Positions 1-64,000 of a DNA stretch of 64,000 nucleotides are shown piece after piece. Source of the stretch: Candidatus Bathyarchaeota archaeon. GTDB taxonomy: Archaea > Thermoproteota > Bathyarchaeia > Bathyarchaeales > Bathycorpusculaceae. Positions within the stretch are counted from its first letter, which is position 1, and every line of letters starts with the position of its first letter. The notes under the pieces were generated by a model, which did no database searches, was not told the DNA's origin, and was given only the letters and a program-made list of their open reading frames with translations. The stretch lies in assembly GCA_963733095.1 (NCBI GenBank), contig CAVTBV010000012.1:192001-256000 (forward strand). Reading direction: 5' to 3'. A program made the position numbers and the translations under genes.

Positions 1-2124
1 GACTGCAGGAACTCCATCAGGGAAACGAGCTGATCTGTCGTTGTCTTTGGTGCCTTGGGATTCATCGAAGACTGTGCCGGTGATTAGGACGCTTTCTCCG
101 AATGTAACTACGTTCTGTTGGACATTGGCTTCTGTTGATGTGGGACCTTTGCCGAATGTGTAGATTTGACTGTCATAGTTGTTGTAGCTTACCATGTAGC
201 CGTCTGCAACTGCTCCTGGTTCGCGTCCGTCAAAGCTTAGGACACTCCAGACAAGTGATCCGTCACTGCAGTTTATGGCAAGTCTGTGGGCATTGGGGAA
301 CAGTGGTGGGTCGTACATGCGAGCTTCAGATAGGAACAGCTTTCCGTCAGCTATGCTGTGTGATCCAAAGTGCCAGATTGGATAGATACCGTAAGGAGTA
401 TCGTACCCGGCGCTTCTAGGTGTGTACGTCCAGTTGAGAACTGCTGTATTAAGTTCTATTGCATTTACGTAGCCTCCGAAATCCCAAATGTAGCATTTGC
501 CGCAGGCGATTGCTCCGCCTCTCTCAAGGGTGCTTAAACCACTGCCCGGAAGCTGAATTGCTGAACCTACTTGTTTTCCTGTATCTAAATTGTAGACATA
601 CGCAATGTTTGTGTCTTTGTCATGCTCTACGTAGTAGCCTTCACCAATAGCTAACACTGAGACCTCATGGAATCTTGGCAGTGTTCTATTCACTGGACCC
701 CAGAGTAAGTCTCCTGTTCTTGCGTCGTAGCCAGCTTCAACACAATATCCTTCACCGAATTGCGTAGTAAAGGTTGAAAGCGCTGCAGGATATGAACGCA
801 TTAGAATCACGTCGTTTGTTCTTCCAGCAATGCTTAGTCCTGGGCTAATTGTTTGGCCATTAAGTTCTGTGGGTATGGTTACGTTCCATTGTATGCCTCT
901 GTTGTAGTCTATGTTGCCTGATGGTCGAATAGTAGCTGTTCCTCTAGGACCAACTAAGCACAGGGTTGAGTTCCACATCGTAAGGTAGCTGCCGCTACTG
1001 CTGTGTATGTATACTGTTCCTTGTGGGCTGTCATCGTTCGTTTCGACTAATCCTGAAGCGGTTGTGCTTGGTACATTGGTGATGTTGGCGATGAAATAGC
1101 CGGTCATTGGGTCGTAAAGATGCCATATGTTAGTTGCGGGACCATATGAGAACATTCCGCTTGAGTTATAACTTGCAACTAGCCATGCTTGAGTGCCGTA
1201 TTCTTGTATCGTATGGAATTGCAGAACCATCCCAAAGTCTAATGTGTCACTAGTCTGTTTGGTCCATAATGTTTCGCCAGTCCGTAAATCTACAGCTGCC
1301 CAACCAGGGGTTTCAGTGCTGGTTTCAGTGGTAGGGGTATTGGGGTACAGTTTGTAATAGATTATTCCGTTGAGGATAATTGGCTCGAATTGTCTGTAGA
1401 GGATTGAGGTTGATGTGTATTGGCTCTCTTGATCGCCGCTAACTGGTAGACCTGGCTGACCTCCGAATGCTGTCGGTTTAACCCACATTATGTGGGCTGA
1501 GTTTGGTGCTTGGCTATAGGGGTTAAAGTTATTGCCAGTTGCATCGTAACCGCCAGTGTCGGTAAATGAGGGCTTATATAGACCCCACCAGTTGCCGCCA
1601 ATTTGTGCCCAGCCATAGTTTGTTGCGTAGATGGGGCGTGACCAGTACTCGGTTGGGAGGGGAGGACTAGAGTATGTTGATATTGGATCTTGTTGCACTG
1701 TAAAGTAGTCTGGCTCACTCATGGCCGGAAGTATGTAGTCACCTGTGGTAATGGTTTGACCAGGGTAGAATGCTTGTACGGTGTAATTTCCGGTTTCTGT
1801 GGGCACGAATTCGATTCCACCCACACCACCTGTTGTGTCTGCTGTGTATGGTCCGAAAGTTTGATTGGTTCCGTCTGGCTTAACGAGGTTTACTGTTAAG
1901 TCTTCGTAGAATTGACCTCTAGCGTTCGGTATAGGTTTAGTGAAGAATAGGCTAATGAATTCTGTTTGACCTACTCCCACTGGGCTAGGTTCTGCAGGTA
2001 CCTTAAGGTAGACAGGTATGTCAAGTGCTGCTTTAACGGGTGTAATTTCAAAAGTCGCTATCGTCATTGGAACTAATAGTAGCGTTAGGAGAATTACCGA
2101 AAATAAAGTCTATGTTTTTCGCAT
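1..2124 (-). CDS. PQQ-like beta-propeller surface protein, 3' end runs off the window; in-frame TAG at codon 5
   Basis: Hand translation of sampled stretches is in one frame: MRKT*TLFSVILLTLLLVPMTIA...PVYLKVPAEPSPVGVGQ...PLPTEYWSRP...RFPDGVPAV. Clear paralog of 4404-7019. Not in the ORF track. Confidence 0.8.
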
Positions 2125-2412
2125 TTTTTCTTCATCCTTTTAATGTTTGGGCAGAAACATAATGTGTATCAATTAACATCGTGCCTTGCCCAAGGGATGA
2201 ATGTGTTGTTTTATGACATATATGATTGAGTGGCAAGTAGACCCTGATTACTAAAAAAGTTAAGCTTTTTAATTAAAAATCTTAATCTTTTTAGTTAAAG
2301 AGGTTTCATAATATTAAACGAAAATAATCGGATCACTAATAGTTATGAATTAGCTATATGCCTGTAATAATTCATAAACAAAAAAGAAAAAGAGATTTTT
2401 AGCCACTTTCAA

Positions 2413-2760
2413 TTATGGCCGTTTTCTTAGCATGAGCGCCGCCGGTATTGCATTGATTATGATTATGATTACCATTGCAGTGATCTCGAAGTCTATGATG
2501 TTCGATTGTGTCAATGCTAAATCAACGGGAGCGGGGGTAGTACCGTCGTTACTGTCGGCATAACATTGAAACCATCTTAGCTTTGGATGGCCAATAACCA
2601 TTGGTACTAGCGAAAGTGGCTATAAAAACAAAATCACTTGGAATGGTCTGTGTCCATGTAGCCTATACGTGCCGCTTTCATCAGTCATGGCAGCAATATC
2701 GTAACAGTTGTCATTTGAGTCAGTTACAGCTATCGTAACTGGAACTCCCGTAAAGTTAGA
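2413..2760 (-). pseudogene. C-terminal remnant of a PQQ-like surface protein
   Basis: NFTGVPVTIAVTDSNDNCYDI-like segment plus a TM tail ending LMLRKRP, matching the C-terminus of 4404-7019. Frameshifted, no N-terminus. Confidence 0.7.
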
Positions 2761-2938
2761 GGTTTAACTCTCGTTACCGAGCAGTTCGAAAATAAACAAT
2801 TTAACTTAATTGACCTTCAAACTATTGTTATAGTCTATCGAAAAACTAACAAAACTTTTCAACAGTCCACTCCCTGCTTTCCAAGCAACTTCAGCGAAGC
2901 TTTATTTAATAATTATTGCTATCTTGTCCTGAAACAAA

Positions 2939-3415
2939 ATGGGCAATATCGCAAAAATTGATGACATAGATGATAGAATTCTGCATATCCTAATACAAGA
3001 CGCTCGAACAAGCTTGAAGCAAATCGCCAAACAATGCGGCATATCATCAGTATCTGTTTTAAACAGAATAAAACGATTAAAAAAACTTGGCGTAATCATG
3101 GGCGCAAGCCTATTTCCCTCGCTAAACGAGCTGGGATATCAAATTGTTGCCACAATCGGCATGGAGACCAACGCTGACCCAGACGAAATCCTGAAAATAC
3201 TCGATTCCTATACAACCCTAGTAGAGCCTGCTGCCAGCATAGGGGAATATGACTTATGTGCTTTAGTATACGCTGAAAACCTTTCTTGTCTAAATGAAAA
3301 GTTGGATGCAATAAAAAGACGCTATCAAATAAAAAAAGTTACAGTCAACGTATGGTCAGGTATTCCGCATATTAATTTTAAGAATATCGAATTGCAGCCT
3401 CTCAAAGAGGAGTAA
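2939..3415 (+). CDS. Lrp/AsnC family transcriptional regulator
   Basis: IDDIDDRILHILIQDARTSLKQIAKQCGISSVSVLNRIKRL HTH; GEYDL in the RAM domain. Confidence 0.9.
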   Translation: MGNIAKIDDIDDRILHILIQDARTSLKQIAKQCGISSVSVLNRIKRLKKLGVIMGASLFPSLNELGYQIVATIGMETNADPDEILKILDSYTTLVEPAASIGEYDLCALVYAENLSCLNEKLDAIKRRYQIKKVTVNVWSGIPHINFKNIELQPLKEE

Positions 3416-3417
3416 CC

Positions 3418-3900
3418 ATGGATAGACTCGATTATCTTATTCTCGGCGAATTGTTCAATGACGCAACGCTCTCATTCGTTGAAATTGCAAAAAGAATAGA
3501 TACATCAGCCTATACCGTGCGAAGAAGATACGAACAAATGAAGAAAGAGGGAAAAATTTTCAGAAGCATAGTCTCAATTAATTTGGCAAAGCTGGGATAC
3601 CAGGGCAAAGCTTTTCTATTTATTACAGTCGGTCCAAACGCTAACAAATCTGAGACGATTTCATACCTCAAAACTATAAAAAACGTCATTGTGGTGAGTG
3701 AATTAATTGGTCCCTATGAAATTTTGGCGATAGCACCAATTATTGATTTGAAAAGTATCCAGACCCTTATTAAAGAGGTAAGAAAAGCGCCCTGCATACA
3801 GCAAGTAAGAGCTGCCTTCATCAACGATACCTATTTTCCTATCAACCCAAACTTTAATGCCCTCTTGAGCAAAAAAAGCAAACTCGAACCAATTAAATAG
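3418..3900 (+). CDS. Lrp/AsnC family transcriptional regulator
   Basis: MDRLDYLILGELFNDATLSFVEIAKRI...TVRRR HTH; GPYEI. Confidence 0.9.
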   Translation: MDRLDYLILGELFNDATLSFVEIAKRIDTSAYTVRRRYEQMKKEGKIFRSIVSINLAKLGYQGKAFLFITVGPNANKSETISYLKTIKNVIVVSELIGPYEILAIAPIIDLKSIQTLIKEVRKAPCIQQVRAAFINDTYFPINPNFNALLSKKSKLEPIK

Positions 3901-4001
3901 AACTCCGCTAACTAGTGAATCGGCTTTAAGCTTTTTTGACAAAATCTATATGTTAAAAGCGTCACACAATAAACTCCGGGTTTAAGGGGCATTGGGGGGC
4001 T

Positions 4002-4250
4002 ATGAAGAGCAAAGCAATGGCATGATTATCACGTTTACAGCACTAACCACTGCTCTAAACCTTATCAAAATTCCTGTGCCATACATGCCCACATTTAGCT
4101 TAGAATAGGCGACATCATCGTAGTCGTTGCCTTTCTGCTTTTCGGACCCAAACCTGAGATTACAGTTGCCTTACCGAGCACCATGATAACAATGATCATT
4201 CTCCCTGGACCCGCAGGGATTATAGGTTGTTTGTTCAGTGTTTACTGAGG
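4002..4250 (+). pseudogene. Degraded ECF transporter S-component-like membrane protein
   Basis: Frameshifted pieces MKSKA / IITFTALTTALNLIKIPVPYMPTF / IGDIIVVVAFLLFGPK. Confidence 0.5.
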
Positions 4251-4403
4251 CTCTGGCTTAAAGGAGAAAAGAGCAAATGTAGGAGCTCTTTTGAATACAG
4301 CTATTTCGTGAATTGATGGCCAGAGCCTACTCAGCCACATATTCTCATGATAGTGTTTTTCTTTAGGACTAAAAAAAGAGAAGGGAAGTTGTTGTTTAGT
4401 TTT

Positions 4404-7019
4404 TTAGGGTCGTTTGCGAAGCAGCAGAGCTGCAAGTAGTGCGCCGATTACGACGACTGCGACTATTGTGATTATAGACATTGGCAGGAAGTAGGTGTCA
4501 GCCATAGATGCTGGTTCTTTCGTTGGTGTTGGGGTGGTGGCAGCTTCGGGTAAAAGGAAGGTCATGTGAGTTTGTGCTGAGGAGGTAAAGTACGAGTTTG
4601 ATCCTTCGAATGTTGCTGTGATTTTGTAGGTTCCTGGTATGTCAGGTTTGAAGTTGAATGTGTATTGCCCGTTTGCATCCGAGGTAGTTGTTCCCATTAC
4701 GTAGAAGTTGTTGTTGGGGTCGACGTATGATAGCGTGACTTGAACACCTGTTGCGTTTGTCGGCTTTGGTGATTGCATGTAGAGGTATTCCATCCATGGA
4801 CTCATGTATTGGTCGTCTATTGCGGGTGTTCCGGCAGCAGGTATGCCTAAGCAGGTTTGGCCTGGAGATTGATCGGTGACGGTGCCGCTAATCTGTACTT
4901 CGGTGTTACTGTTTATGACAGGGTTCGTTGTCACTGTTGTCGCGGTTTGACCTTTGCCATAGCAGTAAATTTGGTTGTCGTAGGCGTTGAATGATAGCAT
5001 GTAGCCGTAAGTTACTGGTAGGCTTGAGCCGCTGGCAAAGTTCAATATGTCCCAGATTGGTTCGCCTGTTGTTGCGTTTAGAGCGTAGATTTTTGCTCCA
5101 CTGAATAGTGGTGGTCCGTAGTCGTGGCCTGTTTCAACGTAGAATACTCCGTCTGCAACAGTTGCCTCGTAGTTACCGATGATCCATAGGGGGTTGACAC
5201 CATATGGAGTGTTCAATCCAGTGTCTCCTGTACTCCAGTTCCAGATTTTTTCGCCAGTTGTCATGTCAAGGCAGACAACTTCTCCACCGAATGACCATGA
5301 GTAGAGTTTGCCGTATGCGGCTATTGCGCTTGTTTGGTCATAGTAGGCTAGTGGGTTGCTGAAAGCTGTAACTGGACCCCATACTTTTTGTCCGGTTGTT
5401 GTGCTATATCCACTGAAACTAAATAGCTCTTTAGTGTATTCAACGAAGGTACCGTTGGAGGCTCCAGGAATCACCATTGAAGCAGCGAATGGTATTTGTG
5501 TGGTGTTCATTAGCCAGAGTTGCTGTCCCTTGTTGCAGTCTATTGCGACTTTCATGATCCATCCGGGATTCCATCCATAATTAGCATACATGCCTGTACT
5601 TGCACCCAAGATCATGATGTTGCTGTCTGGGTCCCACGTCGAGTGGCCTGCGTCATCAAATATCCAGCTTGGGATTGGGTCACCAGTTGAGGTTTGGTTT
5701 GGTAGTAAAACTGACCACATAATGCCTGTGTTGTATTGGTAGTTTCCGTTTTGTTGGAAGTTGAAGAATTGGCTGTCGGTTGGGTTTACGCAGTGGCTAG
5801 AGTTCCATAGAGTCAAGGATTGTCTGGTTACACCGTCAATTCTTGAGGAGTTTAAGTAGAGTTGCAGTAAGCTACCGTCTTCGCCTTGGAAGTTTTGTCT
5901 TCCGAATGATCCTCCACCTCCTCCGCCAGTAACAGTAAATAGATAGTTACCAGTCGCTGAATCGAAACAGTCAAGGTAGTTTGGAGATCTTGTTGCCCAC
6001 AGGTAAGCTTGACCGCCGTAGGTGTTCATTGTCTTATATTCGTATATTTGTCCACATAGCAGTATGTCTTGTGAGCCATTCGAGAAGTAGTTGTTATAGT
6101 TCTGGGTCCAGATGGTTTCGCCTGTTCTCAAGTCCTTAGCGACAAAGCCCTGATCTAATGAGTTGTAGTTTGGCTTTGCATTGTAGTAGAGTATGCCATT
6201 CATAATGATTGGAGCAAATTTAGGTTGGTATTGGAAGCCTGAGTAGTAGTTGCTTTGTGCGTCGCCTCCGAATTCTCCGCCCATTTGACCTCCGGGAGAG
6301 CCAGGGACAAGCGGTTGTGACCAAACTACGTGGCCGGTTAATGGTGCTTCGGTGTAGGGGTTAAAGTTGCCTGCGAAGTTGTAGTTTCCTGTATTTGCAA
6401 ATTCAACTGCTCCAAGTCCAAGCCAGTTACCTGAGATTGATGACCATTGGTGGTTAAAAGCTTGTACTGGGTTTTGCCAGTAGTCTGTTGGAAGTGGATT
6501 CTCGGGAATCATTGCAATTGGTTCGTTGGCTACTTTAAAGTATTCTGTGCTGCTGGTAGAGGCACCATAAACATCGCCAACTGCTGAGTTAACAAATGGG
6601 AAGCCATCGTTCCCAAGAGAACCCGTAAGTGTTTCACCTGGGAAATTCATGACTGCAGAGTAGTCGCCTAGTTTGGTTGGTGTGTAGGTAGCGGTGTAAC
6701 CTCCTGCGTCGTCAGATTTGAAAGGCCCTAGAGTTGTCACAACTCCGTCCGGATCAGTGATCTTGATTGTCATGCCAACCCATCTATCACCTAAGATGCC
6801 GTTTGCTGTTGGTGGAGGTTTGTCAACCCACATAACAAACAATACGTTTTGGCCAAGACCAATTTGGTCAGGGACAACCTGAAGATAGGCCCAAGTCGGA
6901 ATTGTGGTCCCGGGAAAGTTAGCAGCGTTTGCCTTTGGAAGTGCAATAACGGTCGCGATTGATAGTGTCAGCAGTATTGTTATTACAATAGCTGAAATTT
7001 TGTTTCTATTTTTTTGCAA
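4404..7019 (-). CDS. PQQ-like beta-propeller cell-surface protein with signal peptide and C-terminal TM anchor
   Basis: Repeated DxxTGxxxW motifs; TM tail ending RKRP; probable TTG start at 7019 after GGAG (ORF track start 7073). Confidence 0.85.
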   Translation of the reverse strand: MQKNRNKISAIVITILLTLSIATVIALPKANAANFPGTTIPTWAYLQVVPDQIGLGQNVLFVMWVDKPPPTANGILGDRWVGMTIKITDPDGVVTTLGPFKSDDAGGYTATYTPTKLGDYSAVMNFPGETLTGSLGNDGFPFVNSAVGDVYGASTSSTEYFKVANEPIAMIPENPLPTDYWQNPVQAFNHQWSSISGNWLGLGAVEFANTGNYNFAGNFNPYTEAPLTGHVVWSQPLVPGSPGGQMGGEFGGDAQSNYYSGFQYQPKFAPIIMNGILYYNAKPNYNSLDQGFVAKDLRTGETIWTQNYNNYFSNGSQDILLCGQIYEYKTMNTYGGQAYLWATRSPNYLDCFDSATGNYLFTVTGGGGGGSFGRQNFQGEDGSLLQLYLNSSRIDGVTRQSLTLWNSSHCVNPTDSQFFNFQQNGNYQYNTGIMWSVLLPNQTSTGDPIPSWIFDDAGHSTWDPDSNIMILGASTGMYANYGWNPGWIMKVAIDCNKGQQLWLMNTTQIPFAASMVIPGASNGTFVEYTKELFSFSGYSTTTGQKVWGPVTAFSNPLAYYDQTSAIAAYGKLYSWSFGGEVVCLDMTTGEKIWNWSTGDTGLNTPYGVNPLWIIGNYEATVADGVFYVETGHDYGPPLFSGAKIYALNATTGEPIWDILNFASGSSLPVTYGYMLSFNAYDNQIYCYGKGQTATTVTTNPVINSNTEVQISGTVTDQSPGQTCLGIPAAGTPAIDDQYMSPWMEYLYMQSPKPTNATGVQVTLSYVDPNNNFYVMGTTTSDANGQYTFNFKPDIPGTYKITATFEGSNSYFTSSAQTHMTFLLPEAATTPTPTKEPASMADTYFLPMSIITIVAVVVIGALLAALLLRKRP

Positions 7020-7490
7020 TTTTTTTCTTACTCCTTTTTTGGCAAAAAATAGCTTTGTTGCTTGATTTGCCAATAGTGTCTGTTTTCAACTAAATAACTA
7101 TAAATAACTTGCCGATAATGAAGGAATCAACTTTTTTTGTTAACATTTTATAATTTTTTAATTAATATAAGAGCATAAAAAAACACATCATGAAGTTAAT
7201 TACATTGATCCAAAATTTAAAAAGTGGAATTTTCCGAGTTTGCTGCCTTGAGCAGCAAAAGAAATCATAAAGTCACCCCTCACGCCGACATTTTACAGCA
7301 TTAATCAAAAATTTTTTGAACCCCAGCAACAGGCGATTTTGGTTAAATGGCTCTGATAGAATTTTAATGTATCAGCAGTCAGAATTACAAATTCATAAGC
7401 CTTTACTTGCTTTCACCCACCTTTAGCTTATCTAATCAAAAGGCACAGTCACGTCTAGTTAGGACACAGACTTAGGACGAAGTAAAAAAA

Positions 7491-7898
7491 ATGGGCAAAA
7501 GCAAATGCGAAAACAAATTCACCGCAAACATAATAGAGTCCATTGACGAGGCCTTTTTGACTTTAGGAAAAAACGCACGATCAACACTCTATTTCCATCT
7601 TGAGACTAAATTTGCAATTTCAAAACAAGATATTCCCAAAAGAGTTGATGATTTTTCAGATGCTCTCGAGCAAATCTTCGGGCTTGCCGCTACAAACCTT
7701 GAAATCTTGATCATGAAATTTCTGAACCAAAAAGTCAATTGTTCTTTTGATTGGGTTGGTCCAAAGTGGCTTTTACCAGATTTAACTTTTGCAAAATATG
7801 TCAAGTTACTGGAGTGTTGGTTTGAATCTTCCGAAAGAATTGATGAAGTAGAGGTGAGCGTAGATGCTGGAGAACGACAAGAACAAAAAAATCAATGA
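7491..7898 (+). CDS. Hypothetical protein (DUF3227-like, two-component associated)
   Basis: IDEAFLTLG...LYFHLE...FSDALEQIFG pattern; directly upstream of the histidine kinase. Confidence 0.6.
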   Translation: MGKSKCENKFTANIIESIDEAFLTLGKNARSTLYFHLETKFAISKQDIPKRVDDFSDALEQIFGLAATNLEILIMKFLNQKVNCSFDWVGPKWLLPDLTFAKYVKLLECWFESSERIDEVEVSVDAGERQEQKNQ

Positions 7899-10800
7899 CA
7901 CGTTGACCGTTTTGATCGATCTTATTCCTGGTCCAGCCATAGTGGTGGATTACTCTGGAAAAATTAAAGGCGCAAATGAGATGGCTGGACGGTTTGTAGG
8001 TTACAAAAAAGAAGATTTAATTGAAAAAAGCTTTTCAAACCTGAGTTTTATCAGCGAAGAAGACAAAAAGTTGATAGCGAGAAACATCAAGCAACGGTTG
8101 ACAGGCTCTAACATCCCACCGTACGAAATAAAAATAACAGCTATAAACGGAGAGGTCAAGAACCTCAAAGTTAGCGGGAACCGATTCATAAATGAAGGGG
8201 AAACATTTGACCTCGCCATCTTGCAGGATATTACGGAAGAAAACAAGGTGCAACCTGAGGCCAGACAGGAGCTGTTTGAAAGTGTTGAAAAACATCTAGG
8301 CATAATTGACGCAATAAAAGAAGCTATAATCATAGTGGACGAGGAAGCTAAGATTACTTATTGGAATCCGGCGGCTGAAAAAACCTTCGGCTACACAAAC
8401 CAAGAGGCAATCGGTAGAGATGTGCATGAACTGGTTGTTCCAAGTTCAATGTGTCGAGAAGGAAAAGAACGCATCGCTCTGAGCGTCAAAACTTTCACTC
8501 AGACAGGAATGGGCTACTTTACGGTGGGAACCGTTGAATTAGTGGGACGCCGAAAGAACCTAAGCGAATTCCCAGTTGAATTATCGATTTCTACAACCAA
8601 GCTAAATGGCAAATGGGTTGCTGTTGGAGTAGTCAAAGACATAACCAAAAGAAAACAGGCAGAACAAAAACTAAAAGATGCTGAACAACGCTACCAAGCA
8701 ATCTTTAATCGTGCCCCGTTAGGCTTGTTAGTCATTGACCCCGAAACGGCTGCATTCGTTGAATTCAACGATATTGCCCATCAACAATTGGGGTATTCAA
8801 GGGAAGAATTTGAAAAAATAACAATCTGCGACATCGAGACTAATGAAACACCGGAAAAAGTAAAAGCTCATATAAAAAAAATGTTGAACCAAGGAGAAGG
8901 AGAATTTGAAACTGAACACCAGACTAAAAATGGTGAAAAAAGAACTGTCTTGGTAACGACTAGAACCTTTAAGCTCGCGGACAAAAAGTACCTGTATTCA
9001 ATTTTCCACGACATCACAGAAACTAAAAAAGTGCGAACTACCTTAATGAAAAGTGAAGCAAGGTATCGTCAACTAATTGAACTTGCCCAAGAAGGCATTT
9101 GGGCAATAGACACCGATTTCACTACAGTCTTTGTTAATCCCCACATGGCACAGATGTTAGGTTACACTGAAAGTGAAATGGTTGGAAAAAAACTCTTCGC
9201 CTTCCTAGACGAAGAAATTGTTGAAACCGTAAAGAACACCATAGAACAATTCAACCATCACAAGATAGAAGGATCGATTGAATATGCGTTTCCACGCAAA
9301 GACGGAGGCCGCATCGATACAAGCATAACAATGTCCACAATAACCGACGATTTAGGGCGAATAAGTGGAACACTTGCGGTGATGGTAGATTTAACCGAAC
9401 GGAAAAAAGCCGAAAAAGCGCTTAAAGAAAGCGAAGAATTATCGAGAGCAATAGTTGCAAACGCGCCAATAGGAATTGCAACCTCGGATGCAAGCTACCA
9501 TTTTATGAGTGCGAATGAAGCATTCTGTAAAATACTCGGATACTCAGAGCAGGAACTGAGGAAACTAACATTTAGAGAAATCACCTATCCCGAAGACCTC
9601 AAAGATAGTGTCGCCCAAATGAAGGCACTTGAAACAGGAAATCTATCTTCTTTAGTGCATGAAAAACGTTATTTCAAGAAAGACGGATCAGTTATGGTTG
9701 GCAGAATCATTGTTAACACAATAAAAGATCAAACTGGACAACCTATTATCTTCATTGCAGAACTTGAAGATGTAACAAAGAGCAAAAAACTCGAAGACGA
9801 TCTACGGTCAAGCGAAGAACGATTCCGAGCCATCAGCACCTCTGCCATGGACTCCATCATCTTAAGCGATGAAGAAGACAGAGTAATTTACTGGAATCCT
9901 GCCGCAGAGAAAATGTTCGGATTTGCTGAGAGCGAAGCGGTGGGTCAAAAGCTAAGAGACATAGTTATCCCGCCCAATGGGCAAAAGAATCATGAAGAGT
10001 TACTAAAAGAACTACGTAACCGCTCCCTGTCAAAGACTCATAGCGGTTTTTTGGCACTTAGAAAAGATGGAAGCCTATTCCCAATTGATCTCTCTGTAGT
10101 GTCAGTTAAATTGAAAGATAAGACCTGTCTGCTGTCAATAATTAGGGATGTTACTGAGTGGAAAGCCATGGAAGAAGCGCTAAGGCAAGAGCGGGATATG
10201 CTTGAAAACATGGCTGCAAACATAGATGCCGGCTTGACAATTATCAGCCGAGACTATCGCATCTTGTGGGCTAACAAATTGTTGAAACAAATAAACGGTA
10301 CCGATGATTTAGAGAATAAATTGTGTTATTCCATTTTTAATAAGTCAAACCAGATCTGCCAAGATTGTGGTGTGAAAAAAATCTTTGAAGATGGAGCATT
10401 AGTTGACAGGCATGATTTCAACTTCAAATTTGACGGTCGAGACGATTGGATTGAACTTATTGTAACTCCAGTAAAGGACAAAGATGGCAAAGTAATTGCT
10501 GCTTTGGAGCTTGCAGTTAATATTACTGAGAGAAAACGGCTACAGACAAAGCTTGGAGAGTACTCGCTAAAACTAGAGGAATTGGTGCAAAAAAGAACTG
10601 AGCAACTAAAGAAAACTCAGGCTGAACTTGTAAAGTCAGAGAGGTTGGCAGCTATCGGCGAATTGGCAGGCATGGTTGGGCATGACCTACGTAACCCCTT
10701 GACTGGAATCAAGAATTCTGCTTACTTTATAAAGAAGAAGGGATCCGAAATCTCCCAAAGCCAAGCTCACGATATGCTTGAAACAATCGATAAATGTGTA

Positions 10801-11322
10801 GATTACTCCAACAAGATTGTCAACGATCTTTTGGATTATTCAAGAGAGATCAATTTGGACTCAAAAGATGAATCCCTCAAACAATTAGTCACTGAATCCC
10901 TCAGTCTCCTCGAGGTCCCTGAAAACATCGAACCCCAAAACCAGCTAAACGATGAGCCTACAGTAAAAGTTGATGCAAACAAGATCAAAAGGGTATTCGT
11001 AAACCTGATCAAAAATGCTATTGACGCAATGCCAAACGGGGGTAAAATTACAATTTGTAGCAAGCAGGTCAATGATTACGTGGAGGTTTATTTCTCAGAC
11101 ACGGGCGCAGGCATTGCGGAGGATATTTTGCCGAAGCTTTTTTCGCCGTTGTTTACGACAAAAGCGCAGGGGATGGGCTTTGGCTTAGCTATCTGCAAAC
11201 GCATAACTGAGGCACATGGCGGGACAGTATCTGTTAAAACGGTTCATGGTCAAGGAACCACGTTTACGTTAACTTTTCCGATTGAACCTAAATTTGAAGT
11301 TGGAGGTGAAACATATGGATAA
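7864..11322 (+). CDS. Multi-PAS sensor histidine kinase
   Basis: About 7 PAS/PAC repeats (WNPAAEKxFG, DIT); H-box GHDLRNPL; N-box NLIKNAIDA; DTGAG; GMGFGL. Confidence 0.95.
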   Translation: MLENDKNKKINDTLTVLIDLIPGPAIVVDYSGKIKGANEMAGRFVGYKKEDLIEKSFSNLSFISEEDKKLIARNIKQRLTGSNIPPYEIKITAINGEVKNLKVSGNRFINEGETFDLAILQDITEENKVQPEARQELFESVEKHLGIIDAIKEAIIIVDEEAKITYWNPAAEKTFGYTNQEAIGRDVHELVVPSSMCREGKERIALSVKTFTQTGMGYFTVGTVELVGRRKNLSEFPVELSISTTKLNGKWVAVGVVKDITKRKQAEQKLKDAEQRYQAIFNRAPLGLLVIDPETAAFVEFNDIAHQQLGYSREEFEKITICDIETNETPEKVKAHIKKMLNQGEGEFETEHQTKNGEKRTVLVTTRTFKLADKKYLYSIFHDITETKKVRTTLMKSEARYRQLIELAQEGIWAIDTDFTTVFVNPHMAQMLGYTESEMVGKKLFAFLDEEIVETVKNTIEQFNHHKIEGSIEYAFPRKDGGRIDTSITMSTITDDLGRISGTLAVMVDLTERKKAEKALKESEELSRAIVANAPIGIATSDASYHFMSANEAFCKILGYSEQELRKLTFREITYPEDLKDSVAQMKALETGNLSSLVHEKRYFKKDGSVMVGRIIVNTIKDQTGQPIIFIAELEDVTKSKKLEDDLRSSEERFRAISTSAMDSIILSDEEDRVIYWNPAAEKMFGFAESEAVGQKLRDIVIPPNGQKNHEELLKELRNRSLSKTHSGFLALRKDGSLFPIDLSVVSVKLKDKTCLLSIIRDVTEWKAMEEALRQERDMLENMAANIDAGLTIISRDYRILWANKLLKQINGTDDLENKLCYSIFNKSNQICQDCGVKKIFEDGALVDRHDFNFKFDGRDDWIELIVTPVKDKDGKVIAALELAVNITERKRLQTKLGEYSLKLEELVQKRTEQLKKTQAELVKSERLAAIGELAGMVGHDLRNPLTGIKNSAYFIKKKGSEISQSQAHDMLETIDKCVDYSNKIVNDLLDYSREINLDSKDESLKQLVTESLSLLEVPENIEPQNQLNDEPTVKVDANKIKRVFVNLIKNAIDAMPNGGKITICSKQVNDYVEVYFSDTGAGIAEDILPKLFSPLFTTKAQGMGFGLAICKRITEAHGGTVSVKTVHGQGTTFTLTFPIEPKFEVGGETYG

Positions 11323-11767
11323 ATATACCAAAATTCTCGTCGTCGATGACGATGAAACAATCAGAAAAACTATGAAAGCTATTCTTGAAGATGAAGGGTA
11401 CATTGTCGATATAGCAGCCAACGGTAAAGAAGCAATTCAGAAAACACACGAAAAAACCTACAATATTGCGTTGCTTGACATTCGGTTGCCAGACATAGAA
11501 GGCGTAGAACTTTTGAAAATGATGAAGGAAACCGTTCCTAAAACACGCAAAATAATGGTAACGGGTTACCCGTCGATGCAGAACGCTATAAGTGCATTAA
11601 ACAAGAATGCCGACGCATACTTGCTTAAACCAGTGGACATCGAAAAGCTTCTGAGTACAGTTAGGGAACAATTGCAAGCTCAAGAGAACGAACGCAAGTT
11701 TAGCGAGCAAAAAGTCGCTGAATTCATCGAAAGCCGAGTTAAAGAAATGTCAGCCGACACCATTTAG
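11315..11767 (+). CDS. Response regulator receiver protein
   Basis: ILVVDDD, LLDIRLPD, VTG, YLLKP; ATG at 11315 after GGAGGTGA. Confidence 0.93.
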   Translation: MDKYTKILVVDDDETIRKTMKAILEDEGYIVDIAANGKEAIQKTHEKTYNIALLDIRLPDIEGVELLKMMKETVPKTRKIMVTGYPSMQNAISALNKNADAYLLKPVDIEKLLSTVREQLQAQENERKFSEQKVAEFIESRVKEMSADTI

Positions 11768-11901
11768 GCAACACTACAATCCCAAATTTTCTATTCTTTA
11801 ATATATTTTTCAAGAATCTTATGCCAGTCAAAAACCAGTTTTTAAACAGAAAATTAATATGGCGCGCTTGTGCAAAAACATGGACAATGGAGAGTTAAAA
11901 A

Positions 11902-12114
11902 TTGAGTTTTGGAAACCTGAAGATTTTTAGCGGGGTTCAACAGGCGCTTGTATTAGCTTTGATGCTTGTGTCGATGTTCGTTCTATTCTACGTTAACATA
12001 GACTGGACATTCAAGATAGGCATCGCAGTAATAGTGTTCGCAATAATCTTCTTAGCGACCTTGGCAGCTAGTCTTCTGCAGCAACAAAGAGAACTTAGAC
12101 GAAACCAAAAATAA
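11902..12114 (+). CDS. Small membrane protein
   Basis: Two hydrophobic helices; GGAG upstream. Confidence 0.6.
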   Translation: MSFGNLKIFSGVQQALVLALMLVSMFVLFYVNIDWTFKIGIAVIVFAIIFLATLAASLLQQQRELRRNQK

Positions 12115-12411
12115 TCTGCATTTTGAATTTTCATTCTACCTGCCCCGCCTCAGCCATGTCGTTTTGTTGATGCTTTAATAAAGGGTTAAGAAGCGAATTG
12201 CCCAGATAAGGGACAAAGATTTAATCGGGCTATCCCAAACTGCTCAAAGATAATTCAGTTGCTATACTATAAAAAATTTAATTCTGCAAACCCTTCGAAT
12301 CCTAATAGAAACTCATTTCACAAACTATAGAGAGGCAGGTCAAATCACTAACGGCGAGTTATTGAAACTACGAGACAAGGTCAAAAAATAGAAAGAAAAC
12401 AAAAGGAGGGC

Positions 12412-13245
12412 TTAGTCGGAGTATAGTTTTTGGTAAGGTCGTTTCGAGAGAGGCAGTATCTTTTTGAATTTCCCGCTGAGTATTGTTTTTGGGTCGGCGC
12501 CGAAGTTGCTGCAGTATTCGTTGACTAAACTTTCGATTAGTTGCATATCGCGTTTGCCGACTGGCAAGGTTTTGGTGCCGGCTTCGGGTTCCAGTATGTC
12601 TCCGCGTTCGTAGATTACTCCGCCATGCATTCCTGTACCGACGAATCGAGCTTTGCATTTTTCGCCTTCTTTAAGGTTCAAACCCAAGATGACGATGACT
12701 CCACCAGCCATGTATTCTGCAAGGAAGTCGCCTGCGGTTTCTCCGACAACTATCTGCGGAATCTTGTTTTTGTATTCTTTCATGTGGATGCCAACGCGGT
12801 AGCCTACGTAGTCTTTGACGAAGATTTTGCCGCCTCGCATCGAGTGCCCCGTTAAGTCTCCAGCGTGGCCATGGACGATGATTTGGCCGTCGTTCATGGT
12901 GTTGCCGCTGGCATCTTGGGCGTTGCCGTGGATTACCATTTTTGGTCCACACATGAATGCGCCAAGGTCATTGCCGGGTGTTCCGTAAATATCGATTTGG
13001 ATGTTGGTGTCTAAGTCGGTTCCGAGGTATCTTTGTCCGCAAACGTTGTGGAGTTCGATGCGTTCGATATCATGTGTGATTACGGCGCGTAGGAGGCAGT
13101 TTAGTTCTTTGTAGTAGAGGTCTTCCGCGTTTATTTTTGCTACTTTACCTTCGATTTTTATGTGGGATTGGAATTTAGGGTCGATTTCTATTAGTTTACA
13201 TTTTATCTGCTGCATTTTCTTAGGCTCCTGCCATTTTAACGCCAA
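12412..13245 (-). CDS. gltB3: Glutamate synthase domain 3 (GXGXG) subunit
   Basis: GTPGNDLGAFM, GDFLAEYMAGG, GTGMHGG. Confidence 0.9.
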   Translation of the reverse strand: MALKWQEPKKMQQIKCKLIEIDPKFQSHIKIEGKVAKINAEDLYYKELNCLLRAVITHDIERIELHNVCGQRYLGTDLDTNIQIDIYGTPGNDLGAFMCGPKMVIHGNAQDASGNTMNDGQIIVHGHAGDLTGHSMRGGKIFVKDYVGYRVGIHMKEYKNKIPQIVVGETAGDFLAEYMAGGVIVILGLNLKEGEKCKARFVGTGMHGGVIYERGDILEPEAGTKTLPVGKRDMQLIESLVNEYCSNFGADPKTILSGKFKKILPLSKRPYQKLYSD

Positions 13246-14731
13246 GTATCTTGAGTTCGGTCTTGGTTAAACCAACACCTCTTAGAGCTAAGCGGTTGCC
13301 GCGTAAGCTTTCGATTGCGTTTATGCCCATGCCGCCCATCATGTCCTTAATCTCGAGGCTCCAGCTGTTGAGTAGATTTACGAGACGTTCGGATGCTATG
13401 TCTGGGTTTATGCGTTTGCTAATCCAAGGGTCGCTTGTCGCGATGCCCCATGGACATTTGCCTGTGTAGCAGCGTTGACAAACCGTGCAGCCCATCGCAA
13501 TCAAAGCTGCCGTGCCAATGTATATTGCGTCTGCACCTAACGCGATAGCCTTTATCACATCAGCAGCGCTTCTGATACCGCCTGCCGCCACCACTGAAGC
13601 GTTGTTGCGTATGCCTTCTTCACGGAGACGTTGGTCTACTTGCGCGACAGCTAATTCGATGGGTATACCTACATTATCTCGAATAACTTTGGGTGCCGCG
13701 CCTGTTGCTCCTCGAACACCATCTAACGCGATTATGTCTGCTCCAGCCCGAACCATACCGCTTGCGATGGCGGGTGCGTTGTGAACGGCTGCGATTTTAA
13801 CGGAGATCGGTTTAGTGTAGTTGGTCGCTTCTTTGAGCGCAAAGATTAACTGTCGCAGGTCTTCAATTGAGTAGATGTCGTGTTGGGGTGCGGGGGAGAG
13901 CGCGTCGGTGCCCTGTGGGATCATGCGAGTTTTTGCTACGTGTTCAGTTACTTTTTCGCCTGGAAGGTGACCGCCGATTCCTGGTTTGGCGCCTTGCCCG
14001 ATTTTAATTTCTACGGCTGCGCCTGCGTCAAGGTAGTTGGAGTGGACACCAAATCTGCCTGATGCAACCTGAACAATGGTGTTCGCACCATATTTGTAGA
14101 GGCTCTTGTCCAAGCCGCCTTCACCCGTGTTCCAGTAGGTTCCGCATTCTGTTGCCGCACGCGCTAAGGATTCGTGCACGTTCAAGCTGATGGCGCCATA
14201 AGACATAGCTGAGAACATGATTGGCGTATCCAAGCAAAGCTGCGGAGTTAATTGGGTCTTTAGCACGGTATCGCCGTTCTCGACTGCCAAATCTAAGTGG
14301 TCGGGTTTTGCACCAAGGTAAGTTCGGATTTCCATCGGTTCCCGTAGCGGGTCAATTGAGGGGTTGGTAACTTGGCTTGCGTTAAGGAGCAGGCGGTCCC
14401 AGTAAGTGAAGTCGGGTTTGTCGCAGCCCATGCCCGTTAAGATGACGCCTCCGGTTTCCGCTTGTTTTTTCACGTCGCGGATGGCTTCCATTCTCCAGTT
14501 GGCGTTGTCTCTGCTGACGTTTGGGTTCTTTTTGATTGTTATAGCGTGGGTTGGGCAGAAGGTTACGCATCGTTGGCAGTTAACGCAGTTCTCGTCTTTG
14601 CTGCAGACGGTGTCGGTTTCTTGGTCGTAGAAGTGTGTTTCGTAGGTGCATTGGTTCACACATACTTTGCAGCGTATGCACCGTTTCTCGTCTCGTTCAA
14701 CGAGGTATTCAGGTATTATGTAGGTTTTCAT
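13220..14731 (-). CDS. gltB2: Archaeal glutamate synthase FMN-binding subunit with ferredoxin domain
   Basis: AMSYGAIS, NTGEGG, QVASGRFGV, EIKIGQGAKPGIGGHLPGEKV, CTVCQRCYTGKCPWG. Confidence 0.95.
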   Translation of the reverse strand: MKTYIIPEYLVERDEKRCIRCKVCVNQCTYETHFYDQETDTVCSKDENCVNCQRCVTFCPTHAITIKKNPNVSRDNANWRMEAIRDVKKQAETGGVILTGMGCDKPDFTYWDRLLLNASQVTNPSIDPLREPMEIRTYLGAKPDHLDLAVENGDTVLKTQLTPQLCLDTPIMFSAMSYGAISLNVHESLARAATECGTYWNTGEGGLDKSLYKYGANTIVQVASGRFGVHSNYLDAGAAVEIKIGQGAKPGIGGHLPGEKVTEHVAKTRMIPQGTDALSPAPQHDIYSIEDLRQLIFALKEATNYTKPISVKIAAVHNAPAIASGMVRAGADIIALDGVRGATGAAPKVIRDNVGIPIELAVAQVDQRLREEGIRNNASVVAAGGIRSAADVIKAIALGADAIYIGTAALIAMGCTVCQRCYTGKCPWGIATSDPWISKRINPDIASERLVNLLNSWSLEIKDMMGGMGINAIESLRGNRLALRGVGLTKTELKILGVKMAGA

Positions 14732-15870
14732 TACATTACGCCTCCAGCGAGGATTTCAGCTGATGGTTTGCTGTTGTTTTTTAGTCTGCAAACGACAGGT
14801 TCTCCACCGCGGGGCGCCCAGAACTTGTCAAGTTGGGGCGAAACAAGCCTCATTGCAGCTTCTTCTGAAGATAGGAACATGTAGTCGCCTTTCGTGCCAG
14901 CAACCATGGGGCGAAGCTTGATTCTGTCGGTTAACCCTATCATTTCGCCGTGGTGAGCGATGACTATGCTGAAGGGTCCGTTCATCAGTAGGCTACCGTA
15001 AGTTTGCCGCAGCGTCCGCAACAGATTTGCCTGTTTGGGTTCCATGCGGTCTATTTCACTCCAGAGCGGTGCAGCAAGGATTTGGGCTACAAGTTCGATG
15101 GGGAGTTGTTGTCTTCGCATCAGCAAGTCTACTGCGTAGGCTAAGACTTCGGTATCAGTTTGCATGGTGCATTTGTAACCGTACATTTCTAGGTAGCGCC
15201 GGTTTATGCCGTAGGATGAGAGTTCGCCGTTGTGTACGACTGTCCAGTCTAGGATGTTGAATGGGTGTGCTCCGCCCCACCAGCCCGGAGTGTTAGTTGG
15301 GAATCGGCTGTGGCATGACCAAAGGTAGCCTTGGTAGTCTTCTAAGCAGAAGAACTCTGCGACGTCCTCGGGAAAACCAACGCCTTTGAAGACGCCCATG
15401 TTTTTGCCGCTGGAGAAGACAAATGCTTTGCCGGTTTCTGTGTTAATCCGCATGACTGCATCTAATACATAGTCTTCTTCTGTTTGGTTTTCGGGGCGCT
15501 GTTTTTTTAGTTGAACAAAGTAACGCCAGACTAGTGGTGGATCTCGCACGTTGGCTGGTTTGGTCTGCATCTCTTCATCGTAGGTTATGTCAAATTTTTG
15601 GGCGAGTATGCGGTCAGTTTTCTCTTTTGCGTCCTTGCTTAGGTACATTACATGGAATGCGTAGTATTCTTTGAAGTCTGGGTATATGCCATAGACTGCG
15701 AAGCCGCCGCCTAAGCCGTTGCCGCGGTCATGCATGTTTGCCATGGCGCGCACAGGGTCTTTTGAGCCGAAACGTTTGCCGTCGGTGTTCATTGCTGCGA
15801 AGATGCCGCAGGCTGAGAAATCCTTGTCGTCGCCGAATGGATTGATTATTTTTTGGTCGTTTTGATTCAT
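14731..15870 (-). CDS. gltB1: Glutamate synthase class II glutamine amidotransferase subunit
   Basis: ACGIF, DRGNGLGGG, HSRFPTNTPGWWGGAHPF, VHNGE, TDTE. Confidence 0.93.
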   Translation of the reverse strand: MNQNDQKIINPFGDDKDFSACGIFAAMNTDGKRFGSKDPVRAMANMHDRGNGLGGGFAVYGIYPDFKEYYAFHVMYLSKDAKEKTDRILAQKFDITYDEEMQTKPANVRDPPLVWRYFVQLKKQRPENQTEEDYVLDAVMRINTETGKAFVFSSGKNMGVFKGVGFPEDVAEFFCLEDYQGYLWSCHSRFPTNTPGWWGGAHPFNILDWTVVHNGELSSYGINRRYLEMYGYKCTMQTDTEVLAYAVDLLMRRQQLPIELVAQILAAPLWSEIDRMEPKQANLLRTLRQTYGSLLMNGPFSIVIAHHGEMIGLTDRIKLRPMVAGTKGDYMFLSSEEAAMRLVSPQLDKFWAPRGGEPVVCRLKNNSKPSAEILAGGVM

Positions 15871-17150
15871 TATTGTACCACACTCATTTTTCGTTGAAGA
15901 GTAACAGGCAGAACTGCCCAGCCGAAATCATCTCTTAGCAGGTCTTGCTTGAATTTTTTCACGTTAACTTGATTCTTCATCAGGCTGAAGATAATTCCAG
16001 CGCGGTCAATGCAGTTAACAAGTGTCATGCCAACGATTATGTTGTTTTTGAGGACCAGTTTCTTGTACACGTTGTTTTCTTTGTCCTCTTTAACGAGCAC
16101 TTCGAGCGTTGGGTCATCTTTGGGGTTAGCTAAGCCAATTGAGACGATGGGTATGCCGAAATACTTGAGGCTGCTCATGTTGGTTCCGCCTTCATAGCTG
16201 GCTTTTGAGCCTGCCATGTTGTATCCTGCAACTCTGCCCTCCAAAACCGCCAAAGGCCACAGAGGCAAAAGACGGTTCTGGTTGAGTATGAAATCATATG
16301 CTTCGGCAACATCTCCGCTGGCGTAAACGTCAGGCACGTTGGTCTGCATGAAATTATCAACGACTATGCCCCGGTTTATTTTCACATCGGTTCCCACTAC
16401 AAGTTCGGTTCTTGGAATGACACCGATGGCTACGATTACTAGGTCGCAGGGCACTTGATCGCCTTTTGTCAAGATTACTCCCCCGACTGCGGCGTCGTTT
16501 TCGGGTTTGCCAATGATTTTTTGTACTGATTGACCGGTGGCAAAGTTGACGCCTGCCTTTCGGATAATGGCTTCAACGATGTCAGATGCCTTGGCATCTA
16601 AGAGTAAGCTTAGGATTTTGTCCTGGAGCTCTACGACGGTGACTTGTAAACCGCGTTTTGTGAGGGCTTCAGTTACGCTTATCCCGATTAGACCTGCACC
16701 GATAACCACCGCGCTTTTAGCGTGTATGCTTCCAATTTTTGCAGCTAAACGCTGGGCGTCTGAGATGTTTGTGAAGGTGAATACACCGTCTTTTTCTTGA
16801 CCGTCCATCTTTGGAACGAACGGTTTGCCGCCTGTTGCAAGCAGAAGCTTCTCGTAAGCTACTTTTTCTCCGTCTTCTAAGATTACGGTTTTTTCCGTTA
16901 AGTTTAGGCTTACCGCTTTTTTGCCTAGGCGTGGTTCAGCGATGTTGACTTTCCAGAAGTCTTCGGTTTTGCAATTCATTTTTTGTAGGTCTGCTTTGCC
17001 GCTGACTAAGTCGCTAATCATTGGGCGGCTGTAGTGTGCGCAGGCTTCTTCTGTGATTACAGTGATTGCGCCAACTGGGTCTACTTTGCGGATTGCTTCG
17101 ACTGCGGCTACTCCTGCTGCTGAGGCGCCAACAATTACGTACTTCGACAT
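15870..17150 (-). CDS. FAD/NAD(P)-dependent oxidoreductase, probable electron input to glutamate synthase
   Basis: MSKYVIVGASAAG, LLLATGG, VIGAGLIG, VYASGD; start 17150 after GGAGG. Confidence 0.9.
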   Translation of the reverse strand: MSKYVIVGASAAGVAAVEAIRKVDPVGAITVITEEACAHYSRPMISDLVSGKADLQKMNCKTEDFWKVNIAEPRLGKKAVSLNLTEKTVILEDGEKVAYEKLLLATGGKPFVPKMDGQEKDGVFTFTNISDAQRLAAKIGSIHAKSAVVIGAGLIGISVTEALTKRGLQVTVVELQDKILSLLLDAKASDIVEAIIRKAGVNFATGQSVQKIIGKPENDAAVGGVILTKGDQVPCDLVIVAIGVIPRTELVVGTDVKINRGIVVDNFMQTNVPDVYASGDVAEAYDFILNQNRLLPLWPLAVLEGRVAGYNMAGSKASYEGGTNMSSLKYFGIPIVSIGLANPKDDPTLEVLVKEDKENNVYKKLVLKNNIIVGMTLVNCIDRAGIIFSLMKNQVNVKKFKQDLLRDDFGWAVLPVTLQRKMSVVQ

Positions 17151-17593
17151 TATGGTTTTACCTCCTTGAATACTAACGCTTGGTTGGGACAGTTGGCAAC
17201 GCACGCTGGTTCGGCTAGTCCTTGGCAGAGGTCACATTTAGCGACAACTTTGCCTTCTTTATCCATGATTAATGCACCGTAGGGGCAGACCATGACGCAG
17301 GTCCAGCAGCCCATGCATTTGTCTTTGTTGTGGGTAACTTCGCCTGTTTTGGGGTCTTTTGTCATTGCTCCGGCTAGGCAGGCGGTTACGCATGGTGCGT
17401 CTTCGCAGTGGCGGCATTGGATTGCGAAGGAGACGGGTTTGTTTACTTCGCGTCGGATTCTGGCTATGGGTTTGGGGTGTTCACTGTTGTAGGCTTTGAC
17501 TATATCTTTTGATTTTGAATGTGCTGTGGTGCAGTAGACTTCGCATAGTCCGCAGCCCATGCAGGCTTCTTGTTTTGCGATTATTTTTTTCAT
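17150..17593 (-). CDS. 4Fe-4S dicluster protein
   Basis: CMGCGLCEVYC, CRHCEDAPC, CMGCWTCVMVCP, KCDLC...PACVANCP. Confidence 0.93.
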   Translation of the reverse strand: MKKIIAKQEACMGCGLCEVYCTTAHSKSKDIVKAYNSEHPKPIARIRREVNKPVSFAIQCRHCEDAPCVTACLAGAMTKDPKTGEVTHNKDKCMGCWTCVMVCPYGALIMDKEGKVVAKCDLCQGLAEPACVANCPNQALVFKEVKP

Positions 17594-17867
17594 ACCTTAA
17601 ACCTCTATTTTGTTGGGTTAGCGCGGACAAGTGAGCATTTGCACATGGAGTTCAACGTCACTTGTGCAAAGTACGCCCTTGCTTGTTGATGCTTGATTAT
17701 CTTTTTTGATTAGTATTTTGCAGGTGTTTAACGGCATTTTATTGCCCTCTTTTTAGGAGCTAGCCCACCAAATAGCATGTATATTATATAACTTTGTTGT
17801 TAATCATTTATATGTAACTTAAGGAAATATGTAATCTAAATGAAACATTTATCAAAACGGTGAGTAT

Positions 17868-18971
17868 ATGGCAGAAAAAGACCTAGGATACAGACGCGTT
17901 CAATGCACAGGCAGGGGCTCATACATAATCTCGCTCCCAAAAGAATGGGTTGAAGACATAGGATTAGGCAGAGGCAGCGAAATCGCTTTCAACATCCAAC
18001 CCGACTCCACCCTAACCTTGGTACCGCGAGTAATTATGGAGAAAGAGGGCAGAGAAAACGGTGCCAAACCCAAAGAATACTGCGTAACCGTCGACCCCAA
18101 AGAACCACTACAATCCACCCTACGCATGATCCGCGCGTTGTACACAATAGGCGCCGACATCATAAGAGTCCGTTTCAAAAGCATCCAAGACACTGCCAAA
18201 TACAAAAACAACATAACAACCCTCGCACGCGACAATTTCTTGGGTTCAGAAGTAATCGATGAAACTCAATACGAAATCACACTTCAAATCCTAATCAAAC
18301 ACTCAGAATTCCCTATAGAAAAAGCCGTCAGACGCATGGCAATCGTCGCCCTTGCAGCAAACAGAGACGCCATCGCCGCCCTAAAAGATCGAAGCACAAC
18401 CCTATTTGACAGCGTAATTAACGCCCACAACGACGTAAACCGGCTCGGTCTATACATCGTCCGCCAACTCAAACATGGCATAGAACGAAACCTCTACCGT
18501 GAACTGGGCTTTAAAACACCCAAAGAATTTCTTCTCTACCGCATAGCCGTAAACGATATAGAAAGCATAGCGCAAAACGCCATAAACATAATAAACCACC
18601 TCGGCGCACTCCAAAAACTAATCGACAGCGAAACCCTCTTCATAAAAGATCCCATAGACGAAGAAATCTACAACCAACTCGTATACTTTAGCACCCAAGC
18701 CCATCAACTCTACGATGATGCCATCAAAGCACTCTTCAAACGAGAGTACAAGGAAGCAGAAAGATTAATCTCCAAACGCGAAGCACTCTGCTCACTGGAA
18801 AACGAATTAATCATGCTAATGTCAAGCAAGAAACTGGACCCAAACATTGCCTCCGGACTTCGCTTAATCTTTGACAGCTCAAGACGCATAATGGACTACA
18901 GCAAAAACATGGCAGAACTAACCCTCAATCGAACTGTAGAAGAAATCTGTTCAACACTAACCTACAAATAA
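17868..18971 (+). CDS. AbrB-PhoU phosphate uptake regulator family protein
   Basis: RRVQCTGRGSYIISLPKEWV AbrB domain followed by two PhoU-like repeats. Confidence 0.88.
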   Translation: MAEKDLGYRRVQCTGRGSYIISLPKEWVEDIGLGRGSEIAFNIQPDSTLTLVPRVIMEKEGRENGAKPKEYCVTVDPKEPLQSTLRMIRALYTIGADIIRVRFKSIQDTAKYKNNITTLARDNFLGSEVIDETQYEITLQILIKHSEFPIEKAVRRMAIVALAANRDAIAALKDRSTTLFDSVINAHNDVNRLGLYIVRQLKHGIERNLYRELGFKTPKEFLLYRIAVNDIESIAQNAINIINHLGALQKLIDSETLFIKDPIDEEIYNQLVYFSTQAHQLYDDAIKALFKREYKEAERLISKREALCSLENELIMLMSSKKLDPNIASGLRLIFDSSRRIMDYSKNMAELTLNRTVEEICSTLTYK

Positions 18972-18995
18972 CCTATTTTTTTAAAAAAATAGTAG

Positions 18996-19070
18996 TGCTC
19001 CGGCCGGGATTTGGACCCGGGTCGCCGACTCGAGAGGCCGGCATACTTGACCGGACTATACTACCGGAGC
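18996..19070 (-). tRNA. tRNA-Glu (CTC)
   Basis: GCTCCGG/CCGGAGC acceptor stem; anticodon arm CCGGC-CTCTCGA-GTCGG; T arm CCGGG-TCCAAAT-CCCGG; CCA not encoded. Confidence 0.93.
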
Positions 19071-20126
19071 TCGGGAAAGATGGTTCTCTATTAGAAATAA
19101 ATAGGTTTTGTAGCCTTGAATGCTAAACGATAAAAAGCAAATGGGTACCTTGCTGTTTATAGTTGTAGTAGCTTGGGGTGCCTTTTTTGACTGTGTCAGT
19201 TTGATAAGTTGACGAGATTTGTAGAAGGCAACACCTATTACGATGAAAGTTATGAGGGTGGGTAAATATGAGGGTAGTTCAAGGCCAAAGCTTTCCGCAA
19301 GCATGAATAAGCCAAGAAATCCAATTGAAGTCAAGGCACCGTTTTTGAGGTACTTGTATTTGCCAATAGTGTCAATACCTTTGATGGTTAGTTCTCTAAC
19401 CACAAGGGCCCCAACGCCTAGACCTATGAGGATTAGCAGGAGATTTATGGTAAAGGCAAATGCTCCTACCACACCGTCAAAGCTGAATGTTGTATCTAAC
19501 ACTTCAAGATAAACAAATTTAGAAAGATCACTCAATCCATTTGCCCCTGTCGTCATATTACGTTCGCTTGACTCCGCTGTTTCCTTCAAGCCGTACAGTA
19601 TGAAGAAGGTAGCACTTCCTATAGCCGCCGCAAGCATAACCATCGAGTTTGCACGTGCCAGATACATAATCACTGCAAGTGAGATGGCTGCAAAGGCAAA
19701 GAACCAAACGCCATGTTTCTCTTTAAGATATCTTTCGATGAAGAGGGGCTCTTTCTTTTCAAGAAATAGCCAATGCGAATATAAATACATTAGAAAAACG
19801 CCTCCGAACATTAATATTATTGGTTTTTGTAGTTCGATGGCTTTTGCCGCTATGTCGCTCTGTCCTGAGAATGCCAAGAATATGTCTGGCAAACTCATGT
19901 TAGGAACAGAAACCCAAACGATCAGTAAGGGCAACAAAAATCTAACAAGGAACACTGAGGATACGATGCCGATTAAGAGGAACCGTTTGCGCCAGATCAA
20001 GCCCATAGTTTTTAGAACGGAGGCGTTAACTACAGCATTGTCTACGCTGTTGACAACTTCAAACACTATCAGCCCAAGTACTATTGCAATTTCCTCAACT
20101 AAGGACAATTTCGAAATTACACCCAA
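19056..20126 (-). CDS. DUF475/TerC-like integral membrane protein
   Basis: FEVVNSVDNAVVNA, YLEVLDTTFSFDGVVGAFA, KYLKNGA. Confidence 0.88.
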   Translation of the reverse strand: MGVISKLSLVEEIAIVLGLIVFEVVNSVDNAVVNASVLKTMGLIWRKRFLLIGIVSSVFLVRFLLPLLIVWVSVPNMSLPDIFLAFSGQSDIAAKAIELQKPIILMFGGVFLMYLYSHWLFLEKKEPLFIERYLKEKHGVWFFAFAAISLAVIMYLARANSMVMLAAAIGSATFFILYGLKETAESSERNMTTGANGLSDLSKFVYLEVLDTTFSFDGVVGAFAFTINLLLILIGLGVGALVVRELTIKGIDTIGKYKYLKNGALTSIGFLGLFMLAESFGLELPSYLPTLITFIVIGVAFYKSRQLIKLTQSKKAPQATTTINSKVPICFLSFSIQGYKTYLFLIENHLSRAPVV

Positions 20127-20382
20127 CTATGAACTGATGTGCAAAACCGTTTTAATAAACAAGCTCTTGGCTATTTGGCCATAAACTGAGAGATCTAAGA
20201 TTTCAATATGTTCTTTTAAAAGAAGGTCCTATGTTCGCTACAGATTTGGATCTCCTATTAGAAATTCCTTGAAAAGCTTTAGAGAACCAGACAAATCTCA
20301 GGTGGTACGTCTATAGTTGGTTTTCAGGTCATTTACAACGCTAAAAACAGTCTAAAAATAATAGAAAGAGGTTTGAACCGTA

Positions 20383-20784
20383 TTATGAGCTGATTCTTTT
20401 TATTATCCAAGTATGAGTAGCGGTTTTTTCCATGAAAACGGCGATTTTGTTTTCGCCCACCGTCATACACAGTACCTTAACGGTTTTGCCCTCTACCAAA
20501 ACGCTTTTTATTTCTTCCATGTTGAATTGGTTTGCAATTTCGCTGCTTGACTCCGAGATTTGAGATGTTAAGATTGCGTAATCGATTATTTTGTCTTGTT
20601 CGGTTAAGTCGATTATGGCTGAGGTGTCGCTCCTTAGTATGTAACCGTTGATGCCGTTGAGTTTGCGTATTTCGGCTAAACTGGTCGATAGACTTGCGAA
20701 TTCGGCGTTTTCGTCTCCGACTGAAATAATTGGTGCAGTGTCAGAAAGCTCTGGCGCGATTTCTACGTAAGTTTTTTGTTTCAC
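20383..20784 (-). CDS. Roadblock/LC7 domain protein
   Basis: LAEIRKLNGINGYILR...IKSVLVEGKTVKVLC pattern. Confidence 0.7.
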   Translation of the reverse strand: MKQKTYVEIAPELSDTAPIISVGDENAEFASLSTSLAEIRKLNGINGYILRSDTSAIIDLTEQDKIIDYAILTSQISESSSEIANQFNMEEIKSVLVEGKTVKVLCMTVGENKIAVFMEKTATHTWIIKRISS

Positions 20785-20797
20785 AGTTATTCCTCGC

Positions 20798-21667
20798 TTA
20801 TTCTATTACTGGCTTAACCATGACCAGGTTGCCTTTTTCAGTTTGCAGGGTTTGGAGGATTTTCTCCGGGATTTGGATTACGCCTTTGGAGTTGTTTTTT
20901 GCATCCTTTATGGCTTTGAATTTGCATGTGGTTTTTTTGCCGTCTAATGCTTCAATGTTGACCGTTGTAATTTGTTTGCCGTCGTAGATTTCGTTCCATT
21001 TCGCAATAACGTCGGCCTTGATTCGGACAGTGTCAGCGGCAACAAGTAGGCCTCCGATTTTTTCCACCATGAACTGGTTTATTGGTGTGGATGGAAGAAT
21101 CGGTTCAATGGGTTCTTGCGGTTCACTGATGGGTTCGATGGTTGGTTCGGTGATAGATTCAGTCGTTGGTTCGGTGATAGATTCAGTCGTTGGTTCGGTG
21201 ATAGATTCAGTCGTTGGTTCATCTTCAACTGGAAAAACCGTTTCTTCAGTCAGTTTCTCTTCAGGTTGGAGAACTTGCGGCACAGGTTTTTCTTTGGGCG
21301 AAGACACAATTTGGTCCACAAGCCGCACAACTGTTGGAATCAAAACATGAGTTAAAGACTTAATGATTTCTTGGTTTGCTGCCCGCGTGGAAACTGTTGC
21401 CAGAAAAAGGTTATCCATAGCTGAGATGTTTAGTTGGCTGTCGGCAGCTTGAATGGTCAGGTCTTCTATGCCGCCGATGCTTTGAGCCTGCGATGCTATG
21501 CTGCCGAAGTGTAGGATGAGTTTTCTGGTTTGGTCTTCGGTTGTGGCTTCTGTGTTGGCGATGGTTTCGCCGTTGTTGTTGAATATCAGGGCGTTGGTGG
21601 TTTCTGGGCTTATGACTTTGAATTCATCTAGAACCGTTTGAAGCGGGTTCGAGCAAGCCTCGGTCAC
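20798..21667 (-). CDS. Roadblock/LC7-like domain, Pro/Glu/Thr linker and C-terminal beta domain
   Basis: N-terminal NALIFNNNGETIA...IEDLTIQA; TEPTTESI repeats. Confidence 0.65.
   Translation of the reverse strand: MTEACSNPLQTVLDEFKVISPETTNALIFNNNGETIANTEATTEDQTRKLILHFGSIASQAQSIGGIEDLTIQAADSQLNISAMDNLFLATVSTRAANQEIIKSLTHVLIPTVVRLVDQIVSSPKEKPVPQVLQPEEKLTEETVFPVEDEPTTESITEPTTESITEPTTESITEPTIEPISEPQEPIEPILPSTPINQFMVEKIGGLLVAADTVRIKADVIAKWNEIYDGKQITTVNIEALDGKKTTCKFKAIKDAKNNSKGVIQIPEKILQTLQTEKGNLVMVKPVIE
21141..21220. repeat. 24-bp coding tandem repeat, 3.3 copies
   Basis: GTTGGTTCGGTGATAGATTCAGTC at 21141, 21165 and 21189, plus a partial copy. Confidence 0.95.
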
Positions 21668-21690
21668 TGTTTTGTCTCCTTTCTTAGGTC

Positions 21691-22116
21691 CTACGATATT
21701 TTGAATAGGATGCGTTCTGGGACGCCGTTATCTTCCACCACAAGGTACTTGAGGCCGTCAGTGTCGCCGAGTTGGTCAAGCCACTTAAGGGCTTCACGAG
21801 CCTTCTGCAAGACCAACAACCGTTCTTGGTGACTGCGGACCACGGATTCTATGGCCGTTAACTCATGGAAGGGGTTAGCATCCAAAACAATGTTTAGTGT
21901 TCCCACAGTGATTTCGCTTGCGTTCTCAGTTGGGGCTTTTTTGCCCGCCAACTTCATTACGACTTCGCGAACTTTTTTCGATTTTTCCGCCAAAGTGCGG
22001 ATTTCATCGAGTTTTCGCAGGTACTCGCCCAAGACACTTTTGGTTTCGGACAGCTCTTTGTCTAAGTCTTCGGCTATTGCCTGGGCGGATGTGTATTCTT
22101 TGATTTGTGTTACCAT
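21691..22116 (-). CDS. Hypothetical coiled-coil protein
   Basis: Starts MVTQIKEY after GGAG; co-oriented with the roadblock genes. Confidence 0.7.
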   Translation of the reverse strand: MVTQIKEYTSAQAIAEDLDKELSETKSVLGEYLRKLDEIRTLAEKSKKVREVVMKLAGKKAPTENASEITVGTLNIVLDANPFHELTAIESVVRSHQERLLVLQKAREALKWLDQLGDTDGLKYLVVEDNGVPERILFKIS

Positions 22117-22319
22117 GATTTTTCTACTCCTAGATTTATTTGTCAAGAAAATAAAGGAAGGAAAGTTAGGTGAAATTTCAATTCCACCTTACCCCCAAAT
22201 TTATAGGTTATCTCAAGTATTGCTTATTGTGTGGTGCTTAAGAGCAGCGTATGGTCGCGGTGTAGGTTATTGTGTTACCTTTTGCAGTCATTATTTTTAT
22301 ATGATATTGTGCGGCGTCA

Positions 22320-22727
22320 GCTAAAAGCAGTTCCTGACATCAGAGCGACTGTGTAATCGTGACACGTACGGTACTGCCTTTAGCTAATGACGACAGCATC
22401 TCCTAAGACCCACCATCAGCATTATTGCGTTTGCATAGTGCGCACTGTTTCCATCAATAGTCTGAGATGAAATGTTACTGAAGAGATCCGGTATTCTGAA
22501 TTGTGACACAGCTAAGCATCGCCAGGGCTATTAGTTTGATCAGCATAATTCAACATTTGTTACTTGTTACTTGTTCTGCGTTTCCCATAAGACCGATGGT
22601 CATCCCTCCCATCCATGCAGCAACGACAACGCTGACTGCGACGGTAACGGCGATTAAGATGATTGATGCGACTACGGGGCTTAGTGCTTTCGAGTTTTTC
22701 TTTATTTTTCTTATGATATGTGTTCAT
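22320..22727 (-). pseudogene. Archaeal type IV pilin/archaellin-like pseudogene
   Basis: Class III signal peptide KKNSKALSPVVASIILIAVTVAVSVVVAAWMGG, out of frame with the ATG at 22727; further frameshifts and stops; later VTIQNTGS. Confidence 0.75.
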
Positions 22728-22893
22728 TTTCTTTTTTCCTTTTTTGGTCTTGTAATAGGTAATTGTCGTAAATGTTTCTTTTAAATATTACGTCTTACTA
22801 CACAATATTAAAAATAAGTTGAACACAACTACAACACCCAACAAAAAAGCAAAAAATAAAAGAAAAGAACGGCTACAAGCCATCCACAAAAAA

Positions 22894-23235
22894 CTAATCT
22901 TTAAGATCCAACTCGTCAAAAAACCCGAGAAGCATCTTGGCCACTTTTTCCCCAAGTTCAGTCTTAACATAGTACTTCTTGAGGGGGTCAATTCGTTCAC
23001 TCTTAGCTAAACCCAGAGATTCGATTTCAATCATCCTGGCCCTAAAGGTGCCATCGCTGAGCGTCAAGTTGTTCTCGCGCATGAAATCTTTTGCATCCTT
23101 CCATTTGCCACGACCAACATGGAGCAGCAGTAGGCAGTCGATGGCATGGTCTTTCTCGAGCATCGATTTTATAGCAGCTATCTTTGGCTCTGTGAGCACA
23201 TGCTTAATCTTATCTTCATCCACATTCTTCACCAT
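22894..23235 (-). CDS. Winged-helix DNA-binding protein
   Basis: LSDGTFRARMIEIESLGLA...YYVKTELGEKV. Confidence 0.7.
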   Translation of the reverse strand: MVKNVDEDKIKHVLTEPKIAAIKSMLEKDHAIDCLLLLHVGRGKWKDAKDFMRENNLTLSDGTFRARMIEIESLGLAKSERIDPLKKYYVKTELGEKVAKMLLGFFDELDLKD

Positions 23236-23533
23236 TTTTTTAGTCTCCTTTCATTTTGATTGTTATTGGAAAAAGACGTCAAAGCATATAAACTATATTA
23301 CGAAAGACGACACATATCTCCAGACGCCGATCTCCCAAATAAAATTAATTACAACATCACCTTAATAAATATGCAACCAAGCAATCGAAAAACAAATCAA
23401 GCACTAATAAAATTCAATGTAAAAATAGAATCACATGCACAATAATCTTTTAATTACCTAAAAGCCAAAAATTGGATGGCTATTAAATTGCATGATCTAT
23501 TTGTTTTAGGGAAATGCTTAACAGAGCCAGAAA

Positions 23534-24148
23534 TTGCTTACTTCCCTCATGGAAGTTAGAGATGTACCTTTGAACATCGACTATGAAGTTCCAACATGGA
23601 ACCAAATCTACGACATGCTACTCTGCCAAGTCCAAAAAATCAGGCGACAAAACTACCGCCCAGACATCATCGTCGCAGTCGCGCGAGGCGGCACAGTGCC
23701 CGCCCGCATCCTAACCGACCTGCTGGAAACCCCTGCCCTCTGCTTCATCCAAATTGAATTCTACTCTGACATCCAAAAAACCCAACCCCAACCCACTCTA
23801 AAACAAATCCTAACCACACAAATAACAGGCAAAAAAACCCTCTTAGTCGACGACATCGCCGACACAGGAGAAAGCCTAAAACTCGCCCAAACCTACCTCC
23901 AACAGCAAGGCGCCCAACAAATCAAAACCGCCACCCTCTACCAGAAACTCCAAACCGCATTTATTCCAGACTTTTACGAAAAACTAACCACCAGTTGGGT
24001 AGTTTTTCCCTGGGATACAAAGGAAACTCTGCGGAAAATAATTCAAAGGCAGAAGAGTAAGCGAGCAGTAAATCAGGAAGTTACAAAACTCGTAAGAGCA
24101 GGCTTACCCAAACAACTATCCGAGAAACTTTTAAAGGAGATGCAGTGA
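23534..24148 (+). CDS. Purine phosphoribosyltransferase family protein
   Basis: IVAVARGG, LLVDDIADTGESL, WVVFPW. Confidence 0.9.
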   Translation: MLTSLMEVRDVPLNIDYEVPTWNQIYDMLLCQVQKIRRQNYRPDIIVAVARGGTVPARILTDLLETPALCFIQIEFYSDIQKTQPQPTLKQILTTQITGKKTLLVDDIADTGESLKLAQTYLQQQGAQQIKTATLYQKLQTAFIPDFYEKLTTSWVVFPWDTKETLRKIIQRQKSKRAVNQEVTKLVRAGLPKQLSEKLLKEMQ

Positions 24149-24157
24149 GGGACCAAA

Positions 24158-24724
24158 ATGCTTCAGTACATAAAAGAATATGACCAATACGTGGAAATAA
24201 CAGGGTACAGAGGCGTAACGTTCGAGGTAGTAGAAGCCTTCCTAAAGAAAAATCGCAAACAAACAGGACAAGACCTAAACGTGCAATTCTTCGACTCTGA
24301 TCACATCGCAACGCACCAGCATCTGTACTTTGCCGTCCTAAACGCGCTCCAAGCCTTTCAAAACAAAACCAACCACTCAAGAACCCCCGCCATGGAAACC
24401 ATCCTCTACACCTCCGCCCAACGCCAAATACAAAAAGCCATAGAACGCTGCGGAATAAAGCCAAAAACAAAAAACATGGCCCTCACAATCATCGGCGAAG
24501 ACCCAAAACAAATAGAAACCACCCTTGAAGCAGTAACCAAAAGCATCGGCAGCCCTCCCGACGGCACAGTTCTGGAAATGACAAAAACCAAAGCAACAAA
24601 AATCAAAAAAGCCTTCCAAATCACCAAGGAAGAATTAGCTACCGTAATGACTGACGGCGACCAAGACAAAGCAATCGTGAACTTGGTCATTGAGCGAGTT
24701 GCGCTGCTTTCAACTCAGTTTTAA
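24158..24724 (+). CDS. cgi121: KEOPS complex subunit Cgi121
   Basis: QFFDSDHIA...HLYFA...ETILYTSAQRQIQKAI. Confidence 0.85.
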   Translation: MLQYIKEYDQYVEITGYRGVTFEVVEAFLKKNRKQTGQDLNVQFFDSDHIATHQHLYFAVLNALQAFQNKTNHSRTPAMETILYTSAQRQIQKAIERCGIKPKTKNMALTIIGEDPKQIETTLEAVTKSIGSPPDGTVLEMTKTKATKIKKAFQITKEELATVMTDGDQDKAIVNLVIERVALLSTQF

Positions 24725-25252
24725 TTAAAGCATTTTTTCTTTAACAACCGCCAAGATATCACTGGGCTTTAACAAAGACAAACCAGTTAACGCACCCAAA
24801 ACCTCGATAAGCAAGATTTTGTCAGGGTTCTCAAGGCTAACATTGTTTTTAATATCCCCCGCACCTGCCTCAATCAGGTCTTTTGTGTGGAGGGTAGTGA
24901 AGCGTTTTTCAACTGTAACACGGAAACTTTCATTCTCTCCCAGTTTGGCTGCTAATTCCGCAGTGGCTTTTTTGATTTCCGCCAGATCCGTCTGCACAAC
25001 CTGCTGGATGGGCAGGATTCTTAGGGCGTAGCGGAACTCATAGGGGCGTTCTTTTAGGATGGCGTGGAATTTCTCTATGACCGCGACGGGGTCAAAGGCG
25101 GTTTTGGCTACGATTAAGCCGCGGATTTTTGTCTTAACAGCCTGCGCTTCTGCATCGCCCAGTTCTTCTTTGAGCAGATAGAGTATTTCGTTAATCATCG
25201 GACGCTCGTTTCCTCGGGCAGTGGTTGCTAAAAGGTTAAAGTCGTGTATCAT
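24725..25252 (-). CDS. THUMP domain RNA-binding protein
   Basis: DFNLLATT, SFRVTVEKR, VSLENPDKILLIEV; start MIHDF. Confidence 0.85.
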   Translation of the reverse strand: MIHDFNLLATTARGNERPMINEILYLLKEELGDAEAQAVKTKIRGLIVAKTAFDPVAVIEKFHAILKERPYEFRYALRILPIQQVVQTDLAEIKKATAELAAKLGENESFRVTVEKRFTTLHTKDLIEAGAGDIKNNVSLENPDKILLIEVLGALTGLSLLKPSDILAVVKEKML

Positions 25253-25768
25253 TGCAGTTCTCTCAGGAAGGGAATGAACGTGAACTGTTATTTTTGTTTT
25301 CCCTATACAGGTTGGTGCTTTGGTTATTCTCAAAATTAGCGTTAAATTTCAACATAATAATGAGACTACTTTCAATCGATACGACCACCCATTAGGACTT
25401 TTGCCACCCTTTATCACGTTTCTGCAGAGCCTAAAAGAAGCCCGATTAGCCGAACGCCACAGACAACAGAAGGCGGGTTACGTCCAACACACCAGCCTGA
25501 GGAAAATCTTTACAACGACTCAAAGCCCTCAGAGTAATCGTTTATGCCATATTGAAGGGATTAATGAATGATAAACGTCTAATTGTAATTATAAGTAGGG
25601 ACTACAGTTTTCCTAACCTGTCTTTTTCTTTAGCACTGCAGTGATGGTGCTTTTTTTGGGCGGGTGGTTTATTTAAAAATATCGTCATTGAACTGGACCT
25701 ATTGGGTTGGGAAAATGTGTGCTTTGTTATGTTAATTAAACTAAAAAAGAAAATTAAAGAGGGGAAGT

Positions 25769-27421
25769 TTATTCTTCGCCCATGCCGCCCGGCATTCCGC
25801 CGCCTGGGCCACCTGGACCGCCTTTTGGCGCCTTTGAGGTTATGACGTCGTCGATGCGCAGTATCATAGCTGCTGATTCGGCTGCTGATTTGATTGCTTG
25901 TTCTTTGACAACAATTGGTTCAATTACTCCGTTTTCGATGCTGTTCTGGAGTTTGCCGGTGAACACGTTAATTCCCATATACTTGCCAGATTCTTTGTCG
26001 TGCACTTGCCTTAGTTCGACGAGTATGTCGATTGGCTCAAGTCCTGCGTTTTCTGCGAGTGTGCGTGGGATAACTTCAACTGCGTCTGCGAATGCTTCTA
26101 CTGCGAGTTGTTCGCGTCCGCCGACTTTGGTTGCGTACTTGCGTAGTTCTTTAGCAATTTCGATTTCGACTGCTCCGCCGCCTGCAACGATGCTGTTGTT
26201 TTCTAAAACGTCTGAGACGACTGAAAGGGAGTCGGTTATTGCTCTTTCTGCTTCGTCGACAAGGCGTTCGAGTCCTGCGCGGATAAGGATTGCAACTGAG
26301 TGTGGGTCTTTGCATTTTTCGACGAAAATCATTTTGTCGTCCCCGATTTTGCGTTCGACGACTAAGCCTGCGCTGCCAAGATCTGCTTTCTTTAGGTCAT
26401 CTAAGTCGCTGACTATTCTTCCGCCTGTGGCTCTTGCTAGTTTTTCCATGTCAGATTCTTTTACGCGGCGGGCTGCCATTATGCCTTCTTTGGATAAGAA
26501 GTGCTGTACCATGTCGTCGATGCCTTTTTGGCAGAAGATTACGTCTGCGCCTGAGGCTTTGATTTTTGTAACCATGTCTTGCATCATGTCGGTTTCTTGG
26601 TCGAGGAACGCTTTCATCTGTTTGGGGTCTTTGATGCGGATTTCAGCTGTGATCTCTGTTTTTTCGATTTCTAGGGCTGAATCTAATAGTGCAATCTTTG
26701 CGTTTTCCTTGGTTTTTGGCATGCTGGGGCTGACGACTTCTTTGTCGATGATTATGCCTTGGATAAGTTGAGTTTCAAGAAGGCTCTTGCCTGTTTTCTT
26801 GACGAGTTGGATGTTGTCTATGTCAGCGATTGTTTTGTCTGCGCGTTTCTCTGCGATTTGTTTGACTGCATCGATGGATATTTCTGCTAAGTGGTCTTTT
26901 GCTGAACCCACGGCTTTGCTGCTCATGGAGGTTAATGCAACTCTGAGGAGGGTCTTGCGGTCATTGATGTCTAGGGGCACGGCCATTTTTCCTATGGCTT
27001 CGATTGCCTTTACTGAGGCTTTGCGGTAGCCGCTGACCAATATTGTTGGGTGTATGTTTTGGTCGAGGAGTTCTTCGGCTTTTCTGAGTAATTCGCTTGC
27101 TAATACGACTGCAGATGTTGTTCCATCGCCAACCATGTCATCTTGGGTTTTTGCGATTTCAACCATCATTTTTGCTGCGGGGTGTTCAACGTCGATTTCT
27201 TTCAGGATGGCTGCGCCGTCGTTTGTAATTGTGATGTCGCCTAGGCTGTCGATAAGCATCTTGTCCATGCCTCGTGGACCCAAGGTTGTTTTTAGCACTT
27301 CACCGATTACTCGTGCTGCCATGATGTTGTTTCTTTGGGCTTCTTTACCTCTGCTTCTTGTTGTTCCTTCTTTAAGGATGAGGACTGGTTGTCCTGAACC
27401 CGTTGTTGTTAAATACGCCAT
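25769..27421 (-). CDS. ths: Thermosome (group II chaperonin) subunit
   Basis: TTLGPRGMDKM, ITNDGA, GDGTTS, GGM tail. Confidence 0.97.
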   Translation of the reverse strand: MAYLTTTGSGQPVLILKEGTTRSRGKEAQRNNIMAARVIGEVLKTTLGPRGMDKMLIDSLGDITITNDGAAILKEIDVEHPAAKMMVEIAKTQDDMVGDGTTSAVVLASELLRKAEELLDQNIHPTILVSGYRKASVKAIEAIGKMAVPLDINDRKTLLRVALTSMSSKAVGSAKDHLAEISIDAVKQIAEKRADKTIADIDNIQLVKKTGKSLLETQLIQGIIIDKEVVSPSMPKTKENAKIALLDSALEIEKTEITAEIRIKDPKQMKAFLDQETDMMQDMVTKIKASGADVIFCQKGIDDMVQHFLSKEGIMAARRVKESDMEKLARATGGRIVSDLDDLKKADLGSAGLVVERKIGDDKMIFVEKCKDPHSVAILIRAGLERLVDEAERAITDSLSVVSDVLENNSIVAGGGAVEIEIAKELRKYATKVGGREQLAVEAFADAVEVIPRTLAENAGLEPIDILVELRQVHDKESGKYMGINVFTGKLQNSIENGVIEPIVVKEQAIKSAAESAAMILRIDDVITSKAPKGGPGGPGGGMPGGMGEE

Positions 27422-27876
27422 ATTATCATTCCCTACTTTACTAGAACTTGTTTAATTCGGAAATATGCAAAAAGTCAACGGAAATATAAACTTTTACCCT
27501 TAAAATCGCCCTGTCCTTATTTTTAACCCCCGATTTAAATGATAAAAACAAATACATGAGAAGCCTTGTAGGGAACAGAGCACGCTGGAAACAGCGCAAG
27601 CAGTAAATGCTCAACAACATGAAACAAAAAACAACCTAACGTTAACGCAGTAGAGAGCACAATTGAAACTACTGTCTTTTGGTTGTTTTGTATAGTGGGT
27701 TTTGATGGCGATTATCAGAAAAACAAAATCCAGTTACAGAAGGAAACTGATGCTCATCGTTAAAGTTTCTCGGGAGCCACCAAAAAACAGTTGCTCCATA
27801 TAAGGAAAATAATGTGCCCTAAAGCGATATAAAATTGACAGTTAACTAAAATTAAGAAAAACAAGAAAATAAAAAT

Positions 27877-28107
27877 TTAGTAGAAGTTACGGGCTTCTTT
27901 GCGTTTTTCCGCTTCTTCATAGAACCGGAGGACTTCATCGATGATTTCCACGTTAGAGAGCAACATGCGTCTGCAACAGTACCGTTTCAAGCCTAAGCTG
28001 TCCAGCACGTCGCTGGCATTCTCGCCTGTTTTGATTCGGCGTGTGAATTCGTCCCATCGGTCTCCTACGAGTTTGCCGCATGTGAAGCATCTTACGGGGA
28101 TAATCAT
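27877..28107 (-). CDS. rpoN: RNA polymerase subunit N (Rpo10)
   Basis: [12 protein letters not shown]...RYCCRRM. Confidence 0.97.
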
Positions 28108-28121
28108 TTTGTTTTTTCTCC

Positions 28122-28532
28122 TTATCTGTAGCTTTTCTGTTCTTTGGACCGTGCGCCTGCTCCGCCGACTTTCTTTGTTTCTTTGGTTCTGCTGTCTCCG
28201 GCAACCATTGTGCGGTCATATTCGTTAAAGACGGTGCGTAGGTGGGTACTTTTTGTCCATTTTAGGAGTGCGTTTGATATTGCCATGCGTGCTGCTTCTG
28301 CTTGTCCCATGTAGCCTCCGCCGCTGGTTTTAACGTCCATGTCGAGTTGTTGCCAGACGTCGACGCCTGCCTGCAGGAGGGGTTCCATGATCTTTGCTTT
28401 TGCGATGTCGGGTTCGTAAATTTCAACTGGAGTTAGATTTATTCGTACTCTTCCAACGCCCTGTTTAACGATGGCGCGGGCGACTGCGGTTTTTCGTTTT
28501 CCACTTACAACTAAGACTTTTTTTGCGGGCAT
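28122..28532 (-). CDS. rps9: 30S ribosomal protein S9
   Basis: [25 protein letters not shown]; start MPAKK. Confidence 0.96.
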
Positions 28533-28534
28533 AA

Positions 28535-28993
28535 TTATTCCATCCTGTTGAACCATCCGATTTCGGATGCCAATTCACCGAGGGTAAAGTGCGGCCCTTT
28601 GAGGTTTGCTGAATTGGCTTCTTCGAAGGTTATCATTTTTTGGTTTTTATATTCAATTGGTACGCCCATGAATACTTTGAGGCGTTTGTAGGCGTTTTTG
28701 CCTTTGGGCTGTTTATAGGGGACCATGCCGCGTACGGTTTTTCGTAGGAAACGGTCTGGTCGGCGGTAATGGAAGGGACCGCGCATTGGGGCGCCTACTT
28801 CGAGGAATTTGTGGGCTTCTGCTACTTTGCTTTTCTTTTTGCCTGAGAATATGGCTTTTTCTGCGTTTAGGATGATTACTTCTTCGCCGTTTAGTAGTCG
28901 TTTGGCGACTTTGCTGCACATGCGGCCTACGATTAAGCCTTCGGCGTTTACGAAGGTTATTGGGGATTGGGTTGTTGTTTCCATTTTGCTCAC
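28535..28993 (-). CDS. rpl13: 50S ribosomal protein L13
   Basis: GRMCSKVAKRLL, GPFHYRRPD, RGMVP. Confidence 0.96.
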   Translation of the reverse strand: MSKMETTTQSPITFVNAEGLIVGRMCSKVAKRLLNGEEVIILNAEKAIFSGKKKSKVAEAHKFLEVGAPMRGPFHYRRPDRFLRKTVRGMVPYKQPKGKNAYKRLKVFMGVPIEYKNQKMITFEEANSANLKGPHFTLGELASEIGWFNRME

Positions 28994-29352
28994 CGGATGA
29001 TTTTTACGTTTGAGCCTTTGGGGTTTTTGGCCATTAGCTCTGGGATTGTGATGTATTTTGCTTTGGCAGCTTCAAGCTTTGCCTTTGCTTTATCTGAAAC
29101 GTCGAATGACGCGACGGTTATAGTGTGGTCTATGCTGCCTGATGCTAAGAGTTTGCCTGGAACAATCACCACATCGGCTTTTTTAGTGTGTCTGTTGAGT
29201 TTGCTCAGGTTAACGGCTACGCGTTGGCTGCGTGGCTTTGCTAAGTGGTCGGCAATGTCTAGCCAGATGGCTGCTTGTTTTTCTCTGCTTTCTTTCTTTA
29301 GAAGCCCTATGAGCTCGATTAGTTGTGGGTTTGTGGTTTTGGTTTCTCTCAT
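28990..29352 (-). CDS. rpl18e: 50S ribosomal protein L18e
   Basis: TNPQL, VNLSKL, VPGKLL, NPKGSNVKII. Confidence 0.96.
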   Translation of the reverse strand: MRETKTTNPQLIELIGLLKKESREKQAAIWLDIADHLAKPRSQRVAVNLSKLNRHTKKADVVIVPGKLLASGSIDHTITVASFDVSDKAKAKLEAAKAKYITIPELMAKNPKGSNVKIIR

Positions 29353-30164
29353 TGTTGTTCAGCCTTAATTTGTTCTTCAAACTCGTTTAGTTGTTTGCCT
29401 AACAGTTTAGTTGCCTCTCTTAGCACTCGTTCTGGAGGAAGCGCACCGGTAGACTCTACGTTCATTATGAAAGCGTTCTTTTCCCATTCAACCTTTAGTG
29501 GCGATGGTTTTTGTGGGCATACTTCTACGCAGTCCATGCAAAGGTTACAGGCTAAAAGGTCTCTTACATCGATTTTGTCGTCTTTTATGGTAAGGACTTT
29601 CTTTGGGCAGATATCTGCGCATTTTGAGCAGTCTTTGCATTTCTCGGTTGGAGTGGTGATTTTTGGGTAGTATTTGTATGCGCACATTGAGACTGGTTGC
29701 CATTTTGCGTGGGTTTTGCCTTTACCGAGCCTTGCGTAGGCTTCAAGTTTAAGTTTCTGGTTTTTTGCTAGTTTAACTATTGGGATTTTGTCTGAGACTG
29801 GAACTATTTCAGGATTTTCTGAGACTAATTCTCCCGAGTAGACTGTTCTTGTTCCGTCTCTTGCTTCAGCGTCTATGGTCAGGGTTACTCGGCAGGATGA
29901 ACAGCCGAATTCGCTTTTGCACTCGCATTCTTCAGGAGTGTTGTATGCGTCTAAATCGGTCTTTAGTGGTGTGAGTCCCAGTCTGTGGGCGATTATTTCG
30001 TCCTGCAGGATTGAAGAGTTTTCGATCATGACAACTTCTTCGATTGCCATGCAAGAAACCTCAGCAAGTGCTATACGTCGTAGAGCGTTCATTAAGGGCA
30101 CATCCGCTTCTCTTACCGCTATGCGGAGGTTGATATCATTTTTTTCAAGGACTTCTATTTTCAC
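29349..30164 (-). CDS. rpoD: RNA polymerase subunit D (Rpo3) with ferredoxin-like insert
   Basis: NALRR, DEIIAHRLGL, HAKWQP, two CxxCxxCxxxCP motifs. Confidence 0.96.
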   Translation of the reverse strand: MKIEVLEKNDINLRIAVREADVPLMNALRRIALAEVSCMAIEEVVMIENSSILQDEIIAHRLGLTPLKTDLDAYNTPEECECKSEFGCSSCRVTLTIDAEARDGTRTVYSGELVSENPEIVPVSDKIPIVKLAKNQKLKLEAYARLGKGKTHAKWQPVSMCAYKYYPKITTPTEKCKDCSKCADICPKKVLTIKDDKIDVRDLLACNLCMDCVEVCPQKPSPLKVEWEKNAFIMNVESTGALPPERVLREATKLLGKQLNEFEEQIKAEQQ

Positions 30165-30214
30165 TTGCTAAGACTCTCCAATAAGTTATTTTCAATAAAG
30201 GGGGATGCTGCAGA

Positions 30215-30622
30215 TTAAACTCTTCTGCCTCTTCTGCCACCAGGCCTTCTTGTTCCGTCATGGGGGATTGGTGTAACTTCTTCGATGCGTTCAATGCGGA
30301 AACCGAATCGGGCTAATGCTCGGATTGCTGCTTGAGCACCGGGTCCAGGTGTTCTTGGACCGGCGCCGCCTGGAGCTCGGACTTTAATGTGGACGGCTGT
30401 TATTCCTTTGTCACGTGCAATTTCGGCTGCGCCTGTGGATGCTCGCATGGCTGCGTAGGGTGAAGATTCCATGCGGTCGGCTTTGACGAACATTCCGCCT
30501 GTGGTGCGAGCGATGGTTTCTGCGCCTGAGATGTCAGTGATATGAATTAGGGTGTTGTTGTAGGAGCTGAAGATATGAACGATTGCCCATTTCTCATTTC
30601 GTTTGTTGTTGGGAGCGCTCAG
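30215..30622 (-). CDS. rps11: 30S ribosomal protein S11, probable CTG start
   Basis: In-frame upstream extension [28 protein letters not shown]; [16 protein letters not shown]. Confidence 0.93.
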
Positions 30623-31209
30623 AATCTGCCGCCTCCTCGTCCGCCTCTGCGGCCTCTGCTTGGTGGCCTAACTTCTACTTGTTTAGCCACAACTGTTAAA
30701 CCAGCGCGTAATGCGTGTTCTTGGTTTGCTATTGCACTTTCGGGTGAGTAGATTATTTTTGCTTCAGCCTCTTTTGGCACTATATACCCAGGAATTGTTA
30801 CTCTGCGACCATCGATTGTTATGTGTCCATGTGTAATTAGTTGTCGTGATTGGTAGACGGTTCTTGCTAAGCCTTTACGGAAGACGATTGTTTGTAGTCT
30901 GCGTTCCAAGATATCTTCGATGGTTAAGTCTAACACGTTATCTAGTACTGCTGTATCCTGCAGGATACCCTTCTTTTTGAGTTGGGCGAGCAATTCGTTT
31001 TCCATCTTTGCGCGTTCTTCAGTGGATTTACTTATTAGTGAACGGGCGATACCTCTGCTTTTGGATAGAGTGGTTTTGTGTCGCCAGAGTTCATGCTTGT
31101 TTCTTAAGCCAAATTGCCCCAAGAGTTTAAGCTCTTCTTGGAGAACGTCTTTGCGCCATCGGAAACGTGGAGTATCAAATTTCTTACGCTGTTTCTTCGG
31201 ATCGCCCAT
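30619..31209 (-). CDS. rps4: 30S ribosomal protein S4
   Basis: [26 protein letters not shown]. Confidence 0.97.
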
Positions 31210-31211
31210 GC

Positions 31212-31700
31212 TTATTTGCCCCCTTCAGTTCCTCCACCTGGCTTCTGCATCATAGTCTTCTTCTTAACGCCCAATGCTTTGCCTGCTCTTCCAGTGGTTT
31301 TTGTTCTTTGGCCACGTACTTTCAAGCTGTAAGCATGGCGGTATCCACGCCAAGACCTGATTTCTTTGGCTCCATCAATGTCAGTTTTAGTTTTAAAAAT
31401 GAGGTCAGCACTCAAAATATGCTGGTCTTTTCCTGAGTCTGTATCTTTTCGGCGGTTAAACATCCAGCTCGGTATGCCATATTTTACTGGGTCCTTGATG
31501 ACATCTTCTATTTTTGAGATATCTGATTCTGTTATAAATCCCACACGCAGGTCAGGGTTTACGCCTGACTTTTGTAGGACCGCGTTTGCGAGGGCTGCGC
31601 TTACGCCTCTAACTTGCGAAACCGCGTAAATAGTCTTTAGGGTACCTTGAACATCTGTACCCATTATACGAAGTATATAGCGATATTCCTGCTGTGACAT
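31212..31700 (-). CDS. rps13: 30S ribosomal protein S13
   Basis: [23 protein letters not shown]. Confidence 0.97.
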
Positions 31701-31809
31701 GCTAAGTTTTCATCCGTTTTTTAACTTTAAAGCATATACGAAATATGACGGTATTTATTTAAACCTTCTCTTCTAAAAACGACCATCAATCGTAAACGAA
31801 AAATGCATG

Positions 31810-34005
31810 TTACTGAGCTATTACACTTAAAGGCGCTAACTCTTTCTTTAAATTATCAAAACTTTCTTGTATTCTATTGATTAACTCACTGTCTCTACTT
31901 ACGTCAAGACCAGCATATTTTGCTTTATTATATTCACCACTGTATGTAATGACATCTTCAATCGAGTGTCTTTTCTCGTATAATTGTTTGATTTTTAAGG
32001 CTTCCAAGTCATTTTCATTGATAGATAGAACAGAATACATAATTGCACAGGCCGCTCCAAATTCCAAGCCGCTGGTGTCAACCCCATGTTTTTGAGCTAA
32101 ATGGATTGTGCCCATTATACGTTCTCCACTTTGAAGTTTTCTGAGAGGATCTCTCCCAACCCTTGAACACTTGTCCTTAAAAGAAGCGCGGCACCGTTTA
32201 AGAAAATCTGAAGCTATAGAATTAATGTATTTTTTTGAAGCAGGATTTTCAATTAACAGTGCAGGCACAATTTCACCTTTAATTATGTATTCAGCAAGCT
32301 TCGATACTCTTGAATCACCCATACCTTGACCGATGGTTTTATACCCCAGAAGTGCAGAGTACCAAGCTATTATTGCATGTGTTCCATTTGAAAGTTTATT
32401 TTTTATTTCTTGCATCGATCTTATGTTGTCAACCGTCACCACCTGTCTTAATCGCTCCAAAAGGGGGCTTCCTTTGCTGGCGTAAATCGGCATTTCAGGT
32501 TCACTACTGAATAGGGTAACATTTAGCTTTGATAGTTGGTTAGCAAATTTGGTTACAGACGATACATAGTCAGCAACGTGAATTGTTTGGTAAATTGCTT
32601 GGTTTTCGTTTTTTGCGGATTTATGACGTTTAGGGGATTTGTTTTCTGAAAAATAGGCATGTGAAAACTCTAAAACTTCCTCCATTTTCCCAGAATATTC
32701 CAAGATACTTTTGTGCATTTTATATAATTCGTTCTGCAAGTTTGAAAGAATAACGTCATCAGGTATTTTTGAAACCATTCTATTGACAACTGTTTCTGTG
32801 AAAAATGTGCTTTCAACAATTTTTTTGGCTTTTTCTTCGCCAGCTAACTGGGCAATCACATTCTCAATATGATTTCTTACAAATTTAGCTGAATTAATCT
32901 TATTCATGACAATAAGCAACGTTAGGTCTTTACCGCCGCTCTCGTATCTTTCTATCAAGCCCTTAGCAATCATTTTCGCTTGAGACCTAATGGCGTATTC
33001 TGGAAGAGACAACCCTATTATTTGCGCTTTCTTATACATCTCGATTATCTGTTCTTCATCGTTCATATCAATAATTTTTACGTTTGAAATCGTTTGAAAG
33101 TACGCAAGACTCTCGTATTTCACATTATATTTTCCAAGCGCGTTTACCAGTTGACGTTTAAGGCTGTCGTTTGTAGCAGCGATTATTTTACGCGGTCTAG
33201 TATATCCGTCCCAATGAGAAAAAATTTGGGCAAGGTACCCACCGCCCATAGCACCAAACCCGTGTATTCCCACAACTGTGTAACCTACACTCTGTGGAAA
33301 ATGCTCATTAAGGGTCGGTACTGGCATCTTTGGCATCTGCAGAATAAGCTCATCCAAAAAATCAGTCATTTTTTCGTAAGATCGATAAGCCAGCGCCTTA
33401 ACTTCGGAATAGGGTTCTTTTATGTCCTTAATGAAAATCGGTATACCGCCTGCAGCGCTTGCAGATAGAAGACCGTTTTGTGAATCTTCAAAGATAAAGC
33501 AGTTGCTTGGTTCACAGTTTAGTTCGCTTGCTGCTTTAAGGAATATTTCGGGGTTAGGTTTTCCTTTTTCTACATCTTCGCCACATACTACTACGTCGAA
33601 GAATCTGAGTACCCGTGCGTTGAGCAAGTATTCTTCGGCGATTTCTCTTCGGCTTGATGTAGCTAAAGCGATAAGCACTCCATTTTTCTTGAATCGTTCA
33701 AGTAAGTTATATAGACCCCTCTTAATCGGCACCCCATTTTCTCGCACGTACCCTCTTTCCAACGCATCTGCGCGTTCTCTTATTTTTTTATACGGATAGT
33801 CATCACCATAACATTCTTTTGCAAGTTTTTCAGCAGTTACAGCGCTCACTCCAAGAGAATCGTAGAGGATTTGGTCTGAAATTTCTTGTCCAAAGATTTC
33901 CTTAGAAGCCTGTTTAAGCATCTTGAAACGCAGGCGTTCGGTATCAAACATCGTGCCATCCATGTCGAAAATGACAGCATCTAAGGTCTTGTTCTGAAAA
34001 ATCAT
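31810..34005 (-). CDS. mtlD: Bifunctional HAD phosphatase / mannitol-1-phosphate dehydrogenase (Acinetobacter MtlD-like)
   Basis: HAD motifs DMDGT, ATSS, KPNP, FEDS; then GIHGFGAMGGGY...HWDGYTRP, VVNRMV, KNKLSNGTHA, RVGRDPLRKL. Confidence 0.85.
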   Translation of the reverse strand: MIFQNKTLDAVIFDMDGTMFDTERLRFKMLKQASKEIFGQEISDQILYDSLGVSAVTAEKLAKECYGDDYPYKKIRERADALERGYVRENGVPIKRGLYNLLERFKKNGVLIALATSSRREIAEEYLLNARVLRFFDVVVCGEDVEKGKPNPEIFLKAASELNCEPSNCFIFEDSQNGLLSASAAGGIPIFIKDIKEPYSEVKALAYRSYEKMTDFLDELILQMPKMPVPTLNEHFPQSVGYTVVGIHGFGAMGGGYLAQIFSHWDGYTRPRKIIAATNDSLKRQLVNALGKYNVKYESLAYFQTISNVKIIDMNDEEQIIEMYKKAQIIGLSLPEYAIRSQAKMIAKGLIERYESGGKDLTLLIVMNKINSAKFVRNHIENVIAQLAGEEKAKKIVESTFFTETVVNRMVSKIPDDVILSNLQNELYKMHKSILEYSGKMEEVLEFSHAYFSENKSPKRHKSAKNENQAIYQTIHVADYVSSVTKFANQLSKLNVTLFSSEPEMPIYASKGSPLLERLRQVVTVDNIRSMQEIKNKLSNGTHAIIAWYSALLGYKTIGQGMGDSRVSKLAEYIIKGEIVPALLIENPASKKYINSIASDFLKRCRASFKDKCSRVGRDPLRKLQSGERIMGTIHLAQKHGVDTSGLEFGAACAIMYSVLSINENDLEALKIKQLYEKRHSIEDVITYSGEYNKAKYAGLDVSRDSELINRIQESFDNLKKELAPLSVIAQ

Positions 34006-34309
34006 TCCTTGTTCCCCTTATTTTCTGTTATACTGTAAAGCTTTTCTTATAAGTTTTTTTACAGAAATTTGCGAAAATAGTCAAATTTTTACGTGAAAAA
34101 ATGTGTGTTTATGCATAGTTTACTAAAATACGCCATCAACAGTGCATCCTTATGAAGAAAAAAGTTTTTAAGGGCGAATTGTTCTGCGAAACAATAGAAG
34201 GAAACCAATCCTTGAAAAATAACGTTTAAGAGGGATTCAGGTCTGTATCGAGTTTTCAAGGGCATTAAAATATCGAAAAGCAGTGCTCAGAAGAACCGTA
34301 GCCAACGAA

Positions 34310-34567
34310 TTAAGCCTGCTCAACAACGTCCATAACGTTGACTGTTGAGGTTATCCATCGCAAGTAAGCGTTCAAAGTTGCCCGCAAGGCAACCGTGTCC
34401 TCTGCCTCAACATTTAACACGAGAAATAAGCCGTCCTCTTCAAGCTTTATGCTGGCGCGTTTGGTTGGTGGGGCGTTGGCTTCAGGCGTTAAAGCGCTAA
34501 GGATAGTGGAGATTTGTTTTTGTGATGCGAACTTTAGACGTATGTTAGCTTTTGTTTTGGCTGACAT
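34310..34567 (-). CDS. pcc1: KEOPS complex subunit Pcc1
   Basis: ALTPE...AEDTVALRATLNAYLRWI; conserved operon position. Confidence 0.9.
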   Translation of the reverse strand: MSAKTKANIRLKFASQKQISTILSALTPEANAPPTKRASIKLEEDGLFLVLNVEAEDTVALRATLNAYLRWITSTVNVMDVVEQA

Positions 34568-34652
34568 TTGAGGGTCCGTATGTTAACAGGATCTCCAAGG
34601 TAATAAACAGAAACTAAAAAATTAACAAAAATTAAAGAAGGAAAAGAAAGGT

Positions 34653-34976
34653 TTACTCAGTGGTTTCTTCTTCAGTTGCCGACTCAACAGCTGTGACAAC
34701 TTGGGTGGTTTCTTCGACTGGCGCACCTTTAGCTGCACGTTTGGCCACAACACCCAGCTTCGTTATAGGTGTGTATGCTCCGCCTGCAAAAGTGTACTCG
34801 CATTTGCTGCATTTCCAGATACCGACGCTTTGGCGTTTAACGCGAGTAAAGCCGCATTGAGGGCATCTGTGGGGCTTCTTGAGTTCAGTGATTACTTTAA
34901 TGTAGCGCTTTCTGACGGTGGAGCCGTAGCGGACTCCTAAACCTCGTGTTGGACCAACTTTCTTCATTTTGGGCAA
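34653..34976 (-). CDS. rpl37ae: 50S ribosomal protein L37ae
   Basis: GVRYGSTVRKR, CPQC, GIWKCSKC, AGGAY. Confidence 0.96.
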   Translation of the reverse strand: MPKMKKVGPTRGLGVRYGSTVRKRYIKVITELKKPHRCPQCGFTRVKRQSVGIWKCSKCEYTFAGGAYTPITKLGVVAKRAAKGAPVEETTQVVTAVESATEEETTE

Positions 34977-34984
34977 CTTTTATC

Positions 34985-35776
34985 TCACCAATCTAGTTTC
35001 TTGCGCAGTTCTGCTGCTTTGTCCAGAGCAATCTTTGAGGCTTCTAAAATCTGTTGCGGTGAGAAATAGCCTGACCCGCCCTTTTGTATGGCGCAGATGG
35101 TTCCGTCTTCTTTGGTTGCGAAGGTGATGCGTGAATCCATGACTTGCTCTTCTTCGGCTTGAGGGTCTATTATTAGGTGGTTGTTTATTTTGCCTGTGGT
35201 GACTGTTATAGGGTGGTTTTTTACGGGTAGTGGTGTGTAGCCTTGTTTGATTTTGAGTTCGCCGTCTTTGATTTCGTAGTTGGGCATCTTTGTGTTGAGA
35301 AGTGCAGCCATGGCAGCTAATGCGGCTGCGTCAATCAGGTTTCCATCATGGTTGAGCACGTAAACGTCGACGAAGACTACGAAGACTTTTTTGCCTGGTT
35401 CAATGCAGAGTTTTTCGTTGTCGATGCATTTGGATTCTCTGATGCCTCTGTCGACTACGCGGGCGAGTTCGATGCTGTTTTCGTCTGGTGGTCCTGGTTC
35501 AAAGTGTGGTGAAGCAACGGGAACGAGTTCTGCATTTACGGTTAAGACACCTTCGTTTGGTGTGTCTGGGAAGGGTTCGCCTAATCCTACTTTGACGCCG
35601 ACGAGAATCTCTGTTTTGCCGAGGTAGACTCTTGCGGAGCCTTCAGCTTTCTCGATTAGGCCTTGTTCGATTTTGATTTCGCGGGTATCGAGTAAGCCTC
35701 TGTCGTCTAGGCGTTTGCCTTTCTCGATTAGTTGTTCGATTTGTCTTAGTCTAACTTTTGTTACAAGGGATGACAT
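34985..35776 (-). CDS. rrp42: Exosome subunit Rrp42
   Basis: KAEGSARV, PFPDTPNEG, ELARVVDRGIRES. Confidence 0.95.
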   Translation of the reverse strand: MSSLVTKVRLRQIEQLIEKGKRLDDRGLLDTREIKIEQGLIEKAEGSARVYLGKTEILVGVKVGLGEPFPDTPNEGVLTVNAELVPVASPHFEPGPPDENSIELARVVDRGIRESKCIDNEKLCIEPGKKVFVVFVDVYVLNHDGNLIDAAALAAMAALLNTKMPNYEIKDGELKIKQGYTPLPVKNHPITVTTGKINNHLIIDPQAEEEQVMDSRITFATKEDGTICAIQKGGSGYFSPQQILEASKIALDKAAELRKKLDW

Positions 35777-36510
35777 TATTCTTCAACCTCTTTAACGACC
35801 ATGTATTTGGTCTTTAATGCTTCTTTTTGCATCTCGTAGATTTTCTTGCAGCCTTCCATCGCCATGTTCACGGCTTTTTCGAATTCTGCGGGCTCTAAGA
35901 TTCCGTCCATTTGTAGCAATGTAATTGCGTTTAGGGCAGGCATGTATGCTACTGGAACGTCTGCGGCGCCGAGTTTGTCTTCTGCATCGTATAGGTCAAG
36001 GACAACTGTGTCGTCAACTTTTCCTGCTGCGCATCCTACGACTAAGTCGCGCATTGGAACGCCTGCGTCTGCGATGGCTAGTGCGGCTGCGGTGATGGCT
36101 GCGCATCTTGTTCCTCCGTCGGCTTGCAAGACTTCAACGAAGACGTCAACGCCTGTACGGGGGTATAGTTCAAGGAATAGGGCTGGTTCTAATGATTCTT
36201 TTATGACTTTTGAGAGTTCAACTTCTCTTCGTGATGGTGCAGGGGACTTTCGTTCCTGTACAGAGAAGGGTGCCATGTGGTAGCGAACTTTTAGAACCAT
36301 GCGGTCAGCTTGCATGAGGTGTTTTGGGTGCACTTCTCTTGGACCGAATGCTGCGGCTAAAATCTTGTTTTTACCGTGTTCAATATAGGCTGATCCGTCG
36401 GCGTTTGAGAGTACGCCTACCTGAAGTTTTAAGGGGCGAAGTTCATCCGCTTTTCTACCGTCTAGTCGGATGCCTTTCTTGTCGATTAATTTATCGGGTT
36501 TTTCATTCAA
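35776..36510 (-). CDS. rrp41: Exosome subunit Rrp41
   Basis: [28 protein letters not shown]. Confidence 0.96.
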
Positions 36511-37216
36511 CTTTGTTTTCCTCCACTTTACCTATTTTCTTTTCTTTTAGCAACTGTGTTATGCGATCAGTAAGACCGCTTGTGTGGGATTCTGCTTCGA
36601 TTTTTCGAATCACGCTTATGGCAAGTTCCTCTTCTTCTAAGGTTTTGCCTGTGACCAATATGACTCCGTTTAATCCGAGGATGATTTGGCAGTTGGTTTC
36701 TTGTTTAATCATGGAAATCATCGAGCCTTTGCGTCCGATGATCCTAGGAATCTTTGTCGGGGTCACTTGAAGGATTTGGCCTCGAGTAATCTTGCCCAAG
36801 CCGGGTTCGCCGACGGTTAGTTGAGGGTCGTGTGCTCGGTCGAAGGATGCTATTTTGGCAACGATTAAGTCGCCTGCGGTTAAGACTGCTGATAATTCGT
36901 CGTTTTGAGGCTTAAAGGGGCGGCTTAGCACGTCTGATGCACGCAGCATTGCTGTGTAGGGTGCTTTGATGTCGACGGTCCAGCCGTTGAATCCTACTTC
37001 AGTGACTGTTCCAATGACTATGTCACCCATTTTCGGCACGTAAAAAGCCCTAAGTGCAACAACGTTTACTTTTTTATTATCGCTGTCTACGAGTCCAATC
37101 CTTGAGGCATAAATCTTGCCTGCTTCCACATACGTGTTTTCGCCAGGTAAATAGTCGCCTTCAGCGAGCATTTCTCCAGGCGTAACAAGCTGTTTTTTTT
37201 CAAAGAATGTTGGCAT
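36503..37216 (-). CDS. rrp4: Exosome RNA-binding subunit Rrp4
   Basis: S1 and KH domains; [11 protein letters not shown]; HTSGLTDRI. Confidence 0.95.
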
Positions 37217-37244
37217 AAAATCACCTATATCATTTTTTCCATTA

Positions 37245-37934
37245 CTAAGAGATTATTTTTGCTTCTCCTGTTCCCTTGGTTGCGTCGCCAAGTTTGTTTA
37301 TCAGCGAAGCATATGATCCTGCGGGTAATTCGAGTTCACCATACCATGAGCCGTCACCGCGCCATTCCTCCCGTTTGATGGTGCCCAAAGTTTTGACCGT
37401 GCCGTAGGCTCTGGCTGCGTATTGCGTGGGAATCTTTACTGCAACTGTGACCTGCTCAATTTTCAGCGGCAAGATTGGTCGGAGCAGTTTAACTATGTCT
37501 TTGGCTTGTTCCTCAATTGGTTTGTATGGATCAATTGGATAGTGAATTTGCTCCATTGCGTTTTCGATGCGTGCTGGCGGATGGGGCAGATTTGTTTTGG
37601 GATCTACTGCTTGATGAGAAATAAAGTCGATAACTTGCCTTTTTTTGTCTTCAACCATTCTGCGTCTTTGGTCGGTTGTCAGTTGCAGGGTTCCTTTTTT
37701 TAGGATTTCATCTGCAATCTTTAACGGGTCAGTTGTCTTGAAGGCTTTTTTCATAGCTTCTTCAGAAACTTTGGTGCCTTTGTTGGCATCTGCGAAAATC
37801 ATTTCAGCGGCTAAAACCTCGGTTATTCCCGCGATTTTGCCGTTTCGGTAGTCGAGCGCTTTTTGGGGCTTAACTAATATTTCAAAATGTTCATTTTCTC
37901 TTGTTAAGCGTGCGACGGTGAACTTTTCGCTCAT
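37245..37934 (-). CDS. sdo1: Ribosome maturation factor SBDS/Sdo1
   Basis: HFEILV, QLTTDQRR, DPKTNLPHPPARIENAM. Confidence 0.95.
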   Translation of the reverse strand: MSEKFTVARLTRENEHFEILVKPQKALDYRNGKIAGITEVLAAEMIFADANKGTKVSEEAMKKAFKTTDPLKIADEILKKGTLQLTTDQRRRMVEDKKRQVIDFISHQAVDPKTNLPHPPARIENAMEQIHYPIDPYKPIEEQAKDIVKLLRPILPLKIEQVTVAVKIPTQYAARAYGTVKTLGTIKREEWRGDGSWYGELELPAGSYASLINKLGDATKGTGEAKIIS

Positions 37935-37941
37935 TAGTTTT

Positions 37942-38670
37942 TCACTTGCTTGAACCCAGCTCTTTGATATAACCTTCCACTGTGTTGTCGTTTAACATTT
38001 CCATTTTCTGTGTTGCTGCTGGGATGATTGCGATTTTTATTCTGGCGGGTAGTTGGCGTGCTTCGAGCGCTTTGACTAGGCATTTGACTGTAAGTTTTAT
38101 GCTGTTGTCAAGGGTGAGGTCTTCTTTGTATTCTTCTTTTAGGATACCGAGAACTGTTTCTCTTCCTGCGCCAAGGGCAGTGGCTTTGTATCCACGGTAG
38201 GTTCCGCTTGGGTGGGTACCGAAGACGCGTGTTCCTGTTTTGTCGACTCCGCCGAAGATTATGGAGACTCCGAAGGGTCGGACACCTGCATGCTGCGTGT
38301 ACATCTGCTGGATGTCACATATGCGTTTAGTTACGACTTCCACGTCTATGGGTTCGTCGTATGTTAGTTTGTTGCTTTGAGCATAGATTCTTGCTTGGTC
38401 AATTAGGATTCTTGCGTCGGAACTTAACCCGACAATGGCTGCGCCAATATGATCGTCTACTCGGAAGATTTTCCATGAGTACCCTGCTTCTTCAAGGGGT
38501 TCGATGTTTTCTTCTGAACCGAGAACTAGTCCTTCTGAAGATTGGATGCCTATAATGGTGGCTCCACGGTTCACTAATTCCATCGCGTATTCTACTTGGA
38601 AGAGTCGTCCATCAGGCGAGAAAACGGTAATGGCACGGTCATATGCTCCTGGTGCTGCAAATACAGACAT
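37942..38670 (-). CDS. psmA: Proteasome subunit alpha
   Basis: YDRAITVFSPDGRLFQVEYA, RPFGVS. Confidence 0.97.
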   Translation of the reverse strand: MSVFAAPGAYDRAITVFSPDGRLFQVEYAMELVNRGATIIGIQSSEGLVLGSEENIEPLEEAGYSWKIFRVDDHIGAAIVGLSSDARILIDQARIYAQSNKLTYDEPIDVEVVTKRICDIQQMYTQHAGVRPFGVSIIFGGVDKTGTRVFGTHPSGTYRGYKATALGAGRETVLGILKEEYKEDLTLDNSIKLTVKCLVKALEARQLPARIKIAIIPAATQKMEMLNDNTVEGYIKELGSSK

Positions 38671-39059
38671 AATGTTAACCTCACTTTACACTATACACTT
38701 TTTCACAGTCTCATATAATAACTACACTAAAAACCTTTCCTATAAAAGCAAAAGCTAAACCAATCATGGTTTAATAGTATTGGCAAGATTCAAACGGCAA
38801 AAGACATAAAGAAACATATTAAGCTATCCAGTTACCAGCGCAAATTCCGCCGACTTAGTGCCAAACGTTAAGCCGCTTCGCTGCCAAACCCAAGGTTTGA
38901 TTATTAATGGTTGCTCGGATAGATGACAAATAACCAGACTAGTTGTTACAAAGTATTAGCGCATGTTACGGATTTTCTCTTTAAACCTGATGTTTGTCAT
39001 TTTATACGCAAACTTAAAAGCAGACTAACCCCTCAAGCGCTAATAGAAGAGGACATGGA

Positions 39060-41156
39060 TTGGCAGTCAACAGAATATTAACGGTCATACTTTGTTCTTT
39101 ATTATGCATCAGTTTGGCAACAGCATTAACAAACTCTATCACTTTTGTCAAGGCACAATCGGTCGGTTGGCAAGCAGACTCAAATCTCACTAAGGGTTTG
39201 CCCCCACTTGGTTGGATAGGCGAGAACTGTCAATGCTTTGTATACAGCCTCAGGGGTGATGGTCAATGGAGCCTAATAATCGGTCGCGCTAATGGTTGGA
39301 CCGTCAACCAATTCCCATTCACGGGGTATGATTGGGATGGGTCAAAATGGGTAAGCGATGACAGTATTGTTCAAGGATTATCCGCATACGCAAACGGAAA
39401 TGATCCTACAGCTGGCTTCAATATAACTGGTGAGGGTACTTATGATATGATAATTGCTGGAAACGCCTACTCAGCAAGTTTAGAACCAATGGCTGGACGC
39501 GGCTGGATAGGATATTCCTGGCATGATTCACATTGGGTAGAGAATCCCAAGTTAATAGAAGGATTGCCAAACTTTAACGAGAACGGTGGTGGAGTTAACT
39601 TTGCAACCCTATCCTACAACCTTACTGGCAGCGGCAAATGGGATTTAGTTGCCGATAATTATGATAATAAGGGATACTTAGGTTTTGAGTGGAACGGAAC
39701 AGGCTGGGGCACTCAAAATAATTTAGTCAACGGTTTACCTTTCAAAGAAGCATTTGGTCCAGATTGTACATTTCCTGTTCCTTGTGTTGCTCAAGGCTTC
39801 GAAGGGGGCACGGTTCTTTTTGTTGGGTTGGCAGGTGGAGTGCATGGTAGTCTGGAATGTTTTAAGTGGAATGGGGCTGGCTGGACTGCTGATGACTCGT
39901 ATTCCTATGGGATTGATAATTTGTTGCCATGGCCAAACACGCCCACGATCGCTTACAATGTGACTGGTAACAATCAATGGGCTTTACTTATTGGCTCAGC
40001 CTCTGGCTTTGTCAATAGAACCGACTATTACAGTGGCTACTACTGGACAGGTAAAACCCCAGTCACAATCTCACCGCTTTCAAAAACGGTAAATTGGGGA
40101 CAACCAGTAACTTACACAGCAACCGTAACGGGAAACACGGCACCCTATACCTATCAATGGTACGTAGATGACCGCTTAGAATACAGTGTCAATTCGTCTT
40201 CCAACACTAATTCTTGGACATATTCACCGACAGTTGACATGACTTCATTTGTCTACGTTAAAGTTACGGATACCAACGGGGTTGTTGCTGAATCAATAAA
40301 ATCGACGTTAACTTCTACTTTAGCCGGCGGTGTGCTGCCAATTGGGGGATTGGGAACTGAACATTCGTCTATTCCCCAGCTTTCTGTTTACTGCAGAAGC
40401 TATACAATTGATGGTGTCTTCAAATTGGATATCACCGGTAACTTAACAGATGCAGGCGGGGGTTTAACAGATCAACCCGTAACGCTCTCGTTTAGTGCTG
40501 ACGGCGGAGGCTCTTGGAGCCAAATCACTACAGTTAACACAGCTACCCTCGGAGACTTTATTGTAACTTGGATACCTTCAGTTACTGGTAATTGCCTCTT
40601 GAAAGCTGATTACCCAGGAAACACAACGTATCTACCAACCAGCACGATAGTCAACTTTGCAACAACCACTACTAATTTGCAGCCGACTCTTTTTGCCATT
40701 CAGACAAACTCTACCATTACAGCGTTCTCAGTCGATCCCACAAGCAAGCAATTGAGCTTTAGCGTTTCTGGACCAGAAGGATCAACTGGATACATCCAAG
40801 TATTTATTTCAAGAACCCTAATCACTGATGCTTCTGAGCTGCAAATTTTGCTTGATGGCGAACCCTTGAACATTGACTCTGCCTCTATAGGTGACGCTTG
40901 GCTTGTAGTTTGCACCTATCATCACAGTACACATTCGGTTTCAATAGACTTGGATTCAAACGTAACAGAAACGGCGTCATCCAATGAAATATTGAAATGG
41001 GTAACTCTGACATCTGTAACAACAATAGCTGCCGCAGTCATCATTGCCGTCACGGTAGTCTTTCGGAAAAGACGAAACAAAAGACTATCATTTAATGTAT
41101 TATTCCACTCCGGTAGCAATCAAATGCCAACCGTTGATTGTTCTGCCACTGTGTAA
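39060..41156 (+). CDS. Secreted/anchored surface protein with Trp/Gly-rich repeats and Ig/PKD-like domains
   Basis: Signal peptide; about 4 YNxTGxxxWxL and WxGxxW repeats; PYTYQWYVD; C-terminal TM followed by RKRR. Confidence 0.75.
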   Translation: MAVNRILTVILCSLLCISLATALTNSITFVKAQSVGWQADSNLTKGLPPLGWIGENCQCFVYSLRGDGQWSLIIGRANGWTVNQFPFTGYDWDGSKWVSDDSIVQGLSAYANGNDPTAGFNITGEGTYDMIIAGNAYSASLEPMAGRGWIGYSWHDSHWVENPKLIEGLPNFNENGGGVNFATLSYNLTGSGKWDLVADNYDNKGYLGFEWNGTGWGTQNNLVNGLPFKEAFGPDCTFPVPCVAQGFEGGTVLFVGLAGGVHGSLECFKWNGAGWTADDSYSYGIDNLLPWPNTPTIAYNVTGNNQWALLIGSASGFVNRTDYYSGYYWTGKTPVTISPLSKTVNWGQPVTYTATVTGNTAPYTYQWYVDDRLEYSVNSSSNTNSWTYSPTVDMTSFVYVKVTDTNGVVAESIKSTLTSTLAGGVLPIGGLGTEHSSIPQLSVYCRSYTIDGVFKLDITGNLTDAGGGLTDQPVTLSFSADGGGSWSQITTVNTATLGDFIVTWIPSVTGNCLLKADYPGNTTYLPTSTIVNFATTTTNLQPTLFAIQTNSTITAFSVDPTSKQLSFSVSGPEGSTGYIQVFISRTLITDASELQILLDGEPLNIDSASIGDAWLVVCTYHHSTHSVSIDLDSNVTETASSNEILKWVTLTSVTTIAAAVIIAVTVVFRKRRNKRLSFNVLFHSGSNQMPTVDCSATV

Positions 41157-41602
41157 ACTGCTCTGCCGTCGTGGAGTTTTGGGTTTCCATAACCGTTCGC
41201 GGGCAATCGGCTTGTTGCCGTTTCTGCTCATCCAGCATTGCCGCGATTTGCTTTTAGAGGGCCCTCAGAAACTCCGACGTCTTTCAGAGCAAAATAAGCT
41301 GAAACTGTATAGAAGAGGATTCTGACTTTGTTAACCTGAAGATACTTGTCGATAAAATAGCGGGGGTTGGTTTAATCTACGCATCAAAAAGTTACTGCCC
41401 ACCATCCAAGAGCAAAACAACCATGTTCAAGTGATCCTCAAGCAACAAAATTAGATCTTGGAGCGTAGCCACGATATTGCTACATCGTGTGTTTAATCAA
41501 GAGCATGCCTACAAGTGTTCCAGCTTTGGAACAACCCGTTGATTAACTGTTCCCTGAATAGAACTATAAGTTAACTTCGTTACTAATTATAACAGGAAGT
41601 CC

Positions 41603-42610
41603 TTGACTTTGATGAAAAAACCAACAAGCACTATCCTAATTCTGCTTTCACTTATAATTTTAGGGACTAATTGCCTTGAACCTGTTTGTGCGCAATCAAC
41701 TAAACCCTCAGAACCAAAGTTTTCTATACAATTCCCAAATGACAGCTCAATACAGATAGTTATAGAAAATCAAGCATTCACTAGCAGTAGCTCTGTTAAC
41801 TCAATAGTTTACTATTATAGAGTCAAAGACCATAACTCATACCAATGGATACGAATGGGTGATTATCAGCTTCAATCTGACTCACAAACTACTCTTATCA
41901 CAATACCACCATACCCATGCGACCTTAGAGATTACCTTTTTCGTCCATCCATGAATAATCCTCTTAACAATAGTACTTTGCTCGATTTTCAAGTTCAAGC
42001 AATAACCGGTTACTATGCTATAACTCAAAAGCCAGGCTACATGCCAGGTATTCCACCTGTAGGACCTGGGGATGGTTATACAGAGATTACTTTTAATGAT
42101 ACAGAATCAAGCGACTGGAGCAACCCAATAACTGTTAACATAGTTGACAAAATTACGTTATCACCAAGTCAAATCTCGTCACTTAATCCAACACCCGGTC
42201 CGACTTCGTTCCAGTTTAATGTTTCAGTTGAAGACAAAACCTACCCGGTTATCGCTGATAGCAACTCAACCGTTACTGATTTAACGTTTAATCCTGCCAC
42301 AAAAGAGCTAAACTTCAAAGCAAACGGACAAACTGGAACAACAGGGTACTGCAGGATCACTATCCCAGCTACCCTTGTAGAGGGAGAACTATCAATCTAC
42401 AAAGATGAAACATTACTGGTAAAAGATGCAGATTACACTCAATCTAACGATGGAACAAACAATATTCTACAAATAAACTACAGTCACAGCACTCATAATT
42501 TCAAGATTGTTGGCACACAAGCAATCCCAGAGCTCCCCATCTTAGGAATCTTGCCTTTGTTTGTAATCATGTCCTTGATAACAACCAAAGTTCTAAGGAG
42601 AAGAATGTGA
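41603..42610 (+). CDS. Surface protein with PEF-CTERM-like sorting tail
   Basis: Signal peptide; IPELP, TM helix, then RRR. Confidence 0.75.
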   Translation: MTLMKKPTSTILILLSLIILGTNCLEPVCAQSTKPSEPKFSIQFPNDSSIQIVIENQAFTSSSSVNSIVYYYRVKDHNSYQWIRMGDYQLQSDSQTTLITIPPYPCDLRDYLFRPSMNNPLNNSTLLDFQVQAITGYYAITQKPGYMPGIPPVGPGDGYTEITFNDTESSDWSNPITVNIVDKITLSPSQISSLNPTPGPTSFQFNVSVEDKTYPVIADSNSTVTDLTFNPATKELNFKANGQTGTTGYCRITIPATLVEGELSIYKDETLLVKDADYTQSNDGTNNILQINYSHSTHNFKIVGTQAIPELPILGILPLFVIMSLITTKVLRRRM

Positions 42611-43224
42611 CTAAGATGGACAAAATCAGGAAAGCTTTCACATTATTCCTAATCCTTATTATCGCTATGTTAAGTCTAACCTTCCTAACTGTTAAGGCAG
42701 ATTCAAATCAGCCAATCACTTTCTCTTCGGGACTTACCCTATATTCACCAATAAATACAACATACAATTCTAACGTTGTAGAATGCAACGGTACGTTCAA
42801 TTGGCCAAAGCCTTCCCAAGTCTCCTTAAATTACAGTATTGACGGCGAAGACCAAGGTGCCTTACTTTGGAGCCTTGATGTGAATTCCATTTCTATCCCA
42901 GAATATTCTACGATAGCTGGGTCATTTCAGTTACCCCAACTGCCAAATGGGCCACATCAATTAAGCGTTGGAATTGACGAAGAACTCTATAATAACACTG
43001 GTTCAGCGCACGAATTAATTAACCAAACCACTTGGGTTAATACAGTCTATTTTACAATAAGTGCAAATCAACCCACGCCAACCCCAACTCCTACTGTTCC
43101 AGAACTAACTTATTGCACACTTCCAAGTGTAGTCATTTTTGGAATCATAACCGCATTATCCTTAGTTTTCAAAAAAGTAGGTCATCCTTTTGAAGGTCAA
43201 GATGCGTGCGCCGATGGCGCTTAA
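42607..43224 (+). CDS. Surface protein with PT linker and PEF-CTERM-like tail
   Basis: Signal peptide; SPINTTY, YSIDG, PTPTPTPTVPEL, then TM. Confidence 0.75.
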   Translation: MTKMDKIRKAFTLFLILIIAMLSLTFLTVKADSNQPITFSSGLTLYSPINTTYNSNVVECNGTFNWPKPSQVSLNYSIDGEDQGALLWSLDVNSISIPEYSTIAGSFQLPQLPNGPHQLSVGIDEELYNNTGSAHELINQTTWVNTVYFTISANQPTPTPTPTVPELTYCTLPSVVIFGIITALSLVFKKVGHPFEGQDACADGA

Positions 43225-43331
43225 AGGGTACCCACGTCTTTTGAGGTAGTTGGCAATTTAAAAGCGGACAAATCACTGCGGTTCTTTAGTTTCCTCAAAA
43301 CTTTTAAATAAGTCAGCCAAGAGTAAGCCGT

Positions 43332-43766
43332 ATGGGTACAATAATAGGTGCAGTTTTTCCTGTTTCTGAGGAGCATGCGAGACGAATATTTGATGAAAAA
43401 CGAAACATTTTTGCGAAATATACAAAGATGATTTGTCTCAGCAAGAAATCAAAAATAGTTTTCTATGTTACTGGAGGTGGCGGCATAATTGGTGAAGGTA
43501 CCGTAGAAAATACAGAGAAGCTTGAACCAGAACTTGCATGGAAAACTTATAGAGAACGACTCTTTCTTGATTTGAATGAATACGAGCAATACACTTTGCT
43601 ATCGCCCATTAGCAAAAGAACGAGGACTTCCCCACAAATCACAATTTTTGTTTTGAATCAAATTAAAAAGTATAAGCAGAGCAGTCGTCCAAACTTTAGC
43701 GTCACACCTTCGGGGAAATATCTTACAAGAGAGGAATATCTTGAAGTTACGAGAACAAAACCCTGA
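43332..43766 (+). CDS. DUF365 / PUA-ASCH-like protein
   Basis: IIGAVFPV...RIFD...KIVFYVTGGGGIIGEG pattern. Confidence 0.7.
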   Translation: MGTIIGAVFPVSEEHARRIFDEKRNIFAKYTKMICLSKKSKIVFYVTGGGGIIGEGTVENTEKLEPELAWKTYRERLFLDLNEYEQYTLLSPISKRTRTSPQITIFVLNQIKKYKQSSRPNFSVTPSGKYLTREEYLEVTRTKP

Positions 43767-43780
43767 CTAGTTAGAATGGA

Positions 43781-46700
43781 CTAACCTTCTTCCATTCTCT
43801 TGATAATTTTAGTAGTTTCCAAGCTCACGGTAACTACTTTTTGTATTAATTCAATAACATATCCTTTGTAGTCTTCAAAACTGTAATTGTTGAAGTTTTT
43901 ACGAAGAGTCTCGCTCTTAGGAGTTTTCTCCTTATATTGGTCAAGAATCCATTCAACAGCTGTTCGGTTTCTAATTTTGTAAGCCCAAGTTTGTTTAGGT
44001 ATGCCTTTCAAGGTAGTTATGTCATCTATTGCTATTTCACCCTTATTTCTGTTTGCCAAGAGTCTGGGTTTATTGTTTTGGATATTTTTTGTTTCTTTGT
44101 CAATTCTTTCAAGCGGATAGATAGGGGCGTTTTCAAAATCGATATGAAGGTTAATCAATTGTTGACCCCAATTTTCCCATTTCCAAAAGTCTTTCATAAG
44201 GGGAATTCTTGGCAATTGCCTTTTCAAGTCAGCATCGTATTTTTGACAGTACTTAGGCGAATGAAGAATTGCGTAAACATAATTAAAAATTGAGTCACTA
44301 CTGATTTCATCGTCCTTGTATTGTTCTCTAAAAACTCTTATCGCCCATTCTGTAACGTTCTTGCTCCATTTTTTACCATTGTTAAAGAAATAAGGTACTG
44401 CCTGAGTGTTCTCAACGAGGTCTTTGCTAAAAAGACGATTTGATATAAGCACTGAGAAGGGCGTCGATGAACCAACACCTGAGAAACAAATTACCTTGTT
44501 ATTTCTGTTTAAATCATCCCCGAAAATTTTGTAATGGTTTCTAGTCAGAAAGTCCGATAAATCTTTGTCGGAATAATACAATTTCTTAACATACGGGCGG
44601 TAGTTAAATTCAATTATCGATTTTCCGTCAAAATTAAGGCTAACTCTGCGAGGAATTTTATCCTTAAGCGCTCTGCTCCATTGAATATCATATTTTAGAG
44701 CATTGCCTAAATTCTCTGGTTTAACATCTCTCAATCGTTTGAGTTGCGAATTGTATGATTCTACAAAATATTGAATTTTGTCAGCAATGTTTGACTCGTC
44801 AAAATCAAAAACCCATTCATCCCTATTTGTAGATACTCCAATGGTGTAAAAAGTGAAAATTGACAAGTCATTATCTTTTTCAGGGACTAACGGAAGCAAA
44901 TCATCAAAGTCATTATCCTGAATATTTAGCCAGTTCCCTTTCTTGTCGGGCGTTATATGAACAAACGGAACATTTTCAACTTTATTACTTGCAAACCATC
45001 TCAGCTTCTCTTCCCTTCGCTGCTCATCCTCTAATGCAAAATATTGAATCATGCAAGGTTTTTTTAACGACTCTTTGCGAACAAGAAACATTATAGCAAT
45101 GCCTAATTGTATGCCAAAAACATTATGGACAGTGCCTGACAGTTTTGGGTTTTCACGAATATCACTTTTTGTATCAATGATATATTGCATAATCAAATTC
45201 ATTTGCAATGTGCTTTCTAAAGCCATCATATGTATAGCTATCAATAAATGACCTGTTTGTTATGAAAGCGATAATTCCATTATTGCCAATTCGGTCAGAT
45301 GCCCAACGATAGAACCTTGCATAAGGGTCATAAACTTTAGTTTTCGTTGCTCGGCTGTCTTTGACATAAGTTTCTTTTATTCTTTTATCTATAAACGGGT
45401 ATTTACGGTTTGGATTATTTTCGTTAACCACGGATTGGTTAGCGTTGTAGGGGGGGTTACCTATTATCACTGAAATCTTTTTCTTATTTTGTCTTTTAAT
45501 TCGCTCAATGTTTTCTTCTCCAATATTATACAAGCTCACCTGCTTGTTTTTGAAGTGAAAACCTGTATTGTCAAGCGTATCGACAAAGCAAATATTCTCA
45601 AACGGTTCATATTTTTGAGTTTTTTGCTTATAGGTAAATTCGATATTAAGATTGGCTATATAATAAGGAAGTATTTCAACTTCATTGCAATGAATCTCGT
45701 TTTTATACTTGTATTCTAAAGCCGCTGTTGGTATTTGTTCAATTAATTCAGTGATGAAAGTGCCTGTTCCCGTTGCGGGGTCAAGTATCTCGACGTTGGA
45801 ATCGGATAATACTCTTCCGAAGTGTGTACAGAGAAGGTGGTCTGCAGTCCTAATCATAAACTGCACAATTTCATTAGGCGTGTATATGATGCCTAGGCGG
45901 TCAGCTGCTTTGGGGTTGTATGTCTTGTAAAATAATTCATATAGAAGTTTTAAGAATTTTTGCTTTTCATGATGGTCTTCAATATTTGAAGCTGCTGCCT
46001 TTATCGCAAGGTAGTAATGGTCAATAAGTCCTAAGGTATTTTTCTTTATTTTTCCAAAGAAGAACGTGTCTGAGACTTTTTCGAGTTCTTTGGCTATTGT
46101 GTTTTCTTTGTGAAATTGAGATTCATTAAAAATAGTAATGAAGATTTCTTCTGTGAGAATGTGCTGGATAAGCATTTCCCTAACATCTGAACAAGTGATT
46201 TTTGGATTAATCGTTAGTTGACAGAGTGCAAGCAGGTCATCCCTTGCTTTCTTAAAGACTGGATTCTTTTTCGCTTCAGAGTCAATTAATTCTCTGAGGG
46301 CGTCCAAGATAGGCGGCAAATCTTCTTTGAATTTTTCTATGGCTCTATGGAAGTCGGCAATCTCGGGGCGTTCGTAATCAACAAAGCGTTGGAGAATCTG
46401 GTCTAACTTAGCTGGGTCTTTCATTGAAACGCGATTTCTTTCAAAACCCTGCTGGATTAGTACAATAGTCTGTGAATCTTCGAAGATAATGTTTGAGGTC
46501 GGGTATCCTTTCCCAATCTTCTTTTCAATTTCTTTGTCTAAATCGTCATATTCATCTTTGCTTTCCCAATAGCCTACATCTAAGCGCAATGCATCTTTGA
46601 CTGTTCCATCTGGTGTAACTGTATTTCCTTTTTTTGACTTGTAGTCAATTTCGGGTATCAACAAGAGATTTTTCGATTTGCAGTAATAATTAAGGAGATT

Positions 46701-46820
46701 CGCAAATTCTGAACGCAGAGACATTTCTCTCTTACTGCCGCTATACTGTTTGACCTTATCAACGGCGTTATAATATTCTTCAATTAGATGCATGGTCATC
46801 GGCATCAGACTGCTTGGCAA
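43781..46820 (-). pseudogene. Type ISP/IIG-like restriction-modification enzyme split by a +1 frameshift
   Basis: PDG...ESK nuclease-like motif, YTPNEIV, ILDPATGTG and GNPPY in 45174-46820; Type ISP C-terminal-like GVSTNRDEW, YRPY, YVYAILHSP in 43781-45244; removing one base near 45186 fuses the frames. Confidence 0.85.
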
Positions 46821-46915
46821 TTATGTTGTGTTAGCTTTTAAGCTTTAACTTGAAACCGACTAAGACTTTGGCAAAATTTTTTAAAGAAGTCAACCAATTT
46901 TAGAGACGAATAGCT

Positions 46916-47179
46916 ATGTTGAGTGAAAGAGAAGCAAGATGCCCAGAATGCGGCTCTCCATTGGTTGTTTCAGTTGAGAAAAATAAGCGAACGGGTAAAT
47001 TACAAATAAGATTTTTCTGCGATGGAGATTATGATGATAAGTTCGATTTTGTCATACTTACGGAATTAAAAAACGAGGACTTAGATTCGCTCCTTCGAAA
47101 GAAGGGAAAGGTCGTATCGCAGTCTGTGGGCTTAAAGCTTCTTGATAGAAAAAGCGACCCTGAAATTGAACTGGCTTAA
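46916..47179 (+). CDS. Small CPxCG zinc-ribbon protein
   Basis: RCPECGSPL. Confidence 0.6.
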   Translation: MLSEREARCPECGSPLVVSVEKNKRTGKLQIRFFCDGDYDDKFDFVILTELKNEDLDSLLRKKGKVVSQSVGLKLLDRKSDPEIELA

Positions 47180-47333
47180 CCCCGCATGGTGACTGATTCG
47201 TCATTGTAGAGTTGCTTTTTTCCCTTTGTTGTCTGAGAGAAGCATATTTGCATTTTCCAGCTTACGGTTGACATTGGCGTTGCAATTAAAGTATTAAATA
47301 GGTAGAACTGTGATACCAGCCTATTAGGTCTGA

Positions 47334-48098
47334 TTGATGAGCGACGCTTCCAGCCCGCTTTCTGTTGTGGGCGTAATTTCAGAACCAGTAAAAGCTTTGA
47401 TTGTTTCAATAAGAAAACACAGGGAAAAGGAGCTTATTCAAAGCAGGTTTGTGAACGCCTTGGAAAGCGAAGCTTCTGCTTACTTAGCGGCAATGAACAA
47501 AATGTCGGCGTATGGAAATGAGCGAATTACGCCTAAGCTCTTGGAAATAAAGTCAATTCCAACAAAGAGACAGATAACTGAGGTAATGATAATGGCATCG
47601 GAAATACCCTTGTTTTGTAAGGAACTCCTGATTGCCTTTATCAATTTAGCAAAGGCGTGTAGCGAAATCTCCGAAAATGAAGCCTTCATGAAATCACTTC
47701 AGCAAATCCCTGAGCAATTCGATTTCATCAAGCGAATGGCAGCCATTTATGTAAAAGACAATACGGCAGCCATAAACGGGGCATACTTTCGTTATTTCAA
47801 AATCTACGGAAAACCAGTCTCAAGTCTCGAGCTATATTCGCAGGAGTCCGCCAAAATCGAAGAAATCAGGAAATCACTGGTCTTAATCAAGAAGTGGGGA
47901 GCGTTGGCAAGGAAAAATAGAGTTCGTCTGAGCAGAAAAATTGGTTTGCGATTCCTTAGGAACTTAGAGACGCTTGGAAAGATAACGGTATGTGTGAAGA
48001 TAGAAGCCTATAGCTATGTTGATTTGAATGATTATTTGCCTCCTGCTCTTGAGCCGCTACTATCTCTCGTTGATGGAATCCGCTATGGAATCAGCTAA
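47334..48098 (+). CDS. Hypothetical protein
   Basis: 254-aa ORF with no recognised motif. Confidence 0.55.
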   Translation: MMSDASSPLSVVGVISEPVKALIVSIRKHREKELIQSRFVNALESEASAYLAAMNKMSAYGNERITPKLLEIKSIPTKRQITEVMIMASEIPLFCKELLIAFINLAKACSEISENEAFMKSLQQIPEQFDFIKRMAAIYVKDNTAAINGAYFRYFKIYGKPVSSLELYSQESAKIEEIRKSLVLIKKWGALARKNRVRLSRKIGLRFLRNLETLGKITVCVKIEAYSYVDLNDYLPPALEPLLSLVDGIRYGIS

Positions 48099-48140
48099 CT
48101 GTCAACAGAGCTATCGTTGGTTTTTCTAAAAGTTGGGTCT

Positions 48141-48296
48141 GGGGATTAAAATTTAATCTTTCTCTCTCTCTCGAACTCAAACTCTACGACTACGACTGAC
48201 TAATTCTTTATCACTAACTAACACACACTCTTTCGTTAGCTCGTTAGTTCGTTCGTTAGTTAGCTCGTTCGCTCGCTAACAGACAAACAGACAAAC
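48141..48296 (+). repeat. Left terminal inverted repeat, microsatellite-rich
   Basis: GGGGATTAAAATTTAATCTTTCTCTCTCTCT...CTACGACTGACTA...CTTTATCACTAACTAACACACACTC...(TTAG/CTCG/TTCG)n...(CAGA/CAAA)n. Confidence 0.9.
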
Positions 48297-48308
48297 AAAA
48301 GAAACTTG

Positions 48309-49274
48309 TCAACGAGTTTTTCTCTTGAAAATTGAGACTGCTAATGTCAATACCGCCATTATGATTGCTATGACAATGATGAAAGGAAACTCTGGAACTG
48401 AAGAAATAGGTGTTGGCAAAGGTGTTGACGTAAAAATAGATGCTTGACTCATTTGAGGAAAATGGTCTATGTTAGTCCCGTTTATAACGTAAGGTGTGTT
48501 TCCTATTCCCGAACTATCAACCATAGTAGCATTAGGGTATTTTGATTGGTAGTCACTCCAATAGTTGCCAACCTTGCCGTTATCCCAAGTGTTAACAGAA
48601 TCCGAATCGACTTCTGCTCCATGGTCATTGTTTATGAAGTTATTATCATAGATAGAGTTGCTTGAAGAAGTTTCTAAAATAATCCCTGCACTATAATAGC
48701 CCCAACCATTCGAATTGTCGGTTAAGTAGTTCTGAACAATCGAGTTATGATGGCTTTCTGACAGTAATATGCCAAACATACCACTCTTAATAGTATTCCT
48801 GACAATCGTTACTGAACTGCTATTCTCAATCAAAATTCCACCGATCATTCCAAAGGGCGTGACGGCACTTGTTATAGTTGTATTTGTAATTTCTATATCA
48901 GATGTATCATTTAAGACAATAATAATTGACCCTGTGTTTGTAATTGATAAGTTTTGAACTGTAACGTTTGTCACTGAAAGCATGGAAATCTGTCCGTTAG
49001 TAAGAATATGACTGTCACCGTCAATTATTATGTTACTTTTTTGAACTGTAAATACAGTTGTGTCCATGTCACTTGTGAAAGTATAGATGTTACCTGTTTG
49101 CTTAATTAGAGGTGTTGAGGGACTTACGTTTCCATCTGCATTTATTATAAAAAAGCTTTGAGTTTGAGCGTTTGTAGGTTTAACTACCAGCAAGGTCAAA
49201 CATGATGTAGCGATAATGAGAATTAGGAATAATACGAAAGTCTGGCTGATTCTACTCTTGCTTATTTTTTGCAT
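48309..49274 (-). CDS. NosD/CASH beta-helix surface protein with PEF-CTERM-like tail (element cargo)
   Basis: Signal peptide; GILLSESHHNSIVQN repeats; GNYWSDY...GIGNTPY; VPEFP, TM, KRK. Confidence 0.85.
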   Translation of the reverse strand: MQKISKSRISQTFVLFLILIIATSCLTLLVVKPTNAQTQSFFIINADGNVSPSTPLIKQTGNIYTFTSDMDTTVFTVQKSNIIIDGDSHILTNGQISMLSVTNVTVQNLSITNTGSIIIVLNDTSDIEITNTTITSAVTPFGMIGGILIENSSSVTIVRNTIKSGMFGILLSESHHNSIVQNYLTDNSNGWGYYSAGIILETSSSNSIYDNNFINNDHGAEVDSDSVNTWDNGKVGNYWSDYQSKYPNATMVDSSGIGNTPYVINGTNIDHFPQMSQASIFTSTPLPTPISSVPEFPFIIVIAIIMAVLTLAVSIFKRKTR

Positions 49275-49387
49275 TGTCTACCTTCATCTAAACAATTAAC
49301 AGAGGCAACGGCTTATAGTTCTATTCAAAGAACAGACAAATAGTGGTTTGTTCCAAAATGGAACAGTCTTACAACAAAGTTTCTTGA

Positions 49388-50446
49388 CTAACTCGACTTA
49401 TATTGGATTTGACTGATTATTCTTGGTACCCATTCTTTCTTTTCGTTTCTCAGATACTTCGCAAACGACAGAGCCTCTTCGCTAATCAACGTATCAATCG
49501 TTTGTCTTTTTCCAACTTTAATTCGTTCAACGTTAACCATTCGGTCAAACAAGGCGTTCAAATCTTCAGCTAAACTGTCAGTCTCATACTCTTTCAAGTG
49601 AATTTTCTTACCCATCTTGAGGTGCATCATGAAATCTGTGACAAGAACAAAGTCTTTCTTTCTGAGTTTTTGACAGCGTTCAATCAGGAAGCCATCAATC
49701 AGATAGCGGTAGAGTTCTTGGAAATCGCATACTAAACTTGGTTTACCATGTTGGACGGAATGCAAGAATCCTAAATACGGTTCTAATTTTGCTTTCAATA
49801 ATGCTTTGTGTACTCTGCACTCTAAAACGTAATAGGCAAAGTTGAAAACATTATTCAATCCATCATAAGCCTTGTATGTTTCTCTGCTTTCAGGTCTAAT
49901 GCTTTCAGGGAAAAGTTGGAAAATCTTCGAGAAATAATCTTGTGCGCTTCTTCCTTCAATTCCTGTGAGTTTTTGCCTTGTCTGTTTCAAATTAGAAAAT
50001 TCCAATCTTGTAATTTCGCTTAGGTAAAACGAGTTTTTAGAATAGTCGAGTCCATACTTTTTTAGAACAGCGATTTCTCCTTTGATTTTGGCAATGACAA
50101 ACTGTTTAGCTATGTCGATGCATTTTTCTTCATCAAGAACTGCTTGATATTGGCTTAGTCTTGTTTCAACGTGAGAATCATCTTCAACATTTTTGAGCAA
50201 GGCTACAACTCGGTTTCTTCTTGTCACTATGTATGTGTCGATATTCCAGAGTGCAAGATCAACCAACGCGTCAACGCTGACGTAGGAACCGCTTTTGAGG
50301 ACAGCTTCGCCTATTTCCTTTTTGAAATGTGGGTAGCGTTCTGTTTTTCCAGTTTTTTCTCTAACTTCAAAACATCCTTCAGCTCTACCAAGATAAGAAC
50401 CATAGTTTGATAGTTCAACCTTCAAAGTTTTAGAACCCTGAACCAT
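49388..50446 (-). CDS. cas1: Solo Cas1 endonuclease/integrase (casposase-like)
   Basis: YGSYLG N-terminal domain, RLSQY, GIEGRSAQDYF, NNVFNFAY, GFLH, SLVCDFQELYR; E-H-E catalytic residues present. Confidence 0.93.
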   Translation of the reverse strand: MVQGSKTLKVELSNYGSYLGRAEGCFEVREKTGKTERYPHFKKEIGEAVLKSGSYVSVDALVDLALWNIDTYIVTRRNRVVALLKNVEDDSHVETRLSQYQAVLDEEKCIDIAKQFVIAKIKGEIAVLKKYGLDYSKNSFYLSEITRLEFSNLKQTRQKLTGIEGRSAQDYFSKIFQLFPESIRPESRETYKAYDGLNNVFNFAYYVLECRVHKALLKAKLEPYLGFLHSVQHGKPSLVCDFQELYRYLIDGFLIERCQKLRKKDFVLVTDFMMHLKMGKKIHLKEYETDSLAEDLNALFDRMVNVERIKVGKRQTIDTLISEEALSFAKYLRNEKKEWVPRIISQIQYKSS

Positions 50447-51102
50447 TAAGCATTCCTCTTTTCTACTTCTTTTATAAACCTGTTAAGAATATTCACATAT
50501 CTGCTAGAGTTTTCTCTTTCTGCAATGAACTGCTTTCTAAGGTTTCTTAGCATGCCAACTTGTGACTGTCCAACATATTTTTCTTTTAATTTGGTAGCCT
50601 TTGCTTTAAGCACTGATTCTTTTTGAGTACTCTGTTTTTTTATTTGCTCAAGAAGAGCTTCTGCGAATGAGATATTGAATATTCTGTTAAAGTAATTTTC
50701 ATCGAAGAATTTTGTGTTAATCTTATGCCTCATTCTTAAGAGTGTATCCGCAAAAATAATATCGATATGAGTTTCTGACAAAAATGAAGGAGGCAAATCT
50801 TCGTAACCTTTGCTTAACTCTTTTTCCATCGCCTTGATTAATTCGTCCTTTTGCAGGTCTCCGTCAATTATGAGAATCGCTAATCCTTTAGCTGATAATT
50901 CAGGTTTAGCGGTTCCTCTTGCATCTTGTTGCCCATTCTTTCTGGCACCACATCGCGACTTCAAGATGCCCTCTTTTTGCATTTTTTTTATGTGACGATA
51001 AACAGTTGCATAATTTGTCCCATTCAATGATTTTTCTAGGCTATACATGCTTTTTTTAGAGCTTAGAAGCGAAATGAGGATTTCTTTATCGATTCTATTC
51101 AT
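50446..51102 (-). CDS. Winged-HTH transcriptional regulator
   Basis: SMYSLEKSL..TNYATVYRHIKKMQKEGIL...LSAKGL; stop overlaps the cas1 start (TAATG). Confidence 0.75.
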   Translation of the reverse strand: MNRIDKEILISLLSSKKSMYSLEKSLNGTNYATVYRHIKKMQKEGILKSRCGARKNGQQDARGTAKPELSAKGLAILIIDGDLQKDELIKAMEKELSKGYEDLPPSFLSETHIDIIFADTLLRMRHKINTKFFDENYFNRIFNISFAEALLEQIKKQSTQKESVLKAKATKLKEKYVGQSQVGMLRNLRKQFIAERENSSRYVNILNRFIKEVEKRNA

Positions 51103-51115
51103 TTTTTACGCCTTT

Positions 51116-51151
51116 TTGAATATATTCAATTCACGACATGAATATATTCAT
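51116..51151. promoter_or_regulatory. Twin 14-bp palindromic operators between divergent transcription units
   Basis: TTGAATATATTCAA at 51116-51129 and ATGAATATATTCAT at 51138-51151, 22 bp apart. Confidence 0.75.
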
Positions 51152-51196
51152 AAGATGTATATATGCTTTGTTACAAAGCTAAGTCTGTGAAAAAAC

Positions 51197-51343
51197 ATGA
51201 AAACAATCCATCAAACCTTCACAGATGAAGAGTTCGAAAAGTTACATTCTGCGAAGGGACAAAAAAGTTGGCATGACTTCGTTATGAAGTTAGCCAAAAC
51301 AAAATACAATAGTTTTTTGCCTAAAAAGGAGAATAAAAAATGA
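51197..51343 (+). CDS. 48-aa ribbon-helix-helix-like protein (below ORF track cutoff)
   Basis: MKTIHQTFTDEEFEKLHSAKGQKSWHDFVMKLAK...; stop overlaps the next ATG (ATGA). Confidence 0.7.
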   Translation: MKTIHQTFTDEEFEKLHSAKGQKSWHDFVMKLAKTKYNSFLPKKENKK

Positions 51344-51720
51344 ATGAATACAGAAAACGCTCGGGTTCAACACTAAGGGAATACAACATTAACGTTGTTG
51401 TGGAAAAACTGAGACATGGCATGAACGAAACTGACGTATTAAATGAATTAGCAATGGCGTTCTGTCCCGATACAAGAATAGATTATTTGAACACAGCAAA
51501 AGAAAAATTGAAAATGGAAACTCAAAACTCGACCAAATCTGAATCCCCTAACAATATGGAACCTGAATCATCTGAATCATTCATGGAATACGCTAAGAAG
51601 CATCCGCACACAACAAGCACATGTAAAAATTGCGGTAAACCTACGCCTGAAAATACAACTTTCTGCTCTAAAGCATGCGTAGAACAATACAAAGCTAAAG
51701 CGGAGACTGACAAAACATGA
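51340..51720 (+). CDS. Hypothetical protein with C-terminal Zn finger
   Basis: CKNCGKP...FCSKAC; GGAG upstream. Confidence 0.75.
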   Translation: MNEYRKRSGSTLREYNINVVVEKLRHGMNETDVLNELAMAFCPDTRIDYLNTAKEKLKMETQNSTKSESPNNMEPESSESFMEYAKKHPHTTSTCKNCGKPTPENTTFCSKACVEQYKAKAETDKT

Positions 51721-52301
51721 CGGTGTATTCAAGTTTACCCAAAATAGGAATTATAGATTTCTTAGCTAATATGAGCAAAAAGAGGTTCAATTTCAGAGTT
51801 ACAACAAGCCGTTTTACATTCTTTGCAATGTTAAGCAGAAGCCAAAAAATAGAAGGCATGACAAGCAGAGTTTACGACGAAAACGGAAAACCAACTAACA
51901 AACATTATGTATTTTTTGATATTGAAGGTATATCTTTAGAAGAAGCTAAAAAAAAACTTAAAAAAATTCAAAAAAAATACGGCTTAAGCAATATTTACTT
52001 AACAACAGACAACAACGGCAAAACTTATCGAGGATGGTGCTGGAGCATTGTTACTTTTTCAACTTACCGTAAAATTCTCATTGACAGCGAGAACATTATA
52101 GACAATGGGTTTGATTTTTACACAAATAAAAGGAAAGAAGCCACTTTGAGACTTAGCCAAAAAGAAGGCAGACCTTTCCAAACTTGTACCGATGTTATTG
52201 AATCGTTTTTTGTTCCCTTTCCAACTGGGAAGATACGACGAATTATCTACTATACTGGATGCGAAAAGAAAGGTACAACACTTAATTTAGGAGTTGATTA
52301 G
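51717..52301 (+). CDS. Putative archaeo-eukaryotic primase (AEP)-fold protein
   Basis: VFFDIE (motif I-like); YLTTDNNGKTYRGW (motif II-like, R in place of H); IID...TLRLSQK (motif III-like). Confidence 0.5.
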   Translation: MTVYSSLPKIGIIDFLANMSKKRFNFRVTTSRFTFFAMLSRSQKIEGMTSRVYDENGKPTNKHYVFFDIEGISLEEAKKKLKKIQKKYGLSNIYLTTDNNGKTYRGWCWSIVTFSTYRKILIDSENIIDNGFDFYTNKRKEATLRLSQKEGRPFQTCTDVIESFFVPFPTGKIRRIIYYTGCEKKGTTLNLGVD

Positions 52302-52710
52302 TACGGATAAATTTCCTGAGGCTTTTAGACGATTCAAGCAAGATGTTCCTACACGACAAATTAAGACTTTTAGACAGCTAACTTTAGCTTTCGGTTCTTG
52401 GGCTGGTGAAAAATGGAGAGGCACAAACAGACAGATGGATGCTTTGGCTGTTCAAGCAAAAAGATTAGGGATTCCACTTGAGGATTGCCGTATGAAACGG
52501 CAACAGGTTAGAGCTATATTTTGTAGGGCTTCGCGACAGACTGGAATTCAAGGGAGAGAGAAGTTTTCAAGAAGTTATAGTAATTTTCACCAGTGGCAAA
52601 GCAAGACTGCAAGAACAACAGCATACGAGAGAAGAATCATTAATTACATTAGGAATCATCCGAATGCAAGTTTAGCGGAGGCGCGAGGTCATAGAGCAAA
52701 GAGGTCTTAA
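52294..52710 (+). CDS. Small highly basic protein, putative nucleic-acid binder
   Basis: Arg/Lys-rich; ends YIRNHPNASLAEARGHRAKRS; overlaps the previous stop; GGAG upstream. Confidence 0.7.
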   Translation: MISTDKFPEAFRRFKQDVPTRQIKTFRQLTLAFGSWAGEKWRGTNRQMDALAVQAKRLGIPLEDCRMKRQQVRAIFCRASRQTGIQGREKFSRSYSNFHQWQSKTARTTAYERRIINYIRNHPNASLAEARGHRAKRS

Positions 52711-52794
52711 CAAGACCTCAATTTTTTTTGTGCAATATTTGGTCATCACAATTAGCAAAACTATTTGTATTTTTGCTGTTCATACATCAATAAC

Positions 52795-53715
52795 ATGGTT
52801 GAATTAAGAAACGATATCTTCATTAATTTAAAGGATAACACAAGGCAAACAACTATTGAAAAATATTATGTTGATGAAGCATTCGAAGCAATGGGACACT
52901 TATTTGACAACAAGGACAAATTCGTTGATTACCTGAACTCCATCAAGAACCCTGCTGATGCAGAGCTATTTGTCAGGATGAGTTCGTTTTACTTAATCGC
53001 TAAGAAATATGAAAAGTCTATTCCCGCTAAACTGATTATGATTATTTCTATTATTGAGAGAATATCTAACAAAAACAGAGATTTCATTACAATGGATAAT
53101 TGGATAATTAATCAAGATAATAAAATTAGAGAGTATCTTTCTAAGTACGAAGAAGTTAGCATGGAGCAGTTCAAAGAAGTTTTTGAATTGCTCAGGGAAG
53201 ATTACTTTAAAATTTTTGGTTCTCAAAGAAATTTTTTCGCCTTTTTTAAGACGGTTTCTTTAGATGACAAGATTAAAATCATAAAATCTTTTAAGACTCA
53301 AAGAGTAAAAATTGTTGAAGGCGTTTTTGCTAAGTATTTTGAGGAACGGCTTAAACCATTTACAACGATAGATGAATTTGAAATTGCAGAAAAAAGAAAA
53401 CTTAAGCATGCACAAATGCCAGAATGTTACCACTGGAAATCATGTTATCTTGGCTATGGTCAGTGTTCTGATAAAATTAGTTGTTGGTTACATGATAATC
53501 CTGATGAGGTGGACTCGTATCTTAAGAAAACTATCAGATTAATTTATCAGATGAGAAGTAATTTTGTCCATAATGCTAAGTTATTCCTCTTGAATGAAAA
53601 AGACTCAATTTTTCTCGCCGATAGTATTGATGGTGATACCGTTTTTATAGAACTTACCGTAGAAGATTTTCAGGATATTTTCGAGAGAACATTTAAAAAG
53701 TATTTCCATACCTAA
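52795..53715 (+). CDS. HEPN-like (RxxxxH) protein, putative RNase toxin or defence cargo
   Basis: IISIIE N-terminal helix and YQMRSNFVHNA. Confidence 0.65.
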   Translation: MVELRNDIFINLKDNTRQTTIEKYYVDEAFEAMGHLFDNKDKFVDYLNSIKNPADAELFVRMSSFYLIAKKYEKSIPAKLIMIISIIERISNKNRDFITMDNWIINQDNKIREYLSKYEEVSMEQFKEVFELLREDYFKIFGSQRNFFAFFKTVSLDDKIKIIKSFKTQRVKIVEGVFAKYFEERLKPFTTIDEFEIAEKRKLKHAQMPECYHWKSCYLGYGQCSDKISCWLHDNPDEVDSYLKKTIRLIYQMRSNFVHNAKLFLLNEKDSIFLADSIDGDTVFIELTVEDFQDIFERTFKKYFHT

Positions 53716-53740
53716 TGCCAACCGCAACAAATCCCATCTT

Positions 53741-53929
53741 TCTGTCTGTTTGTTGTCCGAGCGAGCTAACGAGCTAACTAAAGCGAGCTAACGAACGAAT
53801 GAGCTAACTAACGAGCGAGTGTGTGTTAGTTAGTGATAAAGGTCGTAATGGTAAGGTAGTCAGTCGTAGCGTGGTCGTCGCAGTCGTAGTTTGAGAAGTA
53901 GAGAGAGAGAAAGATTAAAATTTAATCCC
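53741..53929 (-). repeat. Right terminal inverted repeat
   Basis: Reverse complement GGGATTAAATTTTAATCTTTCTCTCTCTCT...CTACGACTGACTA...CTTTATCACTAACTAACACACACTC...tetramer tract; same block order as the left arm. Confidence 0.9.
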
Positions 53930-53974
53930 ATCAAATCTATCGTAATTTTTGCGACCATCTTTTCAGCTATTACG

Positions 53975-54700
53975 TCACCTATCGCCTAACTCGAAAGCGT
54001 CAAATCCATTAGAGTTCCCCCAATCAACTCTATTAGCTCCGTGAAAAGTGCGTCGAGCATTTCCAACATTATTCCTTGCTTTCTCAGCTTCTACCTCTAT
54101 CAGCATCCTCTCTTTAAGAGCATCAGTCCTAATTCGTTCCCTTTCTCTGAGTTTTGCAAGTTCATCATTTTTCACCAACCTTGCAGGTTTTTCACTTACT
54201 TTTACTGGTTCATTTTGGGCTTGAGTTTTCCCTTTGAAAAAGCGTTGCGTCTCACAATTAGCGTAAATTGTAGGTTGAGCTTGGAAACAAGTCTCGCATG
54301 CTTTAGGATTATAAAGTCCTTTACTTCGTGGACAGAGGGGAATCTTGGTTTTTTGAGGAAGTTTCCATAAATGAATTTTACATTTATTACACTCTTCCTT
54401 AGCTACCAACAAACGATGCCGCCCATAAGATTCATAAACGCAATACAACTTTTTGTTTGAACCACAAAGGAGAAATTCGCAATCTGATTGAGAGTTTTCC
54501 TGTTTTTCATCATCTTGAGGAATCCCTCGATAGCGGTTGAAAATAACGTGTAAGCCCTCTTTTCGACTCATAAGAGAGTTTTCCTTAATAACTTGGTCAA
54601 GAAGTTCAAAATCGCTCGGATAAATGTCTGAGTTGAGTTTTACCGCTTTTTCGTTACCCATTTTTTTCACCTCAAAAAAAAGAAATGGGTTATTAGGCAA
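53975..54700 (-). CDS. Hypothetical Cys-rich protein with possible N-terminal RHH-like segment
   Basis: CNKC, CETC and other Cys residues; start may be the ATG of MGNEK after GAGGTG. Confidence 0.65.
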   Translation of the reverse strand: MPNNPFLFFEVKKMGNEKAVKLNSDIYPSDFELLDQVIKENSLMSRKEGLHVIFNRYRGIPQDDEKQENSQSDCEFLLCGSNKKLYCVYESYGRHRLLVAKEECNKCKIHLWKLPQKTKIPLCPRSKGLYNPKACETCFQAQPTIYANCETQRFFKGKTQAQNEPVKVSEKPARLVKNDELAKLRERERIRTDALKERMLIEVEAEKARNNVGNARRTFHGANRVDWGNSNGFDAFELGDR

Positions 54701-56234
54701 CCTCAGCCATTACGGCTTCTTCTTGCGCGATTACTTTAAGGTCTACAGCTGTTTTGCTTTGGCTTATTAGCTCGTTGTATCGCTTCGCGTATAGAGGGTT
54801 CACAAATCGATGTATCCAATCCTTCCATGGTTCAAAAGTTTTTTCGCCTAAGATTACTGAGCGAAGTTTGTCACCTAAAGTTCCATGGTAGAAGTCGCGA
54901 ATTGTTGTGGGGTCTGTTCCGCATTGCTCTGCACAGTCGTCTAAGCTCAAGCCATGAAGCCCTGCAAGGCTTACGAAAGTGTGTTTCATTGTTGTGTGTG
55001 TTGTTGTCATTTTTCCCTCGGTTAGCCATTGTTTCTTATAACCCTGTGTCCCTTTCAGGTTGTTGCTTACGGCTTTTAATCGATAGACATGCCCATTAGC
55101 TGAGACTTTTTCTCCTTTTGCAAGTTCCTGTCCCTTCTGCGCCGTCTTAAAGCGCCAGATTCCCGCTCGATAACCCGCGGCTTTGATACTACTGCTATAG
55201 CTCTCATAGTTGTGACTGTCTGATTCCCATCGTTTGAACCAAGCGCCCTTGATGTCAAAGTCGTCTACGTATCTTTTGAAAAATGCCATAGTTTCAGCAA
55301 CGAAGTATCGTTTCACTTTGCCGCCTATCTTGGATTCCTCGACTTTTGGCTCAAACATCGCTATTGCGTTTAAATCCCAAAAGGGTTGGCAAAGATAGCC
55401 GTTTGGCGTTTTTTTACCCATATACAGTTGACTGCTAATTCTACCGCCGCCTTCAAAACCGAGCCTATGAAGAACTAGTGTGTCTACCTCGTTGATGTTT
55501 TCAACAAAGAGTTTGAGTTCGTTTTCTTGGAGGTAGTCGTCTTTTTTTCCGCCAATGTTTTTCTTTCCTGATGTATCCCACTCATCGCCCTCAAGGAACT
55601 GGAAATGTCTTTTTGATAGTGGTGAGTCTTCTATTTGCAATGCCACAAATTGCATTATGCATCTTAGTTTTGATAACGGGTCGAATTTGATTTTTCCCTG
55701 CTCGTTGTAGAAGTGCGCGTCTTTTTTGGCTTCCTGAAAATCTTCTAAGGAAAATAGTGCGGGGTCTTTTTGATTGAATTTTGCATAAAGGTATTTTCCC
55801 ATTGCCTCGACCATTTTGCCTTGGTCTGACCATTCGCCTGTTATGCGGTTTTGGTAGTGTTTCGCCAAGTATCGGTGACATAGTGTTTTGTTGTATTCGG
55901 AGACTTTGGCGTTTGCAAGGGTTTTGGAGTTTGTTGGAGAGCCGTTTGGAAAATCCTCATAGATTAGGTACAGGAAGCTTCTTTTTGAGATGTTAAGGTA
56001 GTCTGCGTATTGCATACCGTTCTTTATGGTTACTTCAATGTCATGATGGAGTGGGCTTTGGTGGAATTCACCGCGAATTATTCCTTTAAAGGGTTTTAGT
56101 TTCCATGGGTTTGTTTTTGGGTTTGCTGGTTCTGGTTTATCTTTGATTAAGTGCTGAAACAATCGGTTGATATCGGCGTCTGTTGTTATTTCGCCTCGCC
56201 TTTGTTTTGGCGAAGCGAGTATTCTATTGCTCAA
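54693..56234 (-). CDS. Divergent tyrosine recombinase/integrase
   Basis: YLQENEL...LGFEGGGRISS (R), FEPK (K), THTTMKHTFVS, QCGTDPTTIRDFY (Y). Confidence 0.7.
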   Translation of the reverse strand: MSNRILASPKQRRGEITTDADINRLFQHLIKDKPEPANPKTNPWKLKPFKGIIRGEFHQSPLHHDIEVTIKNGMQYADYLNISKRSFLYLIYEDFPNGSPTNSKTLANAKVSEYNKTLCHRYLAKHYQNRITGEWSDQGKMVEAMGKYLYAKFNQKDPALFSLEDFQEAKKDAHFYNEQGKIKFDPLSKLRCIMQFVALQIEDSPLSKRHFQFLEGDEWDTSGKKNIGGKKDDYLQENELKLFVENINEVDTLVLHRLGFEGGGRISSQLYMGKKTPNGYLCQPFWDLNAIAMFEPKVEESKIGGKVKRYFVAETMAFFKRYVDDFDIKGAWFKRWESDSHNYESYSSSIKAAGYRAGIWRFKTAQKGQELAKGEKVSANGHVYRLKAVSNNLKGTQGYKKQWLTEGKMTTTHTTMKHTFVSLAGLHGLSLDDCAEQCGTDPTTIRDFYHGTLGDKLRSVILGEKTFEPWKDWIHRFVNPLYAKRYNELISQSKTAVDLKVIAQEEAVMAEVA

Positions 56235-56277
56235 AGTTATTACTTTCTGAGGAATTGGATAGTGAAATAAGCCTCTA

Positions 56278-56952
56278 CTAAAACAGGCTTACGGCACTTT
56301 TGCTATCCAATTCAGCCGCATTCGAGCTGTCCTCGGTTTTGGCTGACTCCGAATTTGTTGAGGTTGGGGTAGGGAAGACAGCGGGTCTTTGTTCCCTCAA
56401 CTTGGCGAGTGCATCTGCACCAATTTTTGAAGCTAAGTAAGCTATTTGAAGAGGTGTTTGAACTGCCCGCATCTCATTGGCAATGGTGTATTCATTATAG
56501 CCTTTAGCGGTACGTGCTTTCTCAAGAATCCTATCAACTTCTTGGATTGCTTTTGATGGCTCAGTCAATTCTAATGCTTCGAATGTTCTGCGTCTATCCG
56601 CGTCGTCTTTCAGTTTTTGCCACATGTAGGTTACTTGGTAGGCGCTGTATCCACCAGCTTTATTGCCGAGCATGGTTTTCACAGTTGTCAAGTCTCTTTC
56701 AAAAAGGTAATTGCTCGTCGCTTGTATCATCCTATCAATGTCTGACGTGTTTCTGTATTTTGTAAGCAGGTCGGCTATTGATTCATCTATTAAAGAGGTC
56801 ATAGTGACCGTCCTCTCGTTTGAAAGTTCTGAGAGGCTGTCAAGATTTAGTTTTAGAAGGTTAACGCTAGTTTTTTCACGTTTGCCTTCAATGCTTTTAA
56901 TGTCGGATATTATATTAGCCATATTTTGCCCGACCAAGCGGTATGATAACAA
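56278..56952 (-). CDS. RHH-domain regulator-like protein
   Basis: KREKTSVNLLKLNLDSLSELS...MTSLIDESIADLLTKY. Confidence 0.6.
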   Translation of the reverse strand: MLSYRLVGQNMANIISDIKSIEGKREKTSVNLLKLNLDSLSELSNERTVTMTSLIDESIADLLTKYRNTSDIDRMIQATSNYLFERDLTTVKTMLGNKAGGYSAYQVTYMWQKLKDDADRRRTFEALELTEPSKAIQEVDRILEKARTAKGYNEYTIANEMRAVQTPLQIAYLASKIGADALAKLREQRPAVFPTPTSTNSESAKTEDSSNAAELDSKSAVSLF

Positions 56953-56980
56953 AAAATACCTTATAAGTTTTGTGTTTTAC

Positions 56981-57090
56981 TCAGAAATTAGCATTTTTAT
57001 TGTAATAATTACAAAATTATTGTAATTTCTGAAATTTTTATCATTTCCCCTCACCACTAAAAATTAAAAAAGGGGTCATATTATTGTAAT
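56981..57090. promoter_or_regulatory. TTATTGTAAT repeats and an inverted repeat upstream of the integrase operon
   Basis: TTATTGTAAT at 56997, 57017 and 57081; TCAGAAATTA...TAATTTCTGA inverted pair. Confidence 0.55.
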
Positions 57091-57402
57091 TTTTTCAAAG
57101 GCGTAGCAAACGGTTTATCACTAGTCCACTTTTTTTTGATTTGTAATCGAGAAATAAATTTAGTGCAAAAAGTAACCTCGTTTGAGTTAGTTACTGACAA
57201 GACAATTAATTACTTGCCATTTTTCACAATTATTCACAGGCACTCCTATGGAAAAAACCAGAACGAGTTGAAAACGGGTAAAAAATAAATCCCAATTCAC
57301 CGCCTTAACTGTGTTTGCCCTGAGAAATAAGCCGTTTACAGTAAAAGCACTAAAATTAACTTTCTTGCTGGTTTTCGCATGGTGACACTGAGACCGTGCA
57401 AT

Positions 57403-57511
57403 TAACACCATAAATCCATACTGAATAACACCATCAATAACACCATAAAATAGCAGTTAATCGGTTGTTGCACACTTCACCATACTTATTGCACACTTCT
57501 ATTGCACACTT
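57403..57511. repeat. Two sets of short direct repeats (iteron-like)
   Basis: TAACACCAT x3 (57403, 57426, 57438); TTGCACACTT x3 (57468, 57489, 57502). Confidence 0.75.
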
Positions 57512-58187
57512 TCCCATGCTTTCACGGCTTTATTGCAAGTTCCAGAGTTTTCGTCGTTAGCAATTTTCCCCTTGCTTGCCTCTATGCTCTTGGTTGCAAT
57601 GGCAACAAGACGATTCAAGCGCATATCAACTTAGTTTTAAACCGAGCAAGAGTAACCACAATAAATCCTAGATTTTTGGCTCGAGCCACTGCATGCTTTT
57701 GAACGTGTCTGCCTATCTTCATCTCGACACTATACTGCCATTGTTGGTCCTTCACCAAACACTAAGCCTGGGACAGTGGTACTTGCAAGAATGGTCCGTG
57801 TCTGCCCTCGGTGTTTCCTTATGGTTCCAGCTGGTGACTACGGTAATTTGGAGTCGGTGGAGAAGTTGTTGTTGTTGCTGCTGCTGCAACTGCATTCTGC
57901 ACATGGGTTGCAACAACTACTCTTTCAAAGTTAAACTCCCTAAGCAGATTGACGAGCAGATTGACTCAGAAGTCTTTCAGATGGCGTGTTAATGTTGCTG
58001 TTTATTGTTTTGAATTGTTGAAGATTTGGCAACTTTATCCTTAGGTAGAACAAGGTGGTCATGAAAAAATTTGAACAAAAAAGAAGATTTTGGCTCAATT
58101 GATATTTATAGTCTGCAAACCATACTTGTGGCTGAGTTTTCCAGACGGGGAAAAGCATGACAGATCAGACAGCGGTGGAGACAGACA

Positions 58188-60131
58188 ATGATTAAGTTAC
58201 CCAGCCAAGTCGCCGAATACTTTCCCTACGATAGTGTAAGACCTCACCAAGACGAATTCATCAGTACAGTCTACAACGCCGTAGCCAACCGACGCTCCGT
58301 TCTAATTGAAGGTAGCAACGGCTTAGGAAAAACAATCAGCGCACTCGCCGCCGTCTTGCCAGTGGCTATCGAGAAAAAACTCAAAATCCTCTATGTCGCC
58401 CGCACTCACCGCCAGCACGACCGCGTGATAGAAGAATTGCGAGCAGTCTTCCGAAAGCACCAGATTTCAGGACTCTCCATTCGCGGGCGAAACGAAATGT
58501 GCCTAAACGTCTTCGCTGCAAGAGGTGCTTTCGACTCTAAGTCACTTATGGAAGTCTGCGAACTTCTCAAAGCCAAAAGCAGATGCCCCTACTACTCAAA
58601 CGTTGAAGAACGCACCTACGATTACATGCAGCTTCAACAGCAAGTCGCAAGCCGCCCCTACATGGGCTCCGAAATCCAGCGAATCTGCAAGAAAAAAGAA
58701 GTCTGCCCCTACGAACTCGTAAAAGCAGGACTCTCAGACGTCCAAGTTATAGCGTTAAGCTACCTCTACGTCTTCGACCCCGTAATCCGCACAGCTTTCC
58801 TCAAGAACCTGGAAACGGAACTGCAAAAAATCATCCTCATCGTAGACGAAGCCCACAACTTACCAGAAACAGCCATCAGCATCTCAGGAAGCACACTCTC
58901 ACTGTTCGTCATGAGGGCGGCGGAAACGGAAGCCAACCGCTTCGGCAACAAAAACATTGAAGAATTCGCCCATTTCTTCCGAACAGAAGTGGAAAAAATA
59001 ACTGATAAAATAAGCCGCGAAGAAATAATCCCGGCAAAAAACATAATCGACATCATCCAAAAACAGGGAAACATTCCGCACCCCAGAGAATTCTTCGAAC
59101 ATATGCACGAAGCGGGCTCGGGCATCAAGAAAACTTTGCTGGCTGAGGGAAAGAACCCAAGATCGTATATTCATGCAATGAGTGAGTTTCTGCTAAAGTG
59201 GAATGACACTTTAGAGGATGATTCCTTCATCAACGTTGCAAGCCGATACTTCAACAAAGAAAACAACAAGACAGCAAAGCTGGAAATTGTGGCGCTTGAC
59301 CCCTCAAAAGTGACACAGCCAGTTTTCTCATCAACCTACGCCAACGTGATTATGTCTGGAACGCTTCAACCGCTTGAAGCATTTGCGCGCATAACACACT
59401 TGCCTGAAAGCACAGTAAAGTTTGTTGCACCCTCGCCGTTTCCAAAAGAACATGTGTTCTCAGCGGTTTGCCTCGGAGTAACAACGTCGATGGATAAAAG
59501 AACCCCGCAAATGTACCAAACTATGGTTGAACGTATAAACGAAGTTGTAAACAGCACCCCAACCAACATAGGCGTCTTTGCAGCATCATTCCAAGTCCTA
59601 AACTCCCTGCTAGAGGAAGGCTTAGAAAACGCGCTCCTAAAACCCCTCTTCCACGAACGCAAAGGCATGACCTCGAAAGCTAACGAGAAAATGGTCCAAG
59701 ATTTCAAAGCCTGCGGCGAAAAAGGCGGCGCAGTTTTCCTCGGTGTTCAGGGCGGCAGGACATCAGAGGGAGTGGATTTTCCAGGTAACCAGATGAACTC
59801 GGTGGTAGTTGTTGGTGTACCTTATGCCGAGCCAACACCCAGAATTAAAGCTCAAATCGAATACTACGACAAACGTTTTCCAGGATACGGACGCGAATAC
59901 GGCTACGTTTTGCCCGCCATGAAAAAAGCCCAACAAGCCGCAGGCAGACCTATAAGAACGCTCGATGACCGAGGCGCCATAATATTCTTAGATTTCCGAT
60001 TCGCAACAAACTACTGCAAAAACTTCCTTCCCAATTGGGTAACCAACGGAATGAAGGTGTTACCAGACAAAAAAGATGTCTTAGCAGTGGAAGTTAGCAA
60101 TTTTTTTAGAGCTCAAGCCTCAACTTCTTGA
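58188..60131 (+). CDS. xpd: XPD/Rad3-family FeS DNA helicase
   Basis: RPHQ, GLGKT, FeS cysteines, DEAHNL, MSGTL, SEGVDF, QAAGRPIR. Confidence 0.93.
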   Translation: MIKLPSQVAEYFPYDSVRPHQDEFISTVYNAVANRRSVLIEGSNGLGKTISALAAVLPVAIEKKLKILYVARTHRQHDRVIEELRAVFRKHQISGLSIRGRNEMCLNVFAARGAFDSKSLMEVCELLKAKSRCPYYSNVEERTYDYMQLQQQVASRPYMGSEIQRICKKKEVCPYELVKAGLSDVQVIALSYLYVFDPVIRTAFLKNLETELQKIILIVDEAHNLPETAISISGSTLSLFVMRAAETEANRFGNKNIEEFAHFFRTEVEKITDKISREEIIPAKNIIDIIQKQGNIPHPREFFEHMHEAGSGIKKTLLAEGKNPRSYIHAMSEFLLKWNDTLEDDSFINVASRYFNKENNKTAKLEIVALDPSKVTQPVFSSTYANVIMSGTLQPLEAFARITHLPESTVKFVAPSPFPKEHVFSAVCLGVTTSMDKRTPQMYQTMVERINEVVNSTPTNIGVFAASFQVLNSLLEEGLENALLKPLFHERKGMTSKANEKMVQDFKACGEKGGAVFLGVQGGRTSEGVDFPGNQMNSVVVVGVPYAEPTPRIKAQIEYYDKRFPGYGREYGYVLPAMKKAQQAAGRPIRTLDDRGAIIFLDFRFATNYCKNFLPNWVTNGMKVLPDKKDVLAVEVSNFFRAQASTS

Positions 60132-61198
60132 AGTTTCTGGTTCACAACGACTTTTCCGATGACTATCTTTTTTGGTATAGCTGAAATTGAAGTTTGCACT
60201 TTGAGGGTTTTTCGAACCTGATTAATCTCACGCAGTACACCGATGCCTAAAAACCTGGTTCCTTTACCGTAGATGCCGAGGAGGATGCCTTTTTCTGGTT
60301 CTTGATTTTTTGGTAGGGCGCTTCTGGGCTCGATTGTGACTTGACTCTTAGGGACGCATAGCAGCTTTGCATTTTTGAGGTATCTTAGATAAGTCATTTC
60401 TCGGAGAACCTTTCGTTTTTCGGGCGGTCTCTGTTTGAGAGCGAAAGATGGTTCAACCACCATTACGGGGGTTTCTAATGCTGCAATCAAAGGTGCAAGT
60501 TCATCTTGCGTTTGAATTCCTACAATAACGTCAGGTTTTAGCGCCTTGACCAAGTCAGATTTGTATTTAGCCGCAACCTCACCACTAACTAAGCCATCGG
60601 TATTAATCAAGACAAAATCGACTTGGCTACGCAGGATTTCTGCTTCCATAGCAGCTAAGCCCTCAATCGTTTTAGACATAGCTGTCACGGGCGAGGTAAC
60701 TCCAACAAAAAAAGCATTCTTCAGCTTCAAATTGTACAGTTGCGGTATGCGCTTAGAGGCAATTCCATAGCCAACAGTGGAAGATGGACCGATATCAGAT
60801 TGACCCACGTCACCATCTAAAACCGCAACTCTGCATTTTCCATCAACCAACTTATTAAACAAGTAAGTGCACAAGCTGCTTTTGCCGCAGTCAGCAGCTC
60901 CCAAAATTAAGGCAACCACAGGACGTTTTTGCACAGCCGAAATGGCTTCGACAGGTTTATCCCAAGAAGACGGATTTGTGTTACCCGTAGTTTCAGCTAA
61001 ACCTGAATTGGCGCCCAAGGAAACCTCAAATGTGGATTGTTCATTGATAAAAAAAGGCAGGCGCTTTCCTTCTCGAACGAGAACCCTCTGAGATTCTTTC
61101 AGGGGGTAGCCGAAAACTTCTGCCTTTCCTGAAACTAGCCTCACCGACGCTGGACCATCAACTAGCATGGTTTTATTGGCTTCTATTGTGTGCTGCAA
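60113..61198 (-). CDS. Clp1/Grc3 polynucleotide 5'-kinase
   Basis: GAADCGKS, DGDVGQSDIGP, INTDG, R..LRE. Confidence 0.9.
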   Translation of the reverse strand: MQHTIEANKTMLVDGPASVRLVSGKAEVFGYPLKESQRVLVREGKRLPFFINEQSTFEVSLGANSGLAETTGNTNPSSWDKPVEAISAVQKRPVVALILGAADCGKSSLCTYLFNKLVDGKCRVAVLDGDVGQSDIGPSSTVGYGIASKRIPQLYNLKLKNAFFVGVTSPVTAMSKTIEGLAAMEAEILRSQVDFVLINTDGLVSGEVAAKYKSDLVKALKPDVIVGIQTQDELAPLIAALETPVMVVEPSFALKQRPPEKRKVLREMTYLRYLKNAKLLCVPKSQVTIEPRSALPKNQEPEKGILLGIYGKGTRFLGIGVLREINQVRKTLKVQTSISAIPKKIVIGKVVVNQKLQEVEA

Positions 61199-61829
61199 TT
61201 AGTTTTCTCCTTGGGGCAATTTTTCCAGTTCTTCCAGCTATGCGTGTGGCTGAGGAAATATGCCTGACTCCTCTGCTACGCTTGTTTTCTTTTAAAGGTT
61301 TGTTAGTTCCCGCCTCGCTCACAACTTCCAACACCACTTGAAGTGGCAAGCCATCATCCAGGTCTTCGAGCAGCTCCTTGTAAACTGGTACACCATTTCC
61401 AATCTTTAGGAAGACGCGGGTTACTGCAAGGTCAACGTTTTTGAGGACCTTAAGTATGCTGTCAATTACTTCTTTATTGCTAAAGCAGTTCCCTTCCTCA
61501 ATAACTTTTCCATCAGCCAACCCAACCAACCCTACTGCAACTCCAGGGTCTACGCCGAACACTATTTGTTTGTAGGCGTTCTTGCCCAAAAGTAGCACCT
61601 TAACCTGTTCAACTAAACCGTCAAGCGCATCTTCGCCTTTGAAAACCAAGATTCTCTTGTGAACCATCAAGTCTTTTTCTTGTTCAGTCGTTATGACCAA
61701 CATTATTTTGGCAGGTACTGATTCTCCAGGAACTAAACTGATGAAAGGAATGTTTTGTTCTTGTAATTTGTTGACTATGAGGAAGTAGGCTTTGCCTTGC
61801 ACTGTGGCGACAGCAACTTTTTCTTTCAT
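61173..61829 (-). CDS. Hypothetical protein with RNase H-like (YqgF-like) domain
   Basis: IVFGVDPGVAVG, KIGNG, VSEAGT, HISSATRIA. Confidence 0.7.
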   Translation of the reverse strand: MKEKVAVATVQGKAYFLIVNKLQEQNIPFISLVPGESVPAKIMLVITTEQEKDLMVHKRILVFKGEDALDGLVEQVKVLLLGKNAYKQIVFGVDPGVAVGLVGLADGKVIEEGNCFSNKEVIDSILKVLKNVDLAVTRVFLKIGNGVPVYKELLEDLDDGLPLQVVLEVVSEAGTNKPLKENKRSRGVRHISSATRIAGRTGKIAPRRKLIAAHNRSQ

Positions 61830-61905
61830 AAAGCAACCTTAAAGTATACGTTTAAGTGCAAAACACATTACTAGATTCAAGTTAATAATCCTTGACGTGT
61901 AGAGC

Positions 61906-62604
61906 ATGGTTAAAATCCCGACAGGTAGCAAATGCATCGACACAAACATCGGCGGAGGTATCTCACCTGAAACGGTCACGTTGATTTACGGTGAGCCTGA
62001 AAGTGGAAAATCAACACTTGCCATGCAGTGCGCTGTCAACTGCGCCGTCCAAAACTTCAAGGTGCTTTTTGTTGACTGTGACAACACTTTCTATGCTAAG
62101 AGGCTATCTCAGGTTTCAGGCGACCGCTTCGATGAGGTTGCTGAACGAATAATTTTAGTTAAACCAAAGGATTTCTGTGAGCAAACAGCACTCGTGGACC
62201 AAATCCAAGACTACACAAGCAACGTCGGTTTAGTCATCATCGACACTTTCACCTCGCTCTACGGCGCTAAAGTCTGTGAATCATCCGGCAAAGCCAAAGC
62301 ATTCGGCGTTAACCGCGAATTGAACAGGCAGTTGGCGATTTTGGCGCAGATCACAAAAATCCAGAAAATCCCAATTATAATAACAAGCCAAGTACGAAGC
62401 GTCTTCAACGACCAGAGCACAAGCGTTAGACCTGTCGCGACTAGGGTTTTGAAGTTCTGGGCAGACACTATAATCGCCCTAAAACCCACCCAGATTCCCC
62501 AAACAATCAAGGCCACGCTGGAGAAGGCACGGGAAATCCAAGCGGAAACAACATGTTATGTACAAATAGGAGAAAAGGGAATACAGGATACACAATTCCA
62601 ATGA
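61906..62604 (+). CDS. radB: DNA repair protein RadB
   Basis: IPTGSKCID..IGGG, GEPESGKST, LVIID, ITSQVR; short, without the RadA N-terminal domain. Confidence 0.88.
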   Translation: MVKIPTGSKCIDTNIGGGISPETVTLIYGEPESGKSTLAMQCAVNCAVQNFKVLFVDCDNTFYAKRLSQVSGDRFDEVAERIILVKPKDFCEQTALVDQIQDYTSNVGLVIIDTFTSLYGAKVCESSGKAKAFGVNRELNRQLAILAQITKIQKIPIIITSQVRSVFNDQSTSVRPVATRVLKFWADTIIALKPTQIPQTIKATLEKAREIQAETTCYVQIGEKGIQDTQFQ

Positions 62605-62611
62605 CTAATGG

Positions 62612-63148
62612 TTGAACCCGATGGATATAGCTCTGCTGATAGTTGAAGTGATAAAGTTTATTTTCCCAGCCTACTGTGCCAACGCTACACCTGTGCTTGC
62701 TGGAGGTGGAACAAAGATGGATTTCGGCAGAAACTTTGCAGATGGCAAACGCATCTTTGGCAACAACAAAACTTTCCGAGGTTTCTTTTTCGGCTGGGGC
62801 GTCGGCATCGGTGTCGGGTTAGCAGAGGGCTTAGCTTTTGGTTTTCAAAGTTTTCCAGTTCTTTTCAGTTTGCTTATTCCTCTGGGTGCCCTTTTGGGCG
62901 ATTTGACGGGTGCTTTCATAAAACGCAGAATCGACATCGCACCAGGCGGTTTACTACCTATCGTTGACCAAATCGACTTTGTTGTGGGCGCGGTTGTGTT
63001 TTCGCTACCTTTAGCATTGACGGGTTGGCAACTGGGAGTGACACCGTTCTGGCAGATAGCAATCACAGCATTATTGATTACTCCACCTATCCATTTGTTC
63101 ACTAACTTCTTAGCCTACAAAATGAAGCTGAAGAAAAATCCATGGTAA
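62612..63148 (+). CDS. carS: CDP-archaeol synthase
   Basis: PAYCANATP, DGKRIFGNNKT, GDLTGAFIKRR, DQIDF, KKNPW. Confidence 0.93.
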   Translation: MNPMDIALLIVEVIKFIFPAYCANATPVLAGGGTKMDFGRNFADGKRIFGNNKTFRGFFFGWGVGIGVGLAEGLAFGFQSFPVLFSLLIPLGALLGDLTGAFIKRRIDIAPGGLLPIVDQIDFVVGAVVFSLPLALTGWQLGVTPFWQIAITALLITPPIHLFTNFLAYKMKLKKNPW

Positions 63149-63200
63149 AATTAAAACATAGCAAAAATTTAAAAATGAAGAAAAATTTAGCGGTAAAAAA

Positions 63201-63656
63201 TTATTGTCCGCCACTTGCCTTGAAAGATATTGAGCCTTCCAAGAATATGTAAGATAACAGTAAGAACGTAACGCCTATGACTAACAGCATGTATGCTTGG
63301 CGTGGTTTATACGCGCTCTTTGTGCTCTGGTAAATAGCCAATAACCCAACGAAACCCAATGAATAGAGAATGACTGAAATTATAGTGTCTGAGATAAATT
63401 GATGGCTTATGTCGGGGTACAGGAAGTAAAAACGATTATTAACGTATGCTGAGGGTTGGTGAGCTGCGGCGTCGGGTCCGATGAGAGTATAGAGGCCTCC
63501 GCCGAAGAGAAAGATTGCATAGGCTAAACCCACAGTAGTAATTATGAATGCTGTAGGAGCGTTTGTGGTGATTTTGCGGAACCATCGGCTAAGCGAAAAC
63601 GACATGGATGAAGAACTTTTCTTTAGTTTACTTGTCATCTTTGGTCTCATCCTCAA
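63201..63656 (-). CDS. Membrane protein resembling the OST3/OST6 C-terminal TM region
   Basis: GGGLYTLI...HQFISDTIISVILY; three TM helices. Confidence 0.5.
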   Translation of the reverse strand: MRMRPKMTSKLKKSSSSMSFSLSRWFRKITTNAPTAFIITTVGLAYAIFLFGGGLYTLIGPDAAAHQPSAYVNNRFYFLYPDISHQFISDTIISVILYSLGFVGLLAIYQSTKSAYKPRQAYMLLVIGVTFLLLSYIFLEGSISFKASGGQ

Positions 63657-63852
63657 TTAGGTACTTTGCTACATCTTTAGCCCATACTCCAGTTAATGAA
63701 TTTTTCTGAATCTCCACCAAATACTCCATCCAAGAAAACTCAGAGGCAGCACTCCATACCTCGAATTTCTCAAGCACATTGACGTAAGCCTGCAAATGCA
63801 ACTGGCAAAAACCATTCTTTTCTTCTTGCCTGCTACAAATTTTGCAAGTCAC
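63628..63852 (-). CDS. Small Zn-binding protein downstream of topA
   Basis: CKICSR...FCQLH; coupled to the upstream stop by GTGA overlap. Confidence 0.65.
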   Translation of the reverse strand: MTCKICSRQEEKNGFCQLHLQAYVNVLEKFEVWSAASEFSWMEYLVEIQKNSLTGVWAKDVAKYLIEDETKDDK

Positions 63853-64000
63853 AGCTTAAGCGCTCCTTTGGTTGGGCAACTCGGACTTAGGCAAAGTTTC
63901 CAAGGTCGCCTACCCCGCAGATAAACGGCTATTACTGGTGAGCCACAGCTTTTGCAAACATTACTCAAGGGTTTAACCGTGCCAGTCTGCGGCAACGGAA
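63849..64000 (-). CDS. topA: C-terminal C4 zinc finger of probable DNA topoisomerase IA (partial)
   Basis: PLPQTG...CKSCGSP...PWKLCLSPSCP*. Confidence 0.65.
   Translation of the reverse strand, partial: PLPQTGTVKPLSNVCKSCGSPVIAVYLRGRRPWKLCLSPSCPTKGALKL

Follow-up and report, generated by a model that had tools for sequence, protein, structure and literature searches.

Casposons are defined by the pairing of a Cas1 integrase with a family B DNA polymerase (PolB) and it is from them that the CRISPR adaptation module is presumed to descend; to our knowledge, PolB is present in all casposons that have been described. A transposon-like locus that encodes Cas1 and no PolB raises the question of which enzyme would make its DNA. 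Here, we address this question for a window of 64,000 nt from Candidatus Bathyarchaeota archaeon (assembly GCA_963733095.1, contig CAVTBV010000012.1, positions 192,001–256,000 of the forward strand; all coordinates below are those of the window), in which the initial annotation had read the open reading frame at 51717–52301 as a minimal primase/polymerase-like protein from the superfamily of archaeo-eukaryotic primases (AEP), paired with Cas1.

The gene (51717–52301, plus strand) encodes 194 aa that would form a stand-alone AEP catalytic domain, to judge from its motifs, alignments, the Pfam matches of its relatives and a structural model, and it carries no fused helicase, clamp or Zn finger. 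On the 5' side, its ATG and the stop of the upstream Zn-ribbon gene overlap by 4 nt; on the 3' side, 8 nt are common to its own stop and the TTG start of the gene that follows. All of the segments singled out earlier, namely VFFDIE, the beta-turn-beta segment YLTTDNNGKTYRGW, IID and TLRLSQK, were found in this frame. VFFDIE (residues 65–70) contains motif I, D68-x-E70, while YLTTDNNGKTYRGW (residues 94–107) contains motif II, T103-Y-R105, from which the canonical His of the sxH pattern is absent. Motif III is D129 (I128-D129), within IID (residues 127–129), and TLRLSQK (residues 143–149) forms part of a wider motif, T143-L-R145...K149..R152. In the AF2 model (pLDDT 92, pTM 0.83), the strand 59–70 closes with motif I (V65-F-F-D68-I-E70), and the region of YLTTDNNGKTYRGW is predicted as a strand (93–97), a turn and a second strand (103–113).

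The family to which this protein belongs comprises at least 151 cluster representatives. Across 32 close homologues D68, D98, R105, D123, D129, R145 and K149 never vary, and E70 hardly does. In a wider alignment of 93 rows, which reaches down to 20% identity, position 68 is D in 88 rows and E in five, position 70 is D in 53 and E in 37, and position 129 is D in 87, C in four and E in two; the acidic residues, whose conservation had been proposed as a check on the AEP reading, are kept in the close and the wider set alike. R145 is kept in 92 of the 93 rows and K149 in 91. Position 105 is R in 62 rows and H in 21, in agreement with the earlier remark that Arg stands here where His is usual, and motif II of distant relatives reads HYHAY or NYH, with more distant Cas1-linked homologues taking the form DxD ... 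NYH. Given this conservation, the listed motifs exceed chance. A rolling-circle (HUH) Rep was also considered, because H63 (84/93 rows) and Y178 (90/93 rows) are nearly invariant, and was rejected, there being no His-hydrophobic-His motif and Y178 lying in a beta-strand.

The relatives and the model together support the assignment of the protein to the AEP superfamily, as a very small member. The Pfam model PF24387, 'AEP-like (archaeo-eukaryotic primase 1D-like)', matches the relative P0171 with 34 bits (cut-off 27), and RepB_primase (PF16793) matches the relative P0186 with 26.5 bits (cut-off 24.3); both models describe small AEP domains, as the protein studied here appears to be. At E<=0.01, nine of the 93 relatives match PF24387, and one of the 93 matches RepB_primase. 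Both relatives are tied to the family of the protein by phmmer (E 5.6e-5 and 3.0e-4; library size 1.8 billion), and hhalign aligned the close family to 16 distant members, P0171 and P0186 included, over 152 columns with a probability of 99.8% and an E of 2.9e-29, the reversed control giving 0.3%. In the ESM Atlas, PF24387 is assigned to 13 of the 30 named language-model neighbours (score 0.95), and the summary given there lists its members as mostly bacterial and phage proteins. The AEP-like character first proposed is supported by the conserved motifs, by relatives above Pfam AEP cut-offs and by the hhalign link, and neither of the outcomes that the initial annotation had set against itself, a fold other than AEP or a loss of the acidic residues, was found.

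Direct matches to the protein are scarcer. No Pfam, PHROGs or NCBIfam model matched it, and its close family reaches neither PF24387 nor PF16793. Foldseek with either model found nothing in the PDB at E<=0.001, nor did a Foldseek search of BFVD at the same threshold, and when the 93-row profile was compared by hhalign with 30 PriS sequences from archaea of the phylum, the probability was 0.07%. PF24387 matched nothing above its cut-off in the same genome (one match at E 0.56 lies on another contig, C1, away from this gene), and at E<=0.01 it was found in none of 301 genomes of the phylum. PHROGs assigned members of the 93-row set to two unannotated families, one member each; tblastn of 50,697 phage records yielded no match, and a scan of viral contigs yielded no relative. 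Fused forms of 341–2000 aa were sought and none was found, which counts as weak evidence; two long multi-stretch matches, P0095 and P0152, proved to be unrelated repeat proteins.

Two alternatives concern the nature of the protein itself. If it were a generic alpha/beta sandwich (MecA/YpbH C-terminal-like, ACT-like or origin-binding-domain-like), its likeness to the AEP motifs would be a matter of chance. A PDB sequence search with the protein and the 93-row profile returned insignificant rows only, and MecA, at E 0.2–0.36, was the sole sequence match of the profile, which would fit such a fold; however, the rows of alternative folds align only 64–85 residues against 105–121 for AEPs, relatives exceed the curated cut-offs of the Pfam AEP models, and the alternation of His and Arg falls exactly at motif II. 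We give this alternative next to no credence. Only slightly more plausible, and still very improbable, is a catalytically dead AEP fold that would do no more than bind the element ends or the Cas1 complex. The replacement of His by Arg at motif II, in this protein as in 62 of 93 relatives, would be consistent with lost catalysis, as would the D-F-H in motif I of P0171, the relative that best matches Pfam. Yet metal ligands are usually the first residues to go in dead enzymes, and the three acidic positions are retained in 88–93 of the 93 rows. Moreover, in what Kazlauskas et al. 2018 (PMC5862659) set out on motif II, its His varies by AEP family, with Arg or Lys reported for the DR0530-like family and, for PolpTN2 and RepB', Gln.

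The gene lies within an element of 5.75 kb (48159–53912), inserted between the convergent genes 47334–48098 (plus strand) and 53975–54700 (minus strand), a setting at odds with insertion at promoters. Its inverted ends, of about 150–190 nt, are built of simple repeats and supported by the inverted pairs I2 (60 nt, 85%), I4 (42 nt, 88%) and I14. The left terminal inverted repeat (TIR; 48159–48309) begins TTT(CT)n and continues with other short tandem repeats, of which TRF reports the 8-nt units TCGTTAGC (5.4 copies) and AACAGACA (2.5 copies), and the right TIR (53727–53912) ends (GA)nAAA. Outside the TIRs lie two 15-bp target-site duplications, at 48144–48158 and 53913–53927, identical at 15 of 15 positions; in shuffled controls, the best direct repeat had a median score of 6 and a 95th percentile of 7–8. 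Among 30 other genomes of the genus, the left flank was found in one and the right flank in five, at 68–73% identity, and no clean empty site was recovered; there is no exact empty site to compare because the gene content between the flanks differs in the genome concerned (G417). In six sequencing runs, no more than 0.07 of the words sampled were present.

Within these boundaries, a Cas1-family integrase, a putative casposase of 352 aa, is encoded at 49388–50446 on the minus strand (Pfam Cas_Cas1 1.3e-47; TIGR00287 3.7e-46). The Cas1 pairing that had been claimed holds at the level of the locus, the Cas1 frame lying 1.27 kb from the AEP gene within the same TIR-bounded element. The best solved relative of this Cas1 is 6opm_A (4e-20). 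The element's Cas1 shares 27% identity with the CRISPR Cas1 of the host, and the alignment pairs their conserved E, H and D/E positions. The host protein belongs to a Cas6b-Cas1-Cas2-Cas4 operon on a contig other than that of the element; no cas2, cas4 or CRISPR was found in or beside the element, and none of its other six frames matched Cas2 or Cas4. The stop of a winged-HTH (wHTH) gene (50446–51102, minus strand, 218 aa) overlaps the Cas1 start. This protein has sub-threshold HTH matches only, for its counterpart in the related element L003 the HTH_5 match, at 6e-07, exceeds the cut-off, and that in L008 matches MarR at 4.4e-4; the wHTH gene adjoins Cas1 in five Cas1-bearing elements (that of the window, L003, L008, L009 and L020).

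On the plus strand, the AEP gene is translationally coupled to a preceding gene (51340–51720, 126 aa) for a Zn-ribbon protein of the DUF2116 treble-clef type (Pfam 2.5e-05, just under the cut-off). A CxxC-bearing gene stands 5' of the AEP gene in nine of 23 loci, and the upstream gene varies otherwise. The position directly downstream (52294–52710, plus strand) is conserved and encodes a protein of 138 aa of no known family, which follows the AEP gene in 24 of 26 public loci and is fused to it in frame in P0045 (276 aa). No Pfam family was found among 61 homologues of this partner and the ESM Atlas gave no usable match; complex prediction for the two proteins scored 0.00 in both runs, which were made without controls and speak neither for nor against binding. 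Two further genes complete the set: a cargo gene for a secreted or membrane-anchored right-handed beta-helix protein (NosD-like; 48309–49274, minus strand, 321 aa; Pfam Beta_helix 8.1e-18, NosD 1.8e-16), and one for a cargo or accessory protein (52765–53715, plus strand, 316 aa) that has no Pfam, PHROGs or NCBIfam match and for which tblastn returned nothing in the 26 public loci.

Seven related TIR-bounded elements of 3.6–12.6 kb were recognized (L003, L005, L008, L009, L020, L048 and L050). Cas1, wHTH, AEP and the 138-aa partner form a core common to six of them, the seventh, L005, being decayed and without Cas1. L020 is a contig of 9,161 nt with perfect TIRs at its two ends and may be an excised linear or circular copy. 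Five carry duplications of 13–16 bp of the same AT-rich target, identical at 15/15 (L003), 16/16 (L009), 14/14 (L008), 13/13 (L050) and 13/13 (L048) positions, as compared with a best of 6–8 in shuffled sequence. Co-occurrence with Cas1, which had been suggested as a further check, was seen at seven of nine loci with enough context, including loci whose AEP is only about 22–24% identical; the other two are L005 and L002, the latter with only one TIR found. The distribution is patchy, with five of 401 genomes of the phylum positive; the sample also included ten other genomes of the same genus, none of them positive. Bathyarchaeia are an uncultured and poorly annotated group, to which this family adds mobile elements.

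No polymerase family was found among the matches listed for the genes of the window element, none of the six elements checked has a frame longer than 364 aa, and the Pfam matches listed for 37 further element frames include no polymerase family either. Since the element lacks PolB and has a 15-bp target-site duplication, the AEP is the sole candidate for the DNA-synthesis enzyme of a casposon-like transposon. We think it probable, though well short of certain, that in this element the AEP and its partner form a DNA-synthesis module of its own, in place of PolB. Cas1, aided by the adjacent wHTH protein, would join the 3' ends of the element to the 15-bp AT-rich target and leave gaps of 15 nt. 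The AEP, working with the downstream 138-aa protein and in some lineages also with the upstream Zn-ribbon protein, would start and extend DNA on the element, with D68, E70 and D129 holding the metal and R105, R145 and K149 the nucleotide. It might copy the element from its repeat-rich ends, close the gaps from which the target-site duplication arises, or both; priming, gap filling and writing of the repeat termini, as initially suggested, would be candidate roles. Processive copying of 6–12 kb by an AEP of 190 aa is an unproven part of this scheme.

In one alternative, the AEP is an initiator only, laying down short primers at or near the element ends in the way that RepB' acts at ssi sites, for elongation by the host PolB or PolD; on this view the element is not self-synthesizing. 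The very small size of the protein and its lack of a processivity or helicase module would suit such a role, and host priming or host factors have already been assumed for family 2 and 3 casposons in the account of Krupovic et al. 2014 (PMC4046053). Many small AEPs of mobile elements, however, are described as combining primase and polymerase, examples being PolpTN2 (PMC5862659) and the CRISPR-associated Prim-Pols (CAPPs; PMC8211822), and the two activities are not separable from AEP sequence. We regard a primase-only role as unlikely. Less probable again is a role confined to repair after integration, in which the AEP would fill the pair of 15-nt gaps that Cas1 integration leaves, a task suggested for CAPPs at CRISPR repeats, and would have no part in copying the element. 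Some polymerase must fill the 15-bp duplication, and the proposal made for CAPPs, which are likewise AEPs linked to Cas1, lends the idea some substance (PMC8211822). For most transposons, though, host polymerases fill such gaps, and the AEP and partner genes persist beside a TIR at loci in which Cas1 was not detected (L002, L004 and L005, the last of them decayed), for which reason a replication module fits better than an integration accessory.

More tentatively, the elements may be a fifth, undescribed casposon family, whose members, from 3.6 kb upwards, would rank with the smallest on record. The hallmark PolB would have been exchanged for a two-gene minimal AEP primase-polymerase, initiating at telomere-like ends of (TC)n, (CCAA)n or (CCCAAA)n and maintaining them by slippage, and Cas1 would insert the element at a conserved AT-rich target of 13–16 bp; since these repeats lie on the 5' strand, the 3' ends are purine- or G-rich. 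Such a family would mean that the Cas1 integrase module is able to team up with replicases of unrelated kinds, and would provide a transposon-borne precedent for the Cas1-AEP partnership of CAPP-containing CRISPR systems. A lineage with Cas1, TIRs and a 15-bp duplication but a 190-aa AEP for PolB would widen the definition of casposons, and its core of Cas1, wHTH, AEP and 138-aa partner, in an element of as little as 3.6 kb, would offer a very small, tractable system for the coupling of Cas1-mediated integration to DNA synthesis. The AEP itself would be one of the smallest natural enzymes of its kind in which structure and function of the His-to-Arg variant of motif II could be studied. In the literature searched, coverage of which is partial, we found no description of a casposon or Cas1 transposon in which an AEP replaces PolB.

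As no family B polymerase gene lies inside, the window element is not a casposon as originally defined, and is best called a variant. In common with casposons of families 1–4, as characterized by Krupovic et al. 2014 and 2016 (PMC4046053, PMC4779613), it has Cas1 without cas2 or CRISPR, and its family shares with them TIRs, a recurrent target that is duplicated over about 15 bp (median 15 nt for casposons; PMC4046053), a patchy distribution in archaea and variable cargo between a conserved core. It differs in having an AEP and a small partner in place of PolB, and its family in its size range and bathyarchaeal hosts, in TIR tips made of simple repeats, and in an HTH that is a separate gene, whereas in casposons it is a domain of Cas1. 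CAPPs, as presented by Zabrady et al. 2021 (PMC8211822), are also AEP enzymes genetically linked to Cas1, with gap filling after Cas1 integration among the roles proposed for both; they are found in CRISPR-cas operons with Cas1-Cas2, in contrast to a transposon without cas2 or CRISPR, and the two links to Cas1 look like independent recruitments. A third comparison, which implies no sequence link, is with the DR0530-like family and the PrimPol-PV1 supergroup, also mobile-element-encoded and with the motif II His replaced in the treatment of PMC5862659; a conserved Arg that follows motif III there is termed 'motif IV', and R145 of the window AEP is, by order and spacing, a candidate for the same position.

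The open reading frame at positions 51717-52301 (plus strand) encodes a protein of 194 amino acids, which the initial annotation had read as a minimal protein from the superfamily of archaeo-eukaryotic primases (AEP), paired with Cas1. Every motif that it quoted is present in the frame, namely VFFDIE (residues 65-70), YLTTDNNGKTYRGW (residues 94-107), IID (residues 127-129) and TLRLSQK (residues 143-149), and the pairing also holds, as the ORF at 49388-50446 (minus strand) matches Pfam Cas_Cas1 (1.3e-47) and TIGR00287 (3.7e-46). The ATG of the AEP gene and the stop codon of the upstream gene (51340-51720) share a 4-nt overlap and the following gene (52294-52710) begins 8 nt before the AEP stop, so that the three genes look translationally coupled.

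A word-indexed search returned 43 homologues at E<=0.01 among 158 candidates, 54-96% identical to the window protein and all named 'hypothetical' with no other name, and when 1.84 billion cluster representatives were searched exhaustively with HMMER, 151 matched at an E-value of 1e-3 or lower and 76 at 1e-10 or lower. Two of the long, multi-stretch HMMER matches (P0095 and P0152) were rejected as relatives, being unrelated repeat proteins. Conservation was read from a close alignment of 32 homologues and from a broad one of 93 sequences, spanning down to 20% identity and made up of the window protein, seven close word-search homologues and 85 of the 150 listed HMMER representatives, with fragments, proteins that matched little of the query and long multi-stretch proteins omitted. 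The close alignment shows no variation at D68, D98, R105, D123, D129, R145 and K149, and next to none at E70. The broad alignment keeps positions 68 (D in 88, E in 5), 70 (D in 53, E in 37) and 129 (D in 87) mostly acidic, bearing out the expected conservation of the acidic residues, and retains R145 in 92 sequences, K149 in 91, Y178 in 90, R152 in 87 and H63 in 84. The remark that Arg stands where His is usual proved apt, since position 105 truly alternates between the two (R in 62, H in 21), and more distant family members read WDFD ... HYHAYCF ... hD ... TLRIS.K. The rival reading of a catalytically dead AEP, an improbable one, has the Arg of motif II for it and this acidic conservation against it; for Arg at motif II there is precedent in the DR0530-like family, to which the motif descriptions in PMC5862659 assign Arg or Lys at this position, with Gln in PolpTN2 and RepB'.

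Those descriptions (Kazlauskas et al. 2018, PMC5862659) give the superfamily motifs as hhhDhD/E, sxH and hD/E, and these are matched in order and on predicted strands in the window protein family, the window protein itself reading T103-Y-R105 at motif II, without the canonical His. The block R145/K149/R152 after motif III may be the counterpart of the Arg that the same descriptions call 'motif IV'. At E<=0.01 the Pfam family PF24387 ('AEP-like') is matched by nine of the 93 aligned members and RepB_primase by one. When 20 members were scanned singly PF24387 appeared in seven, where P0171 was the sole one to pass its curated cut-off (34.0 bits vs 27) and P0142 reached 26.0 bits; P0186 passed the cut-off of RepB_primase (26.5 vs 24.3). 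The close alignment is tied to these relatives by hhalign, which matched it to 16 distant members, P0171 and P0186 included, with a probability of 99.8% (E 2.9e-29, 152 columns; reversed control 0.3%) and set D68/E70 opposite DFD, R105 opposite His and D129 opposite hD.

The alternative that the protein is not an AEP draws on a series of direct searches: the window protein matched no model in Pfam, PHROGs or NCBIfam, nothing significant was found among PDB chains by sequence, and no match emerged when hhalign compared the family with 30 PriS sequences of the phylum. PF24387 itself gave nothing above cut-off in the same genome (a single match, E 0.56, on another contig) and none at E<=0.01 across 301 genomes of the phylum. 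The AlphaFold2 model, of pLDDT 67.9 on the close alignment, rose to pLDDT 92.0 and pTM 0.83 on the broad one, and its fold matches fall almost all in one superfamily, but each is weak and none reaches E<=0.001 in Foldseek searches of PDB and BFVD. Among 30 named ESM Atlas neighbours, 13 are clusters with PF24387 (score 0.95), with DUF1882 and the TOTE AEP domain ranking lower; we take DUF1882 to be the family of HP0184, the top fold match. Together, the strong chain of sequence matches through relatives, the motif logic with its His/Arg alternation and the fold matches make membership of the AEP superfamily very probable, and the AEP-like reading stands. The best three BFVD matches of the model, at E-values between 1.3e-3 and 4.7e-3 and a probability of 1.00, belong to archaeal filamentous viruses (two Sulfolobales Beppu filamentous viruses and Pyrobaculum filamentous virus 1); these uncharacterised proteins of 180-230 aa may be small AEPs that have gone unrecognised.

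The finding at 51717-52301 is real, and its context is more interesting than was initially stated. Inverted repeats at 48142-48309 and 53727-53929 (pairing over 60 nt with 85% identity and over 42 nt with 88%) frame the genes, an identical 15-mer lies in direct orientation at 48144-48158 and 53913-53927 (15/15), and the inverted ends start with TTT(CT)n immediately inside its copies, which defines an element of 5,754 bp (48159-53912) with a 15-bp target-site duplication. As this 15-mer is nearly palindromic it cannot alone separate direct from inverted repetition, a point settled by the related elements. Seven genes are carried: on one strand a NosD/beta-helix surface protein, Cas1 and a wHTH protein, the last ending in a stop that overlaps the start of Cas1; and, divergent from these, a Zn-ribbon (DUF2116) protein (51340-51720) and the AEP, followed by a 138-aa protein (52294-52710) and a 316-aa ORF (52765-53715). 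This last, at the right end, has a Cys/His-rich stretch, matched no family in Pfam, PHROGs or NCBIfam and was undetected by tblastn in 26 public loci. The element has no cas2, cas4 or CRISPR. The host's canonical adaptation operon, Cas6b-Cas1-Cas2-Cas4, lies on a separate contig (C1:181308-185165), so that a CRISPR system and a Cas1 transposon coexist in one genome; the two Cas1 proteins are only 27% identical. The best solved relative of the element Cas1 is 6opm_A (4e-20), ahead of 4n06 (3.2e-17); its database entry name is just Cas1, and we take it to be the Methanosarcina mazei casposase.

Several observations concern the surroundings. A stretch of about 100 nt upstream of the NosD-like cargo gene (49261-49365) recurs before a host surface-protein gene in the window (41515-41570) and on another contig of the genome, C2 (593-697 of locus L033; 90% over 105 nt), and the opening 72 nt of the cargo gene are similar to ORF 42607-43224; the cargo appears to have been taken from host paralogues or exchanged with them. 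At C2:56657-56705 (L033 1490-1530) a second AT-rich target word precedes a TTT(CT)n start resembling a terminal inverted repeat (TIR), 83% identical to the window left end over 52 nt. It has no inverted partner within the 20-kb stretch around it (about 10 kb each side), the genome holds no extra Cas1 or AEP, and the site may represent a lone TIR or what is left of another element. GC content falls to 35-41% around the element (about 43781-57000), against 44-49% elsewhere, and this stretch includes a 513-aa ORF without a family (54693-56234), conserved among different neighbours in G406, G414 and G417, three other genomes of the genus, where it is 65-73% identical. The low-GC stretch as a whole is probably a larger integrated element that took up the casposon-like one by insertion.

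Related AEP genes were found in 26 public loci, four from genomes titled Bathyarchaeota or Bathyarchaeia MAGs and 22 from metagenomes, and four loci besides that of the window genome came from searching 401 genomes of the phylum with a profile. Cas1 is present in 8 of the 26, most of whose contigs are just 1-4 kb, and in seven of the nine loci with enough context (the window, L002, L003, L005, L008, L009, L020, L048 and L050). Of the two without it, L005 has decayed, with an AEP reduced to residues 50-194 and a frame-broken partner gene, and L002 shows just one TIR. The TIR-bounded elements measure about 3.6 kb (L008; TIR 86 nt, 93%), 4.5 kb (L050; 72 nt, 94%), 4.5 kb (L005; 29 nt at 93%, 44 nt at 82%), 4.6 kb (L003; 126 nt, 98%), 8.2 kb (L009; 144 nt, 83%) and 12.6 kb (L048; 110 nt, 94%). 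In L020 (1-9161) a single element takes up the whole metagenome contig of 9,161 nt, which ends on both sides in perfect 123-nt inverted repeats (100%) without flanking DNA; this could be a linear form that was excised or is extrachromosomal, or else a product of assembly at repeats. Direct repeats lie outside the TIRs of L003 (15/15), L009 (16/16), L008 (14/14), L050 (13/13) and L048 (13/13), where 100 shuffles gave a median best score of 6 and a 95th percentile of 7-8; L005 has no TIR-flanking direct repeat above chance. The direct repeats of these five are not palindromes and are therefore duplications rather than part of the TIR, and as variants of one AT-rich word, A-T-T/A-A-A-A-A-T-T-T/A-A-A-T, they point to a conserved target preference. 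The AEPs of L048 and L050 are about 22-24% identical to that of the window, reading DxD ... NYH or GRH, and their Cas1 proteins 46-48%, a divergence implying that the Cas1-AEP-TIR association is old. Cargo varies, including NosD-like, McrB_N-like and Laminin_G_3 proteins and, in L048, a DNA methylase.

Short-period repeats build the inverted ends of all eight elements in differing sequences: (TC)n at the very tip of the window element, L003, L005, L008 and L009, in tracts that run to 4-5 units in the window element and to about 14 at the left end of L005, (CCAA)n in L048, (CCCAAA)n in L050 and 8-nt units in L020. Where the 5' tips are (TC)n, (CCAA)n or (CCCAAA)n, the 3' strands finish rich in purines or G, which recalls telomeric repeats to some extent. 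More speculatively, and in line with the initial annotation's idea that the protein could write the microsatellite termini, ends built of short-period repeats would permit primer realignment or slippage in end replication, a reading compatible with the data.

Directly after the AEP gene comes the 138-aa gene in 24 of the 26 public loci; in the other two the contig ends 26 and 311 nt past the AEP match. Its product, with 61 homologues of which not one has a Pfam family, shows conserved N-terminal (DKFPEAF...W..KW) and C-terminal segments; in P0045, a 276-aa relative, the AEP domain is fused in frame to the former. Invariant adjacency, overlapping start and stop and this natural fusion argue that the two proteins may act as one enzyme. 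The upstream gene is variable: of 23 loci compared, 9 have a CxxC-bearing protein ahead of the AEP. No family B DNA polymerase (PolB) accompanies them: six elements contain no ORF longer than 364 aa, the longest being of that length, and a Pfam scan of 37 other element ORFs gave no polymerase family among the 25 families listed, outside which 12 weaker families had one member each. Conserved catalytic positions, transposon anatomy, PolB absence and conserved linkage are each demonstrated here, superfamily membership is very probable, and we moderately favour a reading in which the AEP and its partner form a DNA-synthesis module that belongs to the element and takes the place of PolB. An active AEP would prime and extend DNA on the element ends and/or fill the 15-nt gaps left by Cas1, a role that would let the element do without PolB. 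Two narrower and less probable rivals are a primase-only AEP and a gap-filling-only AEP.

Without PolB, these elements depart from one defining casposon feature (Krupovic et al.) and share the other three, and they amount to a PolB-less, AEP-bearing casposon lineage in Bathyarchaeia. Full-text literature searches, within what was searchable, returned no description of a Cas1 transposon with an AEP replacing PolB; a passage in Koonin and Makarova (2022, PMC8730458) refers to Asgard archaea Cas1 homologues 'possibly associated with novel MGE'. Casposons have in common with these elements Cas1, TIRs and target-site duplication machinery, the duplication having a median of 15 nt (PMC4046053), but use a different replicase. 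CRISPR-associated Prim-Pols are likewise Cas1-linked AEPs, but they reside alongside Cas2 in CRISPR operons, and other structures are nearer fold matches of the window AEP.
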